Counted from the first letter of the stretch, positions 1 to 64,000 are shown. The stretch is DNA of 64,000 bases from an uncultured Pseudomonadales bacterium (GCA_964513845.1 CAZENT010000002.1:75916-139915); one strand, 5' to 3'. The notes: generated by a model not told the origin, from the letters alone. Translations and numbers: made by a program.

Positions 1-1257
1 ACCAACATTTTTGTCTTCTTCAGTTCCCAAGTTTAGACCGAGAACGGAGTCCATGACATTGATCAAATTCTTTTTAGCAGCGTCAGATATATCACTCTTC
101 ATCATTTCCCAGACAACAGACAAGGCGGAAGAAGTATTTAAATCATCTTCCATTGCCGCCACAAATTTTGTGTAAAACTCTTTTCCTTCATTGGAATATC
201 CATCCGCCGTTACCGGTTCATCGGTCAGATCGACCACCATTTTATTTAATTTTGTCCAAGCAGTTTTGGCTCCATTCAGGCCTTCCCAGGTAAAGTTCAT
301 CTGTTTACGATAGTGAGTCGTCAAGAAATAATATCGCAAAGCGATAGGTGCAAAACCCTTTTCCTCCAGATCGGTCAATTTATACAAATTATTAAATCCT
401 TTACCCATTTTTTTTCCGTCTACCATCAAAAAAGAGGTATGCATCCAGTATTTCACAAATGGTTTCTTACCGGTTCCAGCCTCACTCTGAGCAATCTCAT
501 TTGGATGATGGATCGAAAGATGATCTTCTCCTCCGGTGTGAATATCAAACTGTTCACCCAAATACTTCATACTCATCGCTGAGCACTCGATATGCCAGCC
601 AGGGAAACCATCACCCCAAGGACTACTCCAGTGCATTACATGGTCTTTATACTTACCCACTCTTTTAAACCAAAGTACAAAGTCTGCCGGATGTTTCTTT
701 GAATTGTTTGTTTCCACCTCTTCACGAGACCCAACTGTTTTGTCTTCAAAGCTTTGATTAAACATTTTGCCATAGTCTGCAAATTTTGTGACATCAAAAT
801 ATACTGCCTCTTCAGTATCGTAAGCAAAGCCATTGGCCATTATTTTCTCTATCAAAGCTACTTGGTCTTCAACGTGCTCGGTTGCCTTACAAATCACTGT
901 TGGGGGAAGAATATTCAACTCTTTCATCACATTGTTGAAATACTCGGTATACTCTTTCGCCACTTCCCAAACCGTCATTCCGGTAATAGACGCCCCTTTT
1001 TCCATTTTGTCTTCACCTTCATCTCCATCAGAAATCAAGTGCCCCACATCTGTCACATTCTGTACATGTTTCACCTTTAACTCTTCTATTATTTCCAGTG
1101 TTCGGCGCAATACGTCATCTGTGACATATTTTCGGCCATGACCAATATGGGTAAATCCGTAAACTGTGGGACCACAAGCATACATTCCAATTTCGCCTTT
1201 ATGAATCGGCACTATCTCTTCAACCTTCTTCGACAGACTATTAAATATTTTAAGCAT
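1..1257 (-). CDS. cysS: Cysteinyl-tRNA synthetase; N-terminal ~419 aa visible, C-terminus runs off the window start
   Basis: Minus-strand translation from ATG at 1257 gives [42 protein letters not shown] with a class-I HIGH motif and a KMGKG (KMSKS-like) region. The frame stays open to position 1. Confidence 0.85.
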
Positions 1258-1305
1258 GGCTCTATTTTAACTCATTCATGGATAATTTCTTTATTCCTTC
1301 TCTTT

Positions 1306-1749
1306 CTATTCTTGCAATCTTCCTTTTTCCGTCCCAGTTTGCGCGCGATTAATCATATTTTTTACCCAAGAATCTTTCTTTTGTTTTTCTACAGCCTTTT
1401 CTTGATGTTCTTGTTGATTTTGTGCCGCTTTTTCCTGAGCAATTTTTTGATCCTGTTGTTTCTTCCAGTTAATATATCTATCCAACTCCGCTCGAACTTC
1501 GTCAAACCTTCTTTTTTCCTCAGCCTTTATCTTATTTTTTTCGGCGACGCGATCATCGGCCGTTTTTGTTTTTTCTGTTGCCTTAGGCATTACCTGTCCT
1601 GGAGCTGCAGCGGTAATCTGTTCGATCGACTCAGAAGCAACATCTGCCACTGCTTTTACCGTTCCTTGAACAGCACTTTTACCTAACTCAAATAATTCAT
1701 CGGCCACATTCTGGCCGACTTGACCTAATACACTGGGCATTACTTTCAT
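1306..1749 (-). CDS. Hypothetical charged, coiled-coil-like protein (147 aa)
   Basis: ORF track. Lys/Glu/Gln-rich C-terminal half. No recognisable family. Confidence 0.5.
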   Translation of the reverse strand: MKVMPSVLGQVGQNVADELFELGKSAVQGTVKAVADVASESIEQITAAAPGQVMPKATEKTKTADDRVAEKNKIKAEEKRRFDEVRAELDRYINWKKQQDQKIAQEKAAQNQQEHQEKAVEKQKKDSWVKNMINRAQTGTEKGRLQE

Positions 1750-1788
1750 TTAACCACAATCCGAAACAAATTCTTCAGTTAAATACTT

Positions 1789-2397
1789 CTACATCTCACT
1801 TCTACCCTCCAAAGCCCGCAAAAGTGTCTGACCATCGGCATACTCCACATCCGCTCCCGTAGGCAATCCTCTGCCAATTCTGGTAATTTTTATGCCCTCA
1901 TCCATTCCCATGTCTTTTATCTTCTGAGTAAGGTACATGGCAGTCGCCTCTCCCTCCATGTTTGGATTGGTCGCAATAATCAATTCTTTAATTTCTTTTG
2001 TTTTTACCCGTCCCAACAGTTGGGGAATGCGCAAATCATTGGGTCCAATATTGGCCAATGGATTTATTACTCCTCCCAGTACGTGATACACCCCTCTAAA
2101 ACCATCAGCCCTCTCAAAGGCTAAAAGGTCAAGAGAGTTCTCCACCACACACACTTGGGATCTATCGCGGCTTTCATCCTGACAAACAGGGCAAAACTCT
2201 TCTTCACCCACGTTAAAACATAGAGCGCATAGCTTGGTATCTTTTTTTAAGTTCTCCAACGCTTCAGAAAACTTCGTCAGCTTTTCTTGAGGAACATTTA
2301 AAAGGTAATATGCCAAACGAGCCGCTGATTTTGGTCCCACACCAGGCAAAGACTCAAACGCATCAATTACTTTTTGAACCGGACGTATGCTGCGCAT
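1789..2397 (-). CDS. recR: Recombination protein RecR
   Basis: N-terminal LPGVGPKSAARLAYYLL helix-hairpin-helix, a C4 zinc finger (CALCFNV...CPVC) and a Toprim region. Immediately downstream of ybaB as in the conserved dnaX-ybaB-recR cluster. Confidence 0.92.
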   Translation of the reverse strand: MRSIRPVQKVIDAFESLPGVGPKSAARLAYYLLNVPQEKLTKFSEALENLKKDTKLCALCFNVGEEEFCPVCQDESRDRSQVCVVENSLDLLAFERADGFRGVYHVLGGVINPLANIGPNDLRIPQLLGRVKTKEIKELIIATNPNMEGEATAMYLTQKIKDMGMDEGIKITRIGRGLPTGADVEYADGQTLLRALEGRSEM

Positions 2398-2403
2398 ATT
2401 TCC

Positions 2404-2703
2404 TTAAATTCCCATCCCTTTCGGCATGTTGGCGAGCACCTTAGACAAGTCCCCCATCGAGTCTTTCATTTCTTCAGCCGAGTACTTCTGAGCCTTAGTT
2501 ATGGCTTCATTGATCACTTTCACAGCTTTATTCATATTTTCTCCGTCGATAAAAAGCTCTTTAAGCTTTCCATCACCTGTAACCACAGCTTTAACATCAT
2601 TTTCCTCCACTTCAGTCTTATGGTTCTGAATTTTTTTCTGTAGTATAGCGAGCTTAGCAATAGCGGCACCCTGAGATCCAAATTGTTTTATTCCATTAAA
2701 CAT
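2404..2703 (-). CDS. ybaB: Nucleoid-associated protein YbaB/EbfC
   Basis: 99 aa. MGDLSKVLANMPKGMGI and QKKIQ...VTGDGKLKEL motifs typical of YbaB. Sits between dnaX and recR. Confidence 0.85.
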   Translation of the reverse strand: MFNGIKQFGSQGAAIAKLAILQKKIQNHKTEVEENDVKAVVTGDGKLKELFIDGENMNKAVKVINEAITKAQKYSAEEMKDSMGDLSKVLANMPKGMGI

Positions 2704-2766
2704 TTTTAAAATTAACTTTTAACAAAACCTATTATAACAACTCCATAAAATATTATTATCGAGGTT

Positions 2767-2950
2767 AAATATTTCTCTTTCCGTTTGGCAATTTAGTATT
2801 TTTTGACAATGAGTCGCACGTCCGTAATTTTCTTGACGATCAGACTACTGTCTGCGACGCTACGCGATGAGCGGCTAGAGTCAAGAAAATAGGAACCGAC
2901 GGTCACCACAGGTGACGTCAAAAAAACTAAATGACAAAAGAGGAAAGAGT
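2767..2950. ncRNA. Conserved ~185-nt non-coding element, copy 1 of 2; candidate structured sRNA with its own promoter-like TTGACA
   Basis: Near-identical to 40333..40516 (same orientation). Substitutions between copies are compensatory in an 8-bp stem (UUCUUGAC/GUCAAGAA versus UUCUUGAU/AUCAAGAA). Conserved hairpin GACGGUCACC-ACA-GGUGACGUC. ORFs over it (2793..3002 minus) are not conserved in frame between copies. Confidence 0.45.
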
Positions 2951-3050
2951 GTCTAGTTTTTAAAAATGTATAAGGCGACAAGTCTAGTACTGAGGAAAAC
3001 AATAAAGTTTTGACTGTGAAGAAATATGTACGGCAGGAATCAAGAAAATA

Positions 3051-4580
3051 TTACCCCCCGAATATCTTCTCCGCCGCCCCAATAATCCCTTTATCCTCAA
3101 CCCCCTCATTATTAATCGGCTCAACATTCAAGTCTTGTTCCTCCGGCTCAGTTCTCTCCGGACCTTTCTCCCCCAGAACACACTTGAAAGTCATCGGTCC
3201 CCAAATCTTTGTCATCTGTTCTTCAATTACTTTCTTTTTGACATCCCGCTCCAACATATCTTGTTGAAATCTTGAGGTGACGGACAAAGTAAGTGATTTA
3301 CCTTTTACATCTACAGGAGAAACCAGTCTTAGCATTCCGGCGAGAGACCCATTACTGGAAGACATCACATTCAAAAAGTCTGTCCACTCCATTTTTATCT
3401 TATCAATACTCGCCAAAGGCCCGTCATAATTTTGAACAACAACATTACCCTTATCTTCAACTTCTTCCGTTTGGATAGCACTTTCTGTACTTACAGTTTT
3501 TTCAGAAACGCTTTGGGCAGGCGTCTCAACTTTTGGGTGGACTACGCCTCCCCCGCTGTCATCAATTGCTAAAGTTAACAAGGCAATTTCTAAAGGTAAT
3601 AAGGGCAATGGAGATACTTTAATCTTGTCAGTCGCCTCGATCAGCTCATCTATCAATTTCAACTCATCTTTAATACCCACTCCTTTTTCTAAATTTTCCT
3701 CCAACAAAATTTTTACTTCATTCAAAAGAGAGGTTGCCAGTATTTGTGCTTTTATACCCACTTTTTCCATCTCTCCAAATATCTTCACAATTTTTACCGA
3801 CTCCCTATTTTTCGCCGCTTCCAATAATTTCTTTACCGATTGTCGGCCCACAATTCCCAGTACCTGTAAAACCAAAACTGAGTCGATTGTTTTTCCATAT
3901 GCCGCCACTTGTTCCAATAATTTATGTCCTTCACGAAAACTGCCATCAGTTGCATCGGCAATTTCTCTCAAGGCTTCTTCATCAATGTCGATTGCTTCGT
4001 TCTTAACCGCCTTCATCAAAGACTCCACAATTTCTTTGATACTCGCTTTGGTAAAGTTTACTCTGGCACAGCGACTGATAATTGTTTCCGGCACTTTCTG
4101 AGCTTCGGTTGTACAAAGAATAAAGATGGCGTGAGCAGGTGGCTCTTCCAAAGTCTTCAAAAGAGCGTTAAATCCTGCTGTTGACACCATGTGTACCTCA
4201 TCAATGATGTAAACCTTTTTAGGAAGTACTACAGGTGCTAGTCGCACCTTTTCTCGCAAGTCGCGGATATCATCTACCAAACCACTACTGGCAGCGTCTA
4301 TCTCTATAACATCCACACCATTTCCTGAATTAAGGCTGACACAAGCGTCACACTTACCGCAAGGCTCCTCAAGATTATCTTTCTTTCCTTGATTTCTCTC
4401 ACAGTTCACCACTTGTGCCAAAATTCTGGCCGTACTGGTCTTTCCTGATCCTCGAGGACCCACAAAAAGATAGGCATGAGAAATTTTCCCGCTCTTCAGT
4501 GTTGATTCCAAAGAATCTCTCACAGACACAAGGTCAAGCTCGCAAATTTTCTTTGGTCGGTATTTCTGATAAAAACTCAC
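3051..4580 (-). CDS. dnaX: DNA polymerase III subunit gamma/tau
   Basis: AAA+ clamp-loader N-terminus (YRPKKICELDLVSVRDSL..., Walker A GPRGSGKTS, zinc module CGKCDAC, DEVHM box). Confidence 0.93.
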   Translation of the reverse strand: MSFYQKYRPKKICELDLVSVRDSLESTLKSGKISHAYLFVGPRGSGKTSTARILAQVVNCERNQGKKDNLEEPCGKCDACVSLNSGNGVDVIEIDAASSGLVDDIRDLREKVRLAPVVLPKKVYIIDEVHMVSTAGFNALLKTLEEPPAHAIFILCTTEAQKVPETIISRCARVNFTKASIKEIVESLMKAVKNEAIDIDEEALREIADATDGSFREGHKLLEQVAAYGKTIDSVLVLQVLGIVGRQSVKKLLEAAKNRESVKIVKIFGEMEKVGIKAQILATSLLNEVKILLEENLEKGVGIKDELKLIDELIEATDKIKVSPLPLLPLEIALLTLAIDDSGGGVVHPKVETPAQSVSEKTVSTESAIQTEEVEDKGNVVVQNYDGPLASIDKIKMEWTDFLNVMSSSNGSLAGMLRLVSPVDVKGKSLTLSVTSRFQQDMLERDVKKKVIEEQMTKIWGPMTFKCVLGEKGPERTEPEEQDLNVEPINNEGVEDKGIIGAAEKIFGG

Positions 4581-4791
4581 ACTAACACCTTATGTTGTCC
4601 CCCTCACTCGTGTCAACTACTAATAACCCAATCAAAACCACTCAGCTTTTTGCCGGACTATATCAATTGGCAGATTCTCCACTCCTCTCCAAATCGTCAA
4701 AAATTACTCAATAAAGTGAATTGGTTCACCTTATCGCCATAATCTAATTTTTTCTACAAAAAACCCAGGATTTCTCCCGGGTTTAAGATAA

Positions 4792-5178
4792 TTAACTATT
4801 TTTTCCGCTGTGTATGGTGATCGAATACCAATCACCGTCATGATTAGTAATGAATATTTGCTTATTGTCGCTAGAAATTTCTATTTCCAGCGCGCCATTC
4901 CAACCAGACACTGAAACCAACAAATCATCGGGGTCTTCAACCACAAAAACCAAGTACTCCCTTTTATATTTTTGCGGTCCTCGCTTTTCAAGGCGAATAG
5001 GGCCACCAGGACACTCGGTAAGCAGTTTCTGATCCGAAACAGTCACCAAGCCGCAACCGTCGCTCGACAAAATATAACGGAAATCAAACATGCGGCCGGT
5101 AAGCATTCTTGTCAGTGTTTGGATCGGAACTGACATTTCATTCAAACGAAAAACCACCTTTTTGGAAGTGTTGGTCAT
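4792..5178 (-). CDS. Hypothetical protein (128 aa)
   Basis: ORF track only. No recognisable motif. Confidence 0.4.
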   Translation of the reverse strand: MTNTSKKVVFRLNEMSVPIQTLTRMLTGRMFDFRYILSSDGCGLVTVSDQKLLTECPGGPIRLEKRGPQKYKREYLVFVVEDPDDLLVSVSGWNGALEIEISSDNKQIFITNHDGDWYSITIHSGKNS

Positions 5179-5196
5179 ATTAATTCTTCTCCCTTC

Positions 5197-5499
5197 CTAA
5201 TGATTAATTACAATCACCCTTGTTACAACATCTCGGCGCGATAGAAACCGGACAATAAATATATGATTTTCTGCGATGATAATCTTTGGCGACTCCTTTA
5301 AATCAAACGACAAGCTTCTGCTTGGGTTCAATAAGATCTTAATCAGCGTTCCATTTATATATATTCTATTTGATTTTAAGGACCGATCACACAAAACAAA
5401 TGGCAGATCGTTTAGCCTCGAGTGAAAAGAAACCACACTGAACGTATTACCCTCCAGCGCTGCCACAACGGCCTTGGCTTTTTCGATTAAGTCATACAC
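5197..5499 (-). CDS. rsfS: Possible ribosomal silencing factor RsfS (Iojap-like)
   Basis: About 100 aa. The pattern LIEKAKAVVAALEGNTFSVVSFHSRLNDLPFVLCDRS resembles the RsfS core. Position next to ybeY and rRNA-maturation genes is consistent. Confidence 0.4.
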   Translation of the reverse strand: MYDLIEKAKAVVAALEGNTFSVVSFHSRLNDLPFVLCDRSLKSNRIYINGTLIKILLNPSRSLSFDLKESPKIIIAENHIFIVRFLSRRDVVTRVIVINH

Positions 5500-5574
5500 A
5501 TCTCCACCTCCATGGGAAAAATAGATTTAACTCAAAGTACGCTGAGGATTGTACCACAAAACCACGCCTATAGT

Positions 5575-5964
5575 CTAATCGTGATGAATACCCAAAAGAT
5601 GCAACAAGCCATGGCAAGCCAAAAACTCGATTTCCTCATCGATAATTCTGTTCCATTGTAGAGCCTGTCTTTTGGCTTGTGGATAACAAATCACAATGTC
5701 TCCCAGATTCAGACCATCAAAGTCACCTGGCATCTCCACTCCTTCCTCCAAAGGAAACGAGAGCACATCTGTGACCTTATCTTCCCCAAAATACTTTTTC
5801 TCCAACTCCTTAATTTTTCTCTCCCCCACCACAGACAAAGAAATCTTAACCACACCACTAATGACTTCTTGTTCCTCAAGAGTTTTAACCAAAGCCTCTT
5901 TTACTCTCTTTCGATCAAAGGGATATCTGCTGTCTGCGGCAATGTCTAGTTCAAGTTTTACCAT
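5575..5964 (-). CDS. ybeY: Endoribonuclease YbeY (rRNA maturation factor)
   Basis: C-terminal HGLLHLLGIHHD zinc-binding motif characteristic of YbeY. 129 aa. Confidence 0.88.
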   Translation of the reverse strand: MVKLELDIAADSRYPFDRKRVKEALVKTLEEQEVISGVVKISLSVVGERKIKELEKKYFGEDKVTDVLSFPLEEGVEMPGDFDGLNLGDIVICYPQAKRQALQWNRIIDEEIEFLACHGLLHLLGIHHD

Positions 5965-5965
5965 A

Positions 5966-6394
5966 TTACTGGTACTTGGCCATCACAATTTTATTAATTA
6001 CAGACCCATCGGCCTTGCCTCGAAGTTTACCCATCACCGCTCCCATCAAGCGTCCGCCCGTAAGCCCGGTTTCAGCGGCAATTTTTGCCACCTCAGCTTC
6101 GACTTCAGACTCCGGCATCAAAGAGGGTAAGTATTTCTCAATCAAAGCCAATTCATATTTTTCCTGATCTGTACGAGCCACATCGCCAGCCTTTTCATAG
6201 ATCTCTATCGCATCACGACGTTTCTTGGCTTCTTTAGTCAGTACACGAATTACTTCTTCATCGGCCGGTTCTCCTTTTCGCAGGTCTATAGCATAGCCCA
6301 TCTCCGAAAGAATAAACTTCAAAGCACCAAGCAAACGAGTATCTCCCGCTTTGAGAGCAGTAACTGATTCTGACTTTATCTGTGAATATAACAT
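5966..6394 (-). CDS. yqeY: GatB/YqeY domain protein
   Basis: 142 aa. Yqey-like helical domain (LKFILSEMGY...KRRDAIEIYEKAGD...GGRLMGAVMGKLRGKADGS). Adjacent to rpsU as in Bacillus rpsU-yqeY. Confidence 0.75.
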   Translation of the reverse strand: MLYSQIKSESVTALKAGDTRLLGALKFILSEMGYAIDLRKGEPADEEVIRVLTKEAKKRRDAIEIYEKAGDVARTDQEKYELALIEKYLPSLMPESEVEAEVAKIAAETGLTGGRLMGAVMGKLRGKADGSVINKIVMAKYQ

Positions 6395-6430
6395 AAGAAC
6401 ATTATAAACCCGAAGTAACGAGTAAATCTC

Positions 6431-6667
6431 TTATTTTGTTAACCCAGCTGCACGCTTGTTACGACGACGAATTCTAGCCGAAGCTTTACGAAGTTCAATC
6501 ATCTTAATATTACGTATAGTTGAAGGTTTCTGGAAACCGGTCATTCCCACAGCTTTTACCCTTTCGAGTCCTGAATCCTCATAAGTCAATTTTTTGAATT
6601 CACTAATGAGTTGCTGTGTGGTTTGTCCTTGTTTTTTTCTTGCAACGAGTGCCATAAATAGATACAC
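6431..6667 (-). CDS. rpsU: 30S ribosomal protein S21
   Basis: Small, very basic protein (...ELRKASARIRRRNKRAAGLTK). Neighbours yqeY. Start may be the internal Met at 6652. Confidence 0.6.
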   Translation of the reverse strand: MYLFMALVARKKQGQTTQQLISEFKKLTYEDSGLERVKAVGMTGFQKPSTIRNIKMIELRKASARIRRRNKRAAGLTK

Positions 6668-6714
6668 CTACCTTTCTTGTACTCAATCCGCCTTTGGCGG
6701 ATAAAATATAGTCA

Positions 6715-7080
6715 TTATGTCGATCCACCTGGTTCGGCCTTAGAACCGCCCAGAATATGAATGTGTTCATGCTCGAAATGATTGTATCCTGCTCCATTGT
6801 TTACTAGTTTGTACCCAGTTTTATCTAGGCCGAGCAGGGCAACCACTTCAAAAACGACTGGCATTATTTTACCCCAGAACATACCACTTTCGCTAGTCCC
6901 AACTTCGACCTTTTTTACATGGTGCTTCGGCATAACCAATACATGCGTCGGAGCCACCGGATACTTATTTTTGATAGCTATGAACTCCTTATTCTCCCAG
7001 ACTATCTCTGCTGGCTCGCGGTGTTCTCCTATCTGGCAAAACAAACAATCTTTATCAATCATAACTAAATCATAAACCAT
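6715..7080 (-). CDS. HIT-family (histidine triad) nucleotide hydrolase
   Basis: Translation from Met at 7080 gives MVYDLVMIDKDCLFCQI...HVLVMPKHH...HEHIHIL (HxHxHxx triad). The upstream 59 codons of the track ORF look like a non-coding extension. Confidence 0.8.
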   Translation of the reverse strand: MVYDLVMIDKDCLFCQIGEHREPAEIVWENKEFIAIKNKYPVAPTHVLVMPKHHVKKVEVGTSESGMFWGKIMPVVFEVVALLGLDKTGYKLVNNGAGYNHFEHEHIHILGGSKAEPGGST

Positions 7081-7317
7081 ATTAATTCGAAACGCTAAAG
7101 CCCAAAACCTTGCTACTTTTTCTAAAAATATTGAAATAATTTTGTTTCGAAGTGTTTCACCCATTATAAAAATATTGCGCAAAGCCCAAAAGCCAGGTTT
7201 CTTGAGTAGTCTCAAGAATTTTGGGCTGCAAACAAGAACGGATTTGGCGCAGGCCAAATAGCGTTCGGTTTTTAGAATGGGTAAACACGGCAGAAACGCA
7301 AAAATAATTAAATATTT

Positions 7318-8400
7318 TTACTTCACAAACAGCTTAATAACATCTTTCACCGTAATCAAAACCATCAGCCCCAGAAGGAAAATCATTCCTCCGGTATTTA
7401 CATATCCTTCAATTAAATTCTTTCTTCTTTTACCGATGATTTTCTCTATCGCCAAAAACGCAATTCTTCCTCCATCCAAGGCTGGGAAAGGCATCACGTT
7501 CAGTATGGCCAAATTAATTGACAAAATACCCATAAACTGCAATACAGCTACCCAACCGACCTTGTAAACCTCTTTACTTACCTGATAAATTCCCACCGGA
7601 CCGGAAACATCTTTTGGCAACCCTTTTCCTGTTACCAGGTTAGTTACAATCATCCCCAAATTGCTGGCAATCTCTTTTCCCCAGCCCCAAGCTTCTTCCA
7701 GGCCAACCACCATTCCCCTAAAGGGCATTTGCCAAACTGGATACTTCTTCATTTCCATATTCGACAAGGCCACCCCAAGCGCTCCCTGACCTTCAGGTGG
7801 GTTTGCTCGAGGAGTAATCTTCACTGTTTTTTCCATTCCCGCCTTGTCACTTATTACCAGCTCTACCTCACTCCCCTTCAGGGTATCGATTTGTTTCACA
7901 AAACCATCAATCCCGGAAAAAGACACTTCTTTTTTATTGGAATAGATATTTTTAACCACGCTATTCATCTCAATTCCGGCCAGTGCAGCTGGAGAGTTTT
8001 CGGTAACTTCTACGATGATTACTTTGTCTGTTTTTGTTGGAATACCCAAATATGAATACACAATCCCAAAAACAACCACTCCCAGTATAAAGTTCATGAA
8101 TACTCCGGATAGCAGAACAGCCGCTCTTTGCCACATTGGTTTGTTAAAAAATGCCTCCGGCGAAGCCGCCTGCTCAGGGTTCTCCATGTCTTCGCCATAC
8201 AGCTTAACAAAACCACCCAAAGGCAGCCAGTTAAGGCTAAAAAGCGTCCCCCCACGACTAAACAATCGTTTGGCTCTCGGTGGCAAACCAATACCAAACT
8301 CCTCCACTTTCATTTTGAAAAGCCTTGCTGAAAAAAAGTGCCCCAGTTCGTGAATCAGAATTAATACCGAGAGCATGAGAACAAAAACAATTAGTTGCAT
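7318..8400 (-). CDS. rseP: Site-2 protease RseP (M50 zinc metalloprotease with PDZ domain)
   Basis: HELGHF HExxH motif in TM1, central PDZ-like region, and a C-terminal NVMPFPALDGG LDG motif. Confidence 0.9.
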   Translation of the reverse strand: MQLIVFVLMLSVLILIHELGHFFSARLFKMKVEEFGIGLPPRAKRLFSRGGTLFSLNWLPLGGFVKLYGEDMENPEQAASPEAFFNKPMWQRAAVLLSGVFMNFILGVVVFGIVYSYLGIPTKTDKVIIVEVTENSPAALAGIEMNSVVKNIYSNKKEVSFSGIDGFVKQIDTLKGSEVELVISDKAGMEKTVKITPRANPPEGQGALGVALSNMEMKKYPVWQMPFRGMVVGLEEAWGWGKEIASNLGMIVTNLVTGKGLPKDVSGPVGIYQVSKEVYKVGWVAVLQFMGILSINLAILNVMPFPALDGGRIAFLAIEKIIGKRRKNLIEGYVNTGGMIFLLGLMVLITVKDVIKLFVK

Positions 8401-8437
8401 TACTAAATCATACCAATATATTTGCTATCATGAAAAC

Positions 8438-8794
8438 ATGATTACTGATGCAGATGTCAAAAAATTAAAAAGGACCTTTGCCACCAAGGAAGAACTCGAA
8501 AAACTTGATTCCAGAACAGCCGAAGGCTTTCTTAATGTTCAAAATCAATTAAACGAGATTAAAGAAGATATTTCTGGGATGAAAGGTGATATTTCTGGAA
8601 TAAAAGGTGATATTTCCGGAATGAAGGGTGATATTTCTGATCTCAAAAACACCATGCTTACTATCCAAGATAATCTTGTTGGTGAAATCCATAAATTAAA
8701 TATCGAAAACCAAGTCACCGCCACCTATCGCCCTAAAATCGAAAATCACGAACAGCGAATCACCAAAGTCGAAACGGTCGTTTTCGCAAACTAA
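8438..8794 (+). CDS. Small coiled-coil protein with KGDISG(M/I) heptad repeats and conserved C-terminal T-A-T-Y-R-P...HEQRI...E motif; paralog of 29965..30204
   Basis: Starts at MITDADVKKL (the upstream part of the track ORF overlaps the rseP start). The C-terminus ATYRPKIENHEQRITKVE matches ASYRPMLTDHEKRISTLE in the 29965 gene. Confidence 0.55.
   Translation: MITDADVKKLKRTFATKEELEKLDSRTAEGFLNVQNQLNEIKEDISGMKGDISGIKGDISGMKGDISDLKNTMLTIQDNLVGEIHKLNIENQVTATYRPKIENHEQRITKVETVVFAN
8567..8644 (+). repeat. 21-nt in-frame tandem repeat (about 3.7 copies) encoding DISG(M/I)KG heptads
   Basis: gatatttctgggatgaaaggt / gatatttctggaataaaaggt / gatatttccggaatgaagggt / gatatttctgatctc. Confidence 0.9.
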
Positions 8795-9354
8795 ACCGCC
8801 ATTACTTCCTCTTCCTTAAGCCTGCTCATCTCATCAATTTTTTCATTCAACTCCCCGGTAATTTTGTCCAGCTGTTCCAAAAGCATATAGATATCGTCTT
8901 CGGAAACTTCTTTCTTTTCCTTAAGCGCATCAATCTTTTCTTTCACATCTTGGCGAGCCTGGCGAAGCATCACCTTTCCCGACTCGGTTTTTTGTTTTAG
9001 TAGTTTTACAAAGTCCAGTCTTCTATCTTGAGTCAAGGATGGGATTACGATACGGATTATGTCTCCCGAAACAGCTGGAGAAAGCCTCATCTCGCTATCG
9101 GCAATCGCTTTCTCAATATCTCGCATTAGCGACTTATCAAACGGGCTCACTATAAGCATGTTTGGATCAGGAGCAGAAATAGTTGCCACTTCCATCAAGC
9201 GCATACGGCCACCATATGCCATTACTCCCAGGTTCTCGATTAGACTCGGCTTGGCTCTGCCCACGCGAATAGTGTCAAAATCTTCTTCGACATTTTCAAT
9301 CACTCGGGCAAACTTCTGACGCAAGAGGGTAATTAACTCATGTTCTATAACCAT
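8791..9354 (-). CDS. frr: Ribosome recycling factor
   Basis: 187 aa. Canonical RRF sequence (IENLGVMAYGG...LMRDIEKAI...IPSLTQDRR). Confidence 0.93.
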   Translation of the reverse strand: MVIEHELITLLRQKFARVIENVEEDFDTIRVGRAKPSLIENLGVMAYGGRMRLMEVATISAPDPNMLIVSPFDKSLMRDIEKAIADSEMRLSPAVSGDIIRIVIPSLTQDRRLDFVKLLKQKTESGKVMLRQARQDVKEKIDALKEKKEVSEDDIYMLLEQLDKITGELNEKIDEMSRLKEEEVMAV

Positions 9355-9384
9355 ATCCTAATTGTACAACAGGAATTTAAACTA

Positions 9385-9678
9385 CTAATTAATTGTATTC
9401 CAATCGATTCTTTTAGTTCCTAATGCATTTTTCTCAGGATCAACAATTACCACACCATCTCTTTCTTCTTCCCTTGCCAACTCTCTTCCTAAAGATCTAT
9501 TATTTACACGGGTTTCCCCAGAATCAGGAACAACACTCGGCATACCCTTTTTTCCAGCACTTCTGTTTTTTGCTTTCTGTTCTGCGATTGATGCCAATCT
9601 TTTCTGTTCCTGTTCTACCACAAAACTCAAAGGATTTTCACCATTTTTTATTATTTCATCATTATTCCCATTTTCCAT
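9385..9678 (-). CDS. Hypothetical protein (97 aa) between tsf and frr, where pyrH is normally found
   Basis: ORF track. No recognisable domain. Confidence 0.4.
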   Translation of the reverse strand: MENGNNDEIIKNGENPLSFVVEQEQKRLASIAEQKAKNRSAGKKGMPSVVPDSGETRVNNRSLGRELAREEERDGVVIVDPEKNALGTKRIDWNTIN

Positions 9679-9715
9679 CTATAAAAATATATCACACCTA
9701 CAAAGCACTACACAA

Positions 9716-9750
9716 ACAAAAACCCGCCTCTTCGACGGGTAATTTGCTTT
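9716..9750 (-). terminator. Intrinsic terminator downstream of tsf
   Basis: Minus-strand hairpin ACCCG-UCGAAGAG-GCGGGU followed by UUUUUGUUUG. Confidence 0.6.
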
Positions 9751-9766
9751 TAATTTCTAAAATTAT

Positions 9767-10219
9767 TTACTCTGTTCCCAGCTTAAATCTGGCAAAGCGA
9801 ATGACACGAATGTTTTCTCCGGTTTTACTGATCAGTTCTTTAACGAGTTGTTCGATTGTTTTAGCACCATCTCGAATATATGGTTGAGCCAAAAGCTCTT
9901 CTACATCCTTAGGGTTCATAGAAACAATTTGCATGGCAATTTCTTTACAAAGCCCATCAAACTCTTCTGTTTTGGCCACAAAGTCTGTTTCGCAAGCCAC
10001 TTCTACCATGGCAGCAGCCACTCCACCAAGGTGTGTATAGCAATACACTTTGCCACTTTTTACTTCACGATCTGATTTTGACTCAGCTCTTGCCAAACCC
10101 TTGGCTTGAATCAACTCGATAGCTTTCTTCATGTCGCCTTTGGCCTCTTCAAGGGCTTTCTTGGCATCCATAATTCCGGCACCTGTCTTCTCTCTTAATT
10201 CCTTGATTTGGTCCATCAT
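9767..10219 (-). CDS. tsf: Elongation factor Ts (short form)
   Basis: N-terminal UBA-like IKELREKTGAGIMDAKKALEEA and a dimerisation core. 150 aa. Confidence 0.88.
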   Translation of the reverse strand: MMDQIKELREKTGAGIMDAKKALEEAKGDMKKAIELIQAKGLARAESKSDREVKSGKVYCYTHLGGVAAAMVEVACETDFVAKTEEFDGLCKEIAMQIVSMNPKDVEELLAQPYIRDGAKTIEQLVKELISKTGENIRVIRFARFKLGTE

Positions 10220-10220
10220 A

Positions 10221-11174
10221 TTATTTTGTAGTTGTGTTAATAGTTTTTGGGGTCAAGTCCTTACGTTCTTTAAGGCCTACTTCCAAGGCTTTTCCGAAAG
10301 CGCCAATCACGATTTCCAAAGCTTTGGCGGAGTCATCATTCATAGGAACGACATAGTCAACCATATCTGGGTTAGCATTGGAATCAACCAAGCCAATTAC
10401 CAAAGCGCCACGATTGTTAGCTTCTTTCACGGCTAGTTTCTCTTTGTGGGAGTCGATAGCTACAATTACTTCAGGAGCGTCTTTGAGCATACAAATACCA
10501 CCAACAACTCTTTCCAAGCGAGCAATTTCTTTATCAAACAAAACCTGTTCTCTCTTAGTGAATTTTTTGAGCTGTCCTTGATCACGTTTAAGTTTCAAAG
10601 AGTTCAATCTATCAAGAGTCAATTTAACCTGTTTCCAGTTGGTAATCAAGCCACCCATCCAGCGCTGAGTAATAAAAGGCACGTCAATTCTCTTAGCCTC
10701 TGCTTCGAGCATGGCTTTAGCTTGTCTTTTTGTTCCCACAAGAACAATTCTTTTACCTTCAAGAGCAGCTTTGGTAAGAGCTTTACAAGCAGCGTCTAGA
10801 CCATCAGCGGTTTTTTCAAGATCAAAAATGTGAATTCCGTTCATTGCACCCCAAAGATACTTCTTCATTTTAGGATTCCATTTTTTGACCACATGGCCAA
10901 AATGGGCACCAGCTTCAAAAAGTTCTTCAATCATTGATCCGGCAACCTTCTTGGGTTCTTTTACCTCAACCTTAGCCTCTTCAACCACGTCATTGCGAGG
11001 AGTACTCTCCGTGGCAATCTCCGCGATTTTCTTTTCCTTCAATAATTTCTTGGGAGCGGCTTCCTTTTTTGCAGGAGCAACTTTCGATGCAACAACCTTC
11101 TTTGCAACGACTTTCTTAACGATTTTTACTTCTTTTTCGGTAGAAGCAACCGTTGTTTTAGCTTTTGTAGCCAT
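10221..11174 (-). CDS. rpsB: 30S ribosomal protein S2 with a ~80-aa Lys/Ala/Val-rich N-terminal extension
   Basis: Core MIEELFEAGAHFGHVVKKWNPKMKKY...VIGLVDSNANPD is canonical S2. The extension is low-complexity and basic. Confidence 0.92.
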   Translation of the reverse strand: MATKAKTTVASTEKEVKIVKKVVAKKVVASKVAPAKKEAAPKKLLKEKKIAEIATESTPRNDVVEEAKVEVKEPKKVAGSMIEELFEAGAHFGHVVKKWNPKMKKYLWGAMNGIHIFDLEKTADGLDAACKALTKAALEGKRIVLVGTKRQAKAMLEAEAKRIDVPFITQRWMGGLITNWKQVKLTLDRLNSLKLKRDQGQLKKFTKREQVLFDKEIARLERVVGGICMLKDAPEVIVAIDSHKEKLAVKEANNRGALVIGLVDSNANPDMVDYVVPMNDDSAKALEIVIGAFGKALEVGLKERKDLTPKTINTTTK

Positions 11175-11277
11175 ATTTTTTATCTCTATTTATAGTTCCG
11201 AAACTGATTAGAGATTCGTTATCGGAACAAATTAGTAATTAACCTGCCTATTTTAGCACAAACAACCACACATTTCC

Positions 11278-12867
11278 TCACCTTCTAAAAATTCCCTTTA
11301 AGAATCCCCCTCCTTGTGTTTTTTCAGAATTTAAGTCTCTTTGAGGAATCACCTTAACGTTTATCTTAATTTGATAATCTTCCAGAATATCATTAACCAT
11401 TAAAGCTGCAGCATCTAGTTCATTCCCCTCGTCAATAGCCAAAATCCATTCATTGTGATCAAAATAGAATCTTCCCCATGAACACACCTCCAAACTTTCA
11501 ATTGAGAGATCTACACCCGACATCGATTTTCGGATAATAAAAATAGAATTTTCACTTCCAGTAAAGTCTTTAATCTCTTTATCAATTACCTGATCAATTT
11601 CAATATCTTTTCTATTCAAACCACATAACCTAATTTTCTGATCCAACAATGCTTCAATAATTGTTCTACCCTCATATTCAATCAGACCTTCCCCTATTTT
11701 ACCTTCAGACCTTACCAACTTAAGCATTTCAAATGAAGAATTTTTATCAGGTTTTTCTGCCAAAAATTCTGCAATTTTTTCTCCATTCGCAATATCACTC
11801 ACACCTTCGATACCAAAGCCGGGAGCTCTCAACTCATGAGGAAATCGTCTCATCCATATATCCATCATTCTCATCAGTTCAGATAAGTATCTTGTTTGCT
11901 TGGCCATCTCACTGGTAATCATATTTCTTTGGCTATCTCTTTTTTCATCAAAATTTGCAACGTCAATTTCAGTTGCTGTTTGCTCCGCCGGATGTTGATA
12001 CTCAATTGGAACAGACACAATTCTTCTTTTCTTAGCTAACAAATAAGCAATCGGTGCATATGCCGCATCAAAGTACATTTTTGGATTCGTTTTTGTCTCC
12101 CCAGAAACTACGGTGTGCTTCTGATAGAAATCCTCCAAAATTTCCGGATCATTCTTAATAACTCTTGTACCACCAAACAAATCAAGTACTGGATCTTTTG
12201 CATTTTTCAAGTGCGCCGACACCAATAATTTATCCAGTATTTTATTTGCCCACGTCTCAGAATACGCTTGATAAGGAGGATAACCACGAAAGTCCTCTCC
12301 TTCTTCTTTAACGTGAGGATCTTTTTTTGATGTGTTTATTTTAATACCTCGTTCTGGCACAACCATATCGGCCGAACCATCAAGAATTGGCCTAACCAGT
12401 TTTTCGACATTTTCAGTTATCCCCGTCTTTTCTATTTCCATCATTACAATGGCTTTCACGCCTTCTTCACGCAAATTTTCAGCCCTTTTCAGAGCTTGTC
12501 TTCGAGAACCGCTATAACCCCTATCTGTTTCCGGTTCAACTATAAGATCATGGATTTGTATATTTTCATCAACAGCATCGGCTTTAACTTCAGCAGAAAT
12601 TTCTTTCAATCGATTTACAAAATCTTCAGAACTTCCACCATCAACGATAACTACTCTACAGCCTTTTTTTAAAGCCATTTTGATTGACTCTATTGCCAAA
12701 TCTCCCCTCACCTGTTCGGCATTGGTTTTATCTCCACCTTCTCGTTTCCAGGTTTTCATGAAAGTCGTACTCGCCAAACACACACTCTCTGGGTGTTCCA
12801 ATCTCTCACCCACTTCTTTTTTATTATCTAAGTCAAATTCGTTTATTGATTCTGCCATATTACTCAT
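11278..12867 (-). CDS. Hypothetical 529-aa protein; the N-terminal VVIVDGGSSEDF segment is reminiscent of the GT-A glycosyltransferase 'DDGS' motif
   Basis: ORF track. Only weak motif-level resemblance; function unknown. Confidence 0.45.
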   Translation of the reverse strand: MSNMAESINEFDLDNKKEVGERLEHPESVCLASTTFMKTWKREGGDKTNAEQVRGDLAIESIKMALKKGCRVVIVDGGSSEDFVNRLKEISAEVKADAVDENIQIHDLIVEPETDRGYSGSRRQALKRAENLREEGVKAIVMMEIEKTGITENVEKLVRPILDGSADMVVPERGIKINTSKKDPHVKEEGEDFRGYPPYQAYSETWANKILDKLLVSAHLKNAKDPVLDLFGGTRVIKNDPEILEDFYQKHTVVSGETKTNPKMYFDAAYAPIAYLLAKKRRIVSVPIEYQHPAEQTATEIDVANFDEKRDSQRNMITSEMAKQTRYLSELMRMMDIWMRRFPHELRAPGFGIEGVSDIANGEKIAEFLAEKPDKNSSFEMLKLVRSEGKIGEGLIEYEGRTIIEALLDQKIRLCGLNRKDIEIDQVIDKEIKDFTGSENSIFIIRKSMSGVDLSIESLEVCSWGRFYFDHNEWILAIDEGNELDAAALMVNDILEDYQIKINVKVIPQRDLNSEKTQGGGFLKGIFRR

Positions 12868-13017
12868 CCTAGCAAATTTACAGGCATCACGCTAACTACT
12901 TTAACTAACAATAAATCTCTGTTATTGCCTATAGTATTTACTAATTTACTATTTTGTGTTAAAATCCCGCAAGAAAAGTCACACCTTAAAAATATATTTC
13001 GTCCCTAGGAGAAAATA

Positions 13018-13365
13018 ATGAAAAGATCCGTTGCCGTTGTTCTTCTTTTGGTAATTATTGCTGGTATTTGGGCATTATTTGCCCTCACCAACCTTCCTCA
13101 ACTGTTAAACACAAAGAGCTCTCCTGTCCTATTCACCTACGATGACACAAGTGTCACTCTTGCCACATTATTGTGGCTGGCACTAATCATTCCCGCGTGG
13201 ATTGGACTTATCGCTTTAGGTTACTCGATAGATCCAATTCTAGGATACTATATCTTCAGAATTGGCTACTATCTCATCATGATCATTTTGTTAAGACAAA
13301 AAGATTCAGACAGTTCATCATCACGCAGTGGATCTGGCAGTGGTCGGTCTGGTCGTGGTAGCTAA
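13018..13365 (+). CDS. Small membrane protein with C-terminal SGSGSGRSGRGS tail
   Basis: Two or three TM helices. Its tail matches the tail of the downstream TPM protein at the protein level but not the nucleotide level. Confidence 0.5.
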   Translation: MKRSVAVVLLLVIIAGIWALFALTNLPQLLNTKSSPVLFTYDDTSVTLATLLWLALIIPAWIGLIALGYSIDPILGYYIFRIGYYLIMIILLRQKDSDSSSSRSGSGSGRSGRGS

Positions 13366-13387
13366 CAATTTTTCCAAAGGAGTAAAA

Positions 13388-14392
13388 ATGAAACGTTCAG
13401 CTCTCTCTCTGATATTGATCGCAATTATCGCGATTGTGGCGCTTGCCGCACCGATTAACCCGGTTTCGGCCAATATAGACCAACAAGACAAAAATTGGTG
13501 TGGTAATGGTAGTGAAGCTGACAATTATGGCTTTACCTATGATTACAGCCAACCTCATTGGACTGTTGGAAACAACTTAGTTTCGGAACAAACAATGGTC
13601 GATATTGATGTCATTTTGGACGAGCTTAATGCCGACCAACTGGCTCAAACCATGATCCTTGTTCTGCCGGAAGACCAAGTTGGTATTCCTGTAAACTGCG
13701 CCGTTCATTTTCTGCGATACATGGAACTCGGCCTGGTCGATGGGCCACACGCAGACAATGGTTTCAGTTTTCTCTTTATTGTCGGCGACGGTAAGATTGA
13801 TGTTCACTACGGTGTCGGACTTGGATTACCAGCTCTCACCGCTCAGAACCTCACCCCACTGAACCGACTGGCAGAAGAAAAATATAAAGAAACCCAATCT
13901 CTCGATACCGCAATTTTGGAAACAATCAAGGCCTACGACATCTACGTTCGTAGTGAATACGCGGTGTCACCTACACCCACAGCTGTTCCCCCTGTAGTTG
14001 CAGCACCTCAAACAAGTCCCAAAAAATCTCCTGCATCCATTGCCTTTTTATGTTTGGGAATCTTGGGTATTTTTCTTTTTATCGGACTGGTAATCTATAT
14101 CATCGCAAAAAAGAAAAGCGACAACGAGTATACGCCGACTTATTATTCCCCTTCAAATGACGGAGGATCTACAATCTACTCGTCATATGCTCCAAGCTCG
14201 CCAAGTACATACACTCGTCCCAGCTCATCTTCAGATGACGATGATAGTAGTAGTCGCCCCAGTCCCTCTTCCGGTAATTCATATCGCCCTTCAACCCCAA
14301 GTCGCCCTACATTCACAGCCCCCAGTCGTCCACCAAGTTCGCCACCTACTCGCGGTGGATCAGGAAGTGGCCGTAGCGGTCGAGGTGGATAG
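13388..14392 (+). CDS. TPM-domain (YgcG/TLP18.3-like) protein: signal peptide, TPM domain, TM helix, Ser/Pro/Gly-rich tail
   Basis: Start at MKRSALSLILIA. Region DIDVILDELNADQLAQTMILVLPE...FIVGDGKIDVHYGVG is TPM-like, followed by a TM helix and a tail ending GGSGSGRSGRGG. Precedes lemA. Confidence 0.6.
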   Translation: MKRSALSLILIAIIAIVALAAPINPVSANIDQQDKNWCGNGSEADNYGFTYDYSQPHWTVGNNLVSEQTMVDIDVILDELNADQLAQTMILVLPEDQVGIPVNCAVHFLRYMELGLVDGPHADNGFSFLFIVGDGKIDVHYGVGLGLPALTAQNLTPLNRLAEEKYKETQSLDTAILETIKAYDIYVRSEYAVSPTPTAVPPVVAAPQTSPKKSPASIAFLCLGILGIFLFIGLVIYIIAKKKSDNEYTPTYYSPSNDGGSTIYSSYAPSSPSTYTRPSSSSDDDDSSSRPSPSSGNSYRPSTPSRPTFTAPSRPPSSPPTRGGSGSGRSGRGG

Positions 14393-14410
14393 TAAAAGTT
14401 TTAAATCAAA

Positions 14411-14435
14411 CCTTCCCTAACGGGAAGGTTTTTTC
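14411..14435 (+). terminator. Intrinsic terminator after the TPM gene
   Basis: ccttccc-taac-gggaagg hairpin followed by tttttt. Confidence 0.7.
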
Positions 14436-14458
14436 TTGACAATTTACATCCCATAGTC

Positions 14459-14487
14459 TTGACAGTCAATCTATTACATGTTAATAT
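14459..14487 (+). promoter_or_regulatory. Near-consensus sigma70-type promoter for lemA
   Basis: TTGACA (14459-14464), 17-nt spacer, TAATAT (14482-14487). RBS AAAAGGAG sits before ATG 14540. Confidence 0.6.
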
Positions 14488-14539
14488 ACCCAAGTTTAAA
14501 AAACTGAACCTGAAAATTTGATTTAAAAAAGGAGAAAGT

Positions 14540-15241
14540 ATGATCAAAATTTCCCGTGTTTTTTCTTTTGTTCTGGTGATTATCACCCTGGTGATGTCCT
14601 TTACTGGCTGTAGTCCCGTTGTGGACGCCAGCAAAAAACTCATTGCCGAACGCGATCAACTTGTTGCTTTGGCTCAAGGTGTACAGGCATCCGTATCGAA
14701 CTTCAACCTTGTACGAGACACTCAGTACGCAAAAATCACCATGAGCAACACTGTTGCTCAAAATTATTACGAGTCCGTAGCTCAGTCTGGAGAGGTCTGG
14801 ACAGGAAACTTCCGGTCAGAACAGGCAGCTCTCGAGAAAGCAATTGCCAATTCCCAGCAATATGTGGGTGGCGATCCAACAAAACCTGATCTGGCCGCCC
14901 TGGCTGCAAGTGGAGGTTTACCCTCGGACACTGGAGCGGCATTCTCCTTGTTTGTCAACAGCGTAGTTCAGGCACCTCCTCCGGTTCCAGACCCAGCCGT
15001 TACTATGGCAGTCATCGATACCTGTAACGAAGCCATGAACACGCTTCAACTCGCTGGAACGGACAGTAACGACGCAGTACGTGCCTACAACACTCTTCGA
15101 TCCTCGGTCTCCGGCGAAGTTGTCGCCGCGGCATCCGAGATCATCGGTTTCCCCCTGCCAGATAACTTCCCATACTATCAAGGTGCGTCTGTGGGACAGC
15201 CAATCACAGACCCTCTAAAAGTACCATCAACCACACCCTAA
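14540..15241 (+). CDS. lemA: LemA-family lipoprotein/membrane protein
   Basis: N-terminal TM with lipobox-like FTGCS. C-terminal AVRAYNTLRSSVSGEVVAAASEIIGFPLPDNFPYY matches the LemA C-terminal signature (YN..V..FP). Paired with the TPM protein. Confidence 0.7.
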   Translation: MIKISRVFSFVLVIITLVMSFTGCSPVVDASKKLIAERDQLVALAQGVQASVSNFNLVRDTQYAKITMSNTVAQNYYESVAQSGEVWTGNFRSEQAALEKAIANSQQYVGGDPTKPDLAALAASGGLPSDTGAAFSLFVNSVVQAPPPVPDPAVTMAVIDTCNEAMNTLQLAGTDSNDAVRAYNTLRSSVSGEVVAAASEIIGFPLPDNFPYYQGASVGQPITDPLKVPSTTP

Positions 15242-15270
15242 TTTTTGTAAAGAAATAAAAAGGAGATAGT

Positions 15271-15621
15271 ATGCAAATTCAACTCGGGACTCTCATAGTT
15301 ATGGGTGTCTTTATGGTGATCCTGGGGGTGATCACATTTTTCGCATTCAATACTCCCCCCATGCGTTGTCCTGGACACAGTATCCTTTTAAAGAAAGGTT
15401 ATCAGGTAAAATACCTGGGGAAGCGAGGGGTCGAAAATGTGTCAGTTTATGATTACCAAGACCTGGCCAGATACGACCCCAAGGTCTGGGAAATCAAGAA
15501 ACAAAAAGCCTCTGTGGCACGTATTATTGCCGTGAATGAATCGGCAATATATTTCCAGATGAATGGAGATGATCAAAACATCATCGAAATTATGATGGAG
15601 ATAGCTGCAAAGCGTCTGTAA
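15271..15621 (+). CDS. Hypothetical small membrane protein (116 aa)
   Basis: N-terminal TM helix. ORF track. Confidence 0.45.
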   Translation: MQIQLGTLIVMGVFMVILGVITFFAFNTPPMRCPGHSILLKKGYQVKYLGKRGVENVSVYDYQDLARYDPKVWEIKKQKASVARIIAVNESAIYFQMNGDDQNIIEIMMEIAAKRL

Positions 15622-15637
15622 ACAATTATTTCTAATC

Positions 15638-15667
15638 AAAACCCGCCCTAATCCGGCGGGTTTTTCT
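15638..15667. terminator. Bidirectional intrinsic terminator between 15271..15621 (+) and folD (-)
   Basis: cccgcc-ctaat-ccggcggg hairpin with a T-run on the plus strand and an A-run (T-run on minus) flanking. Confidence 0.7.
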
Positions 15668-15691
15668 ATACAGTCCGTCTTCGACGGATAC

Positions 15692-16447
15692 CTATATATC
15701 CGCCAAGTTCTCAAACAAACTCACTATAGTCAAAGGACCCACACCCCCAGGCACAGGTGTAATCATCAAAGCTTTCTCATAAGCATCGGAAGAAAAATCT
15801 CCTTTAGGATATCCCAAATCAATCCCCACGAAACCATCGGCCACCATTTCTCCTTTAATTAGTCCTTCCGCTCCGGTCGATCCTATAATCACTTCGTACT
15901 TTGCCAAATCTTTTAAATCATCTCCCTTGTCCAACCCAGTTACCAGATAGTCCAACTGTTTCAAACGTGGTACCATTTTTTTTCCAACTTCACCCAAAGC
16001 CCCAACAACTGCAATTGGCTGTTCCTCATCAACATTAAATATTTCCAGAACTCTCTCCACTGCCCCAACAACTGCCGGAATGAACCTAGATTTCGGGTTT
16101 AATCCGTCTATGTCCTTCGCAGGGTTGATTGAGGACAAAATTTGCTCAGTTTCCTCTTTACTGGCTCCTAGTATTGGCAGTTGTACCAACAAACTATCGA
16201 CCGTCTCATCAACATTTGCCTCTTCAATCATTTCCCTTAAATCTTCCTTGTTCTTGGCCATAGCGACTGTTACCAAAACCCCCAGCCTCTCCCCCATCTC
16301 TCTTTTCAAGCGAACATAGGTACTTTCTTCAGCATGTCCATCGCACTGCAAAATCAATAGGCTTTTCCCCATTAATTTCTCGGACTCTTCCAAAAATTTA
16401 GCTATCTTTTCTGCTTCTTTTTTTCCGTCTAGGACTAGCTTGGGCAT
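15692..16447 (-). CDS. folD: Bifunctional methylenetetrahydrofolate dehydrogenase/cyclohydrolase
   Basis: PVPGGVGPLT motif, DVDG region, NAD(P)-binding segment. 251 aa. Confidence 0.9.
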   Translation of the reverse strand: MPKLVLDGKKEAEKIAKFLEESEKLMGKSLLILQCDGHAEESTYVRLKREMGERLGVLVTVAMAKNKEDLREMIEEANVDETVDSLLVQLPILGASKEETEQILSSINPAKDIDGLNPKSRFIPAVVGAVERVLEIFNVDEEQPIAVVGALGEVGKKMVPRLKQLDYLVTGLDKGDDLKDLAKYEVIIGSTGAEGLIKGEMVADGFVGIDLGYPKGDFSSDAYEKALMITPVPGGVGPLTIVSLFENLADI

Positions 16448-17646
16448 GGATATTTTCTACAAATTTCTAATACTTCTTTTTTGATAATATCAGGATTTTC
16501 ACCCCCAAACACTCTCAAAATTAAGCTCGCGATATGTTTCATTTCCGACTCCCCCATTCCCCTGGTTGTTACAGCGGGAGTTCCCAAACGTATTCCGGAC
16601 GGTTTCATCGGGCTGCCCAAATCTCCCGGAACAGTATTGGCGTTAACCACAATCCCCGCGTCTTCAAGCTTTACAGACATCTCTTTGCCTTTTTCCATCC
16701 CCACCTCGACCAATATCAAGTGATTCTCGGTTCCAAAAACTTTCAAGCCTCCCATGCGAAGCTCGTTGGCCAGCACTTTGGCATTTTTTAATATCTGATT
16801 TGCGTACTCTCCAAACTCTCTAGTTTCCGCTTCGGCAAAAGCTACTGCCATACCCGCAATCGCATTCATATGAGGACCGCCTTGAAGTCCTGGAAAAACA
16901 ACCTTATCAATCTTCGAATCCAGCGACTCATCTTTCTCCAAACCATTGTTTGTTACCCCTATAAAAGCTCCCCTGGGGCCTCGTAGTGACTTGTGGGTCG
17001 TGCTAGTCACAATATGGGCATAATCAGCAGGATTCTCAATAGCCTCACCCGCCACTAGGCCTGCAATATGGCTAATGTCAGCCACCAAAAAAGCGCCCAC
17101 AGTATCCGCAATCTTGGCAAATCTATTCCAATCAATATTCCAAGGATAAGCTGTCGTTCCGGCAAAGATTAATATTGGCTTCTCTTTCATCACCAGCTGA
17201 GCCAAAGCATCGTAATCAATTTTTCCCTCGTCAGTCACTCCATACTGCACGCTTTTAAACCACTTACCGGACACGCTCACCCGATGTCCATGAGTCAAAT
17301 GTCCCCCAGCCGAGAGTTCCATTCCACAAATTGTCTCTCCAGGCTCTACCAAGGCCAATAAAACAGCCAAGTTTGCCGGACTGCCGGAGTAAGGCTGTAC
17401 GTTTATATGCTCTAGTTTAAAAAGTTTCTTGCCTCGCTCAATTGCCAAGTTCTCCACCTCGTCCATTACTTCATTGCCCTGGTAATATCGTCTTCCCGGA
17501 TACCCTTCGGCATACTTATTTGCCATCACCGAACCCACAGCCTCTCGCACTGCCTTACTGGCATAATTCTCAGACGGTATCAGAGAGATCGTTTCAGACT
17601 GTCTTTTGGCCTCTTTGTCTATCAATTCAAAAATCAAATCGTTCAT
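16435..17646 (-). CDS. glyA: Serine hydroxymethyltransferase
   Basis: SLIPSENYASKAVREA..., PLP-lysine region TTHKSLRGPRG. 403 aa. Confidence 0.95.
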   Translation of the reverse strand: MNDLIFELIDKEAKRQSETISLIPSENYASKAVREAVGSVMANKYAEGYPGRRYYQGNEVMDEVENLAIERGKKLFKLEHINVQPYSGSPANLAVLLALVEPGETICGMELSAGGHLTHGHRVSVSGKWFKSVQYGVTDEGKIDYDALAQLVMKEKPILIFAGTTAYPWNIDWNRFAKIADTVGAFLVADISHIAGLVAGEAIENPADYAHIVTSTTHKSLRGPRGAFIGVTNNGLEKDESLDSKIDKVVFPGLQGGPHMNAIAGMAVAFAEAETREFGEYANQILKNAKVLANELRMGGLKVFGTENHLILVEVGMEKGKEMSVKLEDAGIVVNANTVPGDLGSPMKPSGIRLGTPAVTTRGMGESEMKHIASLILRVFGGENPDIIKKEVLEICRKYPCPS

Positions 17647-17779
17647 CCCTTAATTTTAACCTAATTTATCATAAGCATAATTCTCAATTAGTTTACCTAT
17701 AGTGTAGCTATTTGAACCTAAGTATGCTAAAATGCGCCATAACTTCAAACTCATCTGTTCATTAATAAAGGAGGCCGAA

Positions 17780-19108
17780 ATGGCCAAAAAGGTATTAATC
17801 TCCCAAACGAGGTACGTTGACCCTAAAAAGGTTGGCACTCATGCTCCAGCTGGTACAACCAAAATTCATGTAGGCACCAAAGATGCCCACTGGACATGTA
17901 ATAGTTGCGGACAAACAGAAATTGATGGCAACATCAAAATCTGCCCAAGTTGTGGCAATCCCAAGGACAGTTCGGAGACATACGAACCTTCTCCTGACAG
18001 CCACCCCTATCTCACTCAAAAAGAGCTTGATAATCGTGGCGTTGACACGGATCATGGTTCTGATGAAGAGTGTCCTTATTGCAGCGCCAAGATCGCCCCA
18101 AAAACTGAGGTTTGCCCCAATTGCGGTGGCACCATTAAAGATGTTGGGAAAACACAACGAGTTTGTCCCAGCTGTTCTCGCGAAACCAACTCCTTAATTT
18201 GCGGGAACTGTGGAGAAAAAACTGTATTCAAAACAACACCAACAACACATTCCTCCGACCAACCAACGTCCATAAAGTTTCCAATTATTTCCAACTATTC
18301 AGTCTCGACCATTGAAAATAAGCCAAACAACAAAAGTCTTTTCTTAAAAATTGGCGCAGGCTTTATCATTTTGGTTGTCGTTATTTATGCCCTTATCGCC
18401 ATTTTTTCCCCCAAAGAAAAAACTGGTGTGGTCGTTTCCAACAGTTGGTCGTGTTCAATTCCCTTGGTGGAATATCAATACAACCAACACGAAGACTGGT
18501 CAATCCCAACTGGCGGAGACTATATTTCCGAAAGTGAGGAAATACACCATTACGATTCTGTGTACGATTACACCAATCCCAATTGTCAAGATATATGGGA
18601 AGTTGTTGGTTCACACAACGAAAACGTCACCCAGCAAGTTTGTAAAAATGTACCAGTCTACGTTGATTCAACGAAAGATTGTTACGATGACGGAACATGT
18701 GATTACACGGACATCTACGAAGATGAGCTCGTGTGCGAAAACGTCACTAGTCTCATGCCAGTTGACGATTACGGCTGGGTAGAGCACTGCAACCCCATCA
18801 TTGTCAACAAAGATGTTCCTGTAAAACAGGCTTACTACGTCTACAAAATCTGGGAATGGGTTCCAATTCAACCCTCGGTATCATCGGGAACTGATAATAC
18901 AATTATCTGTCCTGTAATCCAAGAAACAGAAACAATCATACAATCATCAGGCCCAATGATTACTTGTCAAACAAATATTCTGGTTGACGAGAAACAACGA
19001 ACAATCAAGCCTGACTGTTCAGCAGTGTTTCCCTATTTGGTTACTGGCTCCGAATGGAAGGTTACGATGTCCGGACCAATCATCCAGAAAATCGAAGCAC
19101 TTCAATAA
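17780..19108 (+). CDS. Multi-zinc-ribbon membrane protein: cytoplasmic N-terminus with at least three CxxC...CxxC pairs, one TM helix, Cys-rich extracytoplasmic domain
   Basis: Starts MAKKVLISQ. CNSCG/CPSCG, CPYCS/CPNCG and CPSCS/CGNCG zinc-ribbon pairs, TM FLKIGAGFIILVVVIYALIAIF, and a C-terminal domain with more than 12 Cys. Confidence 0.6.
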   Translation: MAKKVLISQTRYVDPKKVGTHAPAGTTKIHVGTKDAHWTCNSCGQTEIDGNIKICPSCGNPKDSSETYEPSPDSHPYLTQKELDNRGVDTDHGSDEECPYCSAKIAPKTEVCPNCGGTIKDVGKTQRVCPSCSRETNSLICGNCGEKTVFKTTPTTHSSDQPTSIKFPIISNYSVSTIENKPNNKSLFLKIGAGFIILVVVIYALIAIFSPKEKTGVVVSNSWSCSIPLVEYQYNQHEDWSIPTGGDYISESEEIHHYDSVYDYTNPNCQDIWEVVGSHNENVTQQVCKNVPVYVDSTKDCYDDGTCDYTDIYEDELVCENVTSLMPVDDYGWVEHCNPIIVNKDVPVKQAYYVYKIWEWVPIQPSVSSGTDNTIICPVIQETETIIQSSGPMITCQTNILVDEKQRTIKPDCSAVFPYLVTGSEWKVTMSGPIIQKIEALQ

Positions 19109-19116
19109 AATCACCA

Positions 19117-19149
19117 ATCCCCGTCTCACAAGAGGCGGGGATTTTTTTA
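19117..19149. terminator. Intrinsic terminator, usable by both the 17780 gene (+) and tmk (-)
   Basis: tccccgtctc-acaa-gaggcgggga hairpin followed by ttttttt. Confidence 0.65.
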
Positions 19150-19764
19150 CCACCTTTCAGCAATCTTCTTCATAATATTTTCATGAACTAGTTCGGGGCT
19201 TTCGTTAGCGTTAACAATCTCCCAGCCATACTCAGCGGCAAGTTCGAGATGAATTTTACGATTTAATTCCCAAACAGCATCTCCCGCAGCTTCATGTCGG
19301 TGTCCTCTTTCGATTCCTCCAGAAAATCTCACCGCACCATCAAGCAAAATAGCGATATCGGGATCAATTATTCCCTGATTAAATAAATCCAATAACTCTC
19401 TACTTACACCCTTAGTTAACCCCCAAGACATTCCTGTTCCCTTATAATCCTCCGCAATAACATCTCCCATTTTGAGTAATTCCATCAGCTGCGGTTGAAA
19501 CTGCAATCGATTCTCCGCAAACCAATACTGCAGTTCCTCATCCCCCATTTTTATTTTGTTACCATTTTCATCTGGGCGCAGTACACTGTTTATCAAAATT
19601 CCGGTTTCTGATGAATATATTGGGTATTTCAACCGCGTATATGGCCTCCCCATTAGCTGCCAATCTCTTTCCAATAGCTCCAATTGTTTCGACTTACCAA
19701 GATTATTTGAACCATACAACACCATCAACCTTCCCCTGCCTTGAAATAAATTATCCCTCAGCAT
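19147..19764 (-). CDS. tmk: Thymidylate (dTMP) kinase family protein
   Basis: P-loop GSNNLGKSKQ, an EDYKGTGMSWG (DRY..S..YQ-like) segment, PDIAILLDG (PDLTILLD-like), and a LID region RFSGGIERGHRHE. Confidence 0.7.
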   Translation of the reverse strand: MLRDNLFQGRGRLMVLYGSNNLGKSKQLELLERDWQLMGRPYTRLKYPIYSSETGILINSVLRPDENGNKIKMGDEELQYWFAENRLQFQPQLMELLKMGDVIAEDYKGTGMSWGLTKGVSRELLDLFNQGIIDPDIAILLDGAVRFSGGIERGHRHEAAGDAVWELNRKIHLELAAEYGWEIVNANESPELVHENIMKKIAERW

Positions 19765-19958
19765 CTTCTGTCCTTTGGGTTAATAACCATGGCTTCTTTA
19801 ACTCTTCAGGCAGTTCTACATTTGGGTCTCCCACGTATTTTCGATACTGTTCCAAAATCTCCTCCTCCGTTATCGGCTCAATCTTCAGTTTATTTTCAAA
19901 TTTTCTTTCAACCATGAAATAACTTAAACCTAAATTTCATTTTTGTCTACACCTCAAA

Positions 19959-21254
19959 TTAGAAATTCAAGCCAAACAAGCTGGCAATCATCAAAATCAC
20001 CGCCAACGCCATAAAGATAAAGGTAACCCAAGCAACTACTTGATTTAGTTTTCGGGACTTAAACTTTCCCACAATTCGCTCATCTCCGGCCAGTTTGATG
20101 ATAATAAAAATCAAGGGCACTGCCACCACCCCATTCACGATCGCTGCAAAATACAAAGCCTGCATTGTGTTAATTCCCAATAAATTTATCAGCAATCCCA
20201 CTATCGTCGATATCGCCAAAATTGCGTAAAATCCTTTAGCTTTCGAGAACTTTTTGGATAACCCCTCTTTAATTCCCAAGGCGTCAGACATGGCATATCC
20301 CACCGATCCGGCCAGTACCGGAATCGACTGCAAACCAATCCCGATTATCCCCACAGCAAACAGAAGATAAGCAAAATCTCCCGCCAAAGGGCGTAGGGCC
20401 AGCGCCGCCTGTTGTGGTGTTTCAATACTAAAAATGCCATTTTGATGCAAGGTTGCCGCGGTGGTCAGGATAATAAAAAATGTCATAGTGTTTGAAAAGA
20501 TCATCCCGATTTTGGTGTCAATTCCCATTCCCCTAACTTCTTTGCGAGTTATCTCAGGCTTAATATTAAAGTCACGAATTTTCTTCTCGGCAATTTCTTC
20601 CTCAACTTCTTCCGAAGCTTGCCAAAAGAATAAATATGGAGAGATCGTTGTTCCCAAAAATCCCACCAAGGTCATCAGATATCCCATGTTAAATTCAATG
20701 TTGGGAATCAAGGTTGACATCACTACTTCATCCCAGTTTTGCTTAACCATCAAGGCAGTAACCACATAAACAAGCAATGATAGCCCTAGCCATTTAAGTA
20801 CTTGTGAGTATCTCTTGTAGGGAACTTTTACTTCCAGAATAATCACCAAAACTGACACAACTACAATCCAAAAGTAATATGGTAATCCCAAAAGCATTTG
20901 CAAAGAAGCCGCCATAATTCCCAAGTCGGCTCCAATATTTATCGTGTTGGCCACGGCCAAAAGTACCACCGCAAACCACATCAGACTTTTCGAGTGATAC
21001 TTTTTGATTACAGCGGCCAGACCCTTACCGGTTACCATCCCAATTCGTCCGCACATTTCCTGAACTGCCACCATGGCCGGAATTAAAAATAAGGTCATCC
21101 AGCTCATTCTGTAACCATACTGAGCACCGGCAATGGAGTATGTAGCCACACCCGATGGATCATCATCGGCCGCTCCGGTTACAAAACCAGGTCCAATTCG
21201 TCTAAAAAACCCAAACATGCGATTCCAAACAGCCATAACTCCATCATAGAGCAA
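19959..21254 (-). CDS. NRAMP-family divalent metal cation transporter (MntH-like)
   Basis: GPGFVTGAADDDPSG signature near the N-terminus, 11-12 predicted TM helices. 431 aa. Confidence 0.85.
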   Translation of the reverse strand: MLYDGVMAVWNRMFGFFRRIGPGFVTGAADDDPSGVATYSIAGAQYGYRMSWMTLFLIPAMVAVQEMCGRIGMVTGKGLAAVIKKYHSKSLMWFAVVLLAVANTINIGADLGIMAASLQMLLGLPYYFWIVVVSVLVIILEVKVPYKRYSQVLKWLGLSLLVYVVTALMVKQNWDEVVMSTLIPNIEFNMGYLMTLVGFLGTTISPYLFFWQASEEVEEEIAEKKIRDFNIKPEITRKEVRGMGIDTKIGMIFSNTMTFFIILTTAATLHQNGIFSIETPQQAALALRPLAGDFAYLLFAVGIIGIGLQSIPVLAGSVGYAMSDALGIKEGLSKKFSKAKGFYAILAISTIVGLLINLLGINTMQALYFAAIVNGVVAVPLIFIIIKLAGDERIVGKFKSRKLNQVVAWVTFIFMALAVILMIASLFGLNF

Positions 21255-21384
21255 ATTGAGCCCGAATTACCATCATTATTCAAATAATGTAAGGCTATTT
21301 TACTTGACTATATACGTTATAGGGTATATAATCCCCATATTCGAAATCGTTCGCAAACTTAAAATTTTAAGAGGAGAAAAAGGA

Positions 21385-21735
21385 TTGAAAAATAGCAAAG
21401 AAACCTACACGTGTAAGTGTGGCTACACTCAAGCCACCAATAGTCTCACCGATTGTCCATCATGCAAAAGACAATCTCGAAGAATGGTCATGCTTCGCCA
21501 AAAAGCGGGCATCTTGTCGATTCTTGGACTGATTTCCACCCTGGGGCTGGCAATCATGCTTTCCATCGGGGTTGAAGTTGTATACATGGCAATCCCATGT
21601 TTACTGAGCTTCGTATTCTTTTTCTTGCTGATTTTCATCCAGTATAAGACAAAAGAATATCTCTTGTCCTTGGTTAATGTGTTGGCGTGTTTGTATTACG
21701 CCTTCTTGTTAACCTATTTCTTTATCCTGCATTAG
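21385..21735 (+). CDS. Small zinc-ribbon plus 2-3 TM membrane protein; TTG start inferred
   Basis: RBS agaggag then TTG. CKCGY...CPSCK ribbon followed by hydrophobic helices. The start codon is uncertain (alternative ATG at 21484). Confidence 0.45.
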   Translation: MKNSKETYTCKCGYTQATNSLTDCPSCKRQSRRMVMLRQKAGILSILGLISTLGLAIMLSIGVEVVYMAIPCLLSFVFFFLLIFIQYKTKEYLLSLVNVLACLYYAFLLTYFFILH

Positions 21736-21768
21736 TTCTGCAGGGTTCTTCTTAAATTTTATTACTCA

Positions 21769-21795
21769 AAACCCTCGCTCCGGCGAGGGTTTTTC
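21769..21795 (+). terminator. Intrinsic terminator
   Basis: ccctcgc-tccg-gcgaggg hairpin followed by ttttt. Confidence 0.75.
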
Positions 21796-21836
21796 ATATC
21801 AATATCAACAACTATCTATTTGATATCATTAGCCCA

Positions 21837-22880
21837 GTGTTTTACTTGATTATCTTCCCATTTGTCGCCCTCGCTCTTCGCACCCTTTTCCACCTCTACT
21901 CTTCTACGCTTCTAGACTTCTCCATGTACCTTACGGCCACCAACTATTTTCTCTCTGGTCACAATCCCTACTTGGCCGTTGCTCCTCAGGTTTATCCCCC
22001 GGTCTTTTTATTTATCATGGTTCCCTTTGCGGTTCTTCCGGTTGAAATTGCTAGAGCTCTCTGGACCACACTATCTCTAGTCGCCTTTTTTCTGGCCATT
22101 CACTATCTTTTATCTCATCTCTCCCTCAAACTACAAATCCTTTTTAGCCTAATCGCCTTTCAGCTATTCCCCGTAAAATATGCTCTCGCCCAGGGACAAA
22201 TTAATCTATTTGTTTTCCTAGGGTTTGTTCTTTTGTATCGCTTTACCACTCAAAAGAAGGACTTTCTGGCCGGGCTCACCCTGGCGATTATCACCATCAT
22301 GAAATTTAGCCCAATCCTTTTCTTGCTTTATTTCCTCATCCAAAAAAAATACCGCCCCATTTTTTACTGTCTCGCCGTTTTGGTATTTCTCAACCTTGTC
22401 GTCGATCTTCCTTCTGCCCATCATCTCACTCAGTCTTTCATTGATGGCACCTTTTTTCGCACCACCAATCCTCCACTCTATTACTACAATCAATCTCTTC
22501 CTGCCCTGCTTTATCGGCTAAACTTGTCATCGCTATCCAACCTTTTCAGCGCTTTCATCCTATTTCTTACTGCTTTTTCTTTTATCAAAAATCCATCTCA
22601 GACCAAAAAATATTTCGTCCTTTTTCTCGTAACCATTCTTCTTATTTCCCCCATCACTTGGCAACACTACCTTTTTTGGACCATCACCGTCTTTATCTAT
22701 TTACTAAGTAATACCCAAAAAACACTCCCTCTTCTCACCCTGATTTCTTTTATGCTTATCAATCTAAATCTCAAAAATCCAGTTCCTTTTGATGACTGGC
22801 AAATAATCTATTCTCACGCCACCCTTGGGTTACTTCTATTATATTTCTTAGTCCTCAAATCCACTCCCAAAATGTCCTGA
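21837..22880 (+). CDS. Polytopic membrane glycosyltransferase-like protein (DUF2029/GT87-like)
   Basis: 347 aa with more than 9 TM helices. Overall architecture resembles polyprenol-phosphate-dependent mannosyltransferases. Based on a weak pattern match only. Confidence 0.45.
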   Translation: MFYLIIFPFVALALRTLFHLYSSTLLDFSMYLTATNYFLSGHNPYLAVAPQVYPPVFLFIMVPFAVLPVEIARALWTTLSLVAFFLAIHYLLSHLSLKLQILFSLIAFQLFPVKYALAQGQINLFVFLGFVLLYRFTTQKKDFLAGLTLAIITIMKFSPILFLLYFLIQKKYRPIFYCLAVLVFLNLVVDLPSAHHLTQSFIDGTFFRTTNPPLYYYNQSLPALLYRLNLSSLSNLFSAFILFLTAFSFIKNPSQTKKYFVLFLVTILLISPITWQHYLFWTITVFIYLLSNTQKTLPLLTLISFMLINLNLKNPVPFDDWQIIYSHATLGLLLLYFLVLKSTPKMS

Positions 22881-22913
22881 CGCATCGGCTCGAAGGCACT
22901 ACAATAATCAAAG

Positions 22914-24563
22914 ATGAAAACAGAAAATGAAATTACATCATTTCCGCTTGAATATCCTCATGTTGAGATACCCCAGTTCAACACTCAAATTTCCCTCATC
23001 TTGCGCTCGGAAGCTCCTCTCGACCTCTCTCAGTTTTCTCAAAAACAAAGAGATGATCTAAACTCGGCTGTCGTCATTGCCGGTCAAGCCGGTCGAATGT
23101 GTTACTCCAACTCGTCCCCCTCTCCTCTCGACTACAACACCAAATCAGACAAATATCGAGAAACAACAGACAGAATTTCCCAACAAACCAATGAGTCGGG
23201 CCACGGCTCAACCCGTGAACATGTTCACTACACTTTCAAAATTGACGGCATCTCCAGAAACGCCGTATATTACCTACACTCACACCCTCACTACGTTTCC
23301 GACATGCAGTCCCAGCGATACTGCAATTTTTCCGAAACAAAACCCATTATTCCCGAGTTCGAAGATCCGGCAACAAATCAAAAGGCTGCCGAAGCAGTCA
23401 GAGATCTTGTCGCGGGCTACACTCAGCTTTATGAGCTTCTCACCCCTACGACAAAAGCCTTAATTCTCGAAAGATTTTCGAGCAAAAACAATTCCAAATG
23501 GGAAAGAAAAATCAATGATGACGCCGGCAAAAAGGCTCAAGAAATTGCTCGCTATCTTCTTCCTCTTGGTACTCCCGCAAACCTCTATCACACCATTTCC
23601 GAGCTTACCCTCCTCCGACTCTATCATCAATCCCAAACCATGCCTGTTCAGCCGGAAATGCGGCAAATAATTGAGGGCATGGTGATGACAGTTGCTCAAG
23701 TTGATCCGAGAATCCTTGATGAAATCAAAGAACCTCTCGAAGCTGATCTCGAGCCGGTTCTTCAACTCCAAGATTTTTCAAAATTTTCTGAAGAATATGA
23801 TGCCCTTCTTTCCGGCTATCAAGTCAAGTTAGATGAAGACAACCAGTTGCCCTCAAAAAAACTTGCCCGAGCCGTCAGAGAAACTCTAGGAAAAAGTTCT
23901 CAAGAACTTCCCGACGCAGATGCCCTGGACCTTCTTCTCAATCCTGCCATAAACAAAATGCTGGCTCAAACCAATGGCGATATCACCATCGATCGTTTGG
24001 GGCAGTGTTTAAACCAGGTCAGTCTATCTTTCCTCGTTTCTCTAAGTCACGCCGCCAACGAACAGTTCCACCGTCATCGTGCTTTTAATCACACCGAACA
24101 AATTCAGCTCGCCATTCCCCAAGACGACTACGATATCTTAGTACCGACCATTTTAGAAAAAAATCCAGAAGCCCGAGAGCTCTATCTGGCCATTCAAAAA
24201 CAGCACAATCAAGTACTTCAAGAGTTATTTAATCAAGGCGTTCCACTGGACAAACTACAGTATCTCTTTACCAACGCCACCCGTGTCAGGAAATCCGTCG
24301 ACGCTCCTCTCGGTGCTATCTACCATTTTCTAAAACTTCGCACTTGCCTAAACTCCCAGGAAGAAATCTATCACATTGCCGTTTCTCTCACCAAACAAAT
24401 CTGCGATCTAGACCCAGCACTAAAACCATATTTTAGTTATCCCTCACCTTGTGGTGTTCGTCGCCTTGGCAATGAAAAACCATTTTGCCCAGAAGGCGCT
24501 CATTTTTGTGGAGTCCGTATCTGGGACGTTTCCATCGACGACTTTCCCAAAAGATATATCTGA
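22914..24563 (+). CDS. thyX: Flavin-dependent thymidylate synthase ThyX, tandem-duplicated (fused pseudo-dimer)
   Basis: N-domain HGSTREHVHYTFKIDGISRNAVYYLHSHPHYVSDMQSQRY aligns with the ThyX core (HETPFEHIVFTF...FRHRIASYNELSGRY) but RHR is replaced by SHPH. The C-domain retains HRHRAF. The LPLNLY...RSLMNFLNLR-like segments ARYLLPLGTPANLYHTISELTLLRLYHQ and DAPLGAIYHFLKLR each appear once per half. Confidence 0.75.
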   Translation: MKTENEITSFPLEYPHVEIPQFNTQISLILRSEAPLDLSQFSQKQRDDLNSAVVIAGQAGRMCYSNSSPSPLDYNTKSDKYRETTDRISQQTNESGHGSTREHVHYTFKIDGISRNAVYYLHSHPHYVSDMQSQRYCNFSETKPIIPEFEDPATNQKAAEAVRDLVAGYTQLYELLTPTTKALILERFSSKNNSKWERKINDDAGKKAQEIARYLLPLGTPANLYHTISELTLLRLYHQSQTMPVQPEMRQIIEGMVMTVAQVDPRILDEIKEPLEADLEPVLQLQDFSKFSEEYDALLSGYQVKLDEDNQLPSKKLARAVRETLGKSSQELPDADALDLLLNPAINKMLAQTNGDITIDRLGQCLNQVSLSFLVSLSHAANEQFHRHRAFNHTEQIQLAIPQDDYDILVPTILEKNPEARELYLAIQKQHNQVLQELFNQGVPLDKLQYLFTNATRVRKSVDAPLGAIYHFLKLRTCLNSQEEIYHIAVSLTKQICDLDPALKPYFSYPSPCGVRRLGNEKPFCPEGAHFCGVRIWDVSIDDFPKRYI

Positions 24564-24569
24564 GGTTTC

Positions 24570-26579
24570 CTAGTCTTTTGAGTTTAATTCCTCTTTTTTA
24601 GTTCCTGGTTTGTGCCAGCTAGCCCAGTTACAATTTGGGTAGTCTTCACAGCCATAGAAGTCACGTCCGGTGCGAGTTTTTTTCAAAACCACTCTCTTGC
24701 CACACTTCTCACACTTCACCCCATCGACATACTCGATAAAAGGTGCGGTATATTTGCACTCTGGATATCGCGAACAAGACAAAAACCTACCAAACTTTCC
24801 GTCACGGATTACCTCTTCACCCTCATGACAGATTGGGCACTTTTTTCCAGTTTTTGTCGCTGGCACACCCACTCTCGCACTATCCTTATCCACTTTCAAA
24901 ATATTGTCTCGAAATGCACCCCAGAAGTTACTGAGCATTTTTTTCCATTTCAATTTTCCATCAGCAATATCATCCAGTCCGCTTTCCATCTTGGCCGTAA
25001 ACTCATACTCCATCTCGCGAGGAAAGTTGGCCACCAAAAAATCTACCACAGCCATACCAATCGATGTGGGGAAGAATTTACGTTCTTTTTGCTCCACATA
25101 GCGTCTATCAACAATTGTGGAGATAATGGCAGCGTAGGTACTCGGTCTTCCGATACCTCGCTGTTCCAGCTCTTTAATCAATGAAGCATCATTAAATCTG
25201 GGGGGTGGCTGGGTAAATTTTTGATCTCCAATCACCTTATTCTTTTTTAGCTTTTCTCCGATAGCTAGCACCGGCAAAACCTGCTCTTCATCTTTGTCTT
25301 TTAAGAATAACTTCTTCCATCCGGCAAACTTAATTACGGCTCCAGTCGTTGTTAGTTCATTGTCCCCTGCCGTTACCACAATCTTGGTGTCATCAAATAT
25401 TGCATCGGCCATCTGGCAACCCACAGTTCTTCGCCAAATCAATGAGTACATCTTTTCTTGATCATGAGCCATTTCTTGTCCCACAAATTTATCTGGTGAA
25501 ACTTCAACATGTGTTGGACGCACGGCTTCATGAGCTTCCTGAGCCACCACTTTTCCTGAAGTTTTGTAAATTCTAGGAGTACTTGGCAAAAACTCAGGGC
25601 CATACTTCTCTCCTACATATTTACGAATTTCCTCAATCACACTTGGTGCTAAGTTAAAAGAATCGGTACGGTGATAAGTGATGTCGCCCTGCTCATATAG
25701 CTTTTGAGCCACATTCATCGTTTTCTTGGCCGACCAGCCAAGAACATTGGCCGCTGCTTGCTGAAGAGTGGAAGTTTTAAACGGTTGATGTGGACTTGCT
25801 TTTCTCTCAGACTTTTTGACGTTAGAAACAATATAATCTGCCTTTTCCAGCTCTGCCAATACTATTTTGGCCTTTTCTTCATCATGAATCTCAGCCTTCT
25901 TACCCTTAATTCGAGCTAGCTCTATCTCAAACTTTTCTCCCTTATCTGTTTCCACCTGTACTTTGATCTGCCAGTACTCGTCAGGTTTAAATTTTTCGAT
26001 TTCTCTTTCGCGTTCGACAATAAGGCGAACCGCCACACTCTGAACCCGTCCGGCCGAAAGACCACGACGAACTTTTTTCCACAAAATTGGTGACAATTTG
26101 TAACCCACCAAACGATCCAAGAAACGCCTGGCTTGCTGAGCGTCAACCATGTTCATATCGATGGCTCTTGGGTGCTCCAAAGCCTCCAAAATGGCCTCCT
26201 TGGTGATTGAGTGAAAAGCAATGCGTTTAAAAACCAGGTTCTCTTTTTTGGTTAGCTTTCGAGAATTCTTTAAAATGTGTTCCACATGCCAAGCAATTGC
26301 CTCTCCTTCACGGTCAGGGTCAGCCGCCAGAATAACTTCATCTACTTTAGAAGCTGCATCCTCAAGCTTCTTCACTTGTTCTCCCTTACCTTCCATCAGC
26401 TCGTACGAAGGCACAAAATCAAACTCACCTTTGCCTTCTTCTTTAATATCAATGCCAAACTTACTTTTGGGTAAATCACGCACATGTCCCATGGAGGCCA
26501 TGATCACATAATCGTTCCCTAGGTACTTGCCTAAGCTTTTTGTTTTAGTTGGAGACTCAACGATAATTAGTTTACTCAT
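24570..26579 (-). CDS. topA: DNA topoisomerase I
   Basis: Toprim N-terminus MSKLIIVESPTKTKSLGKYLG, active-site region, and C-terminal zinc-ribbon repeats (CPICHEG...CKYTA, CEKCGKR...CNW). Confidence 0.95.
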   Translation of the reverse strand: MSKLIIVESPTKTKSLGKYLGNDYVIMASMGHVRDLPKSKFGIDIKEEGKGEFDFVPSYELMEGKGEQVKKLEDAASKVDEVILAADPDREGEAIAWHVEHILKNSRKLTKKENLVFKRIAFHSITKEAILEALEHPRAIDMNMVDAQQARRFLDRLVGYKLSPILWKKVRRGLSAGRVQSVAVRLIVEREREIEKFKPDEYWQIKVQVETDKGEKFEIELARIKGKKAEIHDEEKAKIVLAELEKADYIVSNVKKSERKASPHQPFKTSTLQQAAANVLGWSAKKTMNVAQKLYEQGDITYHRTDSFNLAPSVIEEIRKYVGEKYGPEFLPSTPRIYKTSGKVVAQEAHEAVRPTHVEVSPDKFVGQEMAHDQEKMYSLIWRRTVGCQMADAIFDDTKIVVTAGDNELTTTGAVIKFAGWKKLFLKDKDEEQVLPVLAIGEKLKKNKVIGDQKFTQPPPRFNDASLIKELEQRGIGRPSTYAAIISTIVDRRYVEQKERKFFPTSIGMAVVDFLVANFPREMEYEFTAKMESGLDDIADGKLKWKKMLSNFWGAFRDNILKVDKDSARVGVPATKTGKKCPICHEGEEVIRDGKFGRFLSCSRYPECKYTAPFIEYVDGVKCEKCGKRVVLKKTRTGRDFYGCEDYPNCNWASWHKPGTKKEELNSKD

Positions 26580-26635
26580 TACTTATAAAAATATACATTA
26601 AAAACAGAACCAGTATTCTACCACTTACCATTTTT

Positions 26636-26672
26636 CCCAAAAAATACCTCCGCCTAAACTTTCAGGCGGAGG
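26636..26672 (-). terminator. Intrinsic terminator (minus strand) at the 3' side of the GC-rich non-coding block, just upstream of the topA start
   Basis: Minus-strand ccuccgcc-ugaaaguuua-ggcggagg hairpin followed by uauuuuuugg. Confidence 0.7.
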
Positions 26673-27235
26673 TCTGCGTGTGTAAACGAAGTGACCTTTA
26701 AGCTCACCAGTCCATGACGTGCGGAGACAAACAGTGTCTCGCTCAGTCAGCGGAGGGTAGCTTTGTGTGGCAGCGGAATCCCGGGCCACAGTCACATCGT
26801 TTTAAAATAAGGTCACAGCTTATCGAACTCTTTTTTCACGGCATGATCCTTTCGGCGCTTGTTCATCCTGCTCAGGGGTGGCGTGCGTATAGCGGCCACC
26901 ACAGGATGAGTGTTGATAAGATACCAGGGTGATCGCCGGCAAAGACTCAGCGGGGCGCACAATATGTGTACCCAAGCATGTCAGCCCGCAAATCGTTCCT
27001 CCTGGTACGCCGCCCAAAAAATGGCGGTGTCTTTTAAGGGGGGAACGTTAGTTCCCGCCTTGCTTACATGAAGTCGAATTCTTTCTTCAAAAAGTCCTCC
27101 TTTCTGAAAAAAAGACTCATCAGGCTTGCCCGGAATGGGCGTGTGTGTGCCCGATGAGTTAAAACTGTGATCAATGTACATCCTTTTTAGGATAACCGAT
27201 AATATATCACCAATTCCCCCATTTGTCAAGTATAT
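26673..27235 (-). ncRNA. Candidate large structured non-coding RNA of unknown identity; RNase P RNA and tmRNA not verified
   Basis: About 560 nt with no credible ORF. GC is visibly higher (about 55%) than in the flanking genes. Many local hairpins. Ends in a minus-strand terminator. Possible P4-like UCCGGGC/GCCCGGG pairing about 370 nt apart, but consensus motifs were not matched. Confidence 0.35.
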
Positions 27236-27238
27236 AGG

Positions 27239-28753
27239 TTACTTAATAAACAAAGGTACCAGCTCTTTAGCGATTGGCGCCGCCACGGCACTGCCCTCCC
27301 CACCCTCCTCAACCAACACCGTTACCACCACCCAGTCTTTAACATTATTACTCACAGGAATCACCATTGTTAGCCAAGCATTAGGCAAAGTATCCAAGCC
27401 ACCTTTCTGAGCTGTACCTGTTTTACAATATATTTTTCCGGCGTAAGGATACAAAGGAAAGGCTGTTCCCCCCGGGCTACAAACTGCCTGCATCCCTTCA
27501 AGAATTATTTTTCTGTTTGTTTCGTTTATTTTCAGATCCACACAAGGTCCATTGCCTACCAATCTCGGTGAGCATTTCAAGCCAGACACCACCGCCGCCG
27601 TCATCATATTTATCTGTAAAGGTGTTGTCATCAAATCTCCCTGGCCAATAGACATGTGATAAGTATTTCCCAAAAACCACTTTTCTCCAAAAGTTTTCTC
27701 TCTCCAGTAAGGCGAGGGCAAAAATCCTTTTGACTCTCCGGGCAAATCAACTCCCGTTTTTTCTCCCAAACCCAGTTTTTTACTCCAAGACACCAAACCA
27801 TCTACTCCCAACAACTCTCCCGTTTTATAAAAGAAAATATCATTGCTACGCGCGATAGCTTTTACCACATTTATTTGTCCCTCTGTCTGGCCATACTTGT
27901 CCAATAGCCAGTTTCCGAAGCGATACGCTCCAATCACAATTTCACCACTATCTTGTATCAAAGTTTCTTTGGTAATTTTCTTATCCTCCAAGGCCGCAAG
28001 GGCCGGAACTATTTTATATACCGACCCAGGGGCAAAATCCCCCGACAAGGCTCTATTAAACAACGGTTTCTTTTCCGTGTTCGACAACAAACTTTCTACA
28101 TCTTTAAACTCTCCCCCAAAGTCCGATCTTTTCCCATCCGACACAAATAAATTACTATCAAAAGAGGGTGCCGAAACCAAAGCCAGCACTTTTCCATCAA
28201 CTGTGGTCACTACCACGGCTCCACTTTTCCCCGAAGTGACTAAGGCATTTTTCAAGGCCGCAAAGGCTGTTTGCTGCACCGCCATGTCCAGATTAGTCAC
28301 TAAATTTTCTCCCGGAATCGGCTCTTTCCTAACTAGCTCTGTTCTACGCGAGCCCTGGGCAGTTTCTTCAACTACCGTTTCACCCGGAGAACCGGCCAGT
28401 CTTTTTTGATACTGACTTTCCAGTCCATCTCTGCCAATCAAAATATCTCCATTTACTCCCGCTTCCTGCGGTTTCCCGGTATAGCCCACCAATCCCGCAG
28501 TTACCTCACCATAAGGATAAAAGCGCACCACCTTACCCATATTTTCCACATTCATCGCGATATTCTTCCCATTTTTATCGGTAATCACTCCCCTTTTGGC
28601 TTCACTCAGCTCCACTCTCACCATATTTCCCTTGGCGAGATCCGAAAAATGACCTCCCATGAAAACAGTCAAAAAAAACGTTCTTGAAAATCCAACTGCA
28701 AATAATAAAATTAAAATCACACTTGTCAGGCCGTATGACTTATTCGTACTCAT
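27239..28753 (-). CDS. mrdA: Penicillin-binding protein 2 (class B transpeptidase)
   Basis: N-terminal TM, dimerisation domain, transpeptidase domain with GSVYK (SxxK), SGN-like and KTG (KTGTAQ) motifs. Follows mreD. Confidence 0.85.
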   Translation of the reverse strand: MSTNKSYGLTSVILILLFAVGFSRTFFLTVFMGGHFSDLAKGNMVRVELSEAKRGVITDKNGKNIAMNVENMGKVVRFYPYGEVTAGLVGYTGKPQEAGVNGDILIGRDGLESQYQKRLAGSPGETVVEETAQGSRRTELVRKEPIPGENLVTNLDMAVQQTAFAALKNALVTSGKSGAVVVTTVDGKVLALVSAPSFDSNLFVSDGKRSDFGGEFKDVESLLSNTEKKPLFNRALSGDFAPGSVYKIVPALAALEDKKITKETLIQDSGEIVIGAYRFGNWLLDKYGQTEGQINVVKAIARSNDIFFYKTGELLGVDGLVSWSKKLGLGEKTGVDLPGESKGFLPSPYWREKTFGEKWFLGNTYHMSIGQGDLMTTPLQINMMTAAVVSGLKCSPRLVGNGPCVDLKINETNRKIILEGMQAVCSPGGTAFPLYPYAGKIYCKTGTAQKGGLDTLPNAWLTMVIPVSNNVKDWVVVTVLVEEGGEGSAVAAPIAKELVPLFIK

Positions 28754-28754
28754 A

Positions 28755-29174
28755 CTAATAGTTTATTCTTATCGTTTCCGTTCTCTCAAACCAAGAAAGC
28801 GCCAACAATCCTGAAACAAACACCGACAGTACTTCCCAAAAACTCCAGTTAAGCCCAAACGCTATATCAAAAACGATACTGCTTACCACACCCAAAAGCA
28901 CTATCGCCCAACCCATCTCTTTTCTAGTACTCATCAAAAAAGATAAGCCGCCGACAACCACCAAAATAAACAAGCTTGGCAATCCAATCGACAATCCTCG
29001 CAGAACCGAGATAAAAATACCCACCACAAAAGCCAGCCAATAAACACCGCTCCAGTTTAATAGTGTCAATAGAAATGGCCAAAAAAGACCCCAGCCCAAA
29101 ACTCCCTCACCCAAAAGCACCATGATCAAAAGAGTCAGAACTGTTTTTGTGGTATTCTTTGATTGCTTATCCAT
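28755..29174 (-). CDS. mreD: Rod shape-determining protein MreD
   Basis: 139-aa polytopic membrane protein from MDKQSKN, lying between mreC and mrdA. The upstream 27 codons of the track ORF overlap the mreC start and are probably not coding. Confidence 0.6.
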   Translation of the reverse strand: MDKQSKNTTKTVLTLLIMVLLGEGVLGWGLFWPFLLTLLNWSGVYWLAFVVGIFISVLRGLSIGLPSLFILVVVGGLSFLMSTRKEMGWAIVLLGVVSSIVFDIAFGLNWSFWEVLSVFVSGLLALSWFERTETIRINY

Positions 29175-29178
29175 TTTT

Positions 29179-29943
29179 ATGACGTCAACAAAGTTAAATC
29201 TTCTTCTACTGCCGTTACTGGTGTCAATATTACTGTCAACAGCGACCAAACTCAAGATAGGTAAGACTGTTGATAGTATCTTTTACACTATTTTAACCCC
29301 TATCCATCGACCCATCGGTTTCCTTCGTCAAACAACCGATACTCAGCTTTCTTTTATTAATAGTCTTCCTCGTCTAAAACAACAAAACAAAGATCTCATC
29401 TCCCAAAACGCTCGCCTCATGTCCGAAAATGAGCTCCTTAAACAAACCCTAACCGACGCCAAAACCGTTACCCTTTCCCAAAACTTTAAATCAGTTCTCC
29501 CTGTCCGTCTCACCGGGTCCATAGGCAACAACTCGGTATCTTCCTCTCTCTCAATAGACAAGGTCAAAAAAGGACAACCTCTGGTATTGGGAAAAATTCT
29601 TCTGGGAATCGTCGACGAAGTCAAAGGCTCAGTGATCAACATCACTCCCTTAGACAATGAACGTATCGAGGTATTTGCCGTACACACTTCTTCCGGCCAA
29701 AAAGGACAGTACAAATATCTTGGAAACACTCCTCAGATTACAGATATTCCCAGTCTCTCACCCATTGCTTTTAGTGACTATGTTTTTACCGAGCCAGGCG
29801 AGCTCATCCCCGCCAATCTCGTCGTAGGGAAAATCATCAAAATTATTTCTGCTCAACAAGAACCCCTCCAAAAAGCTCAAATAAAGCTGGAAACCACTCT
29901 TCGTGATGCCAACGAAGGCTTGGCCATCATTTTAGAACCGTAA
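29179..29943 (+). CDS. mreC: Rod shape-determining protein MreC (on the opposite strand to mreB/mreD)
   Basis: From MTSTKLNLLLL: N-terminal TM, a coiled coil (LKQQNKDLISQNARLMSENELLKQTL), and a beta-domain ending YVFTEPGELIPANLVVGKI (TSG...FP.GlpvG-like). Confidence 0.75.
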   Translation: MTSTKLNLLLLPLLVSILLSTATKLKIGKTVDSIFYTILTPIHRPIGFLRQTTDTQLSFINSLPRLKQQNKDLISQNARLMSENELLKQTLTDAKTVTLSQNFKSVLPVRLTGSIGNNSVSSSLSIDKVKKGQPLVLGKILLGIVDEVKGSVINITPLDNERIEVFAVHTSSGQKGQYKYLGNTPQITDIPSLSPIAFSDYVFTEPGELIPANLVVGKIIKIISAQQEPLQKAQIKLETTLRDANEGLAIILEP

Positions 29944-29964
29944 TTTATTTGTTATTATTAATAC

Positions 29965-30204
29965 ATGACACTTTCCCAAAAACTGGATGTGATGGAAAAG
30001 CACTTGGTTTCCGTTATAAAAGACGAGCTGACTGCAACCAAGGAGGATCTTCGACGAGACCTAAATAACGATATCTTAAATTTCAAAGACGAAATTATTG
30101 GTGAAATCAAAACATTAAGGCTAGAAACATCCGCAACTGCCAGTTACCGTCCAATGCTTACAGATCACGAAAAACGTATCTCTACTCTCGAAAAACATCT
30201 TTAG
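29965..30204 (+). CDS. Small coiled-coil protein, paralog of 8438..8794
   Basis: 79 aa. C-terminal ATASYRPMLTDHEKRISTLEKHL matches the other family member. Confidence 0.55.
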   Translation: MTLSQKLDVMEKHLVSVIKDELTATKEDLRRDLNNDILNFKDEIIGEIKTLRLETSATASYRPMLTDHEKRISTLEKHL

Positions 30205-30262
30205 AGAGATTGAGCCAAAAAAATTCCCCCTCCAAATGAGGAGAGGGAATTTACCCAACAAT
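30205..30262. terminator. Bidirectional terminator-like hairpin between convergent genes
   Basis: ttccccctcc-aaat-gaggagagggaa hairpin (1 mismatch) with flanking A/T runs. Confidence 0.45.
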
Positions 30263-30601
30263 TTATTTAAACCGAACAGTAGCCCCCTTAAAGGGCCAAC
30301 TATCACAAACGATTGCGTTGGTGACAATTACCCCTTCGGCGCTTTTGTATGGAAGTACTTTGTAAACGGCGACATCACCGTTTTCGCAACCCTTCCAGTG
30401 AACAAAAAATACCTGTTTAGGACCAAGCTCAACGTAAGGCTCAAGCTGAGCTTTAGCGGCCTGTTCAGCTCGTTCACTTTTAACCAGGCTGCCACGGATA
30501 GGCCCGTTGAAAAATAAAATCACAATAAACAGAACTAATGCTATTGTGATAGCTGTTTCAAGGCAGCTCTCGCCCTTTTCCGAACGATAACTTTTTCGCA
30601 T
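30263..30601 (-). CDS. Hypothetical membrane-anchored protein (~112 aa from MRKSYRSEKG)
   Basis: One TM helix (ITIALVLFIVILFF). Between mreB and the inverted mreC block. Confidence 0.45.
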   Translation of the reverse strand: MRKSYRSEKGESCLETAITIALVLFIVILFFNGPIRGSLVKSERAEQAAKAQLEPYVELGPKQVFFVHWKGCENGDVAVYKVLPYKSAEGVIVTNAIVCDSWPFKGATVRFK

Positions 30602-30677
30602 TTTTCCTCCAGAGACAGAATTTGAAATTACATCTTGTATATTACTGTAACTATAGGATAAAGTCAATATTTTGTGC

Positions 30678-31745
30678 CTACCTCAATCCGCCAACCACTC
30701 TTACTTTTTCCAATAGTCTGTCATTTTCCAACACTCTAGCACAGCCACGCACCACGGCTTCCAACGGTGTTTCTGTTACCCAAACCGGCATTCCGGTTTG
30801 TTCGGCAATTAGCTTATCAATTCCGCGAATGAGCGAACCACCCCCAGCCATCACCATTCCTTTTTCCAAAATATCAGCTACCAGATCAGGAGGAGTTTCC
30901 TCAATGATTAAGGTAATTTCCGAAAGAATATGATTTACCACGGGCATCATCGCCTCACGAATCTCCACACTATTTAACTTCATCGATTTAGGCAATCCAT
31001 TTTCCAAACTTCTACCCCGAACGACTACCTCCAGGGGTTTGCCCTCTTTTTCACACTTCAGAGGAAATGCTGATCCCACTTTTATCTTGACTTCTTCTGC
31101 TGTCGACTCACCCAGTAACAGGTTGTATTTAAGTCTCACAAAATTCGAAATCGCTTCAGTTAGCTCGTCTCCGGCCACACGCAATGAACGATTCAAAACC
31201 AATCCCCCCAAAGAGATCACGCCAATCTCCGATGTTCCGCCTCCAATGTCGCACACCATCTGACCCTCAGCTTTCTCTATCGGCAGACCAGATCCAATCG
31301 CGGCCGCCATGGGCTCCTCCACCAAGAATGCCGCTCGTGCACCGGCCGACAAAGCCGCTTCCTGCACTGCCCTTCTCTCTACCTCAGTCACCCCGGAAGG
31401 AATTCCAATCGCTACCCTAGGTCTAGCAATTTTAAAACCCAGTCCTTTATAAAACTCGTGAACTTCTACGATATAGTGTTTCAGCATTGCTTCAGCCGCG
31501 TCAAAGTCAGCTATCACTCCATCATGCAAGGGTCGAATCACCTCAATACTGGCAGGATTTTTTCCTAACATTTTTTTGGCTTCTTCTCCAATGGCCAAAA
31601 TCTCTTTTGTCTTCATGTGTCGTGCAACTACAGACGGCTGACGAATCACCACGCCCTTGCCTCGGACATGAACCACGGTATTTGCTGTACCCAAATCGAT
31701 ACCCACGTCCAGGGTCGTTAGTCTCCAAAATTTTTCAAATATCAT
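30678..31745 (-). CDS. mreB: Rod shape-determining protein MreB (actin homolog)
   Basis: GIDLGTANTVV phosphate-1 motif, DIGGGTSE phosphate-2 motif, adenosine motif. 355 aa. Confidence 0.95.
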   Translation of the reverse strand: MIFEKFWRLTTLDVGIDLGTANTVVHVRGKGVVIRQPSVVARHMKTKEILAIGEEAKKMLGKNPASIEVIRPLHDGVIADFDAAEAMLKHYIVEVHEFYKGLGFKIARPRVAIGIPSGVTEVERRAVQEAALSAGARAAFLVEEPMAAAIGSGLPIEKAEGQMVCDIGGGTSEIGVISLGGLVLNRSLRVAGDELTEAISNFVRLKYNLLLGESTAEEVKIKVGSAFPLKCEKEGKPLEVVVRGRSLENGLPKSMKLNSVEIREAMMPVVNHILSEITLIIEETPPDLVADILEKGMVMAGGGSLIRGIDKLIAEQTGMPVWVTETPLEAVVRGCARVLENDRLLEKVRVVGGLR

Positions 31746-31934
31746 GCTTTAAAGTGGTCAGAATACTAACTAACGATAATTAAATGTATCATCTTTAGTA
31801 AGCCGTATTATGAGTGAAACTCGCCCCTAGCGCAAGCCTGTTCTCTTGACAAATTAGCCTCAGTGTGATACTATAGGCCCAGTTGTACCTTAAAATCCAC
31901 CTCGAAAGAGGATATTTCAAAAAAGGAGATAAGG

Positions 31935-32936
31935 ATGAAGGCGATTCTTTTCGTTTTTGTAATTGTAAGTATTCTGTTATCCTCCTGTAGTGGAGGATAT
32001 TCTCAAACTTCGACATTGATAGAATGGCCGGTGGTTTGCGAAATTTCTACTGGAGAATGCTTTTCGGTGGTAACAGCAGAAAAACCTGCGCCATCTGAGA
32101 GAGTGTTCCCTCAATATGTGAAGGAGTTAATTCCTCTTCCAGAACCTAGTCCGGAGGAAACAGCCGCCGTTCTGGCGGAATTTGGTATTGACCCAAGCGA
32201 ACAGATCATGTTCGCAATGTTGCCTTCAAGCTGGATAAATGAAGACGACGGGTCGCTAGTGATGGCCAGTGCGGTTTTGACCAATCCCGACCCTAATATG
32301 TGCAAAGCTCTAATTGGTCACTTGATTTATCGAGTGACCCAAGATGGAGCGACCTGGGCGCAAGTAACATCGATGTTGACCGCTTTTGGTAACGGGGAAA
32401 TTGTCCCCAATGTTATAAAAAGCGGAAAAAATGGCGCCAAAGCCATCCAATTCGTGTGGGAAGGTGTAAAGTGGCTGTTCCTTTTTGGAAACAGCTCGAC
32501 ACCTCCCACGATTATTGGTCCAGTAATTGGAAATACGCTAGGGCGGCTGGCTGGAAACCTGAACAACTTAGTCGTTGGGCAGGGCCAGGCCGTCAGTGTG
32601 ATGGCTGAAGCGGTCGCGATCGTAAAGTGTGTTCGCGATAACTGGCCAAAAAATAGTGGGGATTCTGAGCAGGTACGCCGGAAGCACAACGAAACCTACT
32701 TCCAAAAACACCTTGACTCAATCCCTGCGGACTTTCCAATTCCCTTTCCTAAAAGTAATGGAGAGGAAATCATGATTCAGGTACACCCGGGAGATTTTTC
32801 CAATCTCACTCGAGCAAGCCTGAACACCTTGATTGTTTTGGGTATTGTCGTCCTAGCTGTCGACACGATACCCGGAGATGAGGTAGCGGCTAGCGCCGCA
32901 TACTTAAAATGGTCGCTTCAACTTGCGACCCCATAA
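31935..32936 (+). CDS. Hypothetical lipoprotein (333 aa) with locally elevated GC
   Basis: Signal peptide plus lipobox LSSCSGG. No domain recognised. GC is visibly higher (about 50%) than in neighbouring genes. Confidence 0.5.
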   Translation: MKAILFVFVIVSILLSSCSGGYSQTSTLIEWPVVCEISTGECFSVVTAEKPAPSERVFPQYVKELIPLPEPSPEETAAVLAEFGIDPSEQIMFAMLPSSWINEDDGSLVMASAVLTNPDPNMCKALIGHLIYRVTQDGATWAQVTSMLTAFGNGEIVPNVIKSGKNGAKAIQFVWEGVKWLFLFGNSSTPPTIIGPVIGNTLGRLAGNLNNLVVGQGQAVSVMAEAVAIVKCVRDNWPKNSGDSEQVRRKHNETYFQKHLDSIPADFPIPFPKSNGEEIMIQVHPGDFSNLTRASLNTLIVLGIVVLAVDTIPGDEVAASAAYLKWSLQLATP

Positions 32937-32942
32937 CAAGCA

Positions 32943-32975
32943 AACAGGTTGCGCATAGCGCAACCTGTTTTTTTA
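32943..32975. terminator. Bidirectional intrinsic terminator
   Basis: aacaggttgcgc-ata-gcgcaacctgtt hairpin followed by ttttttt. Confidence 0.8.
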
Positions 32976-32989
32976 TGTCTTTTTTTATT

Positions 32990-33922
32990 TTACTGATTAA
33001 TTTGTGAAATTAAATTTCGAGCAAATACATACTCGTCATTATTATTTATTTCACTTAGTAGATTTCCACCCTCATAATTAATTTTTGTCAACGGTTCAGC
33101 AATCGCTTTCCAATAAGCTTGAGGATAGAATGTCTTTTCTGCCACCAAATCTAGCATACGACAAACATTACTTAATGCATCTGAAGTGTGAGATTCTTTT
33201 TCCAAAACGATTAGCATTTTTTTCATCGCCACCCTAGCCAGCCACCAATTATCCGCAGGCTTAACTGCTTCATTTTTTAAACTTACCTGTAGTGCTGTAA
33301 AAATAGAATCAATACTCTCGGTTGCACCAGGAAGTGTTTCTGGGTAAATTTTCTCCATTGTCTCATCAAGTCTGGCGAAGTCGCTTTTGTCAACAGCATC
33401 ATTCCATAAACCATAAATTATCCTTCCTAATTTTATTGATTCTTCACCTCCAGTTCCCACAGTCTCTTTGTGCTCGATCAAATATTTTATTGATTCTTCC
33501 CTATCATTGTTGGACTTAAACTTTTTTTCAAAAAACTCCGCCACATCATTTTCAGGGACACGAAAAAATATTCTTTTATTTTTGTTTTCAATCACTCCAA
33601 CCCTCGTATTGTTTTCAATAGAAATATTTAATTCTTTTTGTTGATCAGCCGTCATAATCGTAGCCGCCATTCCCGAATCTATTTCGTTCCAAGAACCATC
33701 ATCATTTACCGGAAGTTCAAGTAGATTAATTGCTCCTTCTGACTCCAAAACATCCCCAACAGCTCCCAAGTCCAAGCTCAAATTTCCTATTTTTTTTGAT
33801 ATTTTTTCTCCATCTACCACCAAGGCCTCGACTTGAAAGTCTTCTCGCAGGTCTTCAACCAATATTATGCTTCTGTCATAGTTGTCGGGAAATACGAATT
33901 CTCTATTGTCTGTCATAAACAA
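32990..33922 (-). CDS. Hypothetical protein (310 aa)
   Basis: ORF track. No recognisable domain. Confidence 0.45.
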   Translation of the reverse strand: MFMTDNREFVFPDNYDRSIILVEDLREDFQVEALVVDGEKISKKIGNLSLDLGAVGDVLESEGAINLLELPVNDDGSWNEIDSGMAATIMTADQQKELNISIENNTRVGVIENKNKRIFFRVPENDVAEFFEKKFKSNNDREESIKYLIEHKETVGTGGEESIKLGRIIYGLWNDAVDKSDFARLDETMEKIYPETLPGATESIDSIFTALQVSLKNEAVKPADNWWLARVAMKKMLIVLEKESHTSDALSNVCRMLDLVAEKTFYPQAYWKAIAEPLTKINYEGGNLLSEINNNDEYVFARNLISQINQ

Positions 33923-33959
33923 ATCATATCATTCTCCTCCATTCTGTTAAACTAAACCC

Positions 33960-35927
33960 ATGTCTTCCTCGGCACAAAACATGACCAAACTCATCCGTCA
34001 GCTTTTTTACTCCCTTTTCTTCATCACCCCCCTTCTTCTCTGGCCACTTACTTCTGAAGTATTCGAGTTCAACAAAATGATGTTTGTTTACCTAATGACC
34101 ATTCTCATTGCCTCTTCCTGGGCTATCAAATCTTTCCTCAATAAAAAATTCGAGATTGCCAAAACACCCCTTGATCTTCCGATAATCCTTTTTTTGGCCT
34201 CGCAGATCATTTCCACTATTATTTCCATCAACCCTCACACAAGTCTTTGGGGTTATTACTCCCGTTTTCATGGTGGCTTGATGTCCACCATTTCCTATAT
34301 CACTCTTTACTATGCCCTTGTCACTCATTTTCAGTGTGAAACTAAAGCCATCAAGAATCTCATCACCTCTATTCTCTCTTCCGCCACCCTCATATCTATC
34401 TATGCAGTTCTCGAGCATTTTGGCATCGACAAGCATGTCTGGGTTCAGGATGTCCAGAGTCGCGTTTTTTCCACCCTGGGTCAGCCAAACTGGCTCTCCG
34501 CTTTTCTCGTCGCCCTTCTTCCTCTATCCCTTTTCCAAATAACTTCTTCAGAAAAATCAAATCATCGGCTGTTATACTCAGGTCTTTCCCTGTTATTTCT
34601 CATCGCCATACTATTTACCAAATCCCAGTCCGGTATCGCTGCTACGGGTGTAGTTTTAGTTCTTTTCCTGACAATCACCGCCATCCAAAAAAAGAAATCT
34701 ATATTTCTCTTGGCTTTCATTCCCCTCGCCATTCTTGTGTTTGTTTTCAAAGGAAACTATGTTCACCAAACCCTCTCTTCACTCAACAAAATCAATCCTT
34801 TTTACTCAGATACTATCTCCATTATTAATGAAGAAAACAAAACCAGAATTGGTGGCAGTGACTCCATGTCTATCCGTCGTGTAGTTTGGGAAGGCGCTAT
34901 AAAGCTTGGCCTTTCTCATCCCCTTTTCGGTACCGGCGTAGAAACTTTTGGTTACTCATATTACTGGGTACGTCCACCAGCTCACAATCTAACTTCCGAG
35001 TCCGATTTTCTCTACAACAAAGCCCACAATGAGTATTTAAACTTTCTGGCAACAACTGGTTTTGTCGGACTTGCCACCTATCTATTTCTCATCGGCTCCA
35101 TTCTTTTTGTCATTGCGCATCAGTCCGCCCATGGCGGAAGCGAAACGAAGCAATCCCCGACTTATGATTTAAAACTTCCATTACTTCTCGGCTTTATCTC
35201 CATTCTCATCACCAACTACATTGGTTTTTCTGTCGTCAATGTCGCTCTTTTCTTCTTTCTCTATCCCGCCATCTATATTTCTCTTACAGACAAAACCTCT
35301 CCATATAGTCGTAAGCTAGGTCTCGACAGCACCATCGGCATTATCGGCATTTCCATAGTTGCCATCTGGTCCATCATTGGCCTTTCAAGATCATGGCGCG
35401 CTGATATCGCATACAACAAGGGAAAAGCCAATCTTGAAGAAGCCGAAAGAGCCATCAAACTAAATCCCAAAGAGCCCATTTATTATGCCCAATTAGGCAA
35501 TGTAAACTCACTCATTGTTACCCAGATAATCGTTCCTCAAACAGCTCAGCTTCCTGCAACAGCATCTGCCGAAATCAAAGCGCAGGCAAAAACATATTTG
35601 GATAAATTCACCAATTTTGCCATTGATAATATCAACAAGGCTTACTCACTAAATCCGTACAATTTGAACATTCTCAAAACCAAAGCCAAAACAGAGCTTG
35701 CTTTAGCCACAGTAGACGCCAAATACTATCAAGACGCACTCAAGACTCTATTAAAGATCATTGAGCTTTCCCCTACGGAGCCCAATAACTACTCCAATGT
35801 TGGCATCCTCTATCAAAACATGGGGAAACCCGACCTAGCCAAATTTGCTTTCGAAAAAGCGCTGGAGCTAAACCCCAACTCCGAATCCGCCAAGGCACAG
35901 CTAAATCAGCTCAAGGCAATAAAATAG
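33960..35927 (+). CDS. O-antigen ligase (Wzy_C/WaaL)-family membrane protein with C-terminal TPR repeats
   Basis: More than 10 TM helices. NKAHNEYLNFLATTGFVGLATYL Wzy_C signature. C-terminal TPR-like repeats (YAQLGNVN..., YSNVGILYQNMGKPDLAKFAFEKALELNP). Confidence 0.7.
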   Translation: MSSSAQNMTKLIRQLFYSLFFITPLLLWPLTSEVFEFNKMMFVYLMTILIASSWAIKSFLNKKFEIAKTPLDLPIILFLASQIISTIISINPHTSLWGYYSRFHGGLMSTISYITLYYALVTHFQCETKAIKNLITSILSSATLISIYAVLEHFGIDKHVWVQDVQSRVFSTLGQPNWLSAFLVALLPLSLFQITSSEKSNHRLLYSGLSLLFLIAILFTKSQSGIAATGVVLVLFLTITAIQKKKSIFLLAFIPLAILVFVFKGNYVHQTLSSLNKINPFYSDTISIINEENKTRIGGSDSMSIRRVVWEGAIKLGLSHPLFGTGVETFGYSYYWVRPPAHNLTSESDFLYNKAHNEYLNFLATTGFVGLATYLFLIGSILFVIAHQSAHGGSETKQSPTYDLKLPLLLGFISILITNYIGFSVVNVALFFFLYPAIYISLTDKTSPYSRKLGLDSTIGIIGISIVAIWSIIGLSRSWRADIAYNKGKANLEEAERAIKLNPKEPIYYAQLGNVNSLIVTQIIVPQTAQLPATASAEIKAQAKTYLDKFTNFAIDNINKAYSLNPYNLNILKTKAKTELALATVDAKYYQDALKTLLKIIELSPTEPNNYSNVGILYQNMGKPDLAKFAFEKALELNPNSESAKAQLNQLKAIK

Positions 35928-35953
35928 CCCCCGTTTGTGGCGGGGGCCTAGCT

Positions 35954-36301
35954 TCACAATTTTTCTATTTTCTCGAGGGCTTCTTTGTTAGGGATACCGA
36001 TATAAATTTTGTCGCCCCTCGGATTTATCCTTCGCCGAAGAGGAAAATATATCTCGTTTTTACGCAGAATAGTTTTCTGTTCTTCAGTAATTAGCAAAAC
36101 CGGTATTGCAAACGTAAAACGTGGATACAATGTCGAGTAAATCGTCACCTTTCCCAAGGCAGGAACAAACACTTCTGCTTTGGCGGTAAACAATCTTTGT
36201 CCATCCTCTGCAATCTGAGCGCCGTAATCTTTTACAAATACAGCACTGGCAAACAACTCGAACATGTCGGCGAGACCTAAAGTCTCTTTTTCATCCATCA
36301 T
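35954..36301 (-). CDS. Hypothetical protein (115 aa)
   Basis: ORF track. Confidence 0.4.
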   Translation of the reverse strand: MMDEKETLGLADMFELFASAVFVKDYGAQIAEDGQRLFTAKAEVFVPALGKVTIYSTLYPRFTFAIPVLLITEEQKTILRKNEIYFPLRRRINPRGDKIYIGIPNKEALEKIEKL

Positions 36302-36325
36302 AATTCTGTATCTCCTTGTTGTTTT

Positions 36326-36811
36326 TTACTTGTCGTAGACTGTCAACAAATTGACCATTACCAGAGCTTTATAAATCGCAACTCCACCTCCGACTCCTAC
36401 AATGATTGTCAAATCTGATATCAACAACGGAAAGCTTGTCGTGATAACCACTCCCACACAGAAGAAGTAGAAGAAAATCAAAGCGGCACAAAAAACAGAC
36501 CAGGCGCTCATCGATAGCCGGCTATTGGCAGTGTTGTGCGGTATGATGCGTGCGATCCATCCAAGTGGCAATGCTTCGCTCAGCACAAAAAACAGGATCA
36601 AGATCCAGATCGGAAATGCAATTGCCTGAGCCAGGAAAAGAGAGGAATAAACCAACGCCGATAGGGTCACCAGCCAGGAAAACCACAAGAGTATTTTCTG
36701 CATTTTGCCTCCTCCTCGAAAGAATATAGTTTCAATGTTCTCGGCAATTCTAACACTGCACACATTACAGGTCAAACACTTCTTTCGGTTCGGAATCTCG
36801 ATATCGGGCAT
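36326..36811 (-). CDS. Hypothetical membrane protein with 4 TM helices; N-terminal CxxC..C segment may or may not be translated
   Basis: ORF track. Alternative start MQKILLWF at 36703. Confidence 0.45.
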   Translation of the reverse strand: MPDIEIPNRKKCLTCNVCSVRIAENIETIFFRGGGKMQKILLWFSWLVTLSALVYSSLFLAQAIAFPIWILILFFVLSEALPLGWIARIIPHNTANSRLSMSAWSVFCAALIFFYFFCVGVVITTSFPLLISDLTIIVGVGGGVAIYKALVMVNLLTVYDK

Positions 36812-36871
36812 ACCATACTCGAAGTGCGGTAAAATATGTCATCCCCAACTCGATTTGGGAACCATACAATT

Positions 36872-37405
36872 ATGAAAATTTTGACTACACCAGATCCATT
36901 TTTAAAACAAAAAGCTCTTCCTATCGAAAAGCTTGATAAAAAGATCAAAGAGCAGATTGTCGATATGATAAAAACCCTAAAATCCGCCAAGGATCCAGAG
37001 GGTGTTGGTTTGGCGGCCACTCAAGTAGGCCTAAATCGTCGTCTATTTATCATATCTTTCAATGGTGTCCCTGAAATTTTTATCAACCCCGAGCTTAAGA
37101 ACTTCTCCAAAGCTACTCTTTTTGATGTCCATCCAAAGTCCAAAGACCGTTGGCTCGAAGGCTGTCTTTCGGTTCCTCGACTCTGGGGCTTGGTCAATCG
37201 CCCATACTCAGTCGAGGTCGATTACCTCACTCCGGTTGGTGACAAGCTTGAAAAACGTCACCGCAAATTCGAAGACGCCGACGCCTCATATGTTCAGCAC
37301 GAAAACGATCACTTGGATGGTATTCTGTTTACCGATCGCATTTTGGAGCAAGGTGGCGAAATTCTTATGGAAACCCCTTCAGGACTTACCCCCATCGAAA
37401 TGTAA
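36872..37405 (+). CDS. def: Peptide deformylase
   Basis: GVGLAATQVG motif 1, EGCLSVP motif 2, QHENDHLDG motif 3 (HExxH). Confidence 0.92.
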   Translation: MKILTTPDPFLKQKALPIEKLDKKIKEQIVDMIKTLKSAKDPEGVGLAATQVGLNRRLFIISFNGVPEIFINPELKNFSKATLFDVHPKSKDRWLEGCLSVPRLWGLVNRPYSVEVDYLTPVGDKLEKRHRKFEDADASYVQHENDHLDGILFTDRILEQGGEILMETPSGLTPIEM

Positions 37406-37430
37406 GTTTAGAAATACAATTATGATATGG

Positions 37431-37458
37431 AAAAGCCTCGATTCCTCGAGGCTTTTTG
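37431..37458 (+). terminator. Intrinsic terminator between def and fmt
   Basis: gcctcgattcctcgaggc hairpin followed by tttttg. Confidence 0.65.
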
Positions 37459-37473
37459 TGAAAAATTAGATCA

Positions 37474-37551
37474 AAATTACAGCAAAACTACAAAAATTGC
37501 CACCACGATAACCACAATCAATAACCCTACAATCACCTTTTCAATAGTTTT
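37474..37551 (-). CDS. Possible 25-aa hydrophobic micro-protein (VKTIEKVIVGLLIVVIVVAIFVVLL), GTG start
   Basis: Minus-strand RBS AAAGGAGA sits 4 nt before GTG. Single TM-like peptide. Not in the ORF track (below the 60-aa cutoff). Confidence 0.25.
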
Positions 37552-37686
37552 CACCGATTCTCCTTTTCAACGGACGAGATAATTTCGAGGCCAATTTTAC
37601 ACCGCCTAACTATAGTTGTCAACTATAGGACATCATACTGAGAAAATGTTAAAATATCATTTATACCGACCAGGTCGAAAAATCAT

Positions 37687-38583
37687 ATGATCAAACCCAA
37701 TCTCATCTACTTCGGCTCTCCGGAGTTCTCTGCTACCATTCTTGAATCCGTCATCAAAAGTGACCAGGTTAATGTGGTTGGCGTGGTCACCACCCCAGAC
37801 AAACCCACCGGCCGCAGCCTTACCCTTACCCCATCTCCCGTAGCCCTCTTGGCAGAAACATTCGATTTACCCACATACAAACCAAGCAAGTTAGACGAGG
37901 CAAACCTGGCTCACCTGAAGCTTTTAAAACCCGATATTTTTCTTGTCGTTTCCTTAGGCAAAATAGTTCCCCAAAGTTACTTAGATACACCCAAGATCGG
38001 TACTTTTAATCTTCATTTCTCCCTGCTTCCCAAATATCGTGGCGCGCTTTGTATCAGCGAAGCTATCAAAAATCAAGACAAAACAACCGGAGTCACTTTA
38101 ATGGAAATGGACGAACTACTAGATCATGGCCCAATCATTTCTCAAACAGAAATCCCTATTGATATCAATGACAATACGGCCACATTGACCACAAAACTTA
38201 CTCAAGCAGCCATTACATTATTGGCTGATAAATTACCCGAAATCTGTGCGGGAAGTTACCCAAAAACGGCCCAAGACGAAACCAAGGCAGTTTTCACACC
38301 AAGCCATCGAACCCTAACTCGCCAGACCGCCTTTATTCCTTTCGAAAAAATCTTAATTGCACAAAACGGAACCGACTCCCCTTCCATACACGCCCTAATT
38401 CGGTCACTGAACCCCGACCCTGGTGCATGGACCGAAATACCATTAGCGTCAGACCAAGAAGCTATACAGATAAAACTCATTGATACTTCTCTTATAGAAA
38501 ACAAGCTTGTCCTAAACACGGTCCAACTTTCCGGCAAATCCCCCATCTCCTGGAAACAGTTTCTCCAAGGCCACCCGGTCTAA
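37687..38583 (+). CDS. fmt: Methionyl-tRNA formyltransferase
   Basis: N-terminal formyltransferase domain with HFSLLPKYRG (HxSLLPxxRG) motif, plus a C-terminal domain. Downstream of def. Confidence 0.9.
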   Translation: MIKPNLIYFGSPEFSATILESVIKSDQVNVVGVVTTPDKPTGRSLTLTPSPVALLAETFDLPTYKPSKLDEANLAHLKLLKPDIFLVVSLGKIVPQSYLDTPKIGTFNLHFSLLPKYRGALCISEAIKNQDKTTGVTLMEMDELLDHGPIISQTEIPIDINDNTATLTTKLTQAAITLLADKLPEICAGSYPKTAQDETKAVFTPSHRTLTRQTAFIPFEKILIAQNGTDSPSIHALIRSLNPDPGAWTEIPLASDQEAIQIKLIDTSLIENKLVLNTVQLSGKSPISWKQFLQGHPV

Positions 38584-39288
38584 CTACATGAATATTCTTT
38601 TCGCCAATCTTTCCCACCTGTCCTCGGCCTTACTTTCCAAAAACGTCCGATAGTTACAATCAGACAAAATTCTCGTCACCAACATATTGGTGTTAATTTT
38701 ATTATCAGGAGTCTTTTTATCACCCGCCCTCACTCCAAATATAAATTCGTCATCATTGTTGCACAAGCCAAATAGCAATTTATTTCCGTTGTAATTTACC
38801 TTGGCTAAATTTTTTAAAGAATAATTAATCTCTTCAGAATACGAGATCACTTCTCTCTCTCCGGTAGTCTCATTCAAGTTGGCAAATGCAAGTGTTTTGT
38901 CTTTTAACTCTATTCCAATATACAGGCGGTCGTTGTTATCAACCATTCTTCCCAACATCTCCATCAAAAGAACACCATCTTCGTCATTCACATCTTCTTT
39001 ATCCAAATTCATGCAATAGGCCAGCAGATCAATTCCAATTGTTTCAAGCTTTCCGTCTTTGTCATAAAGCAAGCCAATACCCAAATCAACAGCTAATACA
39101 TTGAATCTTCCTTCGACAAAACGCAGTTCAATACGACCCCTAGATGTATCCTCTTCTACATAAAATTGTCTTAGCTCTGGATTTTTCATCGGAATTCTGC
39201 TCCCACCAAACTGATCTAGCTTTTTTCCAAACGGAATGTTTTTCCAGTACTCTGCAGAAAAATTAGACACTTGCTTTAGCAGCAGCAA
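38584..39288 (-). CDS. Hypothetical protein (234 aa)
   Basis: ORF track. Confidence 0.4.
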   Translation of the reverse strand: MLLLKQVSNFSAEYWKNIPFGKKLDQFGGSRIPMKNPELRQFYVEEDTSRGRIELRFVEGRFNVLAVDLGIGLLYDKDGKLETIGIDLLAYCMNLDKEDVNDEDGVLLMEMLGRMVDNNDRLYIGIELKDKTLAFANLNETTGEREVISYSEEINYSLKNLAKVNYNGNKLLFGLCNNDDEFIFGVRAGDKKTPDNKINTNMLVTRILSDCNYRTFLESKAEDRWERLAKRIFM

Positions 39289-39520
39289 CTTGTTCAGCTC
39301 TCTGAGCTTCTCTTAGAGATCTTTTACAGGTGGTGCAAACTTTAATTTTTACTTTTGTTCCTTCAATCACCAAATGATGAACATGAAGATTAGGTTTTCT
39401 GACGTGTTTGATTCTGCGTTTGGAAAAACTAACCAAGTTGACATGTTGTACTCCCTTACCACAAATAGCACATTGAAGCTTTCCTTTTTCAGGCTGTTTT
39501 ATATTTTGTTTCATGGGCAC
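39263..39520 (-). CDS. rpmB: 50S ribosomal protein L28
   Basis: CAICGKG...N.VSFSKRRIKH...PNLH...C..CKRSLRE pattern typical of zinc-ribbon L28. 85 aa. Confidence 0.75.
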   Translation of the reverse strand: MPMKQNIKQPEKGKLQCAICGKGVQHVNLVSFSKRRIKHVRKPNLHVHHLVIEGTKVKIKVCTTCKRSLREAQRAEQVAAAKASV

Positions 39521-39565
39521 AATTTTAACATATTTTTGACCTCAAGGTATACTAGAATAAACAAT

Positions 39566-40192
39566 ATGCTATTTACCTTGCTTGGAATCATTCTTTCGGT
39601 TGTCTATCTCATCCTGGCTGTTGCCATTCACGAGTTCGCCCACGCCTTCGCCGCTGACCGTCTAGGCGACCCCACAGCCAGAGCCGCCGGTAGGCTCACC
39701 CTCAACCCCTTTGCTCATATTGACCCAGTTGGCACTGTTGCCCTTCCTCTTGCCCTAATGCTTTTATCGGGCGGTAGTTTTGCTTTCGGCTGGGGCAAAC
39801 CCACCCCTTTTGACCCTTATAATCTCCAAAAACCCCGTCGCGATGCCGGGATTATCTCCATAGCCGGACCAATTAGCAATCTTCTCTTAGCTTCCATTGT
39901 CGCTCTAGCTATCCACTTTCTTCCCTACACCATCGGCGTCTTTCTGTACTCCTTTGTGGTCACCAATATCGGCTTAGCCATCTTCAATCTTATTCCTGTA
40001 GGGCCTTTAGATGGTCAAAAAATCGTCTTTGCCCTCCTTCCTCGCGACTTAGCCTATGAATATCAGGTAATCATGAATAAATACGGCACCCTCCTTCTTA
40101 TTTTCCTCATCTTCCCTATCTTTGGTAGTTCTCCCGTGATGGCTCTGATGGAGCCGGTAATTCGCTTTCTCATCCACCTCCTCCTGCCATAA
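39566..40192 (+). CDS. M50-family (site-2 protease/SpoIVFB-like) membrane metalloprotease
   Basis: From MLFTLLGII: HEFAHAFAADRLGD HExxH in TM1, downstream PVGPLDGQKIV LDG motif. About 208 aa. Confidence 0.75.
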   Translation: MLFTLLGIILSVVYLILAVAIHEFAHAFAADRLGDPTARAAGRLTLNPFAHIDPVGTVALPLALMLLSGGSFAFGWGKPTPFDPYNLQKPRRDAGIISIAGPISNLLLASIVALAIHFLPYTIGVFLYSFVVTNIGLAIFNLIPVGPLDGQKIVFALLPRDLAYEYQVIMNKYGTLLLIFLIFPIFGSSPVMALMEPVIRFLIHLLLP

Positions 40193-40267
40193 AGCTAAAA
40201 AATAACACGAGGATACATTGTTTTCCAAAAATATAGTCTGCGAGGCATTATGTAAATCGTGAATCGT

Positions 40268-40294
40268 TTACCTGCAGGGCCAGGCCCTGCAGGT
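40268..40294. repeat. Perfect 13+1+13 GC-rich palindrome (tacctgcagggcc-a-ggccctgcaggta)
   Basis: Read directly from the sequence. Not followed by a U-tract on either strand. Confidence 0.9.
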
Positions 40295-40332
40295 AATCTC
40301 ACTTCACGAAAGTTCGAATTTCATAACGAAAA

Positions 40333-40516
40333 TAAATATTTCTCTTTCCCTTTGGAAATTTAGTATTTTTTGACAATGAGTCGCACGTCCGTAATTTTCT
40401 TGATTTTCAGACTACTGTCTGCGAGTCTACGCGATGAGCGGACGAGAATCAAGAAAATAGGAACCGACGGTCACCACAGGTGACGTTAAAAAAACTAAGT
40501 GACAAAGAAGGAAAAG
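40333..40516. ncRNA. Conserved ~185-nt non-coding element, copy 2 of 2
   Basis: See 2767..2950. Same orientation, about 90% identity, with compensatory changes in the long stem. Confidence 0.45.
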
Positions 40517-40538
40517 GATGAAATATTCTAGTTGAAGT

Positions 40539-41183
40539 CTACAGTGCTCTCTTCCTCGAAATGAAGCTAAAGACTCCCACCACCAATAACAAAGCTCCAA
40601 AACCAAACAAGGCAATCTTCAAAACAGTAGACAAGGCTCCACCAATTCCCTTACTTGGATTTTCAGCTTCAACGGTAACGTCAACTTTTTCGGTAGTTGT
40701 AGGTGTGACCTTAACCGCCTTACTAGGTGTTGGGGTTGGAGCAACGGTCACATTTACGTCAGGTCGAACTTCTCCGCTTTCGAAATTAATAGTTTGTAAA
40801 ACTCCGGTAAGTAAAACATTTTCCGAAGGCTTACTGCCATAACCATCAGTCTCAGCAGTGATGAACAGATTCGTGAACTTGGTATCGGACGAAGTGGCTA
40901 ACTTTCCGTTAACAATCTCGCCAATTCTCTTCGTTTTTCCCGCTTCAGTTGTCGACCAAACGACATATCGATTTTGCTCAGGTGATAAAGCAATCTTTAG
41001 ATCACGACAAGTAGCCAAAATTCTGTAAGTGCCATCGACAAATACCGAGGTGGCAAAACAAGCTCCTCCGGACCCTGCTCCTCTCAGCAAAACCACTCCC
41101 TCATTGGCCATTACTGGTCGAGCGAGAATTATTCCACCAAGAACGGCAGAAGTAATCAATCCAGAAAAAATCTTCTTATTCAT
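40539..41183 (-). CDS. Secreted protein with signal peptide and C-terminal hydrophobic helix plus basic tail (sorting-signal-like)
   Basis: MNKKIFSGLITSAVLGGIILARPVMA signal peptide, Thr/Pro/Val-rich linker, C-terminal FGFGALLLVVGVFSFISRKRAL. Confidence 0.55.
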   Translation of the reverse strand: MNKKIFSGLITSAVLGGIILARPVMANEGVVLLRGAGSGGACFATSVFVDGTYRILATCRDLKIALSPEQNRYVVWSTTEAGKTKRIGEIVNGKLATSSDTKFTNLFITAETDGYGSKPSENVLLTGVLQTINFESGEVRPDVNVTVAPTPTPSKAVKVTPTTTEKVDVTVEAENPSKGIGGALSTVLKIALFGFGALLLVVGVFSFISRKRAL

Positions 41184-41233
41184 ATCTCAATTCTACTACA
41201 ATCATCTCTTTCAGGCCACCAAGGAGTACAACA

Positions 41234-42892
41234 TCAACTACACCAAGACATTTCTCTAGCTCCCTGCAAGGAGACTCCTTGCAGGTCTTTTGTCATGTAA
41301 GTTCCCTCAAGCTCGTAGCCCAGCTTGCGATAGTACTCTCTCGTTCCGATGGCCGAGATTACCGCCATCTTTTTATACCCCCGCTCACGGGCAACCTCTT
41401 CCGCTTTTATCATTAACCTCTTTCCTAATCCTTGATGTTGAGTTTTTACATTACTCTCATCGCTATTAGTCTCGTCATTGCGAGTTTCGGTATTCCGAAC
41501 CGAAGCAACCCCCGACTCCCGAGATAAATTACTGGTTATTTCTGCTACCTGGCCATAAGCATGCACCTCTCGGATAATGGCCGCTCCTCCAAGCTCATCA
41601 AAAAGCATTTTTTCCGTTTTCTCAGGCAGTCTTAAGCGAAGCATGGCAAACAGCTTATCTTCATTCTCGTAAGACAAAAACTGTTCCTTGCCTCCCAAAC
41701 TTTCTCTTTCGTTTATCAAAAGCTCCACTTTGGTGTCATAAACACCCCCGCGCACTTCTCGACAACGGATACATTTGCACTTCTTGCCTTCTTTCACCAG
41801 CTCTTGTTGCAAAATCTGTCTTAAGTTCGTCCTGGCCGTTCCCGCCGACACCCATTTCTTGCTAATATCCCGAATCAATCGATCGATTCGGCACCAAACA
41901 GGTGTCTGGGCCTTAATTTCCTTTAAAACTTTTACCAATGCTTTCTCTTCATAAGGCTCATACTCGCCTCTCTGCCACATCTCATACATCTCAGTCCCCT
42001 TGATCGTCATTGCGGGATACACCTTGATATAGTCTGGCCCAAATCGAGGGTCAGTAAACATCATCTTGGCCATCTCCATGTCTTTTTTGGGGCTGCTTCC
42101 AGGCAAATTTGGCATGAAATGATAGCAAATCTTGATACCTGCATTACGACACATTCTGGTCGCTTCGGCCACTTCTTCAAGGCTATGTCCTCTTTTGATC
42201 TTTTTCAAAATAGCTTCATCAAAGGCTTGCACTCCCAGCTGAACCTTGGTCACCCCCAGCTCCCTCCACAATCTTACTTCGGCTTCTGTAACCCAGTCTG
42301 GCCTAGTTTCCACCGAAATACCTACAACACGCTTCTCCGCCGTTTCATTTATTTTCTGAGCTTCTGTCAAAGACTCACTTTCCTTGCCATTGACGGCATC
42401 AAAAATACTTTTAAAAAACTCTCTTTTGTATTTTTCCGGGTAACTACCAAAGGTTCCGCCAATAATAATCAAGTCAATTTTATCTGTGATGTGTCCTGTT
42501 TCTTTCATCTGTCGAATTCTGCCTTCCACCTGTTTTTTGGGGTCAAAATCCAGCAGTTTGGCTCTTTGTGCGGCTGGCTCATCAGACAGATAAGACTTAG
42601 GCATCCCTTCTTCCAGGGGGCAATATACACACTCTCCTGGACAATAAAACGGCTTCATCATCACCGCAAAAGGGGCAACACCAGACTCAGTTCGCACTCC
42701 CCGAGTTTTCATCGCCTCGATCAGTTCAGGGTCAGCCAGACTTGGCCAGATCTCCGAGTTTTTGGGCATTTTTTTTAACTCCTTCGACCAAATCCGACGA
42801 TAGTCCTCGATATTATCAAGGGTCAGTTTTTCATTGTCCCGAAAGACTAAATCCGCAATTGTCATCTTGTATATTGTACCTGAAAATAGCAA
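41234..42892 (-). CDS. elp3: ELP3-family radical-SAM/GNAT protein (tRNA wobble-uridine modification enzyme homolog)
   Basis: CPGECVYCP radical-SAM cluster motif, large radical-SAM core, and a C-terminal GNAT with QHQGLGKRLM acetyl-CoA motif. Confidence 0.8.
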   Translation of the reverse strand: MLFSGTIYKMTIADLVFRDNEKLTLDNIEDYRRIWSKELKKMPKNSEIWPSLADPELIEAMKTRGVRTESGVAPFAVMMKPFYCPGECVYCPLEEGMPKSYLSDEPAAQRAKLLDFDPKKQVEGRIRQMKETGHITDKIDLIIIGGTFGSYPEKYKREFFKSIFDAVNGKESESLTEAQKINETAEKRVVGISVETRPDWVTEAEVRLWRELGVTKVQLGVQAFDEAILKKIKRGHSLEEVAEATRMCRNAGIKICYHFMPNLPGSSPKKDMEMAKMMFTDPRFGPDYIKVYPAMTIKGTEMYEMWQRGEYEPYEEKALVKVLKEIKAQTPVWCRIDRLIRDISKKWVSAGTARTNLRQILQQELVKEGKKCKCIRCREVRGGVYDTKVELLINERESLGGKEQFLSYENEDKLFAMLRLRLPEKTEKMLFDELGGAAIIREVHAYGQVAEITSNLSRESGVASVRNTETRNDETNSDESNVKTQHQGLGKRLMIKAEEVARERGYKKMAVISAIGTREYYRKLGYELEGTYMTKDLQGVSLQGAREMSWCS

Positions 42893-42938
42893 AATGCCCC
42901 GACATTAAGCCGGGGCAACAAAACAACATTTTAAGGAA

Positions 42939-43208
42939 TTACATAGCACGTCTTAAGCTTTTACAAACCGCGTTTTTGACATCAAACAAGATTGTGTCGT
43001 AATTTTTGGGAGCAAGACGTACGTGATTGCTCACATATACAGCCAGTTCTTCAGTGTTTTTTACAATTACTGAAATCTTCTTGTCCAGCGCTTTGATATT
43101 TATATGTTCCCCATCCCCTTCGAGATTAAGCCAAAAGAACTGATCGTACAAATAAAACAAGACAAATTTATTTTCGGTATTTTTTACCCATTCAACCAAA
43201 TCCTTCAT
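42939..43208 (-). CDS. Hypothetical protein (89 aa)
   Basis: ORF track. Confidence 0.4.
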   Translation of the reverse strand: MKDLVEWVKNTENKFVLFYLYDQFFWLNLEGDGEHINIKALDKKISVIVKNTEELAVYVSNHVRLAPKNYDTILFDVKNAVCKSLRRAM

Positions 43209-43278
43209 TCGTACCTCCTTAAAAATTTAATGAACTTTCCAGATATTCTACTACATTAACACTGCTAAAATATCCCTA

Positions 43279-43917
43279 ATGCCCCAAGAAGATATCATCA
43301 GCTCCGTAAAGGACACTTACAACAATATTGGTAAGGAGTTTTCCGCCACTCGCCAGTACATCTGGCCGGACCTCCAACCATTTCTCCATAAAGTCAAACC
43401 AGGCATTTCTGTACTCGATGTTGGCTGTGGCAATGGGCGTCTACTTCTCGGTTTACCCAAAGACATCAAATACACCGGTATCGATATTAGCAAAGAGTTG
43501 CTTATTGAAGCCGAAAAAGCCCACCCGGAACACAAATTTTACGAAACAGACATCACCAAAGACTCCATCTGGAAACATCTTCCTCAGTATGACTATATTT
43601 TTTGCATCGCGGTCATCCACCACATTCCCACAGAAAATGATCATCTTTTTGTCTTTGAACAAATCAAAAAGCATCTTAAGCCGGGTGGAAAGGTTCTCAT
43701 CACCGCCTGGAATCTCTGGCAGCCAAACAAATACAGGAAATATCACTTTGATATAAAAACCAAACTCCAAAACTGGCACTATTTATATATTCCTTTCCAG
43801 GGAAAACCTCGATTTCATTTTGCCGTCACCACCCCATATCTTAATAGACTTCTCAACAAAGTCAATCTTAAGCTCAAGATCAAAAAATCTTCCCACAACT
43901 ACATTCTCCACAGCTAG
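43279..43917 (+). CDS. Class I SAM-dependent methyltransferase
   Basis: VLDVGCGNGRLL motif I, and a motif II/post-I acidic residue (YTGIDIS). Confidence 0.75.
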   Translation: MPQEDIISSVKDTYNNIGKEFSATRQYIWPDLQPFLHKVKPGISVLDVGCGNGRLLLGLPKDIKYTGIDISKELLIEAEKAHPEHKFYETDITKDSIWKHLPQYDYIFCIAVIHHIPTENDHLFVFEQIKKHLKPGGKVLITAWNLWQPNKYRKYHFDIKTKLQNWHYLYIPFQGKPRFHFAVTTPYLNRLLNKVNLKLKIKKSSHNYILHS

Positions 43918-43990
43918 CAATTGACTTCTATCGTATTGCTATGAGATAATTGCCAGCAATCCAAGATCTTTTATTTAAGGAGTTCAAAAG

Positions 43991-44251
43991 TTGAAAAAAA
44001 TTTCGAAGAAGTTCCGGGCCCATCGGAATCCCAAAAGGGTCATCTGCATAGTGTGCGGTCAACCATGCTACGTGGGAAGAACCGCCATATACAATAACAG
44101 CGAGGTTCAACAGGTTGTTTGTATCAACTGTGTTCCATTTGAGTTCGACAAGGATGGCAACGTGTGGTTGCCTGGAGAAATGTTGCAACAACGAATTGAA
44201 TTAAGATCAAACAATATCTTCAGCATCACCCGTGAAGAAGCATTTTCTTGA
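43991..44251 (+). CDS. Hypothetical small Cys-containing protein (86 aa)
   Basis: CIVCG...CINC pattern suggests a zinc ribbon. Confidence 0.4.
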   Translation: MKKISKKFRAHRNPKRVICIVCGQPCYVGRTAIYNNSEVQQVVCINCVPFEFDKDGNVWLPGEMLQQRIELRSNNIFSITREEAFS

Positions 44252-44283
44252 AAATACATATTTCTTATGGTTTAACAAACACC

Positions 44284-44314
44284 AAAACCCGTCTAGCTGG
44301 GCGGGTTTTCTTTT
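44284..44314 (+). terminator. Intrinsic terminator
   Basis: aaacccgtc-tagctg-ggcgggttt hairpin followed by tcttttt. Confidence 0.7.
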
Positions 44315-44351
44315 ACCTTGACACATCGCCCACTTTTTGCCATACTAAGAT

Positions 44352-45440
44352 ATGCCCAACGATGATCTCGGTACTTTCCCTACGCCCCAACAAGCATCAG
44401 CTGCTCAAGCTGAACCTGTAGTTGCCGATGCTCCAGTAACCCCAGCCACACCTCCAGCACCAGAAGCTCCCGCTTTCGAAGAAACCCCTGAAGAAATCCC
44501 CTCTTTTCAATCCTCAACCGCCCTTGCGGAAGAACACGACAAACTCGTCGCCGCCAACGAAAACTTAATCCAGAATCAAACCACCCCCATTGTTCCAGAA
44601 GCAGAACCGGTCTCTGCTCCCCAAACACCCCAGCCAGCACCGGAACCTGTCGCCGCCACCCTCCCAGCCAAATCAAAATCAGCTGCCCCCATTATTATTG
44701 TCATTCTTCTCATTATTGCCGGCATTGGCTTGGCTGCCGCCGCATATCTCTCAGCTCAATCAAACAAGCTCAAAGTTCAACTTTTGGAGATTACCAAAAC
44801 TCTTGAAAAACAAGAAACAACCCTTACTCCAACTGCCACACCAACAGTTTTCCAGATTCCAACCCCCACCATGGCCACCCAAAGCGCCGTTGCCACCTCT
44901 TCGGCTACCCCATCGGTTACCCCCACAACTTTCATCGTCACCGACAAGCTAACCCCCTTAGCCAACGCCGCCTCAGTTCTAAAGATTGCCATCAATCACT
45001 CTCCAAGTGCTCAGCTACTTTTAATTAAAGTCGACAAAGCCACCGATCCGGCCAACTCCGTAACGAAGTATTTCTTCCGTGAAGACATGACCACCAAAAA
45101 GTACTTCTTTATCTCAATTACAGGAAAAGGTTTACCGGAACTAATCGACAAACAAATCTACGTTAACCCGGATAACAACATTCCTTCTCTCAATGACGCC
45201 GTTCTCTCAAACAAAATGGGTATGGAGCTCGATGAAGTTCTCAAGTTAACCTACGCCCAGTGTGCCAATCAGGCTGTCTGTACCTCTGCCACTGTAAATT
45301 CTATGTACATCAAAACTGGCACTGGTATCATCTGGCAGTTATCTTTATATCCAAACGACTCCACGACACCTCTTCTCATCCAAATAAACTCGGAAACAAA
45401 AGCCATCGTCTACAAATCCCCGGAGTTTGCCAACAAGTAA
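44352..45440 (+). CDS. Pro/Ala/Thr-rich membrane-anchored hypothetical protein (362 aa)
   Basis: Low-complexity Pro-rich N-terminus, one TM (IIIVILLIIAGIGLAAAAYL), a Thr/Pro linker, and a C-terminal globular region. Confidence 0.5.
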   Translation: MPNDDLGTFPTPQQASAAQAEPVVADAPVTPATPPAPEAPAFEETPEEIPSFQSSTALAEEHDKLVAANENLIQNQTTPIVPEAEPVSAPQTPQPAPEPVAATLPAKSKSAAPIIIVILLIIAGIGLAAAAYLSAQSNKLKVQLLEITKTLEKQETTLTPTATPTVFQIPTPTMATQSAVATSSATPSVTPTTFIVTDKLTPLANAASVLKIAINHSPSAQLLLIKVDKATDPANSVTKYFFREDMTTKKYFFISITGKGLPELIDKQIYVNPDNNIPSLNDAVLSNKMGMELDEVLKLTYAQCANQAVCTSATVNSMYIKTGTGIIWQLSLYPNDSTTPLLIQINSETKAIVYKSPEFANK

Positions 45441-45446
45441 AAAGCT

Positions 45447-45740
45447 TTAATTAACCTCGTCTACAAAAAGAGTTGTTCCGGAAAACTCACCCTTCACTTC
45501 AACTTCTTGACCCTCAAACTGGGATAAATTTAGTTTACGGCTGGTAATCTCTGTCAGCACTCCACCATTTTTAATCAAAATTGTGTTTCCATTCACACTT
45601 ACAGTACCTCTAATTGTTTTAGTGGGAGACTCAACCGCCACATTGTCATTAATAATTGTTGGCTGTTTTACACAACCACTTAAAAACACGCTTAAACCAA
45701 CAATGAAAAATAATGAAGCGACTCGGTTAAGTTTTTTCAT
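45447..45740 (-). CDS. Small lipoprotein (97 aa from MKKLNRVASLFFIVGLSVFLSGC)
   Basis: Signal peptide plus lipobox LSGC. The track ORF extends upstream into tRNA-Tyr, so the start was trimmed to the MKK codon. Confidence 0.55.
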   Translation of the reverse strand: MKKLNRVASLFFIVGLSVFLSGCVKQPTIINDNVAVESPTKTIRGTVSVNGNTILIKNGGVLTEITSRKLNLSQFEGQEVEVKGEFSGTTLFVDEVN

Positions 45741-45744
45741 ATAG

Positions 45745-45827
45745 TGCCAAGGACAGGGTTCGAACCTGTGTAGGCTTGCGCCGCGGGTTTTACAGACCCG
45801 AGTATTTGACCACTCTACCACCTTGGC
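45745..45827 (-). tRNA. tRNA-Tyr (GUA), long variable arm
   Basis: Minus-strand cloverleaf: acceptor GCCAAGG/CCUUGGC, anticodon loop CUGUAAA, long variable arm, T-loop GGUUCGAACC. CCA not encoded. Confidence 0.85.
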
Positions 45828-45853
45828 ATACATTTTATTACCTTCGAATTACG

Positions 45854-45927
45854 GAGCCGTTGTTGAGACTCGAACTCAACACCTTTCCCTTACCAAGGGA
45901 ATGCTCTGCCAGATGAGCTACAACGGC
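45854..45927 (-). tRNA. tRNA-Thr (GGU)
   Basis: Acceptor GCCGUUG/CAACGGC, D-arm GCUCAUCUGGCAGAGC, anticodon stem UUCCC/GGGAA with loop UUGGUAA, T-arm GUUGAGUUCGAGUCUCAAC. Confidence 0.85.
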
Positions 45928-45953
45928 TAATTTAGCCAACACCATATTTTACC

Positions 45954-46367
45954 TTATTTCATGCCCATTTTCTTAAGTTCATTCATAATGTACGTTTTTA
46001 GGTGGGTATTAAAGAATCCAACCGTCATCACTCCGTATTTACTTATCTTTTTATATGTTCCTTTTCCCATTGATGGTATTGGATTTGTCGTTTTAATTGT
46101 GCTTGGTTCAATATCCAGCATACCTCCCCAAAATTCCCTAGCAATTACCAAATCATTATCCTTAAACGTTTGTAAATAGAAACACAGCTTTCCTTCCCTT
46201 ATCTGACAGATAATCTTCAAATATCTTACGAATTGTTTTATCACCCCTGGATCCGAGTTTGTTACCCTTATTGCATGGTTTGTTGTTTTATTTCCCTCTC
46301 CCCAATACAAACCCAAAGCAAGATACTTGAGTTTGATCTCGTCTCGTGTCAATCTTTTTTGATACAA
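45954..46367 (-). CDS. LAGLIDADG-family homing endonuclease (single-motif type)
   Basis: KYLALGLYWGEGNKT matches the LAGLIDADG motif including the acidic residue. About 137 aa, I-CreI-like size. Confidence 0.5.
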   Translation of the reverse strand: MYQKRLTRDEIKLKYLALGLYWGEGNKTTNHAIRVTNSDPGVIKQFVRYLKIICQIREGKLCFYLQTFKDNDLVIAREFWGGMLDIEPSTIKTTNPIPSMGKGTYKKISKYGVMTVGFFNTHLKTYIMNELKKMGMK

Positions 46368-46585
46368 AACGGTTCACCGTTAGGGTTTGCCTTAATATAA
46401 TTTGCTTCTGACCTAATTCTTCGAGAAATTCCATACTTATCCATCCAATAGATAATTTTGTGTGTCTTAAGGTCTAAATTTTTTGCTATCTCCGAAAGTG
46501 ATTGTTTCTTTACCAAATACAACTCTCTCAATTCACTCTCTGTGGGAATTCTTGCCATACATTCATTATCCCGAAAAATACCCAA
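46349..46585 (-). CDS. HTH (NUMOD/sigma-r4-like) DNA-binding fragment overlapping the endonuclease ORF by 19 nt in another frame; possibly the frameshifted N-terminus of the same homing endonuclease
   Basis: KKQSLSEIAKNLDLKTHKIIYWMDKYGI helix-turn-helix. The reading frame ends where the LAGLIDADG ORF begins. Confidence 0.4.
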   Translation of the reverse strand: MGIFRDNECMARIPTESELRELYLVKKQSLSEIAKNLDLKTHKIIYWMDKYGISRRIRSEANYIKANPNGEPFCIKKD

Positions 46586-46658
46586 ATGTCAAATCAACAA
46601 ATTCTTACAGACAAGCACTCATATAGAAAATTACCCGCCAAAAGGCGGGTAATTCAAG

Positions 46659-46952
46659 TTACATCAAGTGTAGAAGGTCGATCGCGACAAATCTGTAAAC
46701 CAACACAAAGAGAAAAAAGAAAAAAACGAACATGGTAATACCAATTATAATTCCCTTATTCAATGAAGATTTTACGAAGAAACTCTTGTTTGCAGTCATA
46801 AATGCAAACGTTGACTCTTGCGCAAGATACATTGGTAATAATAAGGAGCCTGCCAATAAAAAGCCAGACAGGGCGGTGAAATCATAAATGCATACCAACA
46901 ATGCTGAAACCAAAAGCAGGAAAAATATATATTTTAAACCTCTATTCGCCAT
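46659..46952 (-). CDS. Small membrane protein (97 aa, 3 TM)
   Basis: ORF track. A minus-strand terminator-like hairpin (acccgcc-tttt-ggcgggt) lies downstream at about 46627-46650. Confidence 0.45.
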   Translation of the reverse strand: MANRGLKYIFFLLLVSALLVCIYDFTALSGFLLAGSLLLPMYLAQESTFAFMTANKSFFVKSSLNKGIIIGITMFVFFFFLFVLVYRFVAIDLLHLM

Positions 46953-47094
46953 TCTAATTATCTCCTTTTTTAAAGTTCATTCAAAATCTTTGACATTTTA
47001 CCCAAAAAAGACCTATATGTCAAATATATAGCATACGAACAGCCTCGTCTACTTAGAATTTTATTACTTTAAATGATAAAATCACAGTTGTATT

Positions 47095-47168
47095 GCCGCC
47101 TTAGCTCAGTTGGTTAGAGCACCAATTTTGTAAATTGGGGGTCCTGAGTTCGAATCTCAGAGGCGGCT
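47095..47168 (+). tRNA. tRNA-Thr (UGU)
   Basis: Acceptor GCCGCCU/AGGCGGC, D-arm GCUCAGUUGGUUAGAGC, anticodon stem CCAAU/AUUGG with loop UUUGUAA, T-arm CUGAGUUCGAAUCUCAG. Confidence 0.85.
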
Positions 47169-47200
47169 CTAAATTAATACTCGCCCTTGTGGTGAGTTTT
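47151..47200 (+). repeat. Direct repeat copy 1: tRNA-Thr 3' end (T-loop to acceptor) plus downstream terminator
   Basis: 50 nt identical to 47299..47348. Confidence 0.9.
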
Positions 47201-47298
47201 TATTTTGACAAGAATGATGGGATTCGAATGGCGGAACCAGTTTCGTAACGAACCTGGTGAGCCGGGGTCGATGGGCTTGCGAAGCAAGAACCAGTGAC

Positions 47299-47348
47299 CG
47301 AATCTCAGAGGCGGCTCTAAATTAATACTCGCCCTTGTGGTGAGTTTT
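47299..47348 (+). repeat. Direct repeat copy 2: tRNA 3'-end fragment plus terminator (att-like scar)
   Basis: Perfect 50-nt match to 47151..47200. The upstream 98 nt are unique and do not complete a tRNA. Confidence 0.9.
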
Positions 47349-48042
47349 ACTTGAAATCCGCACCCAAAATAACCATCAAATCCGTGTTGTCAGGAATTGT
47401 TTCTGCCGACTGGGTGGCCACTTGTCCGCCGACCAGCTGAGCCAGTTGAATTGCTTGATTCCCCCATTTTCCGGTCAGGTCAACCACCAGCGTCTTCTGG
47501 TAGTCCACGGTTTTAGCCGTCGACTTTGTTGTCACCAAAATTCCCAAGACTTTTTTATCAATAATTCTTTGTTCCAAGACTGACGTTGCTCCAGGTATCT
47601 TTGATCCGTTTACCAGGGCAACTTTCAAAGGATTTTTTACATCTGTTCCCGTAATCACGATCGAACCGTCCCCCACATTTACCGGCACCACATCCACAAT
47701 TACATTCTTACTCGGATTATAAATATATGCCTTCTGAGCTAAGGAATAGATCAAGATCTTGTCATCATTTTCAGCCTTGGCAAACAATGGCTGGTCTTTT
47801 AGCTGTTCTTTGTCAGTCACGGTAGCTAGTACCGGCTCCTCACCTTCCGGCAGTATAGCCAGTTTCCCCACAAGCTCAACCACTTTTTGTGTTTCTTCTT
47901 TCGTTAATTTTGTTGGATCCTCTCTTAGTCCTTGTATCTCTGTTCTTAGTTGTCTGTTTTCTTTCGACAGTTTATACATTCCCCCAACTACTCCAAAAAA
48001 TAATAACAACACTATTCCCAAGATAGCTTTTCTTTTATCCAT
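47347..48042 (-). CDS. LytR_C-domain membrane-anchored protein
   Basis: N-terminal TM, coiled segment, and C-terminal VALVNGSKIPGATSVLEQRI...TLVVDL resembling the LytR C-terminal attenuator domain. Confidence 0.5.
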   Translation of the reverse strand: MDKRKAILGIVLLLFFGVVGGMYKLSKENRQLRTEIQGLREDPTKLTKEETQKVVELVGKLAILPEGEEPVLATVTDKEQLKDQPLFAKAENDDKILIYSLAQKAYIYNPSKNVIVDVVPVNVGDGSIVITGTDVKNPLKVALVNGSKIPGATSVLEQRIIDKKVLGILVTTKSTAKTVDYQKTLVVDLTGKWGNQAIQLAQLVGGQVATQSAETIPDNTDLMVILGADFK

Positions 48043-48086
48043 AATTGTAACTAATTTAACAAATATATAACAATTTTACAAGCATT

Positions 48087-51000
48087 TTACAAATCTCCGC
48101 TCTTGCTAGCCTCTTCCGTAGGCGTAATTTCTGGTATTGAAGTTGGTGTAGGCACTACAATCGCCGCGGGCGTTGCTTCCGGTATTTCTGGTGTAGTTTC
48201 AGGAGAAATCGATACAACAGGCTCAGGGGTACTTTCAGGAGCCTGTGTTGGTGTTGTGGTTATCACAACTCCCCCGTCCCCCTCAAACACGCTCGTTCCC
48301 GAAACTGCGAGAGCCATCCAGGCAAACCGCAGATCCATTCCAACTCCTCTACTCATGCGAATCATAAATCCTCTGGTATTTACGTCCGCAATCGCATATC
48401 CGGGAACATCCGCGACTGAAGCTCCTCCGGCGATCTGTACTGTAGCCGTCACCACAGGTTCTGTCGCATACTCTCTCGCAAACAAAACCTCCACTTCACT
48501 TCCGCCGGCTTTGATGGTCGCAAATCCAGCTGTGTCTTTATTGAACGTCGGTCGTCCGGCAAAGTTTACATCTCCTCTAAATACCACCTTTCCCAAGAAC
48601 TCCACCATGTTCATAAACACTTCAGCAATCTTGCTTGAAATAATCTCCAGTATATTTGTCTCAGTCAATATTTCCTGCACCTCTCCGGCACTTGTGGCCA
48701 CGCCGGCTACCTGATCCGATAACAAGCTCAGTTTCCTGGTCAAAATATCCACCCCTTCTATTCTATTGGCCTTAATTGTGTCGGCATACAAGATTCCGGA
48801 GAAAGTCGCCTCTCCTTTCACTAGTAAGTTTTCCGTCGTTATTTTTGGCGTAATTATTTCCAGTCCAGCGACCACTCTGTCCGTAAATATTTCCGATATA
48901 TTTGTTGAGTCGGTGTTGATCTGATCTTTTTGCAGAATTATATTTGTCAAAACATCAAAGCTATATGTACCGCTCGTTTGATCAAGACCGCTCATCACTT
49001 CGGCGAGAGTTGCTCCATTACTTCCCCCATTCTTGATGAAGGCCAAAACGGTTCCTGCTTCATCTCCAGAATAATTTGTCATCGCTTGGGCAATTACAGA
49101 ACCAGCCTTACTTGCTTTCATGGCCACTCCAGGTGTAGAAGAGCTTGTCAGCAGATCACCAGCCTTGATATCACCATTTTCTGTGTTTACTTTCACTGGC
49201 ACTCTCCCGGACAATGCCACAGGTATCGCTTTTACTCCCTCACCATTGGAGCCTCCAATCACCATCCCCGGCCAGGTTGACACTACCCCAAACAGGGCTC
49301 GGTCGTATTTTTCCGAACTCTTCTTTACCCCAACAGACAGAAGTGGGTCTAAAGATACTAAGTCACCGGCCTGTAAACTTTCATCACTCGTCGAGTATAT
49401 TTCAGCTAGATCGGCTCCGTTGTCTACCACCATAGCCATAAAAGAATACAGTCTAACATCGGAATCAACCGCACTGGTAATCGAACAAAGTCTGTACGTA
49501 ACAGCGGTTGTTCCAGGATCCACATCAATATCCGCTAATTCAAAGGCACCAATGGTTACTCCATTTGCAGAAGTAATGGCAATAGTATTTGTTTCCAAAA
49601 CTGTCGAATCAGCGCACGTTGTTCCTCCTTTTTCAACAGTAAAAGTAATCGTATGGTTTGTATTATTTCCACTTACTATCTCCATTAGCCCTCGTACATA
49701 GACATCCCCGGTTGTTGTCGAAGGTGTTACCGACAAAGTTGCAATCTGGGTTTCCGCAGTTGTTACATTTGTCAAAGCCTCAGAAGTGTCATATGTAGCA
49801 AAAGCTTGGGCATCTGCTCCATTATCAAGCTGTTCCCAAGTATTCGCCGAAGTACAGGCTTTTACAGTGTTATCTGTGTCATTAAAATATATTTCGCCGG
49901 CATTACACGTCGCCGGATCACCCGTGCTTCCTTTGTCTGATAATCGAAGCGTGGCATAAGTACCCTTGTCTACCACACTTAATAAAGTATTTGTTCCGTC
50001 GGTAAAGGATAAGGTTCCTGTGTTTCCGACAGATATCGTAGGGGTTGTGCTGGTCAGAGATATGTTTCCCGATGTTGTAAGAGTACCTGCAGTACTGAGA
50101 GACCAAGTAGTTCCGCCTGTTAGGGATAGAGTTGTCCCAGAAGTTGCACTTCCAATCGTAATCGCCTTCGCGTTCGCCCCAGTCCCAACGCTTACAGCTC
50201 CGGTCGTTCCAGAATCAAGTGTAACTGTTCCGGTTGTTCCGGTTTTCAAAGATAAATTCCCTGTTGTTCCTGTCATTAATGTAATTCCGCCCGTCCCGGA
50301 ATTGATCGTCACAGATGTTGTTGTATCCGAATTACCCAAAGAAATTGCCTTTGCCGAAGCTCCGGTACCAATATTAAGTGTCATTGCTCCAGTTCCAGTA
50401 AACAAATTGGCTGTCCCTGTTTGCGCCGAGCCGCCCATAGTAAACGTACCTGTTGTCGTTGAACTTCCAAATGAATAAGTCGTTCCCCCGGCTCCATCTA
50501 ATACAACATTCCCTGTTCCGGCATACATATTTAATGCCCCCGTCCCTGTCGCACTGCCAATTGTGATTGTCTTTCCTGTCGCACTGTTGCCGATGTTTAT
50601 TGCCCCTGCACCGGAATCTACCGTCACTGCCTGGGCCAAGGTTGCATTTCCAATAGTCACACCACCCGCTGCGGTTGTGTCGATAATTGGATAGGTTCTG
50701 GCAAACACTCCCAAAGGAGCGGCGGTCGAACTTGATAATGTTCTCGCATTTAAAATATATGATCCAACACCTATCGAAGCTGTCGTTTCTCCAAAAGTAA
50801 AGGCTGTTTTTGCAGCTGTGCTTAGAGCCCAGTTCCATGTTTGGGCATTTTCACCGTTCGCGATACTACTGGCTCCAATTGCTGCCGTAATTCCATCGAG
50901 ACTGGTGCCGCTCGAATTACATGCCCAAGCACTTCCGTTCCATTTTAGAATTTCTCCTGAGTTACATGTTGTCAAAAGTGATAGCCCGCTGTTGTTTACC

Positions 51001-53483
51001 AGTCCTCCATTTGCAGAAAGTTGCACTGCTGATCCAGATACTTTATTCGCAGTCGAAATAGTTGCCAAACTACTGTCAGCAATATTCGAAATAGTATTTA
51101 AACTAGCATCAATTGTTTTATTGGTCAAAGCCTGTGAAGCGTCGGTTAGCACCACTTTTGTTCCTGTGCGCACTCTGGCAATCCCCCCTGTTTGATCAGA
51201 AACAACAAACTCATCAGACGATGTCGATGCTGGACCAAACTGCAACGTTGTCACCGAACCAACAGATGGAGAACCATCAGACTCGGTTATTGTTACTGAT
51301 CCGCCACCTGTACTGTCTGCTTGGCAAGTCCAGCCAGACACGGCCGTCCACTTCAATACCCGATTATCACTACAAGTACGGATTAAAGATAATCCTGTAC
51401 CATCAGAAAGCAAACCGCCATCTGTATACACCGAAGGGGTTCCACCCGTACTGTCTGCAGCGCAAGCCCAGGCACTGCCATTCCATTTCAAAATTTGATT
51501 TGAAGAACAAGAAGTCAGTAAGGTTAATCCTGAGCTGTTACTAATTCCTCCATTAGCATTTAATTGCACAGCCGACCCGGATACTTTATTAGCTGTTGTA
51601 ATCGTAGCCAGATTTGCATCCGTTATTCCGGCCGTTCCTGATAAATTTGAGTTTGTTAGTCCTGTGATGGTATTGCTCCCGGCATCAAGCGTTTTTCCAC
51701 TCAAAGTCTGACTTTGGTTTTTAAATACAAACTCATCAGAAGCCGTTAAGGCCGGAATCGTTGCCACCCTGCTGGCACTTGGAGCTGTAGAGGTAATTGT
51801 TGTGGTATTCGTTGTTCCCAGAACGAGTTGATTATTTACTCTGGTCAGCGTCAGAGAATTAAATGTGGGCGCTGCTGTCGAATCAATGTTTTGTACCGTG
51901 TTAACCGCTCCGGAAACAACACTGAAGTTTGTCGAGTTAAAACTCGCTGCTCCTTTTACCGTCGTCGAGGCATCCGCCATACCGATCGTCACTGTTCCCC
52001 CCAAAGATACTGGTGACCCAGATATTGATACTCCACTTCCAGCTGACACATAAATACTACTATTTGACAACTGAGCATTGGTAATTCCCGCAGACGCCGA
52101 CAAGGCGCTAGATGTCAAACCGGAAATGGCCGTACTCGTTACTCCACTCACCCTACCATTTGCATCCGTTGTTAAAACTGGAATATCGGTTGATGAACCG
52201 TATGTTCCCGCAGTACCCAAAGCAGGCAACACTCCGGCAATATCTATCGAAGTTCCTGAAGCAGTCACCGTATTAAATCCCGAACCCGTAATCGACAAAG
52301 CTCCTGTTAGAGAGTTTAAACTCGAAAGTCCCGTCCCAACTCCGCCGACCGATTTACACTCCCAAGAATCACTGTCCCAAGCCAATACCTGATCTACAGA
52401 GCAGGTGGTCAACAAAGTTAGTCCTGATCCATGTGTCAAACCTCCGCCGGATTTTAGTTCTACCGCCGTTCCAGCCACCTTTCCGGAAGATGTAATCGTG
52501 GCCAACTTCCCATCAGAAATTGATGCGCTTCCAGATATGTCAGCGTCAGCAATTGTTCCGTCGGCAATTTTCGCCCCTGTCAAAGCAGAATCAACAATTT
52601 TTGCTGTTGTTACTGATAAATCGGACAGTTTAGTTGTTGTCACCGCACTATCACCAATTTTTAAATTAGTAATCGAACCATTTACTATCTGTGCATCTCC
52701 GACTACTCCGCTATTGATAATGGCTAAGCCGGTAATCGGATCGATTGTCACAGCTCCCGAAATTGGCGTTGGTGTTGGCACCGGAATTACTCCAGGTAAA
52801 GACAGAGCTTGTTTTTCCTGAACTTGACTCAACCATTTCACCGCCTCTTTTCCAATAATGGCGCTTGCTGTATCAACTTCACGTAAAGACGGACTTATCT
52901 GAATATTTTTAAATTGTCCCCGAGTATCAAAAGTACCCAATATCCGAGAATTATCTTTCAAACTCCACAACTCGGTATCACCCACCAACCTTCCCCCGCT
53001 TACCCTTCCATTAATTATTTTTACAGGAAAAGTAGAACCGTCCGACAAAGTAATCCCCGTTACTCCATGGAAAACAACCTGGTCTGTTTCTACCACTCGG
53101 TTATTGCTGTCATATAGATCTATCATTCCATTTACCTCTTGAGTCAATTTTGCCTCACCGTTTTGGTAAACCAGTTCGGAATACCCCAATGCTTTATCAT
53201 TTTCGATTGTAGAGTTTTGAATTTGAACAAAGGCATACTCGCCTCCTGCTCGGGCAATCACCAGATAAACCTTGTTCCCTAAGTTGCTTTTTGCTAACTC
53301 TTCTGTTGTTATCTCAGACACAACCTGGACAACGGTCGGTTTTTGGACGTCTTTTGACACTATCTTACCTCCACTTAATGCAAATATCACTCCTCCGGCA
53401 ACCATAGCGATAAAAAACATCAAAACCAGACGAACCACTCGGTCGTATTTTCTGCCCGTGATTAGTAATATCTCTTCTCCCAT
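48087..53483 (-). CDS. Giant (1798 aa) membrane-anchored surface protein with Thr/Ser/Gly-rich beta-rich regions and recurring Cys-pair modules
   Basis: N-terminal TM (VRLVLMFFIAMVAGGVIFALSGG). At least four repeats of LLTxCSxxQILKWNGSAWAC..DSTGG. Long T/S/G/N-rich stretches. C-terminal Pro/Thr-rich tail (TPTQAPESTPEPVV...). Confidence 0.8.
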   Translation of the reverse strand: MGEEILLITGRKYDRVVRLVLMFFIAMVAGGVIFALSGGKIVSKDVQKPTVVQVVSEITTEELAKSNLGNKVYLVIARAGGEYAFVQIQNSTIENDKALGYSELVYQNGEAKLTQEVNGMIDLYDSNNRVVETDQVVFHGVTGITLSDGSTFPVKIINGRVSGGRLVGDTELWSLKDNSRILGTFDTRGQFKNIQISPSLREVDTASAIIGKEAVKWLSQVQEKQALSLPGVIPVPTPTPISGAVTIDPITGLAIINSGVVGDAQIVNGSITNLKIGDSAVTTTKLSDLSVTTAKIVDSALTGAKIADGTIADADISGSASISDGKLATITSSGKVAGTAVELKSGGGLTHGSGLTLLTTCSVDQVLAWDSDSWECKSVGGVGTGLSSLNSLTGALSITGSGFNTVTASGTSIDIAGVLPALGTAGTYGSSTDIPVLTTDANGRVSGVTSTAISGLTSSALSASAGITNAQLSNSSIYVSAGSGVSISGSPVSLGGTVTIGMADASTTVKGAASFNSTNFSVVSGAVNTVQNIDSTAAPTFNSLTLTRVNNQLVLGTTNTTTITSTAPSASRVATIPALTASDEFVFKNQSQTLSGKTLDAGSNTITGLTNSNLSGTAGITDANLATITTANKVSGSAVQLNANGGISNSSGLTLLTSCSSNQILKWNGSAWACAADSTGGTPSVYTDGGLLSDGTGLSLIRTCSDNRVLKWTAVSGWTCQADSTGGGSVTITESDGSPSVGSVTTLQFGPASTSSDEFVVSDQTGGIARVRTGTKVVLTDASQALTNKTIDASLNTISNIADSSLATISTANKVSGSAVQLSANGGLVNNSGLSLLTTCNSGEILKWNGSAWACNSSGTSLDGITAAIGASSIANGENAQTWNWALSTAAKTAFTFGETTASIGVGSYILNARTLSSSTAAPLGVFARTYPIIDTTAAGGVTIGNATLAQAVTVDSGAGAINIGNSATGKTITIGSATGTGALNMYAGTGNVVLDGAGGTTYSFGSSTTTGTFTMGGSAQTGTANLFTGTGAMTLNIGTGASAKAISLGNSDTTTSVTINSGTGGITLMTGTTGNLSLKTGTTGTVTLDSGTTGAVSVGTGANAKAITIGSATSGTTLSLTGGTTWSLSTAGTLTTSGNISLTSTTPTISVGNTGTLSFTDGTNTLLSVVDKGTYATLRLSDKGSTGDPATCNAGEIYFNDTDNTVKACTSANTWEQLDNGADAQAFATYDTSEALTNVTTAETQIATLSVTPSTTTGDVYVRGLMEIVSGNNTNHTITFTVEKGGTTCADSTVLETNTIAITSANGVTIGAFELADIDVDPGTTAVTYRLCSITSAVDSDVRLYSFMAMVVDNGADLAEIYSTSDESLQAGDLVSLDPLLSVGVKKSSEKYDRALFGVVSTWPGMVIGGSNGEGVKAIPVALSGRVPVKVNTENGDIKAGDLLTSSSTPGVAMKASKAGSVIAQAMTNYSGDEAGTVLAFIKNGGSNGATLAEVMSGLDQTSGTYSFDVLTNIILQKDQINTDSTNISEIFTDRVVAGLEIITPKITTENLLVKGEATFSGILYADTIKANRIEGVDILTRKLSLLSDQVAGVATSAGEVQEILTETNILEIISSKIAEVFMNMVEFLGKVVFRGDVNFAGRPTFNKDTAGFATIKAGGSEVEVLFAREYATEPVVTATVQIAGGASVADVPGYAIADVNTRGFMIRMSRGVGMDLRFAWMALAVSGTSVFEGDGGVVITTTPTQAPESTPEPVVSISPETTPEIPEATPAAIVVPTPTSIPEITPTEEASKSGDL

Positions 53484-53591
53484 TTCAATTAATTTTTTTC
53501 TGGCCTTGTGTTTTTAATATAAATATAGGAAATCAAAACAATCACTCCCACGATTAATAACAAATAAAACATCCAAGCAAGCCAAGAATAA

Positions 53592-55052
53592 CTAACATCC
53601 AGAGCTTTTTGAAACAGTAGTAAAAAAGTTGTTCGATGAAAAATCTGAACCGCTAAATATACTTGAGGAGGGGTAGTTCGCCAACGAAACGCCCTCAGTA
53701 TCAATAATTCCTGCGATAGCCACGTCAGTTTTTCCTAATGATAAAAATTTCAACTGGTTAGTCAACTCCTCTGTTCTCCCTTTCGCTAGCGCATCCACAA
53801 AACTCGCGTTTGTCGCCAAATAATTAGCTCCTTTTTCCAAATCAGTTAAAGTATTTGCAATTTGTACTTTTGCCAAATCTGCTTTATCTACCAGCACTCG
53901 GTTTGTATTACTTACCAGAACTCCCTGTATCATCGCAATGAAAATAATAAACATTCCAAAAGACATAAGGATTGCTCCAAACAATTTAAAAACTAAAGGA
54001 CGATCTGTTATCGCTTTTGCTTTAAACGCCTGCCAGTACGGCAGCATTAATCCAATTAATCCAGCAATTAAAAACGAAAAGGATCTGGTCCAGAAATTTC
54101 TTGCTCCATACAACAGTGCTAGAACACACAATAAAAATCCATAAACAAACAAAACACTATTTAGAAATTTCTTGTTTGCAATAAAGCTATAAAGACCAGC
54201 TGCCAACAATATAATCAGTAATAGACTTACGATCCAGACGTTACTGCCAAAAAACGGCCTCAGGTCGGTTGATAACAAAGACAGGCTTGAGTTATCAGGA
54301 ATAAAGTTTAAAACAACAAATACACTAATTAGTAATCCAAATATATACATCATGTACAGTATCGCCGAGTCTATATTGCTTGACGCCTCAATTAAAATAA
54401 TCAAGCCAAACAGACCGTGAATCAAAAATCCATCCGTCTCTCCCCCGAGCAGTAATATCACCGAAAGACCTAAAAAGGTCATACCTAAAAAGTATCTGAA
54501 ATAGTTTGTAAAATTTGAAAAACGTCCAATCTCTCCCTGAATCATTGAGGACAATATCAACCCAAAACCTCCAAAAATCATTCCCAAGCGAACCGGATTT
54601 AACCACAACGACAAACTTCCAACAGAAAGTACATCCAGCTGACCTGAGTACAAAAACAACGACACTCCAATAATAATTGAGCTCAAACTCGTTAACCAAT
54701 CAAAAAGTTTGGGCAGTCCAACTCGTTCTTCAAACCACAGTTTTAATGTGTGAATCACGGGCTCTCCCCCAAGATCGGCCAAGCTCATTCCCGGCCTAGG
54801 CGCTGGCAAAAGCACACTTTGCGGTATCGTATCGGCTGTGTTGCTTTTTTGCTCTGGTTCTTTTCTTGGTTTGAGTTTAGAAGTGTTTTTATTAGGCTCA
54901 GTAAATTTTGCAATTTCCTTTTCTGGGATACGAAATTTCCCGTTTCCAATTCTTTCCGCCTTTATCAAACCTTCTTTTAGAAAACCATAAATACTATTAC
55001 TCGAATATCCAAGCATCTTTGCAACTTCACTTACGGAGTAGTTCTTATTCAT
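53592..55052 (-). CDS. HTH (MerR/excisionase-type)-polytopic membrane-periplasmic domain protein
   Basis: N-terminal YSVSEVAKMLGYSSNSIYGFLKEGLIKAERIGNGKFRIP helix-turn-helix, about 10 TM helices, C-terminal soluble domain. Confidence 0.55.
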   Translation of the reverse strand: MNKNYSVSEVAKMLGYSSNSIYGFLKEGLIKAERIGNGKFRIPEKEIAKFTEPNKNTSKLKPRKEPEQKSNTADTIPQSVLLPAPRPGMSLADLGGEPVIHTLKLWFEERVGLPKLFDWLTSLSSIIIGVSLFLYSGQLDVLSVGSLSLWLNPVRLGMIFGGFGLILSSMIQGEIGRFSNFTNYFRYFLGMTFLGLSVILLLGGETDGFLIHGLFGLIILIEASSNIDSAILYMMYIFGLLISVFVVLNFIPDNSSLSLLSTDLRPFFGSNVWIVSLLLIILLAAGLYSFIANKKFLNSVLFVYGFLLCVLALLYGARNFWTRSFSFLIAGLIGLMLPYWQAFKAKAITDRPLVFKLFGAILMSFGMFIIFIAMIQGVLVSNTNRVLVDKADLAKVQIANTLTDLEKGANYLATNASFVDALAKGRTEELTNQLKFLSLGKTDVAIAGIIDTEGVSLANYPSSSIFSGSDFSSNNFFTTVSKSSGC

Positions 55053-55057
55053 AGTTA

Positions 55058-56059
55058 TTATTTGTATATATTGTTAAGAAACTGCAAGGTGTATGCATCT
55101 GCAACATTGATTTTCTTGACTAGCAGTTTCTGTTTGAAAAGAAGGTCTTGCATTTGAGATATCGCCGTCGGATCCATAACTCCTAGCTTGTTTGAACCGG
55201 TATGAATTAATGGAATTGAGCTTGAGAGCATGTATTTTTCATGACTTCTTTTACTGTCTTTGGCATACTTCAAAGTCATATCAACCGCTTCTTCTTCATG
55301 GTCAATTGCATACTGCCATCCACTAAGAGTCGCTCTTAAAAATCTCTCGACCAAGTCCGGTTTTGATTTGATTAGCTTATCGGAGGTAAACAAAACGTCG
55401 CCATACATATTCACTCCATAATTTGCCATTAGAAATACATCGGACTTCTTTCCTGCTTGAAAAATCATGTCTGGTTCGTTTGTGATGTAACCGACAATTG
55501 CATCAACCTTACCATTAATAATTTCCGACGCATCATAACCAATTGCCACCTTCTTCACTTCACTTAGTTTGACTCCATTTCCTTCCATCATCACGTTATA
55601 CAAATACTCAATTGGGTTTCCTGTCTGAATTCCAATCTTTTTTCCGATTAAGTTTCTGGGTTCCAGTATATTTTTCCCTTGTAGAGAAACTACCGCGGCC
55701 GGATTAACTTTGTAGATTACTGCGATTGCTTTTACCGGAATCCCCTTTGCTCTTGCAAGAATTACATCGTCTGCACCACTAATTCCAAAATCTACTCTAC
55801 CTGCAGCTACCGCCTGAATAGTGTTTTCTTCAAGATTTACTGCCTGTAAATCAACATTTAGCCCCTGATCTTTATAAAAGCCTTTTTGGACAGCAACATA
55901 GTTTCCTGCAAACTGAGCCTGATGGACCCACTTTAATCTCAAGCTGACATCCTCTACGGGGCCGACATACTTAAGGCTATTGTTTTTACTTGAATAATAT
56001 AAATACACTCCCGCACTAACAACCAAAGCAATAGAAATCAACACCAATACTTTCTTCAT
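55058..56059 (-). CDS. NMT1/THI5-like (SsuA/TauA-family) periplasmic substrate-binding protein, no cognate permease/ATPase nearby
   Basis: From MKKVLVLISIALV signal/anchor. The pattern LRLKWVHQAQFAGNYVAVQKGFYKDQGLNVDLQ is typical of NMT1/SsuA binding proteins. Confidence 0.6.
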   Translation of the reverse strand: MKKVLVLISIALVVSAGVYLYYSSKNNSLKYVGPVEDVSLRLKWVHQAQFAGNYVAVQKGFYKDQGLNVDLQAVNLEENTIQAVAAGRVDFGISGADDVILARAKGIPVKAIAVIYKVNPAAVVSLQGKNILEPRNLIGKKIGIQTGNPIEYLYNVMMEGNGVKLSEVKKVAIGYDASEIINGKVDAIVGYITNEPDMIFQAGKKSDVFLMANYGVNMYGDVLFTSDKLIKSKPDLVERFLRATLSGWQYAIDHEEEAVDMTLKYAKDSKRSHEKYMLSSSIPLIHTGSNKLGVMDPTAISQMQDLLFKQKLLVKKINVADAYTLQFLNNIYK

Positions 56060-56284
56060 AAATATATAAATATGTAACAATAATTACAAGTCACTACAAT
56101 TACTCTATAGCAAATATGAGGCTCTGTCAAATCGACTTTTACACTCAAAACAGTCAATATATTTATTGAATATTTCTGTCAACCCTCTCTCAGTCCCTAC
56201 ACCACCTCAACTCGCCGGATTGCGTATGCCACCCATGGGTGTTAAAATACCTCTTGCTTCTAATAAACATATAGACACTAAAAC

Positions 56285-56458
56285 ATGGCAAAAAAAGGAC
56301 CAAGACAAAGTATGGGTTTAAAATGCTCCAAATGCGGGCATTTCAACTACATCACCGAACGCAACAAGACCAACACCCCCGAGAAACTTGTCATCAGTAA
56401 GCACTGCCGTACCTGTCGTGTGCATACCGACCACAAGGAAGTCTCAAAACTTAAGTAA
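56285..56458 (+). CDS. rpmG: 50S ribosomal protein L33 (zinc-ribbon form); 57 aa, missing from the ORF track
   Basis: MAKKGPRQSMGLKCSKCGHFNYITERNKTNTPEKLVISKHCRTCRVHTDHKEVSKLK. C4 ribbon and the characteristic TEKN..T.EKL segment of L33. Confidence 0.8.
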   Translation: MAKKGPRQSMGLKCSKCGHFNYITERNKTNTPEKLVISKHCRTCRVHTDHKEVSKLK

Positions 56459-56472
56459 TAAGGTAATTACTT

Positions 56473-56494
56473 CCAGTCCTCGGTACTCACGGGG
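56473..56494 (+). repeat. 22-nt motif CAGTCCTCGGTACTCACGGGGA, copy A, at the 5' end of a ~110-nt hairpin-rich segment ending in a T-run
   Basis: Exact match to 61908..61929. Followed by an 11-bp interrupted stem (GGUACUCACGGG/CCCUGAGUACC), an outer AGUCCU/AGGACU stem, and UUUAUUUUUU. Confidence 0.9.
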
Positions 56495-56819
56495 ACAAAG
56501 AGGTTTCCAAATTGAAATAAACAGTACTTCAACCCTGAGTACCCGGAAGGACTTAGGTGGTATTTATTTTTTATTCCCGAAACAAAAAGATCGTAGCCAT
56601 ATACCTTTTCAAAAATATTACGCACATGCGCGAAAGCACGGCTTTTTTCTTGAAAAGAAAAAATTTCGCGCCTGCAGTACAAAGACGGCTCCAACGCAGG
56701 TGGAGAACGTCTGGTTTTTGCAAAAGGTGTAAGGCGGCAGATCTTGTTGAGGTAGATAACAAATATGCGATGACCAACAAAGAATATTGACGACAAACCG
56801 TATAAAGATAAAACGATTT

Positions 56820-58019
56820 TTAAATCTCCACCATCCCCAACACTTCCGGAATTCTCACACTTTTAGGTACAACTACAAACATAAGCCGCCTTTCAAAAAT
56901 ATACTTTTTGCTGCCATCAGGAAGATTATCGGTTCTGTCATCCCACCAACGATTCAAAAATTCATCCATCTCAAAATAACGATCATGTTCGGCATAGTGG
57001 CCATATGGATCCATCATGCGGATTTTATTACTCCCCCTATCCACATCAACCACCACACAGTAATGCCCATCGTCTCCGCGACATGCCGAGTCTTCTATGG
57101 CCACAGTTTCCTCGACATTTGTAATTCCTGTTTCATAATCACTACTTTCAAATATCCCCTGCCAATCAATTCCGACTGGATAGTTGTATTGACGCACCAT
57201 CCTTTCCAGATCATCAAGTGTTCCGTCTCGCTTTACCCACAGGCTCATCTCCGGATACAAAGTGTTAACTGCTTTTGCCAAAAGTTCTACCGACATTCCG
57301 TTTTCAATTACGTGTTTTCGGCTCGCCCCGGCCTCCACTATACTTTCTTGATCTGCTTGAATTCCAAAATGTGACAACAATATCTGAAGCACCGAAGGAC
57401 CACAATAGGAGCCATTCAACTGGCGCACTCTACCCAATTTTATGTCGCTTACCAAAACATCCTCTTTCGGTTCTTCAACGTCCGGTACACTTAGATCTCT
57501 CGCCCACAAACCATTACTTTCTTCATCAAAATCTCTTATCTTCACAAATCCTGATTTTTCGATTACCTTTATCGATGGCACATTTTCTTTTTCAATCTCC
57601 GCCAAAATTTTTAACTCTGGAGTGACAAACCAGGGTTTTTTCTCGCACAAATACTCAAAAACATATTTGCACACAATCTCAATCGCCGGCACGATGAGTC
57701 CCGAAGGCGCATCAAACCCTTTGGCATAACTTATTTCAAGGCAGTTTTCCAAGATTTTTGACGGATAGATATACACGAACCCTCTAACCCGTTCATCGGC
57801 AATGGCAAATAAAAAGCTCATTCTCTCACCTTTTTCGTCCATCCAGCTTCTGTAGTTACTGAAACTCAGATCAGTCACGTTTTCCATCCATCTTTGCACT
57901 GGAGGGCTTTCCACAATCGTCACTAAATCCTTCAAGTCATGGCTGTTGTCACAGTCAAAGAAACGCACCGCAAACCGATGCCCATCTTTTATGAAATACT
58001 GATTCTCGATATCTACCAT
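56820..58019 (-). CDS. GNAT acetyltransferase-like N-domain fused to a C39/papain-like cysteine peptidase (BtrH-like) C-domain
   Basis: The N-domain is paralogous to 59265..59951 (AVRFFD...DEKG...GFVYIY, ...PSIKVIEKSGFVKI). The C-domain has NGSYCGPSVLQILLSHFG (Q/C motif) and downstream DGHYCVVVDVD (His, Asp). Confidence 0.6.
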   Translation of the reverse strand: MVDIENQYFIKDGHRFAVRFFDCDNSHDLKDLVTIVESPPVQRWMENVTDLSFSNYRSWMDEKGERMSFLFAIADERVRGFVYIYPSKILENCLEISYAKGFDAPSGLIVPAIEIVCKYVFEYLCEKKPWFVTPELKILAEIEKENVPSIKVIEKSGFVKIRDFDEESNGLWARDLSVPDVEEPKEDVLVSDIKLGRVRQLNGSYCGPSVLQILLSHFGIQADQESIVEAGASRKHVIENGMSVELLAKAVNTLYPEMSLWVKRDGTLDDLERMVRQYNYPVGIDWQGIFESSDYETGITNVEETVAIEDSACRGDDGHYCVVVDVDRGSNKIRMMDPYGHYAEHDRYFEMDEFLNRWWDDRTDNLPDGSKKYIFERRLMFVVVPKSVRIPEVLGMVEI

Positions 58020-58049
58020 GCCCCTATTTTACCAATCATTTGCCAAATC

Positions 58050-59192
58050 TTATTTCCTGGCGTATTTTGAGAGCAAACTAGCCAGTACTTCATCAAAACT
58101 CACACCGTGCATCGCCAAAACTTCGGTCATTGGCAGTCCCATGTCTGGACCAAAAGCGGTATTGGGGTTTGAATCGGTGAAATAAGGAATGTTTGTCTCT
58201 TGGTCTACACGCACGTCAAACTTAGCGTAGTCCTTGTGCTGCAGCCCTCGAAAGGCACGAATTGCCAGTTGTGAGATCTTACTGGCCAAAGGTTCCTCAA
58301 CGTGCTTGTAGGTATAGGCTCTTATGTCTTCATAAGACTCAATACTGGTAAAATAGTGCTTCCCATCAGCCTTTTTTCTAAACACTTTTTGCCCCATATA
58401 CACGTTTTTCTTGGAACCATCATCAAAAACCACGACCGTTACTTCCGGACCATCAATAAACTGCTCCACAATCACCGGGATTTTGTAAGTCTGAATCATT
58501 TTATTCACCTTCTTCTGAGCCTCTACAATCGTCTCCTTGACCGCGTGGTTATCTATTCCCACACTTCCACCGCTTTCATTGAGCTTGACGATTAATGGCA
58601 GGCCCAACTCTGTTTCGACTTTTGTCTTGGCTCGACGAATAAACTGAAAGGCGGGAGTTGGAATACCGTAAGCCATGAGAAGCCTTTTGGTTAGGTTTCG
58701 ATTGTTTCCAATTACCATACCTTCCATCCCTGCGCCGGTATATGGCAAATTGGACAGCTCCAAAGCCGCCGGTACAGATGTTTGTAAACGATCTTTGCCC
58801 TTTAAGGTGTCCACCAAATTCAAAACCAAAGAAGGTTGATCCACAAGCAGGTTTGTCAAAAAATACGGGTCACCAGGTAAGGTCTTCGCCTTAATTCCCA
58901 TTTTTTCAATTCTCTCAGCCACTTCCTTAGCTCTATCTTCCACTTCAACCTCCGCATAATACGATTCTTCTGTCGGGAACATATTTCTTTCTACGTGTGA
59001 ATAGGCCACCACTACCAAACTCAATTTCTTTAAGGCATTCTTATCAATGCGCAATTTTGTTTTCTTATGCGCTTTCGGTGTTACGGACTCTTCGCTTTCT
59101 TGAGCAACAACTTCGCTTTCCTGAGATGCTTTCACTTCTATGTGTTCATCTTTTTTTGTAATCCCCAAAAAATCTTTTATTCCCATATGCAT
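58050..59192 (-). CDS. D-Ala-D-Ala-ligase-like ATP-grasp enzyme with ~60-aa acidic N-terminal extension
   Basis: GLPLIVKLNESGGSVGI, IPVIVEQFIDGPEVTVVVF and KFDVRVDQETNIPYFTDSNPNTAFG align with Ddl ATP-grasp motifs. It lacks the canonical N-terminal GGxSxEHEVS. Confidence 0.7.
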   Translation of the reverse strand: MHMGIKDFLGITKKDEHIEVKASQESEVVAQESEESVTPKAHKKTKLRIDKNALKKLSLVVVAYSHVERNMFPTEESYYAEVEVEDRAKEVAERIEKMGIKAKTLPGDPYFLTNLLVDQPSLVLNLVDTLKGKDRLQTSVPAALELSNLPYTGAGMEGMVIGNNRNLTKRLLMAYGIPTPAFQFIRRAKTKVETELGLPLIVKLNESGGSVGIDNHAVKETIVEAQKKVNKMIQTYKIPVIVEQFIDGPEVTVVVFDDGSKKNVYMGQKVFRKKADGKHYFTSIESYEDIRAYTYKHVEEPLASKISQLAIRAFRGLQHKDYAKFDVRVDQETNIPYFTDSNPNTAFGPDMGLPMTEVLAMHGVSFDEVLASLLSKYARK

Positions 59193-59264
59193 TCAGCTTA
59201 ACATTTACTCACCAGTAAAATCAACATCATAAATATTTAAAATATAAATCAAAGAAACAGAATA

Positions 59265-59951
59265 TTATAATTGTCCTTCCTTCTTCATCTTCATTATCTC
59301 CATCAACTTCTTGTGGTTTAAAACATACAAAGCACTCATCTCTGCAGAATCTTCTTCATAAAAATGTCTCCCCAGTCTTTCAAAACCACACGCTTCCACT
59401 ACCCGCATCGAACCCGTATTTGTTTCATCGATAAAACAAAAAATAAACACTCCGGTTCCTTCTTTAATCTTATCCAATCTGTGAACCTCCAAACAAGCCT
59501 GCCTCACCGCACTACTTATCTGTCCACCGGGAGCTTCGGGTAATTTAGCAAAGCTAATTTCAAATATTTTATTGTTATTTACCAAATTTGATTTTATTAT
59601 CTTTGCCCTCACCATTCTTTCAATGATCTTTCGCTCTTCAGCTCCGGCATAAAGATAAACAAAACCTTGCACCTGGCCAACCTCTTCCACTTCTTCTCCA
59701 AATATCTCTTTTGTTCCCGACACTGCAAATAAATAGTATCTTCCGTACGCCCCTTTTTCGTCAGCCCACTCAAACAAATCTTTTCTGGTCATATTTGCCA
59801 CGCTATCCATTCTTTCTTGTACTTCGCGGTGTTGCACTATTTTTCGGAGGCGAATCATATCTTCTTTGTTCCCAGAATCAAAAAAACGCACCGCGGCTTT
59901 CTCACCCTGATATCTTTTCAGTTTTAATTCATTTTTTTTCATATTCTTCAC
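59265..59951 (-). CDS. Stand-alone GNAT-fold protein paralogous to the N-domain of 56820..58019
   Basis: AAVRFFDSGNKEDMIRLRKIVQHREVQERM...DEKGAYGRYYLFAV...VQGFVYLY and C-terminal SMRVVEACGFERLG GNAT beta-strand. Confidence 0.55.
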   Translation of the reverse strand: MKNMKKNELKLKRYQGEKAAVRFFDSGNKEDMIRLRKIVQHREVQERMDSVANMTRKDLFEWADEKGAYGRYYLFAVSGTKEIFGEEVEEVGQVQGFVYLYAGAEERKIIERMVRAKIIKSNLVNNNKIFEISFAKLPEAPGGQISSAVRQACLEVHRLDKIKEGTGVFIFCFIDETNTGSMRVVEACGFERLGRHFYEEDSAEMSALYVLNHKKLMEIMKMKKEGQL

Positions 59952-60074
59952 TTTAGAATATCCCCTTTATTGCCGATAATCAATTCCTAGGAGTGGGTTT
60001 TTCTAAGCCTGTACCCTTTTGTGCTAGTTTGATATAATATACCCAGCTTGAACCTTAAATTTTCAGGAGGAAAA

Positions 60075-60593
60075 ATGTCTCAAGGATATGATGTAGTTTA
60101 TGAATACACGAAACATGTTGGAGGCTATGCTGGTGTTCGCTTCGTAATACCATATAGCAACAAAACCAATTTCAATAGAATTAACTCTATTCCCAATCGT
60201 CGAACGAACATTATCGCTCAAGGTGTTTCCGAAGAGCAGGCTTTAAACTTATGTGCCCTGACTCCGGAAATTTGCCAGCTCACCGCCATCATCGATGAAA
60301 TCTGCCACTCTCAAGACGGCCGTATAAATCAAAAATTGATTGTTCCCAATCTCGCTCAGGTCATCTCTACGATTGAGGAATATCGAGAGCGTCGCCAGGA
60401 ATATGATCTTCGCCCTACCCCCGGCTTTTCCTTTGTCGATATCGAAGCCCAAGAACCTTCTGAGAAGAAATCAATGTATCAATACATCAAGAATCGATTC
60501 TACCGGCCAGACGGCAATCTACCCGCAGATCTTCAAATGGTCAAGAAGATGATGACCATTGACTTGAACAAGATCGTTCTCTTCCGCATCTAA
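60075..60593 (+). CDS. Hypothetical protein (172 aa)
   Basis: ORF track. Start refined to MSQGYDV. Confidence 0.4.
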   Translation: MSQGYDVVYEYTKHVGGYAGVRFVIPYSNKTNFNRINSIPNRRTNIIAQGVSEEQALNLCALTPEICQLTAIIDEICHSQDGRINQKLIVPNLAQVISTIEEYRERRQEYDLRPTPGFSFVDIEAQEPSEKKSMYQYIKNRFYRPDGNLPADLQMVKKMMTIDLNKIVLFRI

Positions 60594-60679
60594 TAGAACA
60601 ACCAACCCCAAACCCTCCTTAATCGGAGGGTTTTTTACGCCCACAAGCTTCATTTTCTGCTAAAATACGGAGTAGCCAT

Positions 60680-60750
60680 AGGGGTGTAGTGAAGTGGTAT
60701 CACTACTGTCTCCAAAACAGTCATCCCAGGTTCGAGCCCTGGCACCCCTG
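60680..60750 (+). tRNA. tRNA-Trp (CCA)
   Basis: Acceptor AGGGGUG/CACCCCU, D-arm GUGAAGUGGUAUCAC, anticodon stem ACUGU/ACAGU with loop CUCCAAA, T-arm CCAGGUUCGAGCCCUGG. Overall very similar to E. coli tRNA-Trp. Confidence 0.85.
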
Positions 60751-61047
60751 CAAAATATGTCCTTCCTTTATGGGAGGACATTTTTGTACTCTTTCTACTC
60801 CCCTTCCATCTCAGCAATCTGATCCTCAATACTTCTTATCTGGCTCTGACATCCCAGGCAATCAGAACAGCCTTTGATTATGGATAAAAGGCTTTTTAGT
60901 GACTCCAGAGTCATCTCTGGCAGAAAATACTGTTCCATATCAATTTTGTCTTCACATTCTCTTTGCATTACAAAAGCATAGCAGAACCATAAATGAATTT
61001 GATATATAATGCCCCCAACGCACTCTCAAATTCTAAAAGGAGAAAAA

Positions 61048-61656
61048 ATGAACAAGTCGCCACGCTCTCCGAGAAAAAAAGTTCCCAAGCTCACACAGAT
61101 TCACAGACCAAACCTTTGCTACTATGTTCAGTCTGCCTTTGCTTCGCTTGGAGTCTACTTCATTGATCCTTCGACGCACGAATATGTAAATGGCTTACTC
61201 AACACCTCTGCTCTCTATCTCACTCTCATTCCTCCCCCAGTAAAGCGCAAGAAACACCCTCTTGGCTTTATTCCGCGCCCCACAGAAGAAAAAAGCGCCT
61301 GTCCTGATTGCATGCAGGCCGAAGCCTCTCTCTTTTTTTCCTACACAGGAGATGATTTGTTTTCTGGTGTAGATGAAGAAACCGGAGTAACGCACTTAAT
61401 CATTCAGGTCTGGCATGACGATGAAGTTGAAAAATGGGAAAAAATTGCTCAAAAAGCGGCAAGAAAACTGGGTCACTTTGAAGAAGACAAATTCGTTGCC
61501 CCGGTCTTTTTCACCCTCACCAGCACCTTTGTTCCATTCGACCCCAACGCTCCCCATCACATAATTCTTAGTCCCCCAGACTCAGACGATACATACGCCG
61601 TGTCCGACACGGTCATTCCTCAATCGGAAGATGAATTCGATGACGAGGATGAATAG
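61048..61656 (+). CDS. Hypothetical protein with acidic C-terminus (about 202 aa from MNKSPRSP)
   Basis: ORF track. No domain recognised. Confidence 0.4.
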   Translation: MNKSPRSPRKKVPKLTQIHRPNLCYYVQSAFASLGVYFIDPSTHEYVNGLLNTSALYLTLIPPPVKRKKHPLGFIPRPTEEKSACPDCMQAEASLFFSYTGDDLFSGVDEETGVTHLIIQVWHDDEVEKWEKIAQKAARKLGHFEEDKFVAPVFFTLTSTFVPFDPNAPHHIILSPPDSDDTYAVSDTVIPQSEDEFDDEDE

Positions 61657-61706
61657 CAGGACACGACATATCCTGCTTTCGTATTTGTTGTTCTGAATTT
61701 CTCCCT

Positions 61707-61736
61707 CAAACCCGCCATATATGGCGGGTTTTTTGT
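61707..61736 (+). terminator. Intrinsic terminator
   Basis: aaacccgcc-atatat-ggcgggttt hairpin followed by tttt. Confidence 0.75.
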
Positions 61737-61907
61737 GAAATATAGCCCCAATATTGAAAATTTTCTTTTTCTCACAAACACAAGTCCGTAGTCTATTCCC
61801 TTTTCGGCAGGATTACGCAAAGCGACAATACTCAGACAATGAAAATATATTGTATTCGCAATGCATATCCGATACAAAAAATATCGCGCAAAGCACAAGT
61901 GTACTCA

Positions 61908-61929
61908 CAGTCCTCGGTACTCACGGGGA
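61908..61929 (+). repeat. 22-nt motif CAGTCCTCGGTACTCACGGGGA, copy B, followed ~50 nt later by an intrinsic terminator (ggacggctttc...gaaagagcgtcc + TTTTTT)
   Basis: Exact match to copy A. Preceded by an extra GTACTCAC half-repeat. No plus-strand gene downstream before tsaC on the minus strand. Confidence 0.9.
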
Positions 61930-62052
61930 AAATTGCCTGGATTCTAGGTACTCCTAGAAAATTTTGCTGATAGAAAGGACGGCTTTCACGCAGGCGAAAG
62001 AGCGTCCGGTTTTTTGTATGGATATGCATGAGAGAATATAGGAAAAATATTT

Positions 62053-62658
62053 TCAAACCACCACCCTTACTTCCCCCTCCCTCAACACCCTAACTTCACT
62101 CCCCGTTGTGTCCACAATTGTCGATGGTTGCCTCAAAGGCAGCTCACCCGCATCAATAAACAAATCAATCAATTTTTGTTTGTCTTCAGGCACGGTGGCC
62201 AAAAACTCCGACAAACTTCTGGCTGTAGGCGCCCCGGAAATATTGGCTGAGGTTGAAGTAATTGGTTTTCCAAATGCCTTGATGATGTTTAGCACCTCCT
62301 TAATATCCGGATTTCGCAAACCAAGATTTTGAGTTTTTCCTTGCGCTTTTTTTCCAACCAAATTTTTGCTCACGGCTATCACAGCCACGGCCCCAGGCCA
62401 ATATTTTTGCACCACTTTTTTACCCGTTTCGTTAAAATCAACATATTTCTCCGCCATCTCAACTCCATCGACGGCTACCAATACCGGCTTATCTCCCCGT
62501 TCCCCCTTGAACTCCCACAACCTTTCCAAGGCCGTATCAGAAGTTGCATCTACACCTAGTCCGTAAACAGTTTCTGTCGGATAAACCATCAATCCTCCAC
62601 GAACCAAGACATCAACTACCTCCGCGATACTCAATTCAGCCAGTTTTACTATCTTCAT
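62053..62658 (-). CDS. tsaC: L-threonylcarbamoyladenylate synthase (TsaC/YrdC family; tRNA t6A37 synthesis)
   Basis: YPTETVYGLG motif and YrdC fold length (201 aa). Confidence 0.85.
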   Translation of the reverse strand: MKIVKLAELSIAEVVDVLVRGGLMVYPTETVYGLGVDATSDTALERLWEFKGERGDKPVLVAVDGVEMAEKYVDFNETGKKVVQKYWPGAVAVIAVSKNLVGKKAQGKTQNLGLRNPDIKEVLNIIKAFGKPITSTSANISGAPTARSLSEFLATVPEDKQKLIDLFIDAGELPLRQPSTIVDTTGSEVRVLREGEVRVVV

Positions 62659-63209
62659 TCATCAATATTACTCCCATCAATGTATCGCTTGAACCATTTG
62701 TTCCTAATCAAAAACTGTTTATTCTTTCTATATGCCATAACAGCTTCTTTGTCACCCAAGTCTTCCGCCAAAAATCCAAGCATCACTTCTTCAGACACAT
62801 ATCCGGTCAAACAAGTCATAGCCACAATCTGCGCCACCATACTAGCCAACATTACATTTTTTTCTTCTTGTCCATTGATTACAAAAATATTCTCTCCTGA
62901 GGCCAGATTTAGCATTCTTGGTCGATGATCTTTGGCAAACTCATTCTCATTTCCCTGCCCTGACTTAACCTGCACCAGTATTCCGTACACTCCCTGTTCT
63001 AGGCACATAAAATCGGCCAGTCGTTCATCAACAGGCACAAACATATCTACTCCGGCTCTATCTTCCGGGCTATTCATCTCCGTTTCGATAATTTCTCCAA
63101 CAACCCAAGGGCGAGAACGAAACAACTCGTATACATTACAGCACGACACTCTACTTCTCTCTTCTCCGTAAACATCTCTGGTTCCGGTTCTTTCTTTGCG
63201 TGGTGGCAT
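62655..63209 (-). CDS. Hypothetical protein (about 184 aa from MPPRKERTG)
   Basis: ORF track with start trimmed to the internal Met. No domain recognised. Confidence 0.4.
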   Translation of the reverse strand: MPPRKERTGTRDVYGEERSRVSCCNVYELFRSRPWVVGEIIETEMNSPEDRAGVDMFVPVDERLADFMCLEQGVYGILVQVKSGQGNENEFAKDHRPRMLNLASGENIFVINGQEEKNVMLASMVAQIVAMTCLTGYVSEEVMLGFLAEDLGDKEAVMAYRKNKQFLIRNKWFKRYIDGSNIDE

Positions 63210-63272
63210 TCTGCCACAGTTTAAATCATGTATCCCAAAATTTAAAGTATCAAATCTGCTAATATCAAAACA

Positions 63273-64000
63273 ATGCAAAAGATTGTAACTATTGGCGGTG
63301 GCACAGGTGCCTCCATCATTACTCAAGCTCTCTTGTTGGCTGGCTTCAAAAATCTCTCCTGTATCGCCGCTTCCATGGACTCAGGTGGCAAAACAGGCAT
63401 CATCCGCTCCGACGAACGCGACCAAGTCATCGCCATCTCCGATCTTCTCCGCACCCTTATCTCTCTCATCTCCAGCACCAACCACAAAAAGAACATCAAG
63501 GCTTTTACTGATCTTGTTTCTTTCACCGACGGTCGCCAGCGCAATCTTGGCTACACCATTTACTACGCACTTTTGGAGATGTACCAAAACGACTTCATGA
63601 AAGTCCAACAGCATCTAGAACATCTGCTGGGAATCAAATTTGATGGCACCGTCATTCCCGTGACCACAGACTCCAGTAACATTTGTTTTGAAACCAAAAA
63701 CGGCACGGTATACCACGGCGAACACGAACTCGACAAACAATCGATGTCCAAAAACACCATCAAGGATCTCTGGCTCGATCCGGATGTGCCTGCAACTCCC
63801 CAAGCTATCACTGCACTCGAAAACGCCGACCTCATCATTTACTGTCCGGGTAGTTTGTATGGCTCAGTAATCGCCAACTTCCTCCCCATTGGCATTACAG
63901 AGGCTCTCAAGGCCTCAAAGGCACAAAAAATCCTCATTACTAACCTCGTTTCCAATAGAAATCAAACTCATCACTTCACCCCGCAAAAATATCTCAAGGT
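63273..64000 (+). CDS. YvcK/CofD-like (UPF0052, 2-phospho-L-lactate-transferase fold) protein; C-terminus beyond the window
   Basis: MQKIVTIGGGTGASIITQALL (VxxGGGTG) and ...LIIYCPGSLYGSVIANFLP (GPGSLYTSI-like). The frame is open to the window end. Confidence 0.7.
   Translation, partial: MQKIVTIGGGTGASIITQALLLAGFKNLSCIAASMDSGGKTGIIRSDERDQVIAISDLLRTLISLISSTNHKKNIKAFTDLVSFTDGRQRNLGYTIYYALLEMYQNDFMKVQQHLEHLLGIKFDGTVIPVTTDSSNICFETKNGTVYHGEHELDKQSMSKNTIKDLWLDPDVPATPQAITALENADLIIYCPGSLYGSVIANFLPIGITEALKASKAQKILITNLVSNRNQTHHFTPQKYLK

Follow-up and report, generated by a model that had tools for sequence, protein, structure and literature searches.

The window is a stretch of 64,000 nucleotides, and positions are counted from its first letter. 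Downstream of the ribosomal protein gene rpmG it carries three consecutive minus-strand open reading frames, 56820..58019 (399 aa), 58050..59192 (380 aa) and 59265..59951 (228 aa), separated by 30 and 72 nt. The features of the locus are as follows.

56285..56458, plus strand: rpmG (ribosomal protein L33), from its translation and from PF00471 on the homologous gene in L001
56474..56495, plus strand: first copy of a 22-nt repeat, hairpin GUCCUCG-GUACUCA-CGGGGAC, 16 nt after the rpmG stop; then a relic of the last rpmG codons (DKEVSKLK-stop), to 56520
56820..58019, minus strand: GNAT–C39-like fusion gene, 399-aa ORF, 26 full-length homologues of identical architecture
56823..57434, minus strand: C39-like cysteine peptidase domain of the fusion protein, residues ~196-399, with Gln200, Cys206, His319 and Asp337
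57495..58001, minus strand: GNAT domain of the fusion protein (Acetyltransf_3, RimJ/RimL-like), residues ~7-175
58050..59192, minus strand: divergent Ddl-clade ATP-grasp ligase ('A-type'), Pfam Dala_Dala_lig_C with E 2.4e-20
59265..59951, minus strand: stand-alone GNAT paralogue, first gene of the operon, 31% identity to the fused GNAT (E 2e-19)
60680..60751, plus strand: tRNA-Trp, a conserved neighbour from the ancestral rpmG–tRNA-Trp–secE–nusG cluster
61908..61929, plus strand: second copy of the repeat, an orphan truncated copy of the copy-1 unit in the convergent spacer between a 215-aa ORF and the Sua5/YrdC gene

This layout agrees with the sequence-only reading, which had proposed the three genes in this order, the paralogy of the two GNATs and a tRNA-Trp within the segment. 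The open reading frames and the Pfam searches for all three enzyme classes gave the same picture.

The ligase had been described as a divergent Ddl-type ATP-grasp enzyme that is probably not a housekeeping Ddl, and the sequence comparisons favor both halves of that description. Its predicted structure, which is only moderately confident (pLDDT 63), was used for a Foldseek search, and the top 50 matches were all Ddl or Van ligases, with E-values down to 8.6e-18. A profile search against the PDB returned only Ddl, PurD and L-amino-acid ligases. When the NCBIfam Ddl models PRK01372 and TIGR01205 were applied with their curated cut-offs, the better one scored 103.2 bits against a cut-off of 243 and the other 95.1 against 245.65. 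Pfam searches gave no match to Dala_Dala_lig_N (PF01820) at E<=0.01 and none to the RimK clade (PF08443). Where Ddl enzymes have the N-terminal motif GGxSxE(h)xVS, the family carries VAYSHVER...AE(V/I)EVE. The D-Ala-binding positions were compared with E. coli DdlB in a MAFFT alignment of 21 family members, for which the DdlB sequence was approximate and the loop alignment is uncertain. Here E15 is kept, H63 is replaced by D, S150 by G, R255 by K, S281 by L and L282 by P, and K215/Y216 fall into a gap. The Mg/ATP residues are kept. The acidic N-terminal extension noted earlier was also found: residues 1 to ~45 are Glu/Lys-rich and predicted to be disordered, with pLDDT below 50 over residues 1-41 of the model. 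The second Met (MGIKD..., 59186) is the probable start of translation, in line with the homologues.

The ligase is near-universal in Microgenomates and its identity across this group is 65-87%. When Collierbacteria are compared with other Microgenomates, identity is 71% for the ATP-grasp, against 59% for NusG, 54% for L11, 51% for L33 and 39% for L1. The corresponding value for the C39 partner is 34.5%.

The C-terminal domain of the fusion protein has a papain-like fold of the C39 type, as had been proposed. Its top fold matches are the double-glycine leader peptidases PCAT1, ComA and LahT, and Alr0975 is a weak match. Pfam scores for the window protein lie just below the cut-offs (Peptidase_C39_2 on residues 199-339, E 4e-4, 21.4 against 24 bits; Peptidase_C39, 18.5 against 22 bits). 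Other family members exceed them, namely P0197 with 33.2 (C39_2) and 31.3 (C39) and likewise the neighbor of the ligase in L090. Across 68 peptidases the catalytic set occurs in order along the sequence, with Q200 in 67/68, C206 in 68/68, H319 in 67/68 and D337 in 65/68. Further marks of the peptidase are a disordered acidic insert ahead of the His and two conserved elements, a core with WQGxF and RWWD and a C-terminus that reads LGM. The peptidase is predicted to be cytoplasmic. The suggested BtrH-like assignment was not borne out: Pfam gave no BtrH_N (PF14399) match on the fusion protein, and the domain is C39/C39_2-like instead.

Both GNATs have the GNAT fold and score with Acetyltransf_3 (RimJ/RimL-like), above the cut-off for residues 26-159 of the fusion protein (E 6.5e-9) and weakly for the stand-alone protein (E 1.5e-3). 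A disordered linker, residues 179-193, joins the GNAT and peptidase domains of the fusion. The putative acyl-CoA-binding loop of the family reads (R/K)PxAPxGL. Fold matches include spermidine and aminoglycoside acetyltransferases as well as the lasso-peptide acetyltransferase 9iy3.

Linkage was evaluated at 80 ATP-grasp loci from Collier-, Woese-, Shapiro-, Gottesman- and Cerribacteria. A same-strand C39-like gene lies directly downstream of the ATP-grasp in 68 of them, and in the remaining 12 the peptidase is not adjacent. In L090 the two called genes overlap by 20 nt. The pair is kept across unrelated neighborhoods, and no other conserved partner gene, ABC transporters included, was found within 5 kb in the 80 loci. 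A GNAT is present in only 17 loci; in L004 and L010-L015 a stand-alone copy is located upstream of the ATP-grasp. Three kinds of fusion were observed. GNAT–C39 fusions comprise the window protein, P0178, P0188 and P0292, C39–GNAT fusions comprise P0171, P0191 and P0235, and an ATP-grasp–C39 fusion occurs in P0197 only, on one contig of 2.2 kb, where a scaffold gap lies immediately upstream. Such independent fusions in three arrangements support a functional coupling of ligase, peptidase and GNAT. Thus the expectation that these genes would be linked in many genomes held, up to their fusion into single proteins. Of the proposed triad, the enzymes and their linkage stood. The picture of a sporadic secondary-metabolite triad did not, since the core is a lineage-wide two-gene unit, joined only later by the GNAT. 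That step belongs to the Collierbacteria/Cerribacteria, and the added GNAT was then duplicated, one copy being fused. C39-like–GNAT fusions are already on record (PMC10318531, which cites Iyer et al. 2009). As far as the citing description goes, those fusions (DUF3335/PF11814) belong to predicted amidoligase systems, likewise join a C39-like peptidase to a GNAT and have ties to ATP-grasp amidoligases; in contrast, Pfam found no PF11814 match on the fusion protein of the window, and the partner ligase here belongs to the Ddl clade.

We favor the following reading and give it, as a whole, a probability of about 0.45. The core, two genes found throughout Microgenomates, would consist of an ATP-grasp and, directly downstream, a C39-type cysteine peptidase of the cytoplasm. 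In Collierbacteria a GNAT would have joined this core and undergone duplication, after which one of its copies became part of the peptidase protein by fusion. The operon would be chromosomal and vertically inherited, from a Collierbacteria-like member of the Microgenomates (CPR). By inference, it would encode a module for the ATP-dependent ligation of peptides or amino acids, comparable to RimK/RimB or to glutathionylspermidine synthetase/amidase, in which a dedicated peptidase trims or processes and the GNAT serves as N-acyltransferase. The folds, catalytic residues, linkage, fusions and extreme conservation are observed; the chemistry and the substrate are inferred. The ligase may activate a carboxylate as an acyl-phosphate and join it to an amino group, giving a peptide or isopeptide bond on a peptide or protein, or possibly on a small-molecule substrate. 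The peptidase could then remove or trim what the ligase adds, or expose the terminus that the ligase needs, and the GNAT may acylate a free amine of the substrate or product. Against this ligation module stand the 12 loci without an adjoining peptidase, the single short contig behind the ATP-grasp–C39 fusion, the moderate ligase model and the closest solved structures and HMMs, which are all D-Ala–D-Ala ligases, together with the retained E15 equivalent.

In a narrower form of the ligation module, which we consider rather doubtful, the ligase and the peptidase would serve post-translational ligation and de-ligation across the Microgenomates. Some essential, conserved protein, perhaps a component of the translation machinery encoded beside them, would receive and lose a tag made of an amino acid or a peptide, which the GNAT would cap in Collierbacteria. 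In relatives the module genes lie between rpmG and tRNA-Trp/secE-nusG, and an L33 gene was found within 7 kb downstream of the module in 28 of 53 loci. A precedent for the ligation module in general is RimK–RimB (with RimA), a ligase with a dedicated protease in the glutamylation of ribosomal protein S6 in Pseudomonas (PMC7343187, PMC11957791). There, too, a dedicated protease is transcribed together with an ATP-grasp ligase and works on the shared target, the genes lie among translation genes, and GNATs of the RimJ/RimL type likewise modify ribosomal proteins. The differences are that RimK belongs to the PF08443 clade and has a known protein target with an acidic C-terminus, and that RimB is a retropepsin-like aspartic protease and not a C39 enzyme. 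What the two systems have in common is the working logic only.

Alternatively, Microgenomates could use the ATP-grasp in cell-wall synthesis, as the housekeeping D-Ala–D-Ala-type ligase or an alternative to it, with a peptidase that acts on cell-wall peptides or dipeptides by a VanA/VanX-like or muropeptide-salvage logic. VanX is a zinc dipeptidase. Ddl enzymes are nearest to the ligase in both fold and sequence, its E15 equivalent and Mg/ATP residues are retained, and near-universal presence in Microgenomates fits this role. Genomes of this group have been described with complete peptidoglycan pathways (PMC7143001). In addition, a second, more Ddl-like ATP-grasp directly follows the pair in 10 loci; it hints at a link to peptidoglycan and counts against the ligation module. 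However, the ligase reaches less than half of the Ddl family cut-offs (103 against 243 and 95 against 245.65 bits), lacks Dala_Dala_lig_N and the N-terminal motif, and has altered D-Ala-binding residues with the omega-loop Lys-Tyr unaligned. Its conservation far above that of ribosomal proteins is atypical for Ddl, and no mur genes were seen in the neighborhoods inspected. We know of no precedent for a Ddl that is obligately paired or fused with a cytoplasmic C39 peptidase and a GNAT. We consider a cell-wall role rather unlikely.

In another reading that we hold to be improbable, the pair would form and cleave the amide bond of a small molecule, for example a dipeptide, thiol-peptide or polyamine conjugate, whose free amine the GNAT would acetylate. 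ATP-grasps of the Ddl clade usually take small substrates, and the spermidine and aminoglycoside acetyltransferases among the GNAT fold matches point the same way. In E. coli glutathionylspermidine synthetase/amidase (GspSA), an ATP-grasp-type synthetase is joined to a papain-like (CHAP) cysteine amidase that hydrolyzes the bond made by the synthetase, and P0197 similarly carries both activities in one chain. GspSA differs in its ligase clade, peptidase family (CHAP and not C39) and domain order, and it has no GNAT. Glutathione synthetase with phytochelatin-synthase-like enzymes would be a further parallel, but Alr0975 is matched weakly, and C39 domains that process peptides match the fold better. 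Conservation as extreme as that of the ligase would be unusual in an enzyme for small molecules, and conserved metabolic partner genes are absent nearby.

A tailoring cluster for a RiPP or other natural product is very unlikely. Microviridin clusters contain ATP-grasp, GNAT and C39-type enzymes, and butirosin BtrJ/BtrH combines an ATP-grasp with a papain-like transferase. The leader peptidases at the top of the peptidase fold matches and 9iy3 among those of the GNAT would suit a microviridin/graspetide-like system with a C39 leader peptidase. Yet no precursor-like short ORF was conserved within 700 nt of the pair, nor within 5 kb at a length of at least 35 aa, and there is no transporter, further tailoring gene or, in the neighborhoods inspected, carrier protein. 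In contrast to PCAT1, ComA and LahT, the peptidase is neither fused to nor beside an ABC transporter, and the acidic insert, the WQGxF and RWWD core and the LGM C-terminus set it apart. The ATP-grasp groups with Ddl and not with RimK/graspetide ligases, and the genes are single-copy, lineage-wide, syntenic and ultra-conserved, whereas RiPP clusters are patchy. The BtrJ/BtrH system proposed earlier as a model has the enzyme classes in common with the module; as an analogy it is loose, given the missing BtrH_N, carrier protein and biosynthetic neighbors.

Finally, the sequence-only reading had placed the genes on a possible mobile island bracketed by an exact 22-nt repeat. The repeat is present and exact (0 occurrences in 100 shuffles), with its second copy at 61908 as given; the first copy begins at 56474 and not at 56473. 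Similarity around the two copies extends to 31 nt at 90%. The rpmG 3'-end relic at copy 1 differs from the real end at synonymous sites only, and elements that integrate into the 3' end of a gene leave such a duplicated-end pattern. GC content and skew between the repeats match those of the flanks; a GC comparison had been suggested for island status. Of flanking repeats, deviant composition, mobility genes and absence from relatives, only the repeats were present. That the 5.4-kb segment is an integrated island with the repeats as attL and attR is almost certainly wrong, since no integrase or mobility gene was found among the ORFs and Pfam matches between them, viral contigs yielded no copy of the 22-mer or of the ligase, and synteny largely refutes the idea: ATP-grasp/C39, rpmG, tRNA-Trp, Sua5 and the hypothetical genes are co-located in many relatives, in which copy 2 was not found at the equivalent place. 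The repeat is no island boundary but a remnant of the 3' end of rpmG that bears a hairpin. The exact 22-mer also occurs at the copy-1 position in 4 other metagenome contigs.

The ligase–peptidase–GNAT module in the window is real and coherent, and it proved to be lineage-wide, unusually conserved and not mobile. The three minus-strand ORFs described by the sequence-only reading are present, separated by gaps of 30 and 72 nt. A tRNA gene lies nearby.

56820..58019, minus strand, ORF for the GNAT–C39-like fusion protein, 399 aa
58050..59192, minus strand, ORF for the ATP-grasp ligase, 380 aa
59265..59951, minus strand, ORF for the stand-alone GNAT, 228 aa
60680..60751, tRNA-Trp

In Pfam searches, residues 26-159 of the fusion protein matched Acetyltransf_3 (E 6.5e-9) and residues 199-339 gave a sub-threshold match to Peptidase_C39_2/Peptidase_C39. 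The ligase matched Dala_Dala_lig_C (E 2.4e-20), and the stand-alone GNAT protein matched Acetyltransf_3 weakly. The GNAT domains are members of the GNAT superfamily, and the proposed paralogy of the two GNATs was borne out (31% identity, E 2e-19). For all three proteins, the nearest relatives were found in assemblies of Candidatus Collierbacteria and other Microgenomates (CPR). PADLOC defence models gave no meaningful match.

Microgenomates are a large, uncultured group with reduced genomes, and many of their enriched protein families have no assigned function. We compared 83 loci with an ATP-grasp homologue (L-numbers) from Collier-, Woese-, Shapiro-, Gottesman- and Cerribacteria, 80 of which were evaluable for a downstream peptidase. 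A stand-alone C39-like gene lies immediately 3' of the ligase gene on the same strand in 68 of these 80 loci, with an overlap of 20 nt in one called case, and the pair is retained in unrelated neighbourhoods. The specialised GNAT was found in only 17 loci, from Collierbacteria and one Cerribacteria locus. Of the three-enzyme linkage proposed earlier, the ligase–peptidase part stands, the two genes not being dispersed, but the GNAT part is confined to those 17 loci. The two-enzyme module is kept by most of Microgenomates. As a separate observation, the locus of the module, clearly of Microgenomates type, occurs in many public MAG records titled Spirochaetia, uncultured Pseudomonadales/Gammaproteobacteria or Chloroflexia (L015, DATIKJ010000042.1; L012, L014, L022, L063 and others), which are probably mislabelled taxonomically.

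Homologues of the ligase are common and highly conserved, with 65-87% identity over at least 100 clusters. Measured as median identity between Collierbacteria and other Microgenomates, conservation of the ligase was 71%, compared with 59% for NusG, 54% for L11, 51% for L33, 39% for L1 and 34.5% for the C39-like peptidase. Such slow evolution, slower than that of ribosomal protein L11 or NusG, means that the ligase must have a central role.

The AlphaFold model of the fusion protein (pLDDT 82.5) revealed two well-folded domains connected through a disordered linker (residues 179-193), with an acidic disordered insert (residues 293-315) within the second domain. Gln200, Cys206, His319 and Asp337 are kept in 65-68 of the 68 peptidase family members, which also share the motifs WQGxF, RWWD and a C-terminal LGM. 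The peptidase domain belongs to the C39-like peptidase fold group; the suggested BtrH-like identity was not upheld, as no BtrH_N match was obtained. Fusions of the GNAT–C39 type are rare, with 32 clusters in a set of 5.8 billion proteins. A peptidase profile search of 1.84 billion representatives returned 151 relatives (P-numbers) at E<=1e-10, and independent fusions were among them. These comprise GNAT–C39 fusions (P0178, P0188, P0292), C39–GNAT fusions (P0171, P0191, P0235) and a single ATP-grasp–C39 fusion, P0197, which is known from a lone 2.2-kb contig that has a scaffold gap upstream.

Judged by sequence, the ligase is of the acyl-phosphate (ATP-grasp) type and the peptidase possesses a complete Cys-protease catalytic set. 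The GNAT has an acyl-CoA-type N-acyltransferase fold. Inspection of the three sequences showed no apparent signal peptide or membrane segment, and the three enzymes, genetically coupled and repeatedly fused, would be cytoplasmic. In the mechanism that we propose, the ligase would make an amide bond on a substrate, the peptidase would prepare or trim that substrate, and the GNAT would acylate its free amine. We favour, though not strongly, a peptide or protein as the substrate, because the nearest folds of the peptidase process peptides, because the best GNAT match is a protein acetyltransferase, and because constraint on the ligase is stronger than on ribosomal proteins. Such a protein or peptide tagging cycle, if true, would be a new bacterial post-translational system.

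A cell-wall, Ddl-like role of the ligase was weighed against this. Among solved structures, only D-Ala–D-Ala and Van ligases are closely related to the ligase. Bit scores on Ddl family models were 103 (cut-off 243) and 95 (cut-off 245.65), and the N-terminal Ddl domain signature is absent from the ligase in Pfam. In an alignment with E. coli DdlB, E15 and the metal/ATP residues are kept; H63, S150, R255, S281 and L282 are changed and the omega-loop, where the alignment is uncertain, appears different. The structure model of the ligase is of only moderate quality (pLDDT 63). The ligase fails the defining tests of Ddl, in line with the earlier statement that it is probably not housekeeping ddl, but the cell-wall reading, while unlikely, retains some weight. 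If the ligase were the real cell-wall dipeptide ligase of Microgenomates, Ddl recognition in CPR genomes would change and their 'vancomycin-ligase-like' matches would be read differently. Under either reading the pairing, the fusions and the catalytic residues offer direct experimental handles.

In 10 loci a second, more Ddl-like ATP-grasp, the B paralogue, directly follows the pair (L037 9587-10642, L042, L062, L066, L073, L075, L081, L083, L086, L087). It scores 180-190 bits on the Ddl model, has a PDB match at E 7e-25 and keeps S150, K215, R255 and S281. Its conservation within Microgenomates is 60-83%, and NCBI names it just 'ATP-grasp domain-containing protein'. The window contains no B copy. 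When the B paralogue was used as query in a search for a separate canonical Ddl in Collierbacteria, the matches carried few organism names. Residues 1-41 of the ligase are disordered and Glu/Lys-rich; the idea that this extension is a double-glycine leader for the peptidase was abandoned, since many lineages with the pair lack the MGIKDLLG motif.

A small-molecule substrate for the ligase and peptidase is about as unlikely as the cell-wall reading. In the way it would work, the module is similar to RimK/RimB (PMC7343187, PMC11957791), glutathionylspermidine synthetase/amidase, and predicted ATP-grasp amidoligase systems with C39-like–GNAT fusions, as far as these are outlined in the passage of PMC10318531 citing Iyer et al. 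2009. It falls outside the RimK, BtrH and graspetide families. No paper was found on ATP-grasp combined with Peptidase_C39_2, and the module goes unmentioned in a CPR protein-family paper. It represents an uncharacterised variation on the ligase-plus-peptidase(-plus-GNAT) theme. A RiPP reading is weak; around the pair, no further conserved gene, short ORF or precursor peptide was detected in the 80 loci.

Also weak is the earlier suggestion that the segment at 56.4-62 kb is a mobile island. GC content in the window is uniform (about 0.38-0.48) and the segment is no outlier from its flanks. GC skew is below zero in nearly all 1-kb steps of 1-64000 and cumulative skew falls steadily, in agreement with the G/C disparity between strands that has been described for Collierbacteria and their relatives (PMC7143001). 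Viral contigs were scanned for the 22-mer described below and for the ligase, and neither was found. The pair is flanked by rpmG on one side and by tRNA-Trp/secE-nusG-rplK-rplA on the other in many lineages. The order in the window, rpmG followed by peptidase, ligase and GNAT on the opposite strand and then tRNA-Trp, recurs in several Collierbacteria (L001, L016, L019, L024, L026, L028), and Sua5, a 215-aa ORF and a 181-aa ORF are further neighbours common to relatives. Because this order is shared, the segment is ancestral and not inserted.

Other neighbours were also noted. The 181-aa hypothetical protein (60048-60593, plus strand) is conserved near the module in Collierbacteria (L004 11008-12296; L011; L015); some relatives have two tandem copies, and its place relative to the operon varies between genomes. 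An 1808-aa ORF with no assigned function (48090-53513, minus strand) adjoins an HTH_17–dCache protein (53592-55052, minus strand), and the same adjacency, a dCache protein followed by a protein of >1700 aa, occurs in L004 and L001. A tRNA-Tyr/tRNA-Thr(GGT)/tRNA-Thr(TGT) cluster at 45744-47169 is conserved in relatives, close to rpmG (L001 13934-14845; L015 8896-9242). In L001 an IS200/IS605-type Y1 transposase gene is located near this cluster.

The reported 22-nt repeat CAGTCCTCGGTACTCACGGGGA was confirmed as exact at 56474 (copy 1) and 61908 (copy 2), with 0 occurrences expected by chance, and similarity between the copies extends to 31 nt. The 22-mer forms a hairpin of 7 bp whose loop is GUACUCA (-11.9 kcal/mol, z -3.7). 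Copy 1 lies 16 nt 3' of the rpmG stop and is followed by GAC AAA GAG GTT TCC AAA TTG AAA TAA (DKEVSKLK-stop), a repeat of the final rpmG codons; these eight differ from the real ones at synonymous sites only.

56459-56525, hairpin plus rpmG-end unit, window copy

Other contigs (L094 3881-4010, L076, L015, L093/L096, L095) carry one such unit, or two in tandem, after rpmG, each consisting of a GUACUC(A/G)-loop hairpin with an rpmG-end repeat. The exact 22-mer is kept in L093/L096, L094 and L095, though their rpmG DNA is only 77-80% identical to that of the window. The units of L015 and L076 have other stems that still pair, the variation being accompanied by compensatory changes. Read-through or frameshift as the origin of the duplicated rpmG end was rejected, because the frame of the unit relative to rpmG differs between genomes. 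The unit is possibly the relic of an attachment site or else a structured 3' element. Rfam searches of the whole window, and of 56200-62100 at a permissive threshold, returned tRNAs only and no match for either repeat region. Copy 2 is a truncated orphan of the unit, found solely in this genome. It lies in a stretch of ~270 nt within 61735-62010 (plus strand), which has no Rfam match, contains a second hairpin with a GGTACTC loop (61942-61959) and is flanked by terminator-like hairpins (61704-61734 and ~61975-62010). This stretch could be a small transcript.
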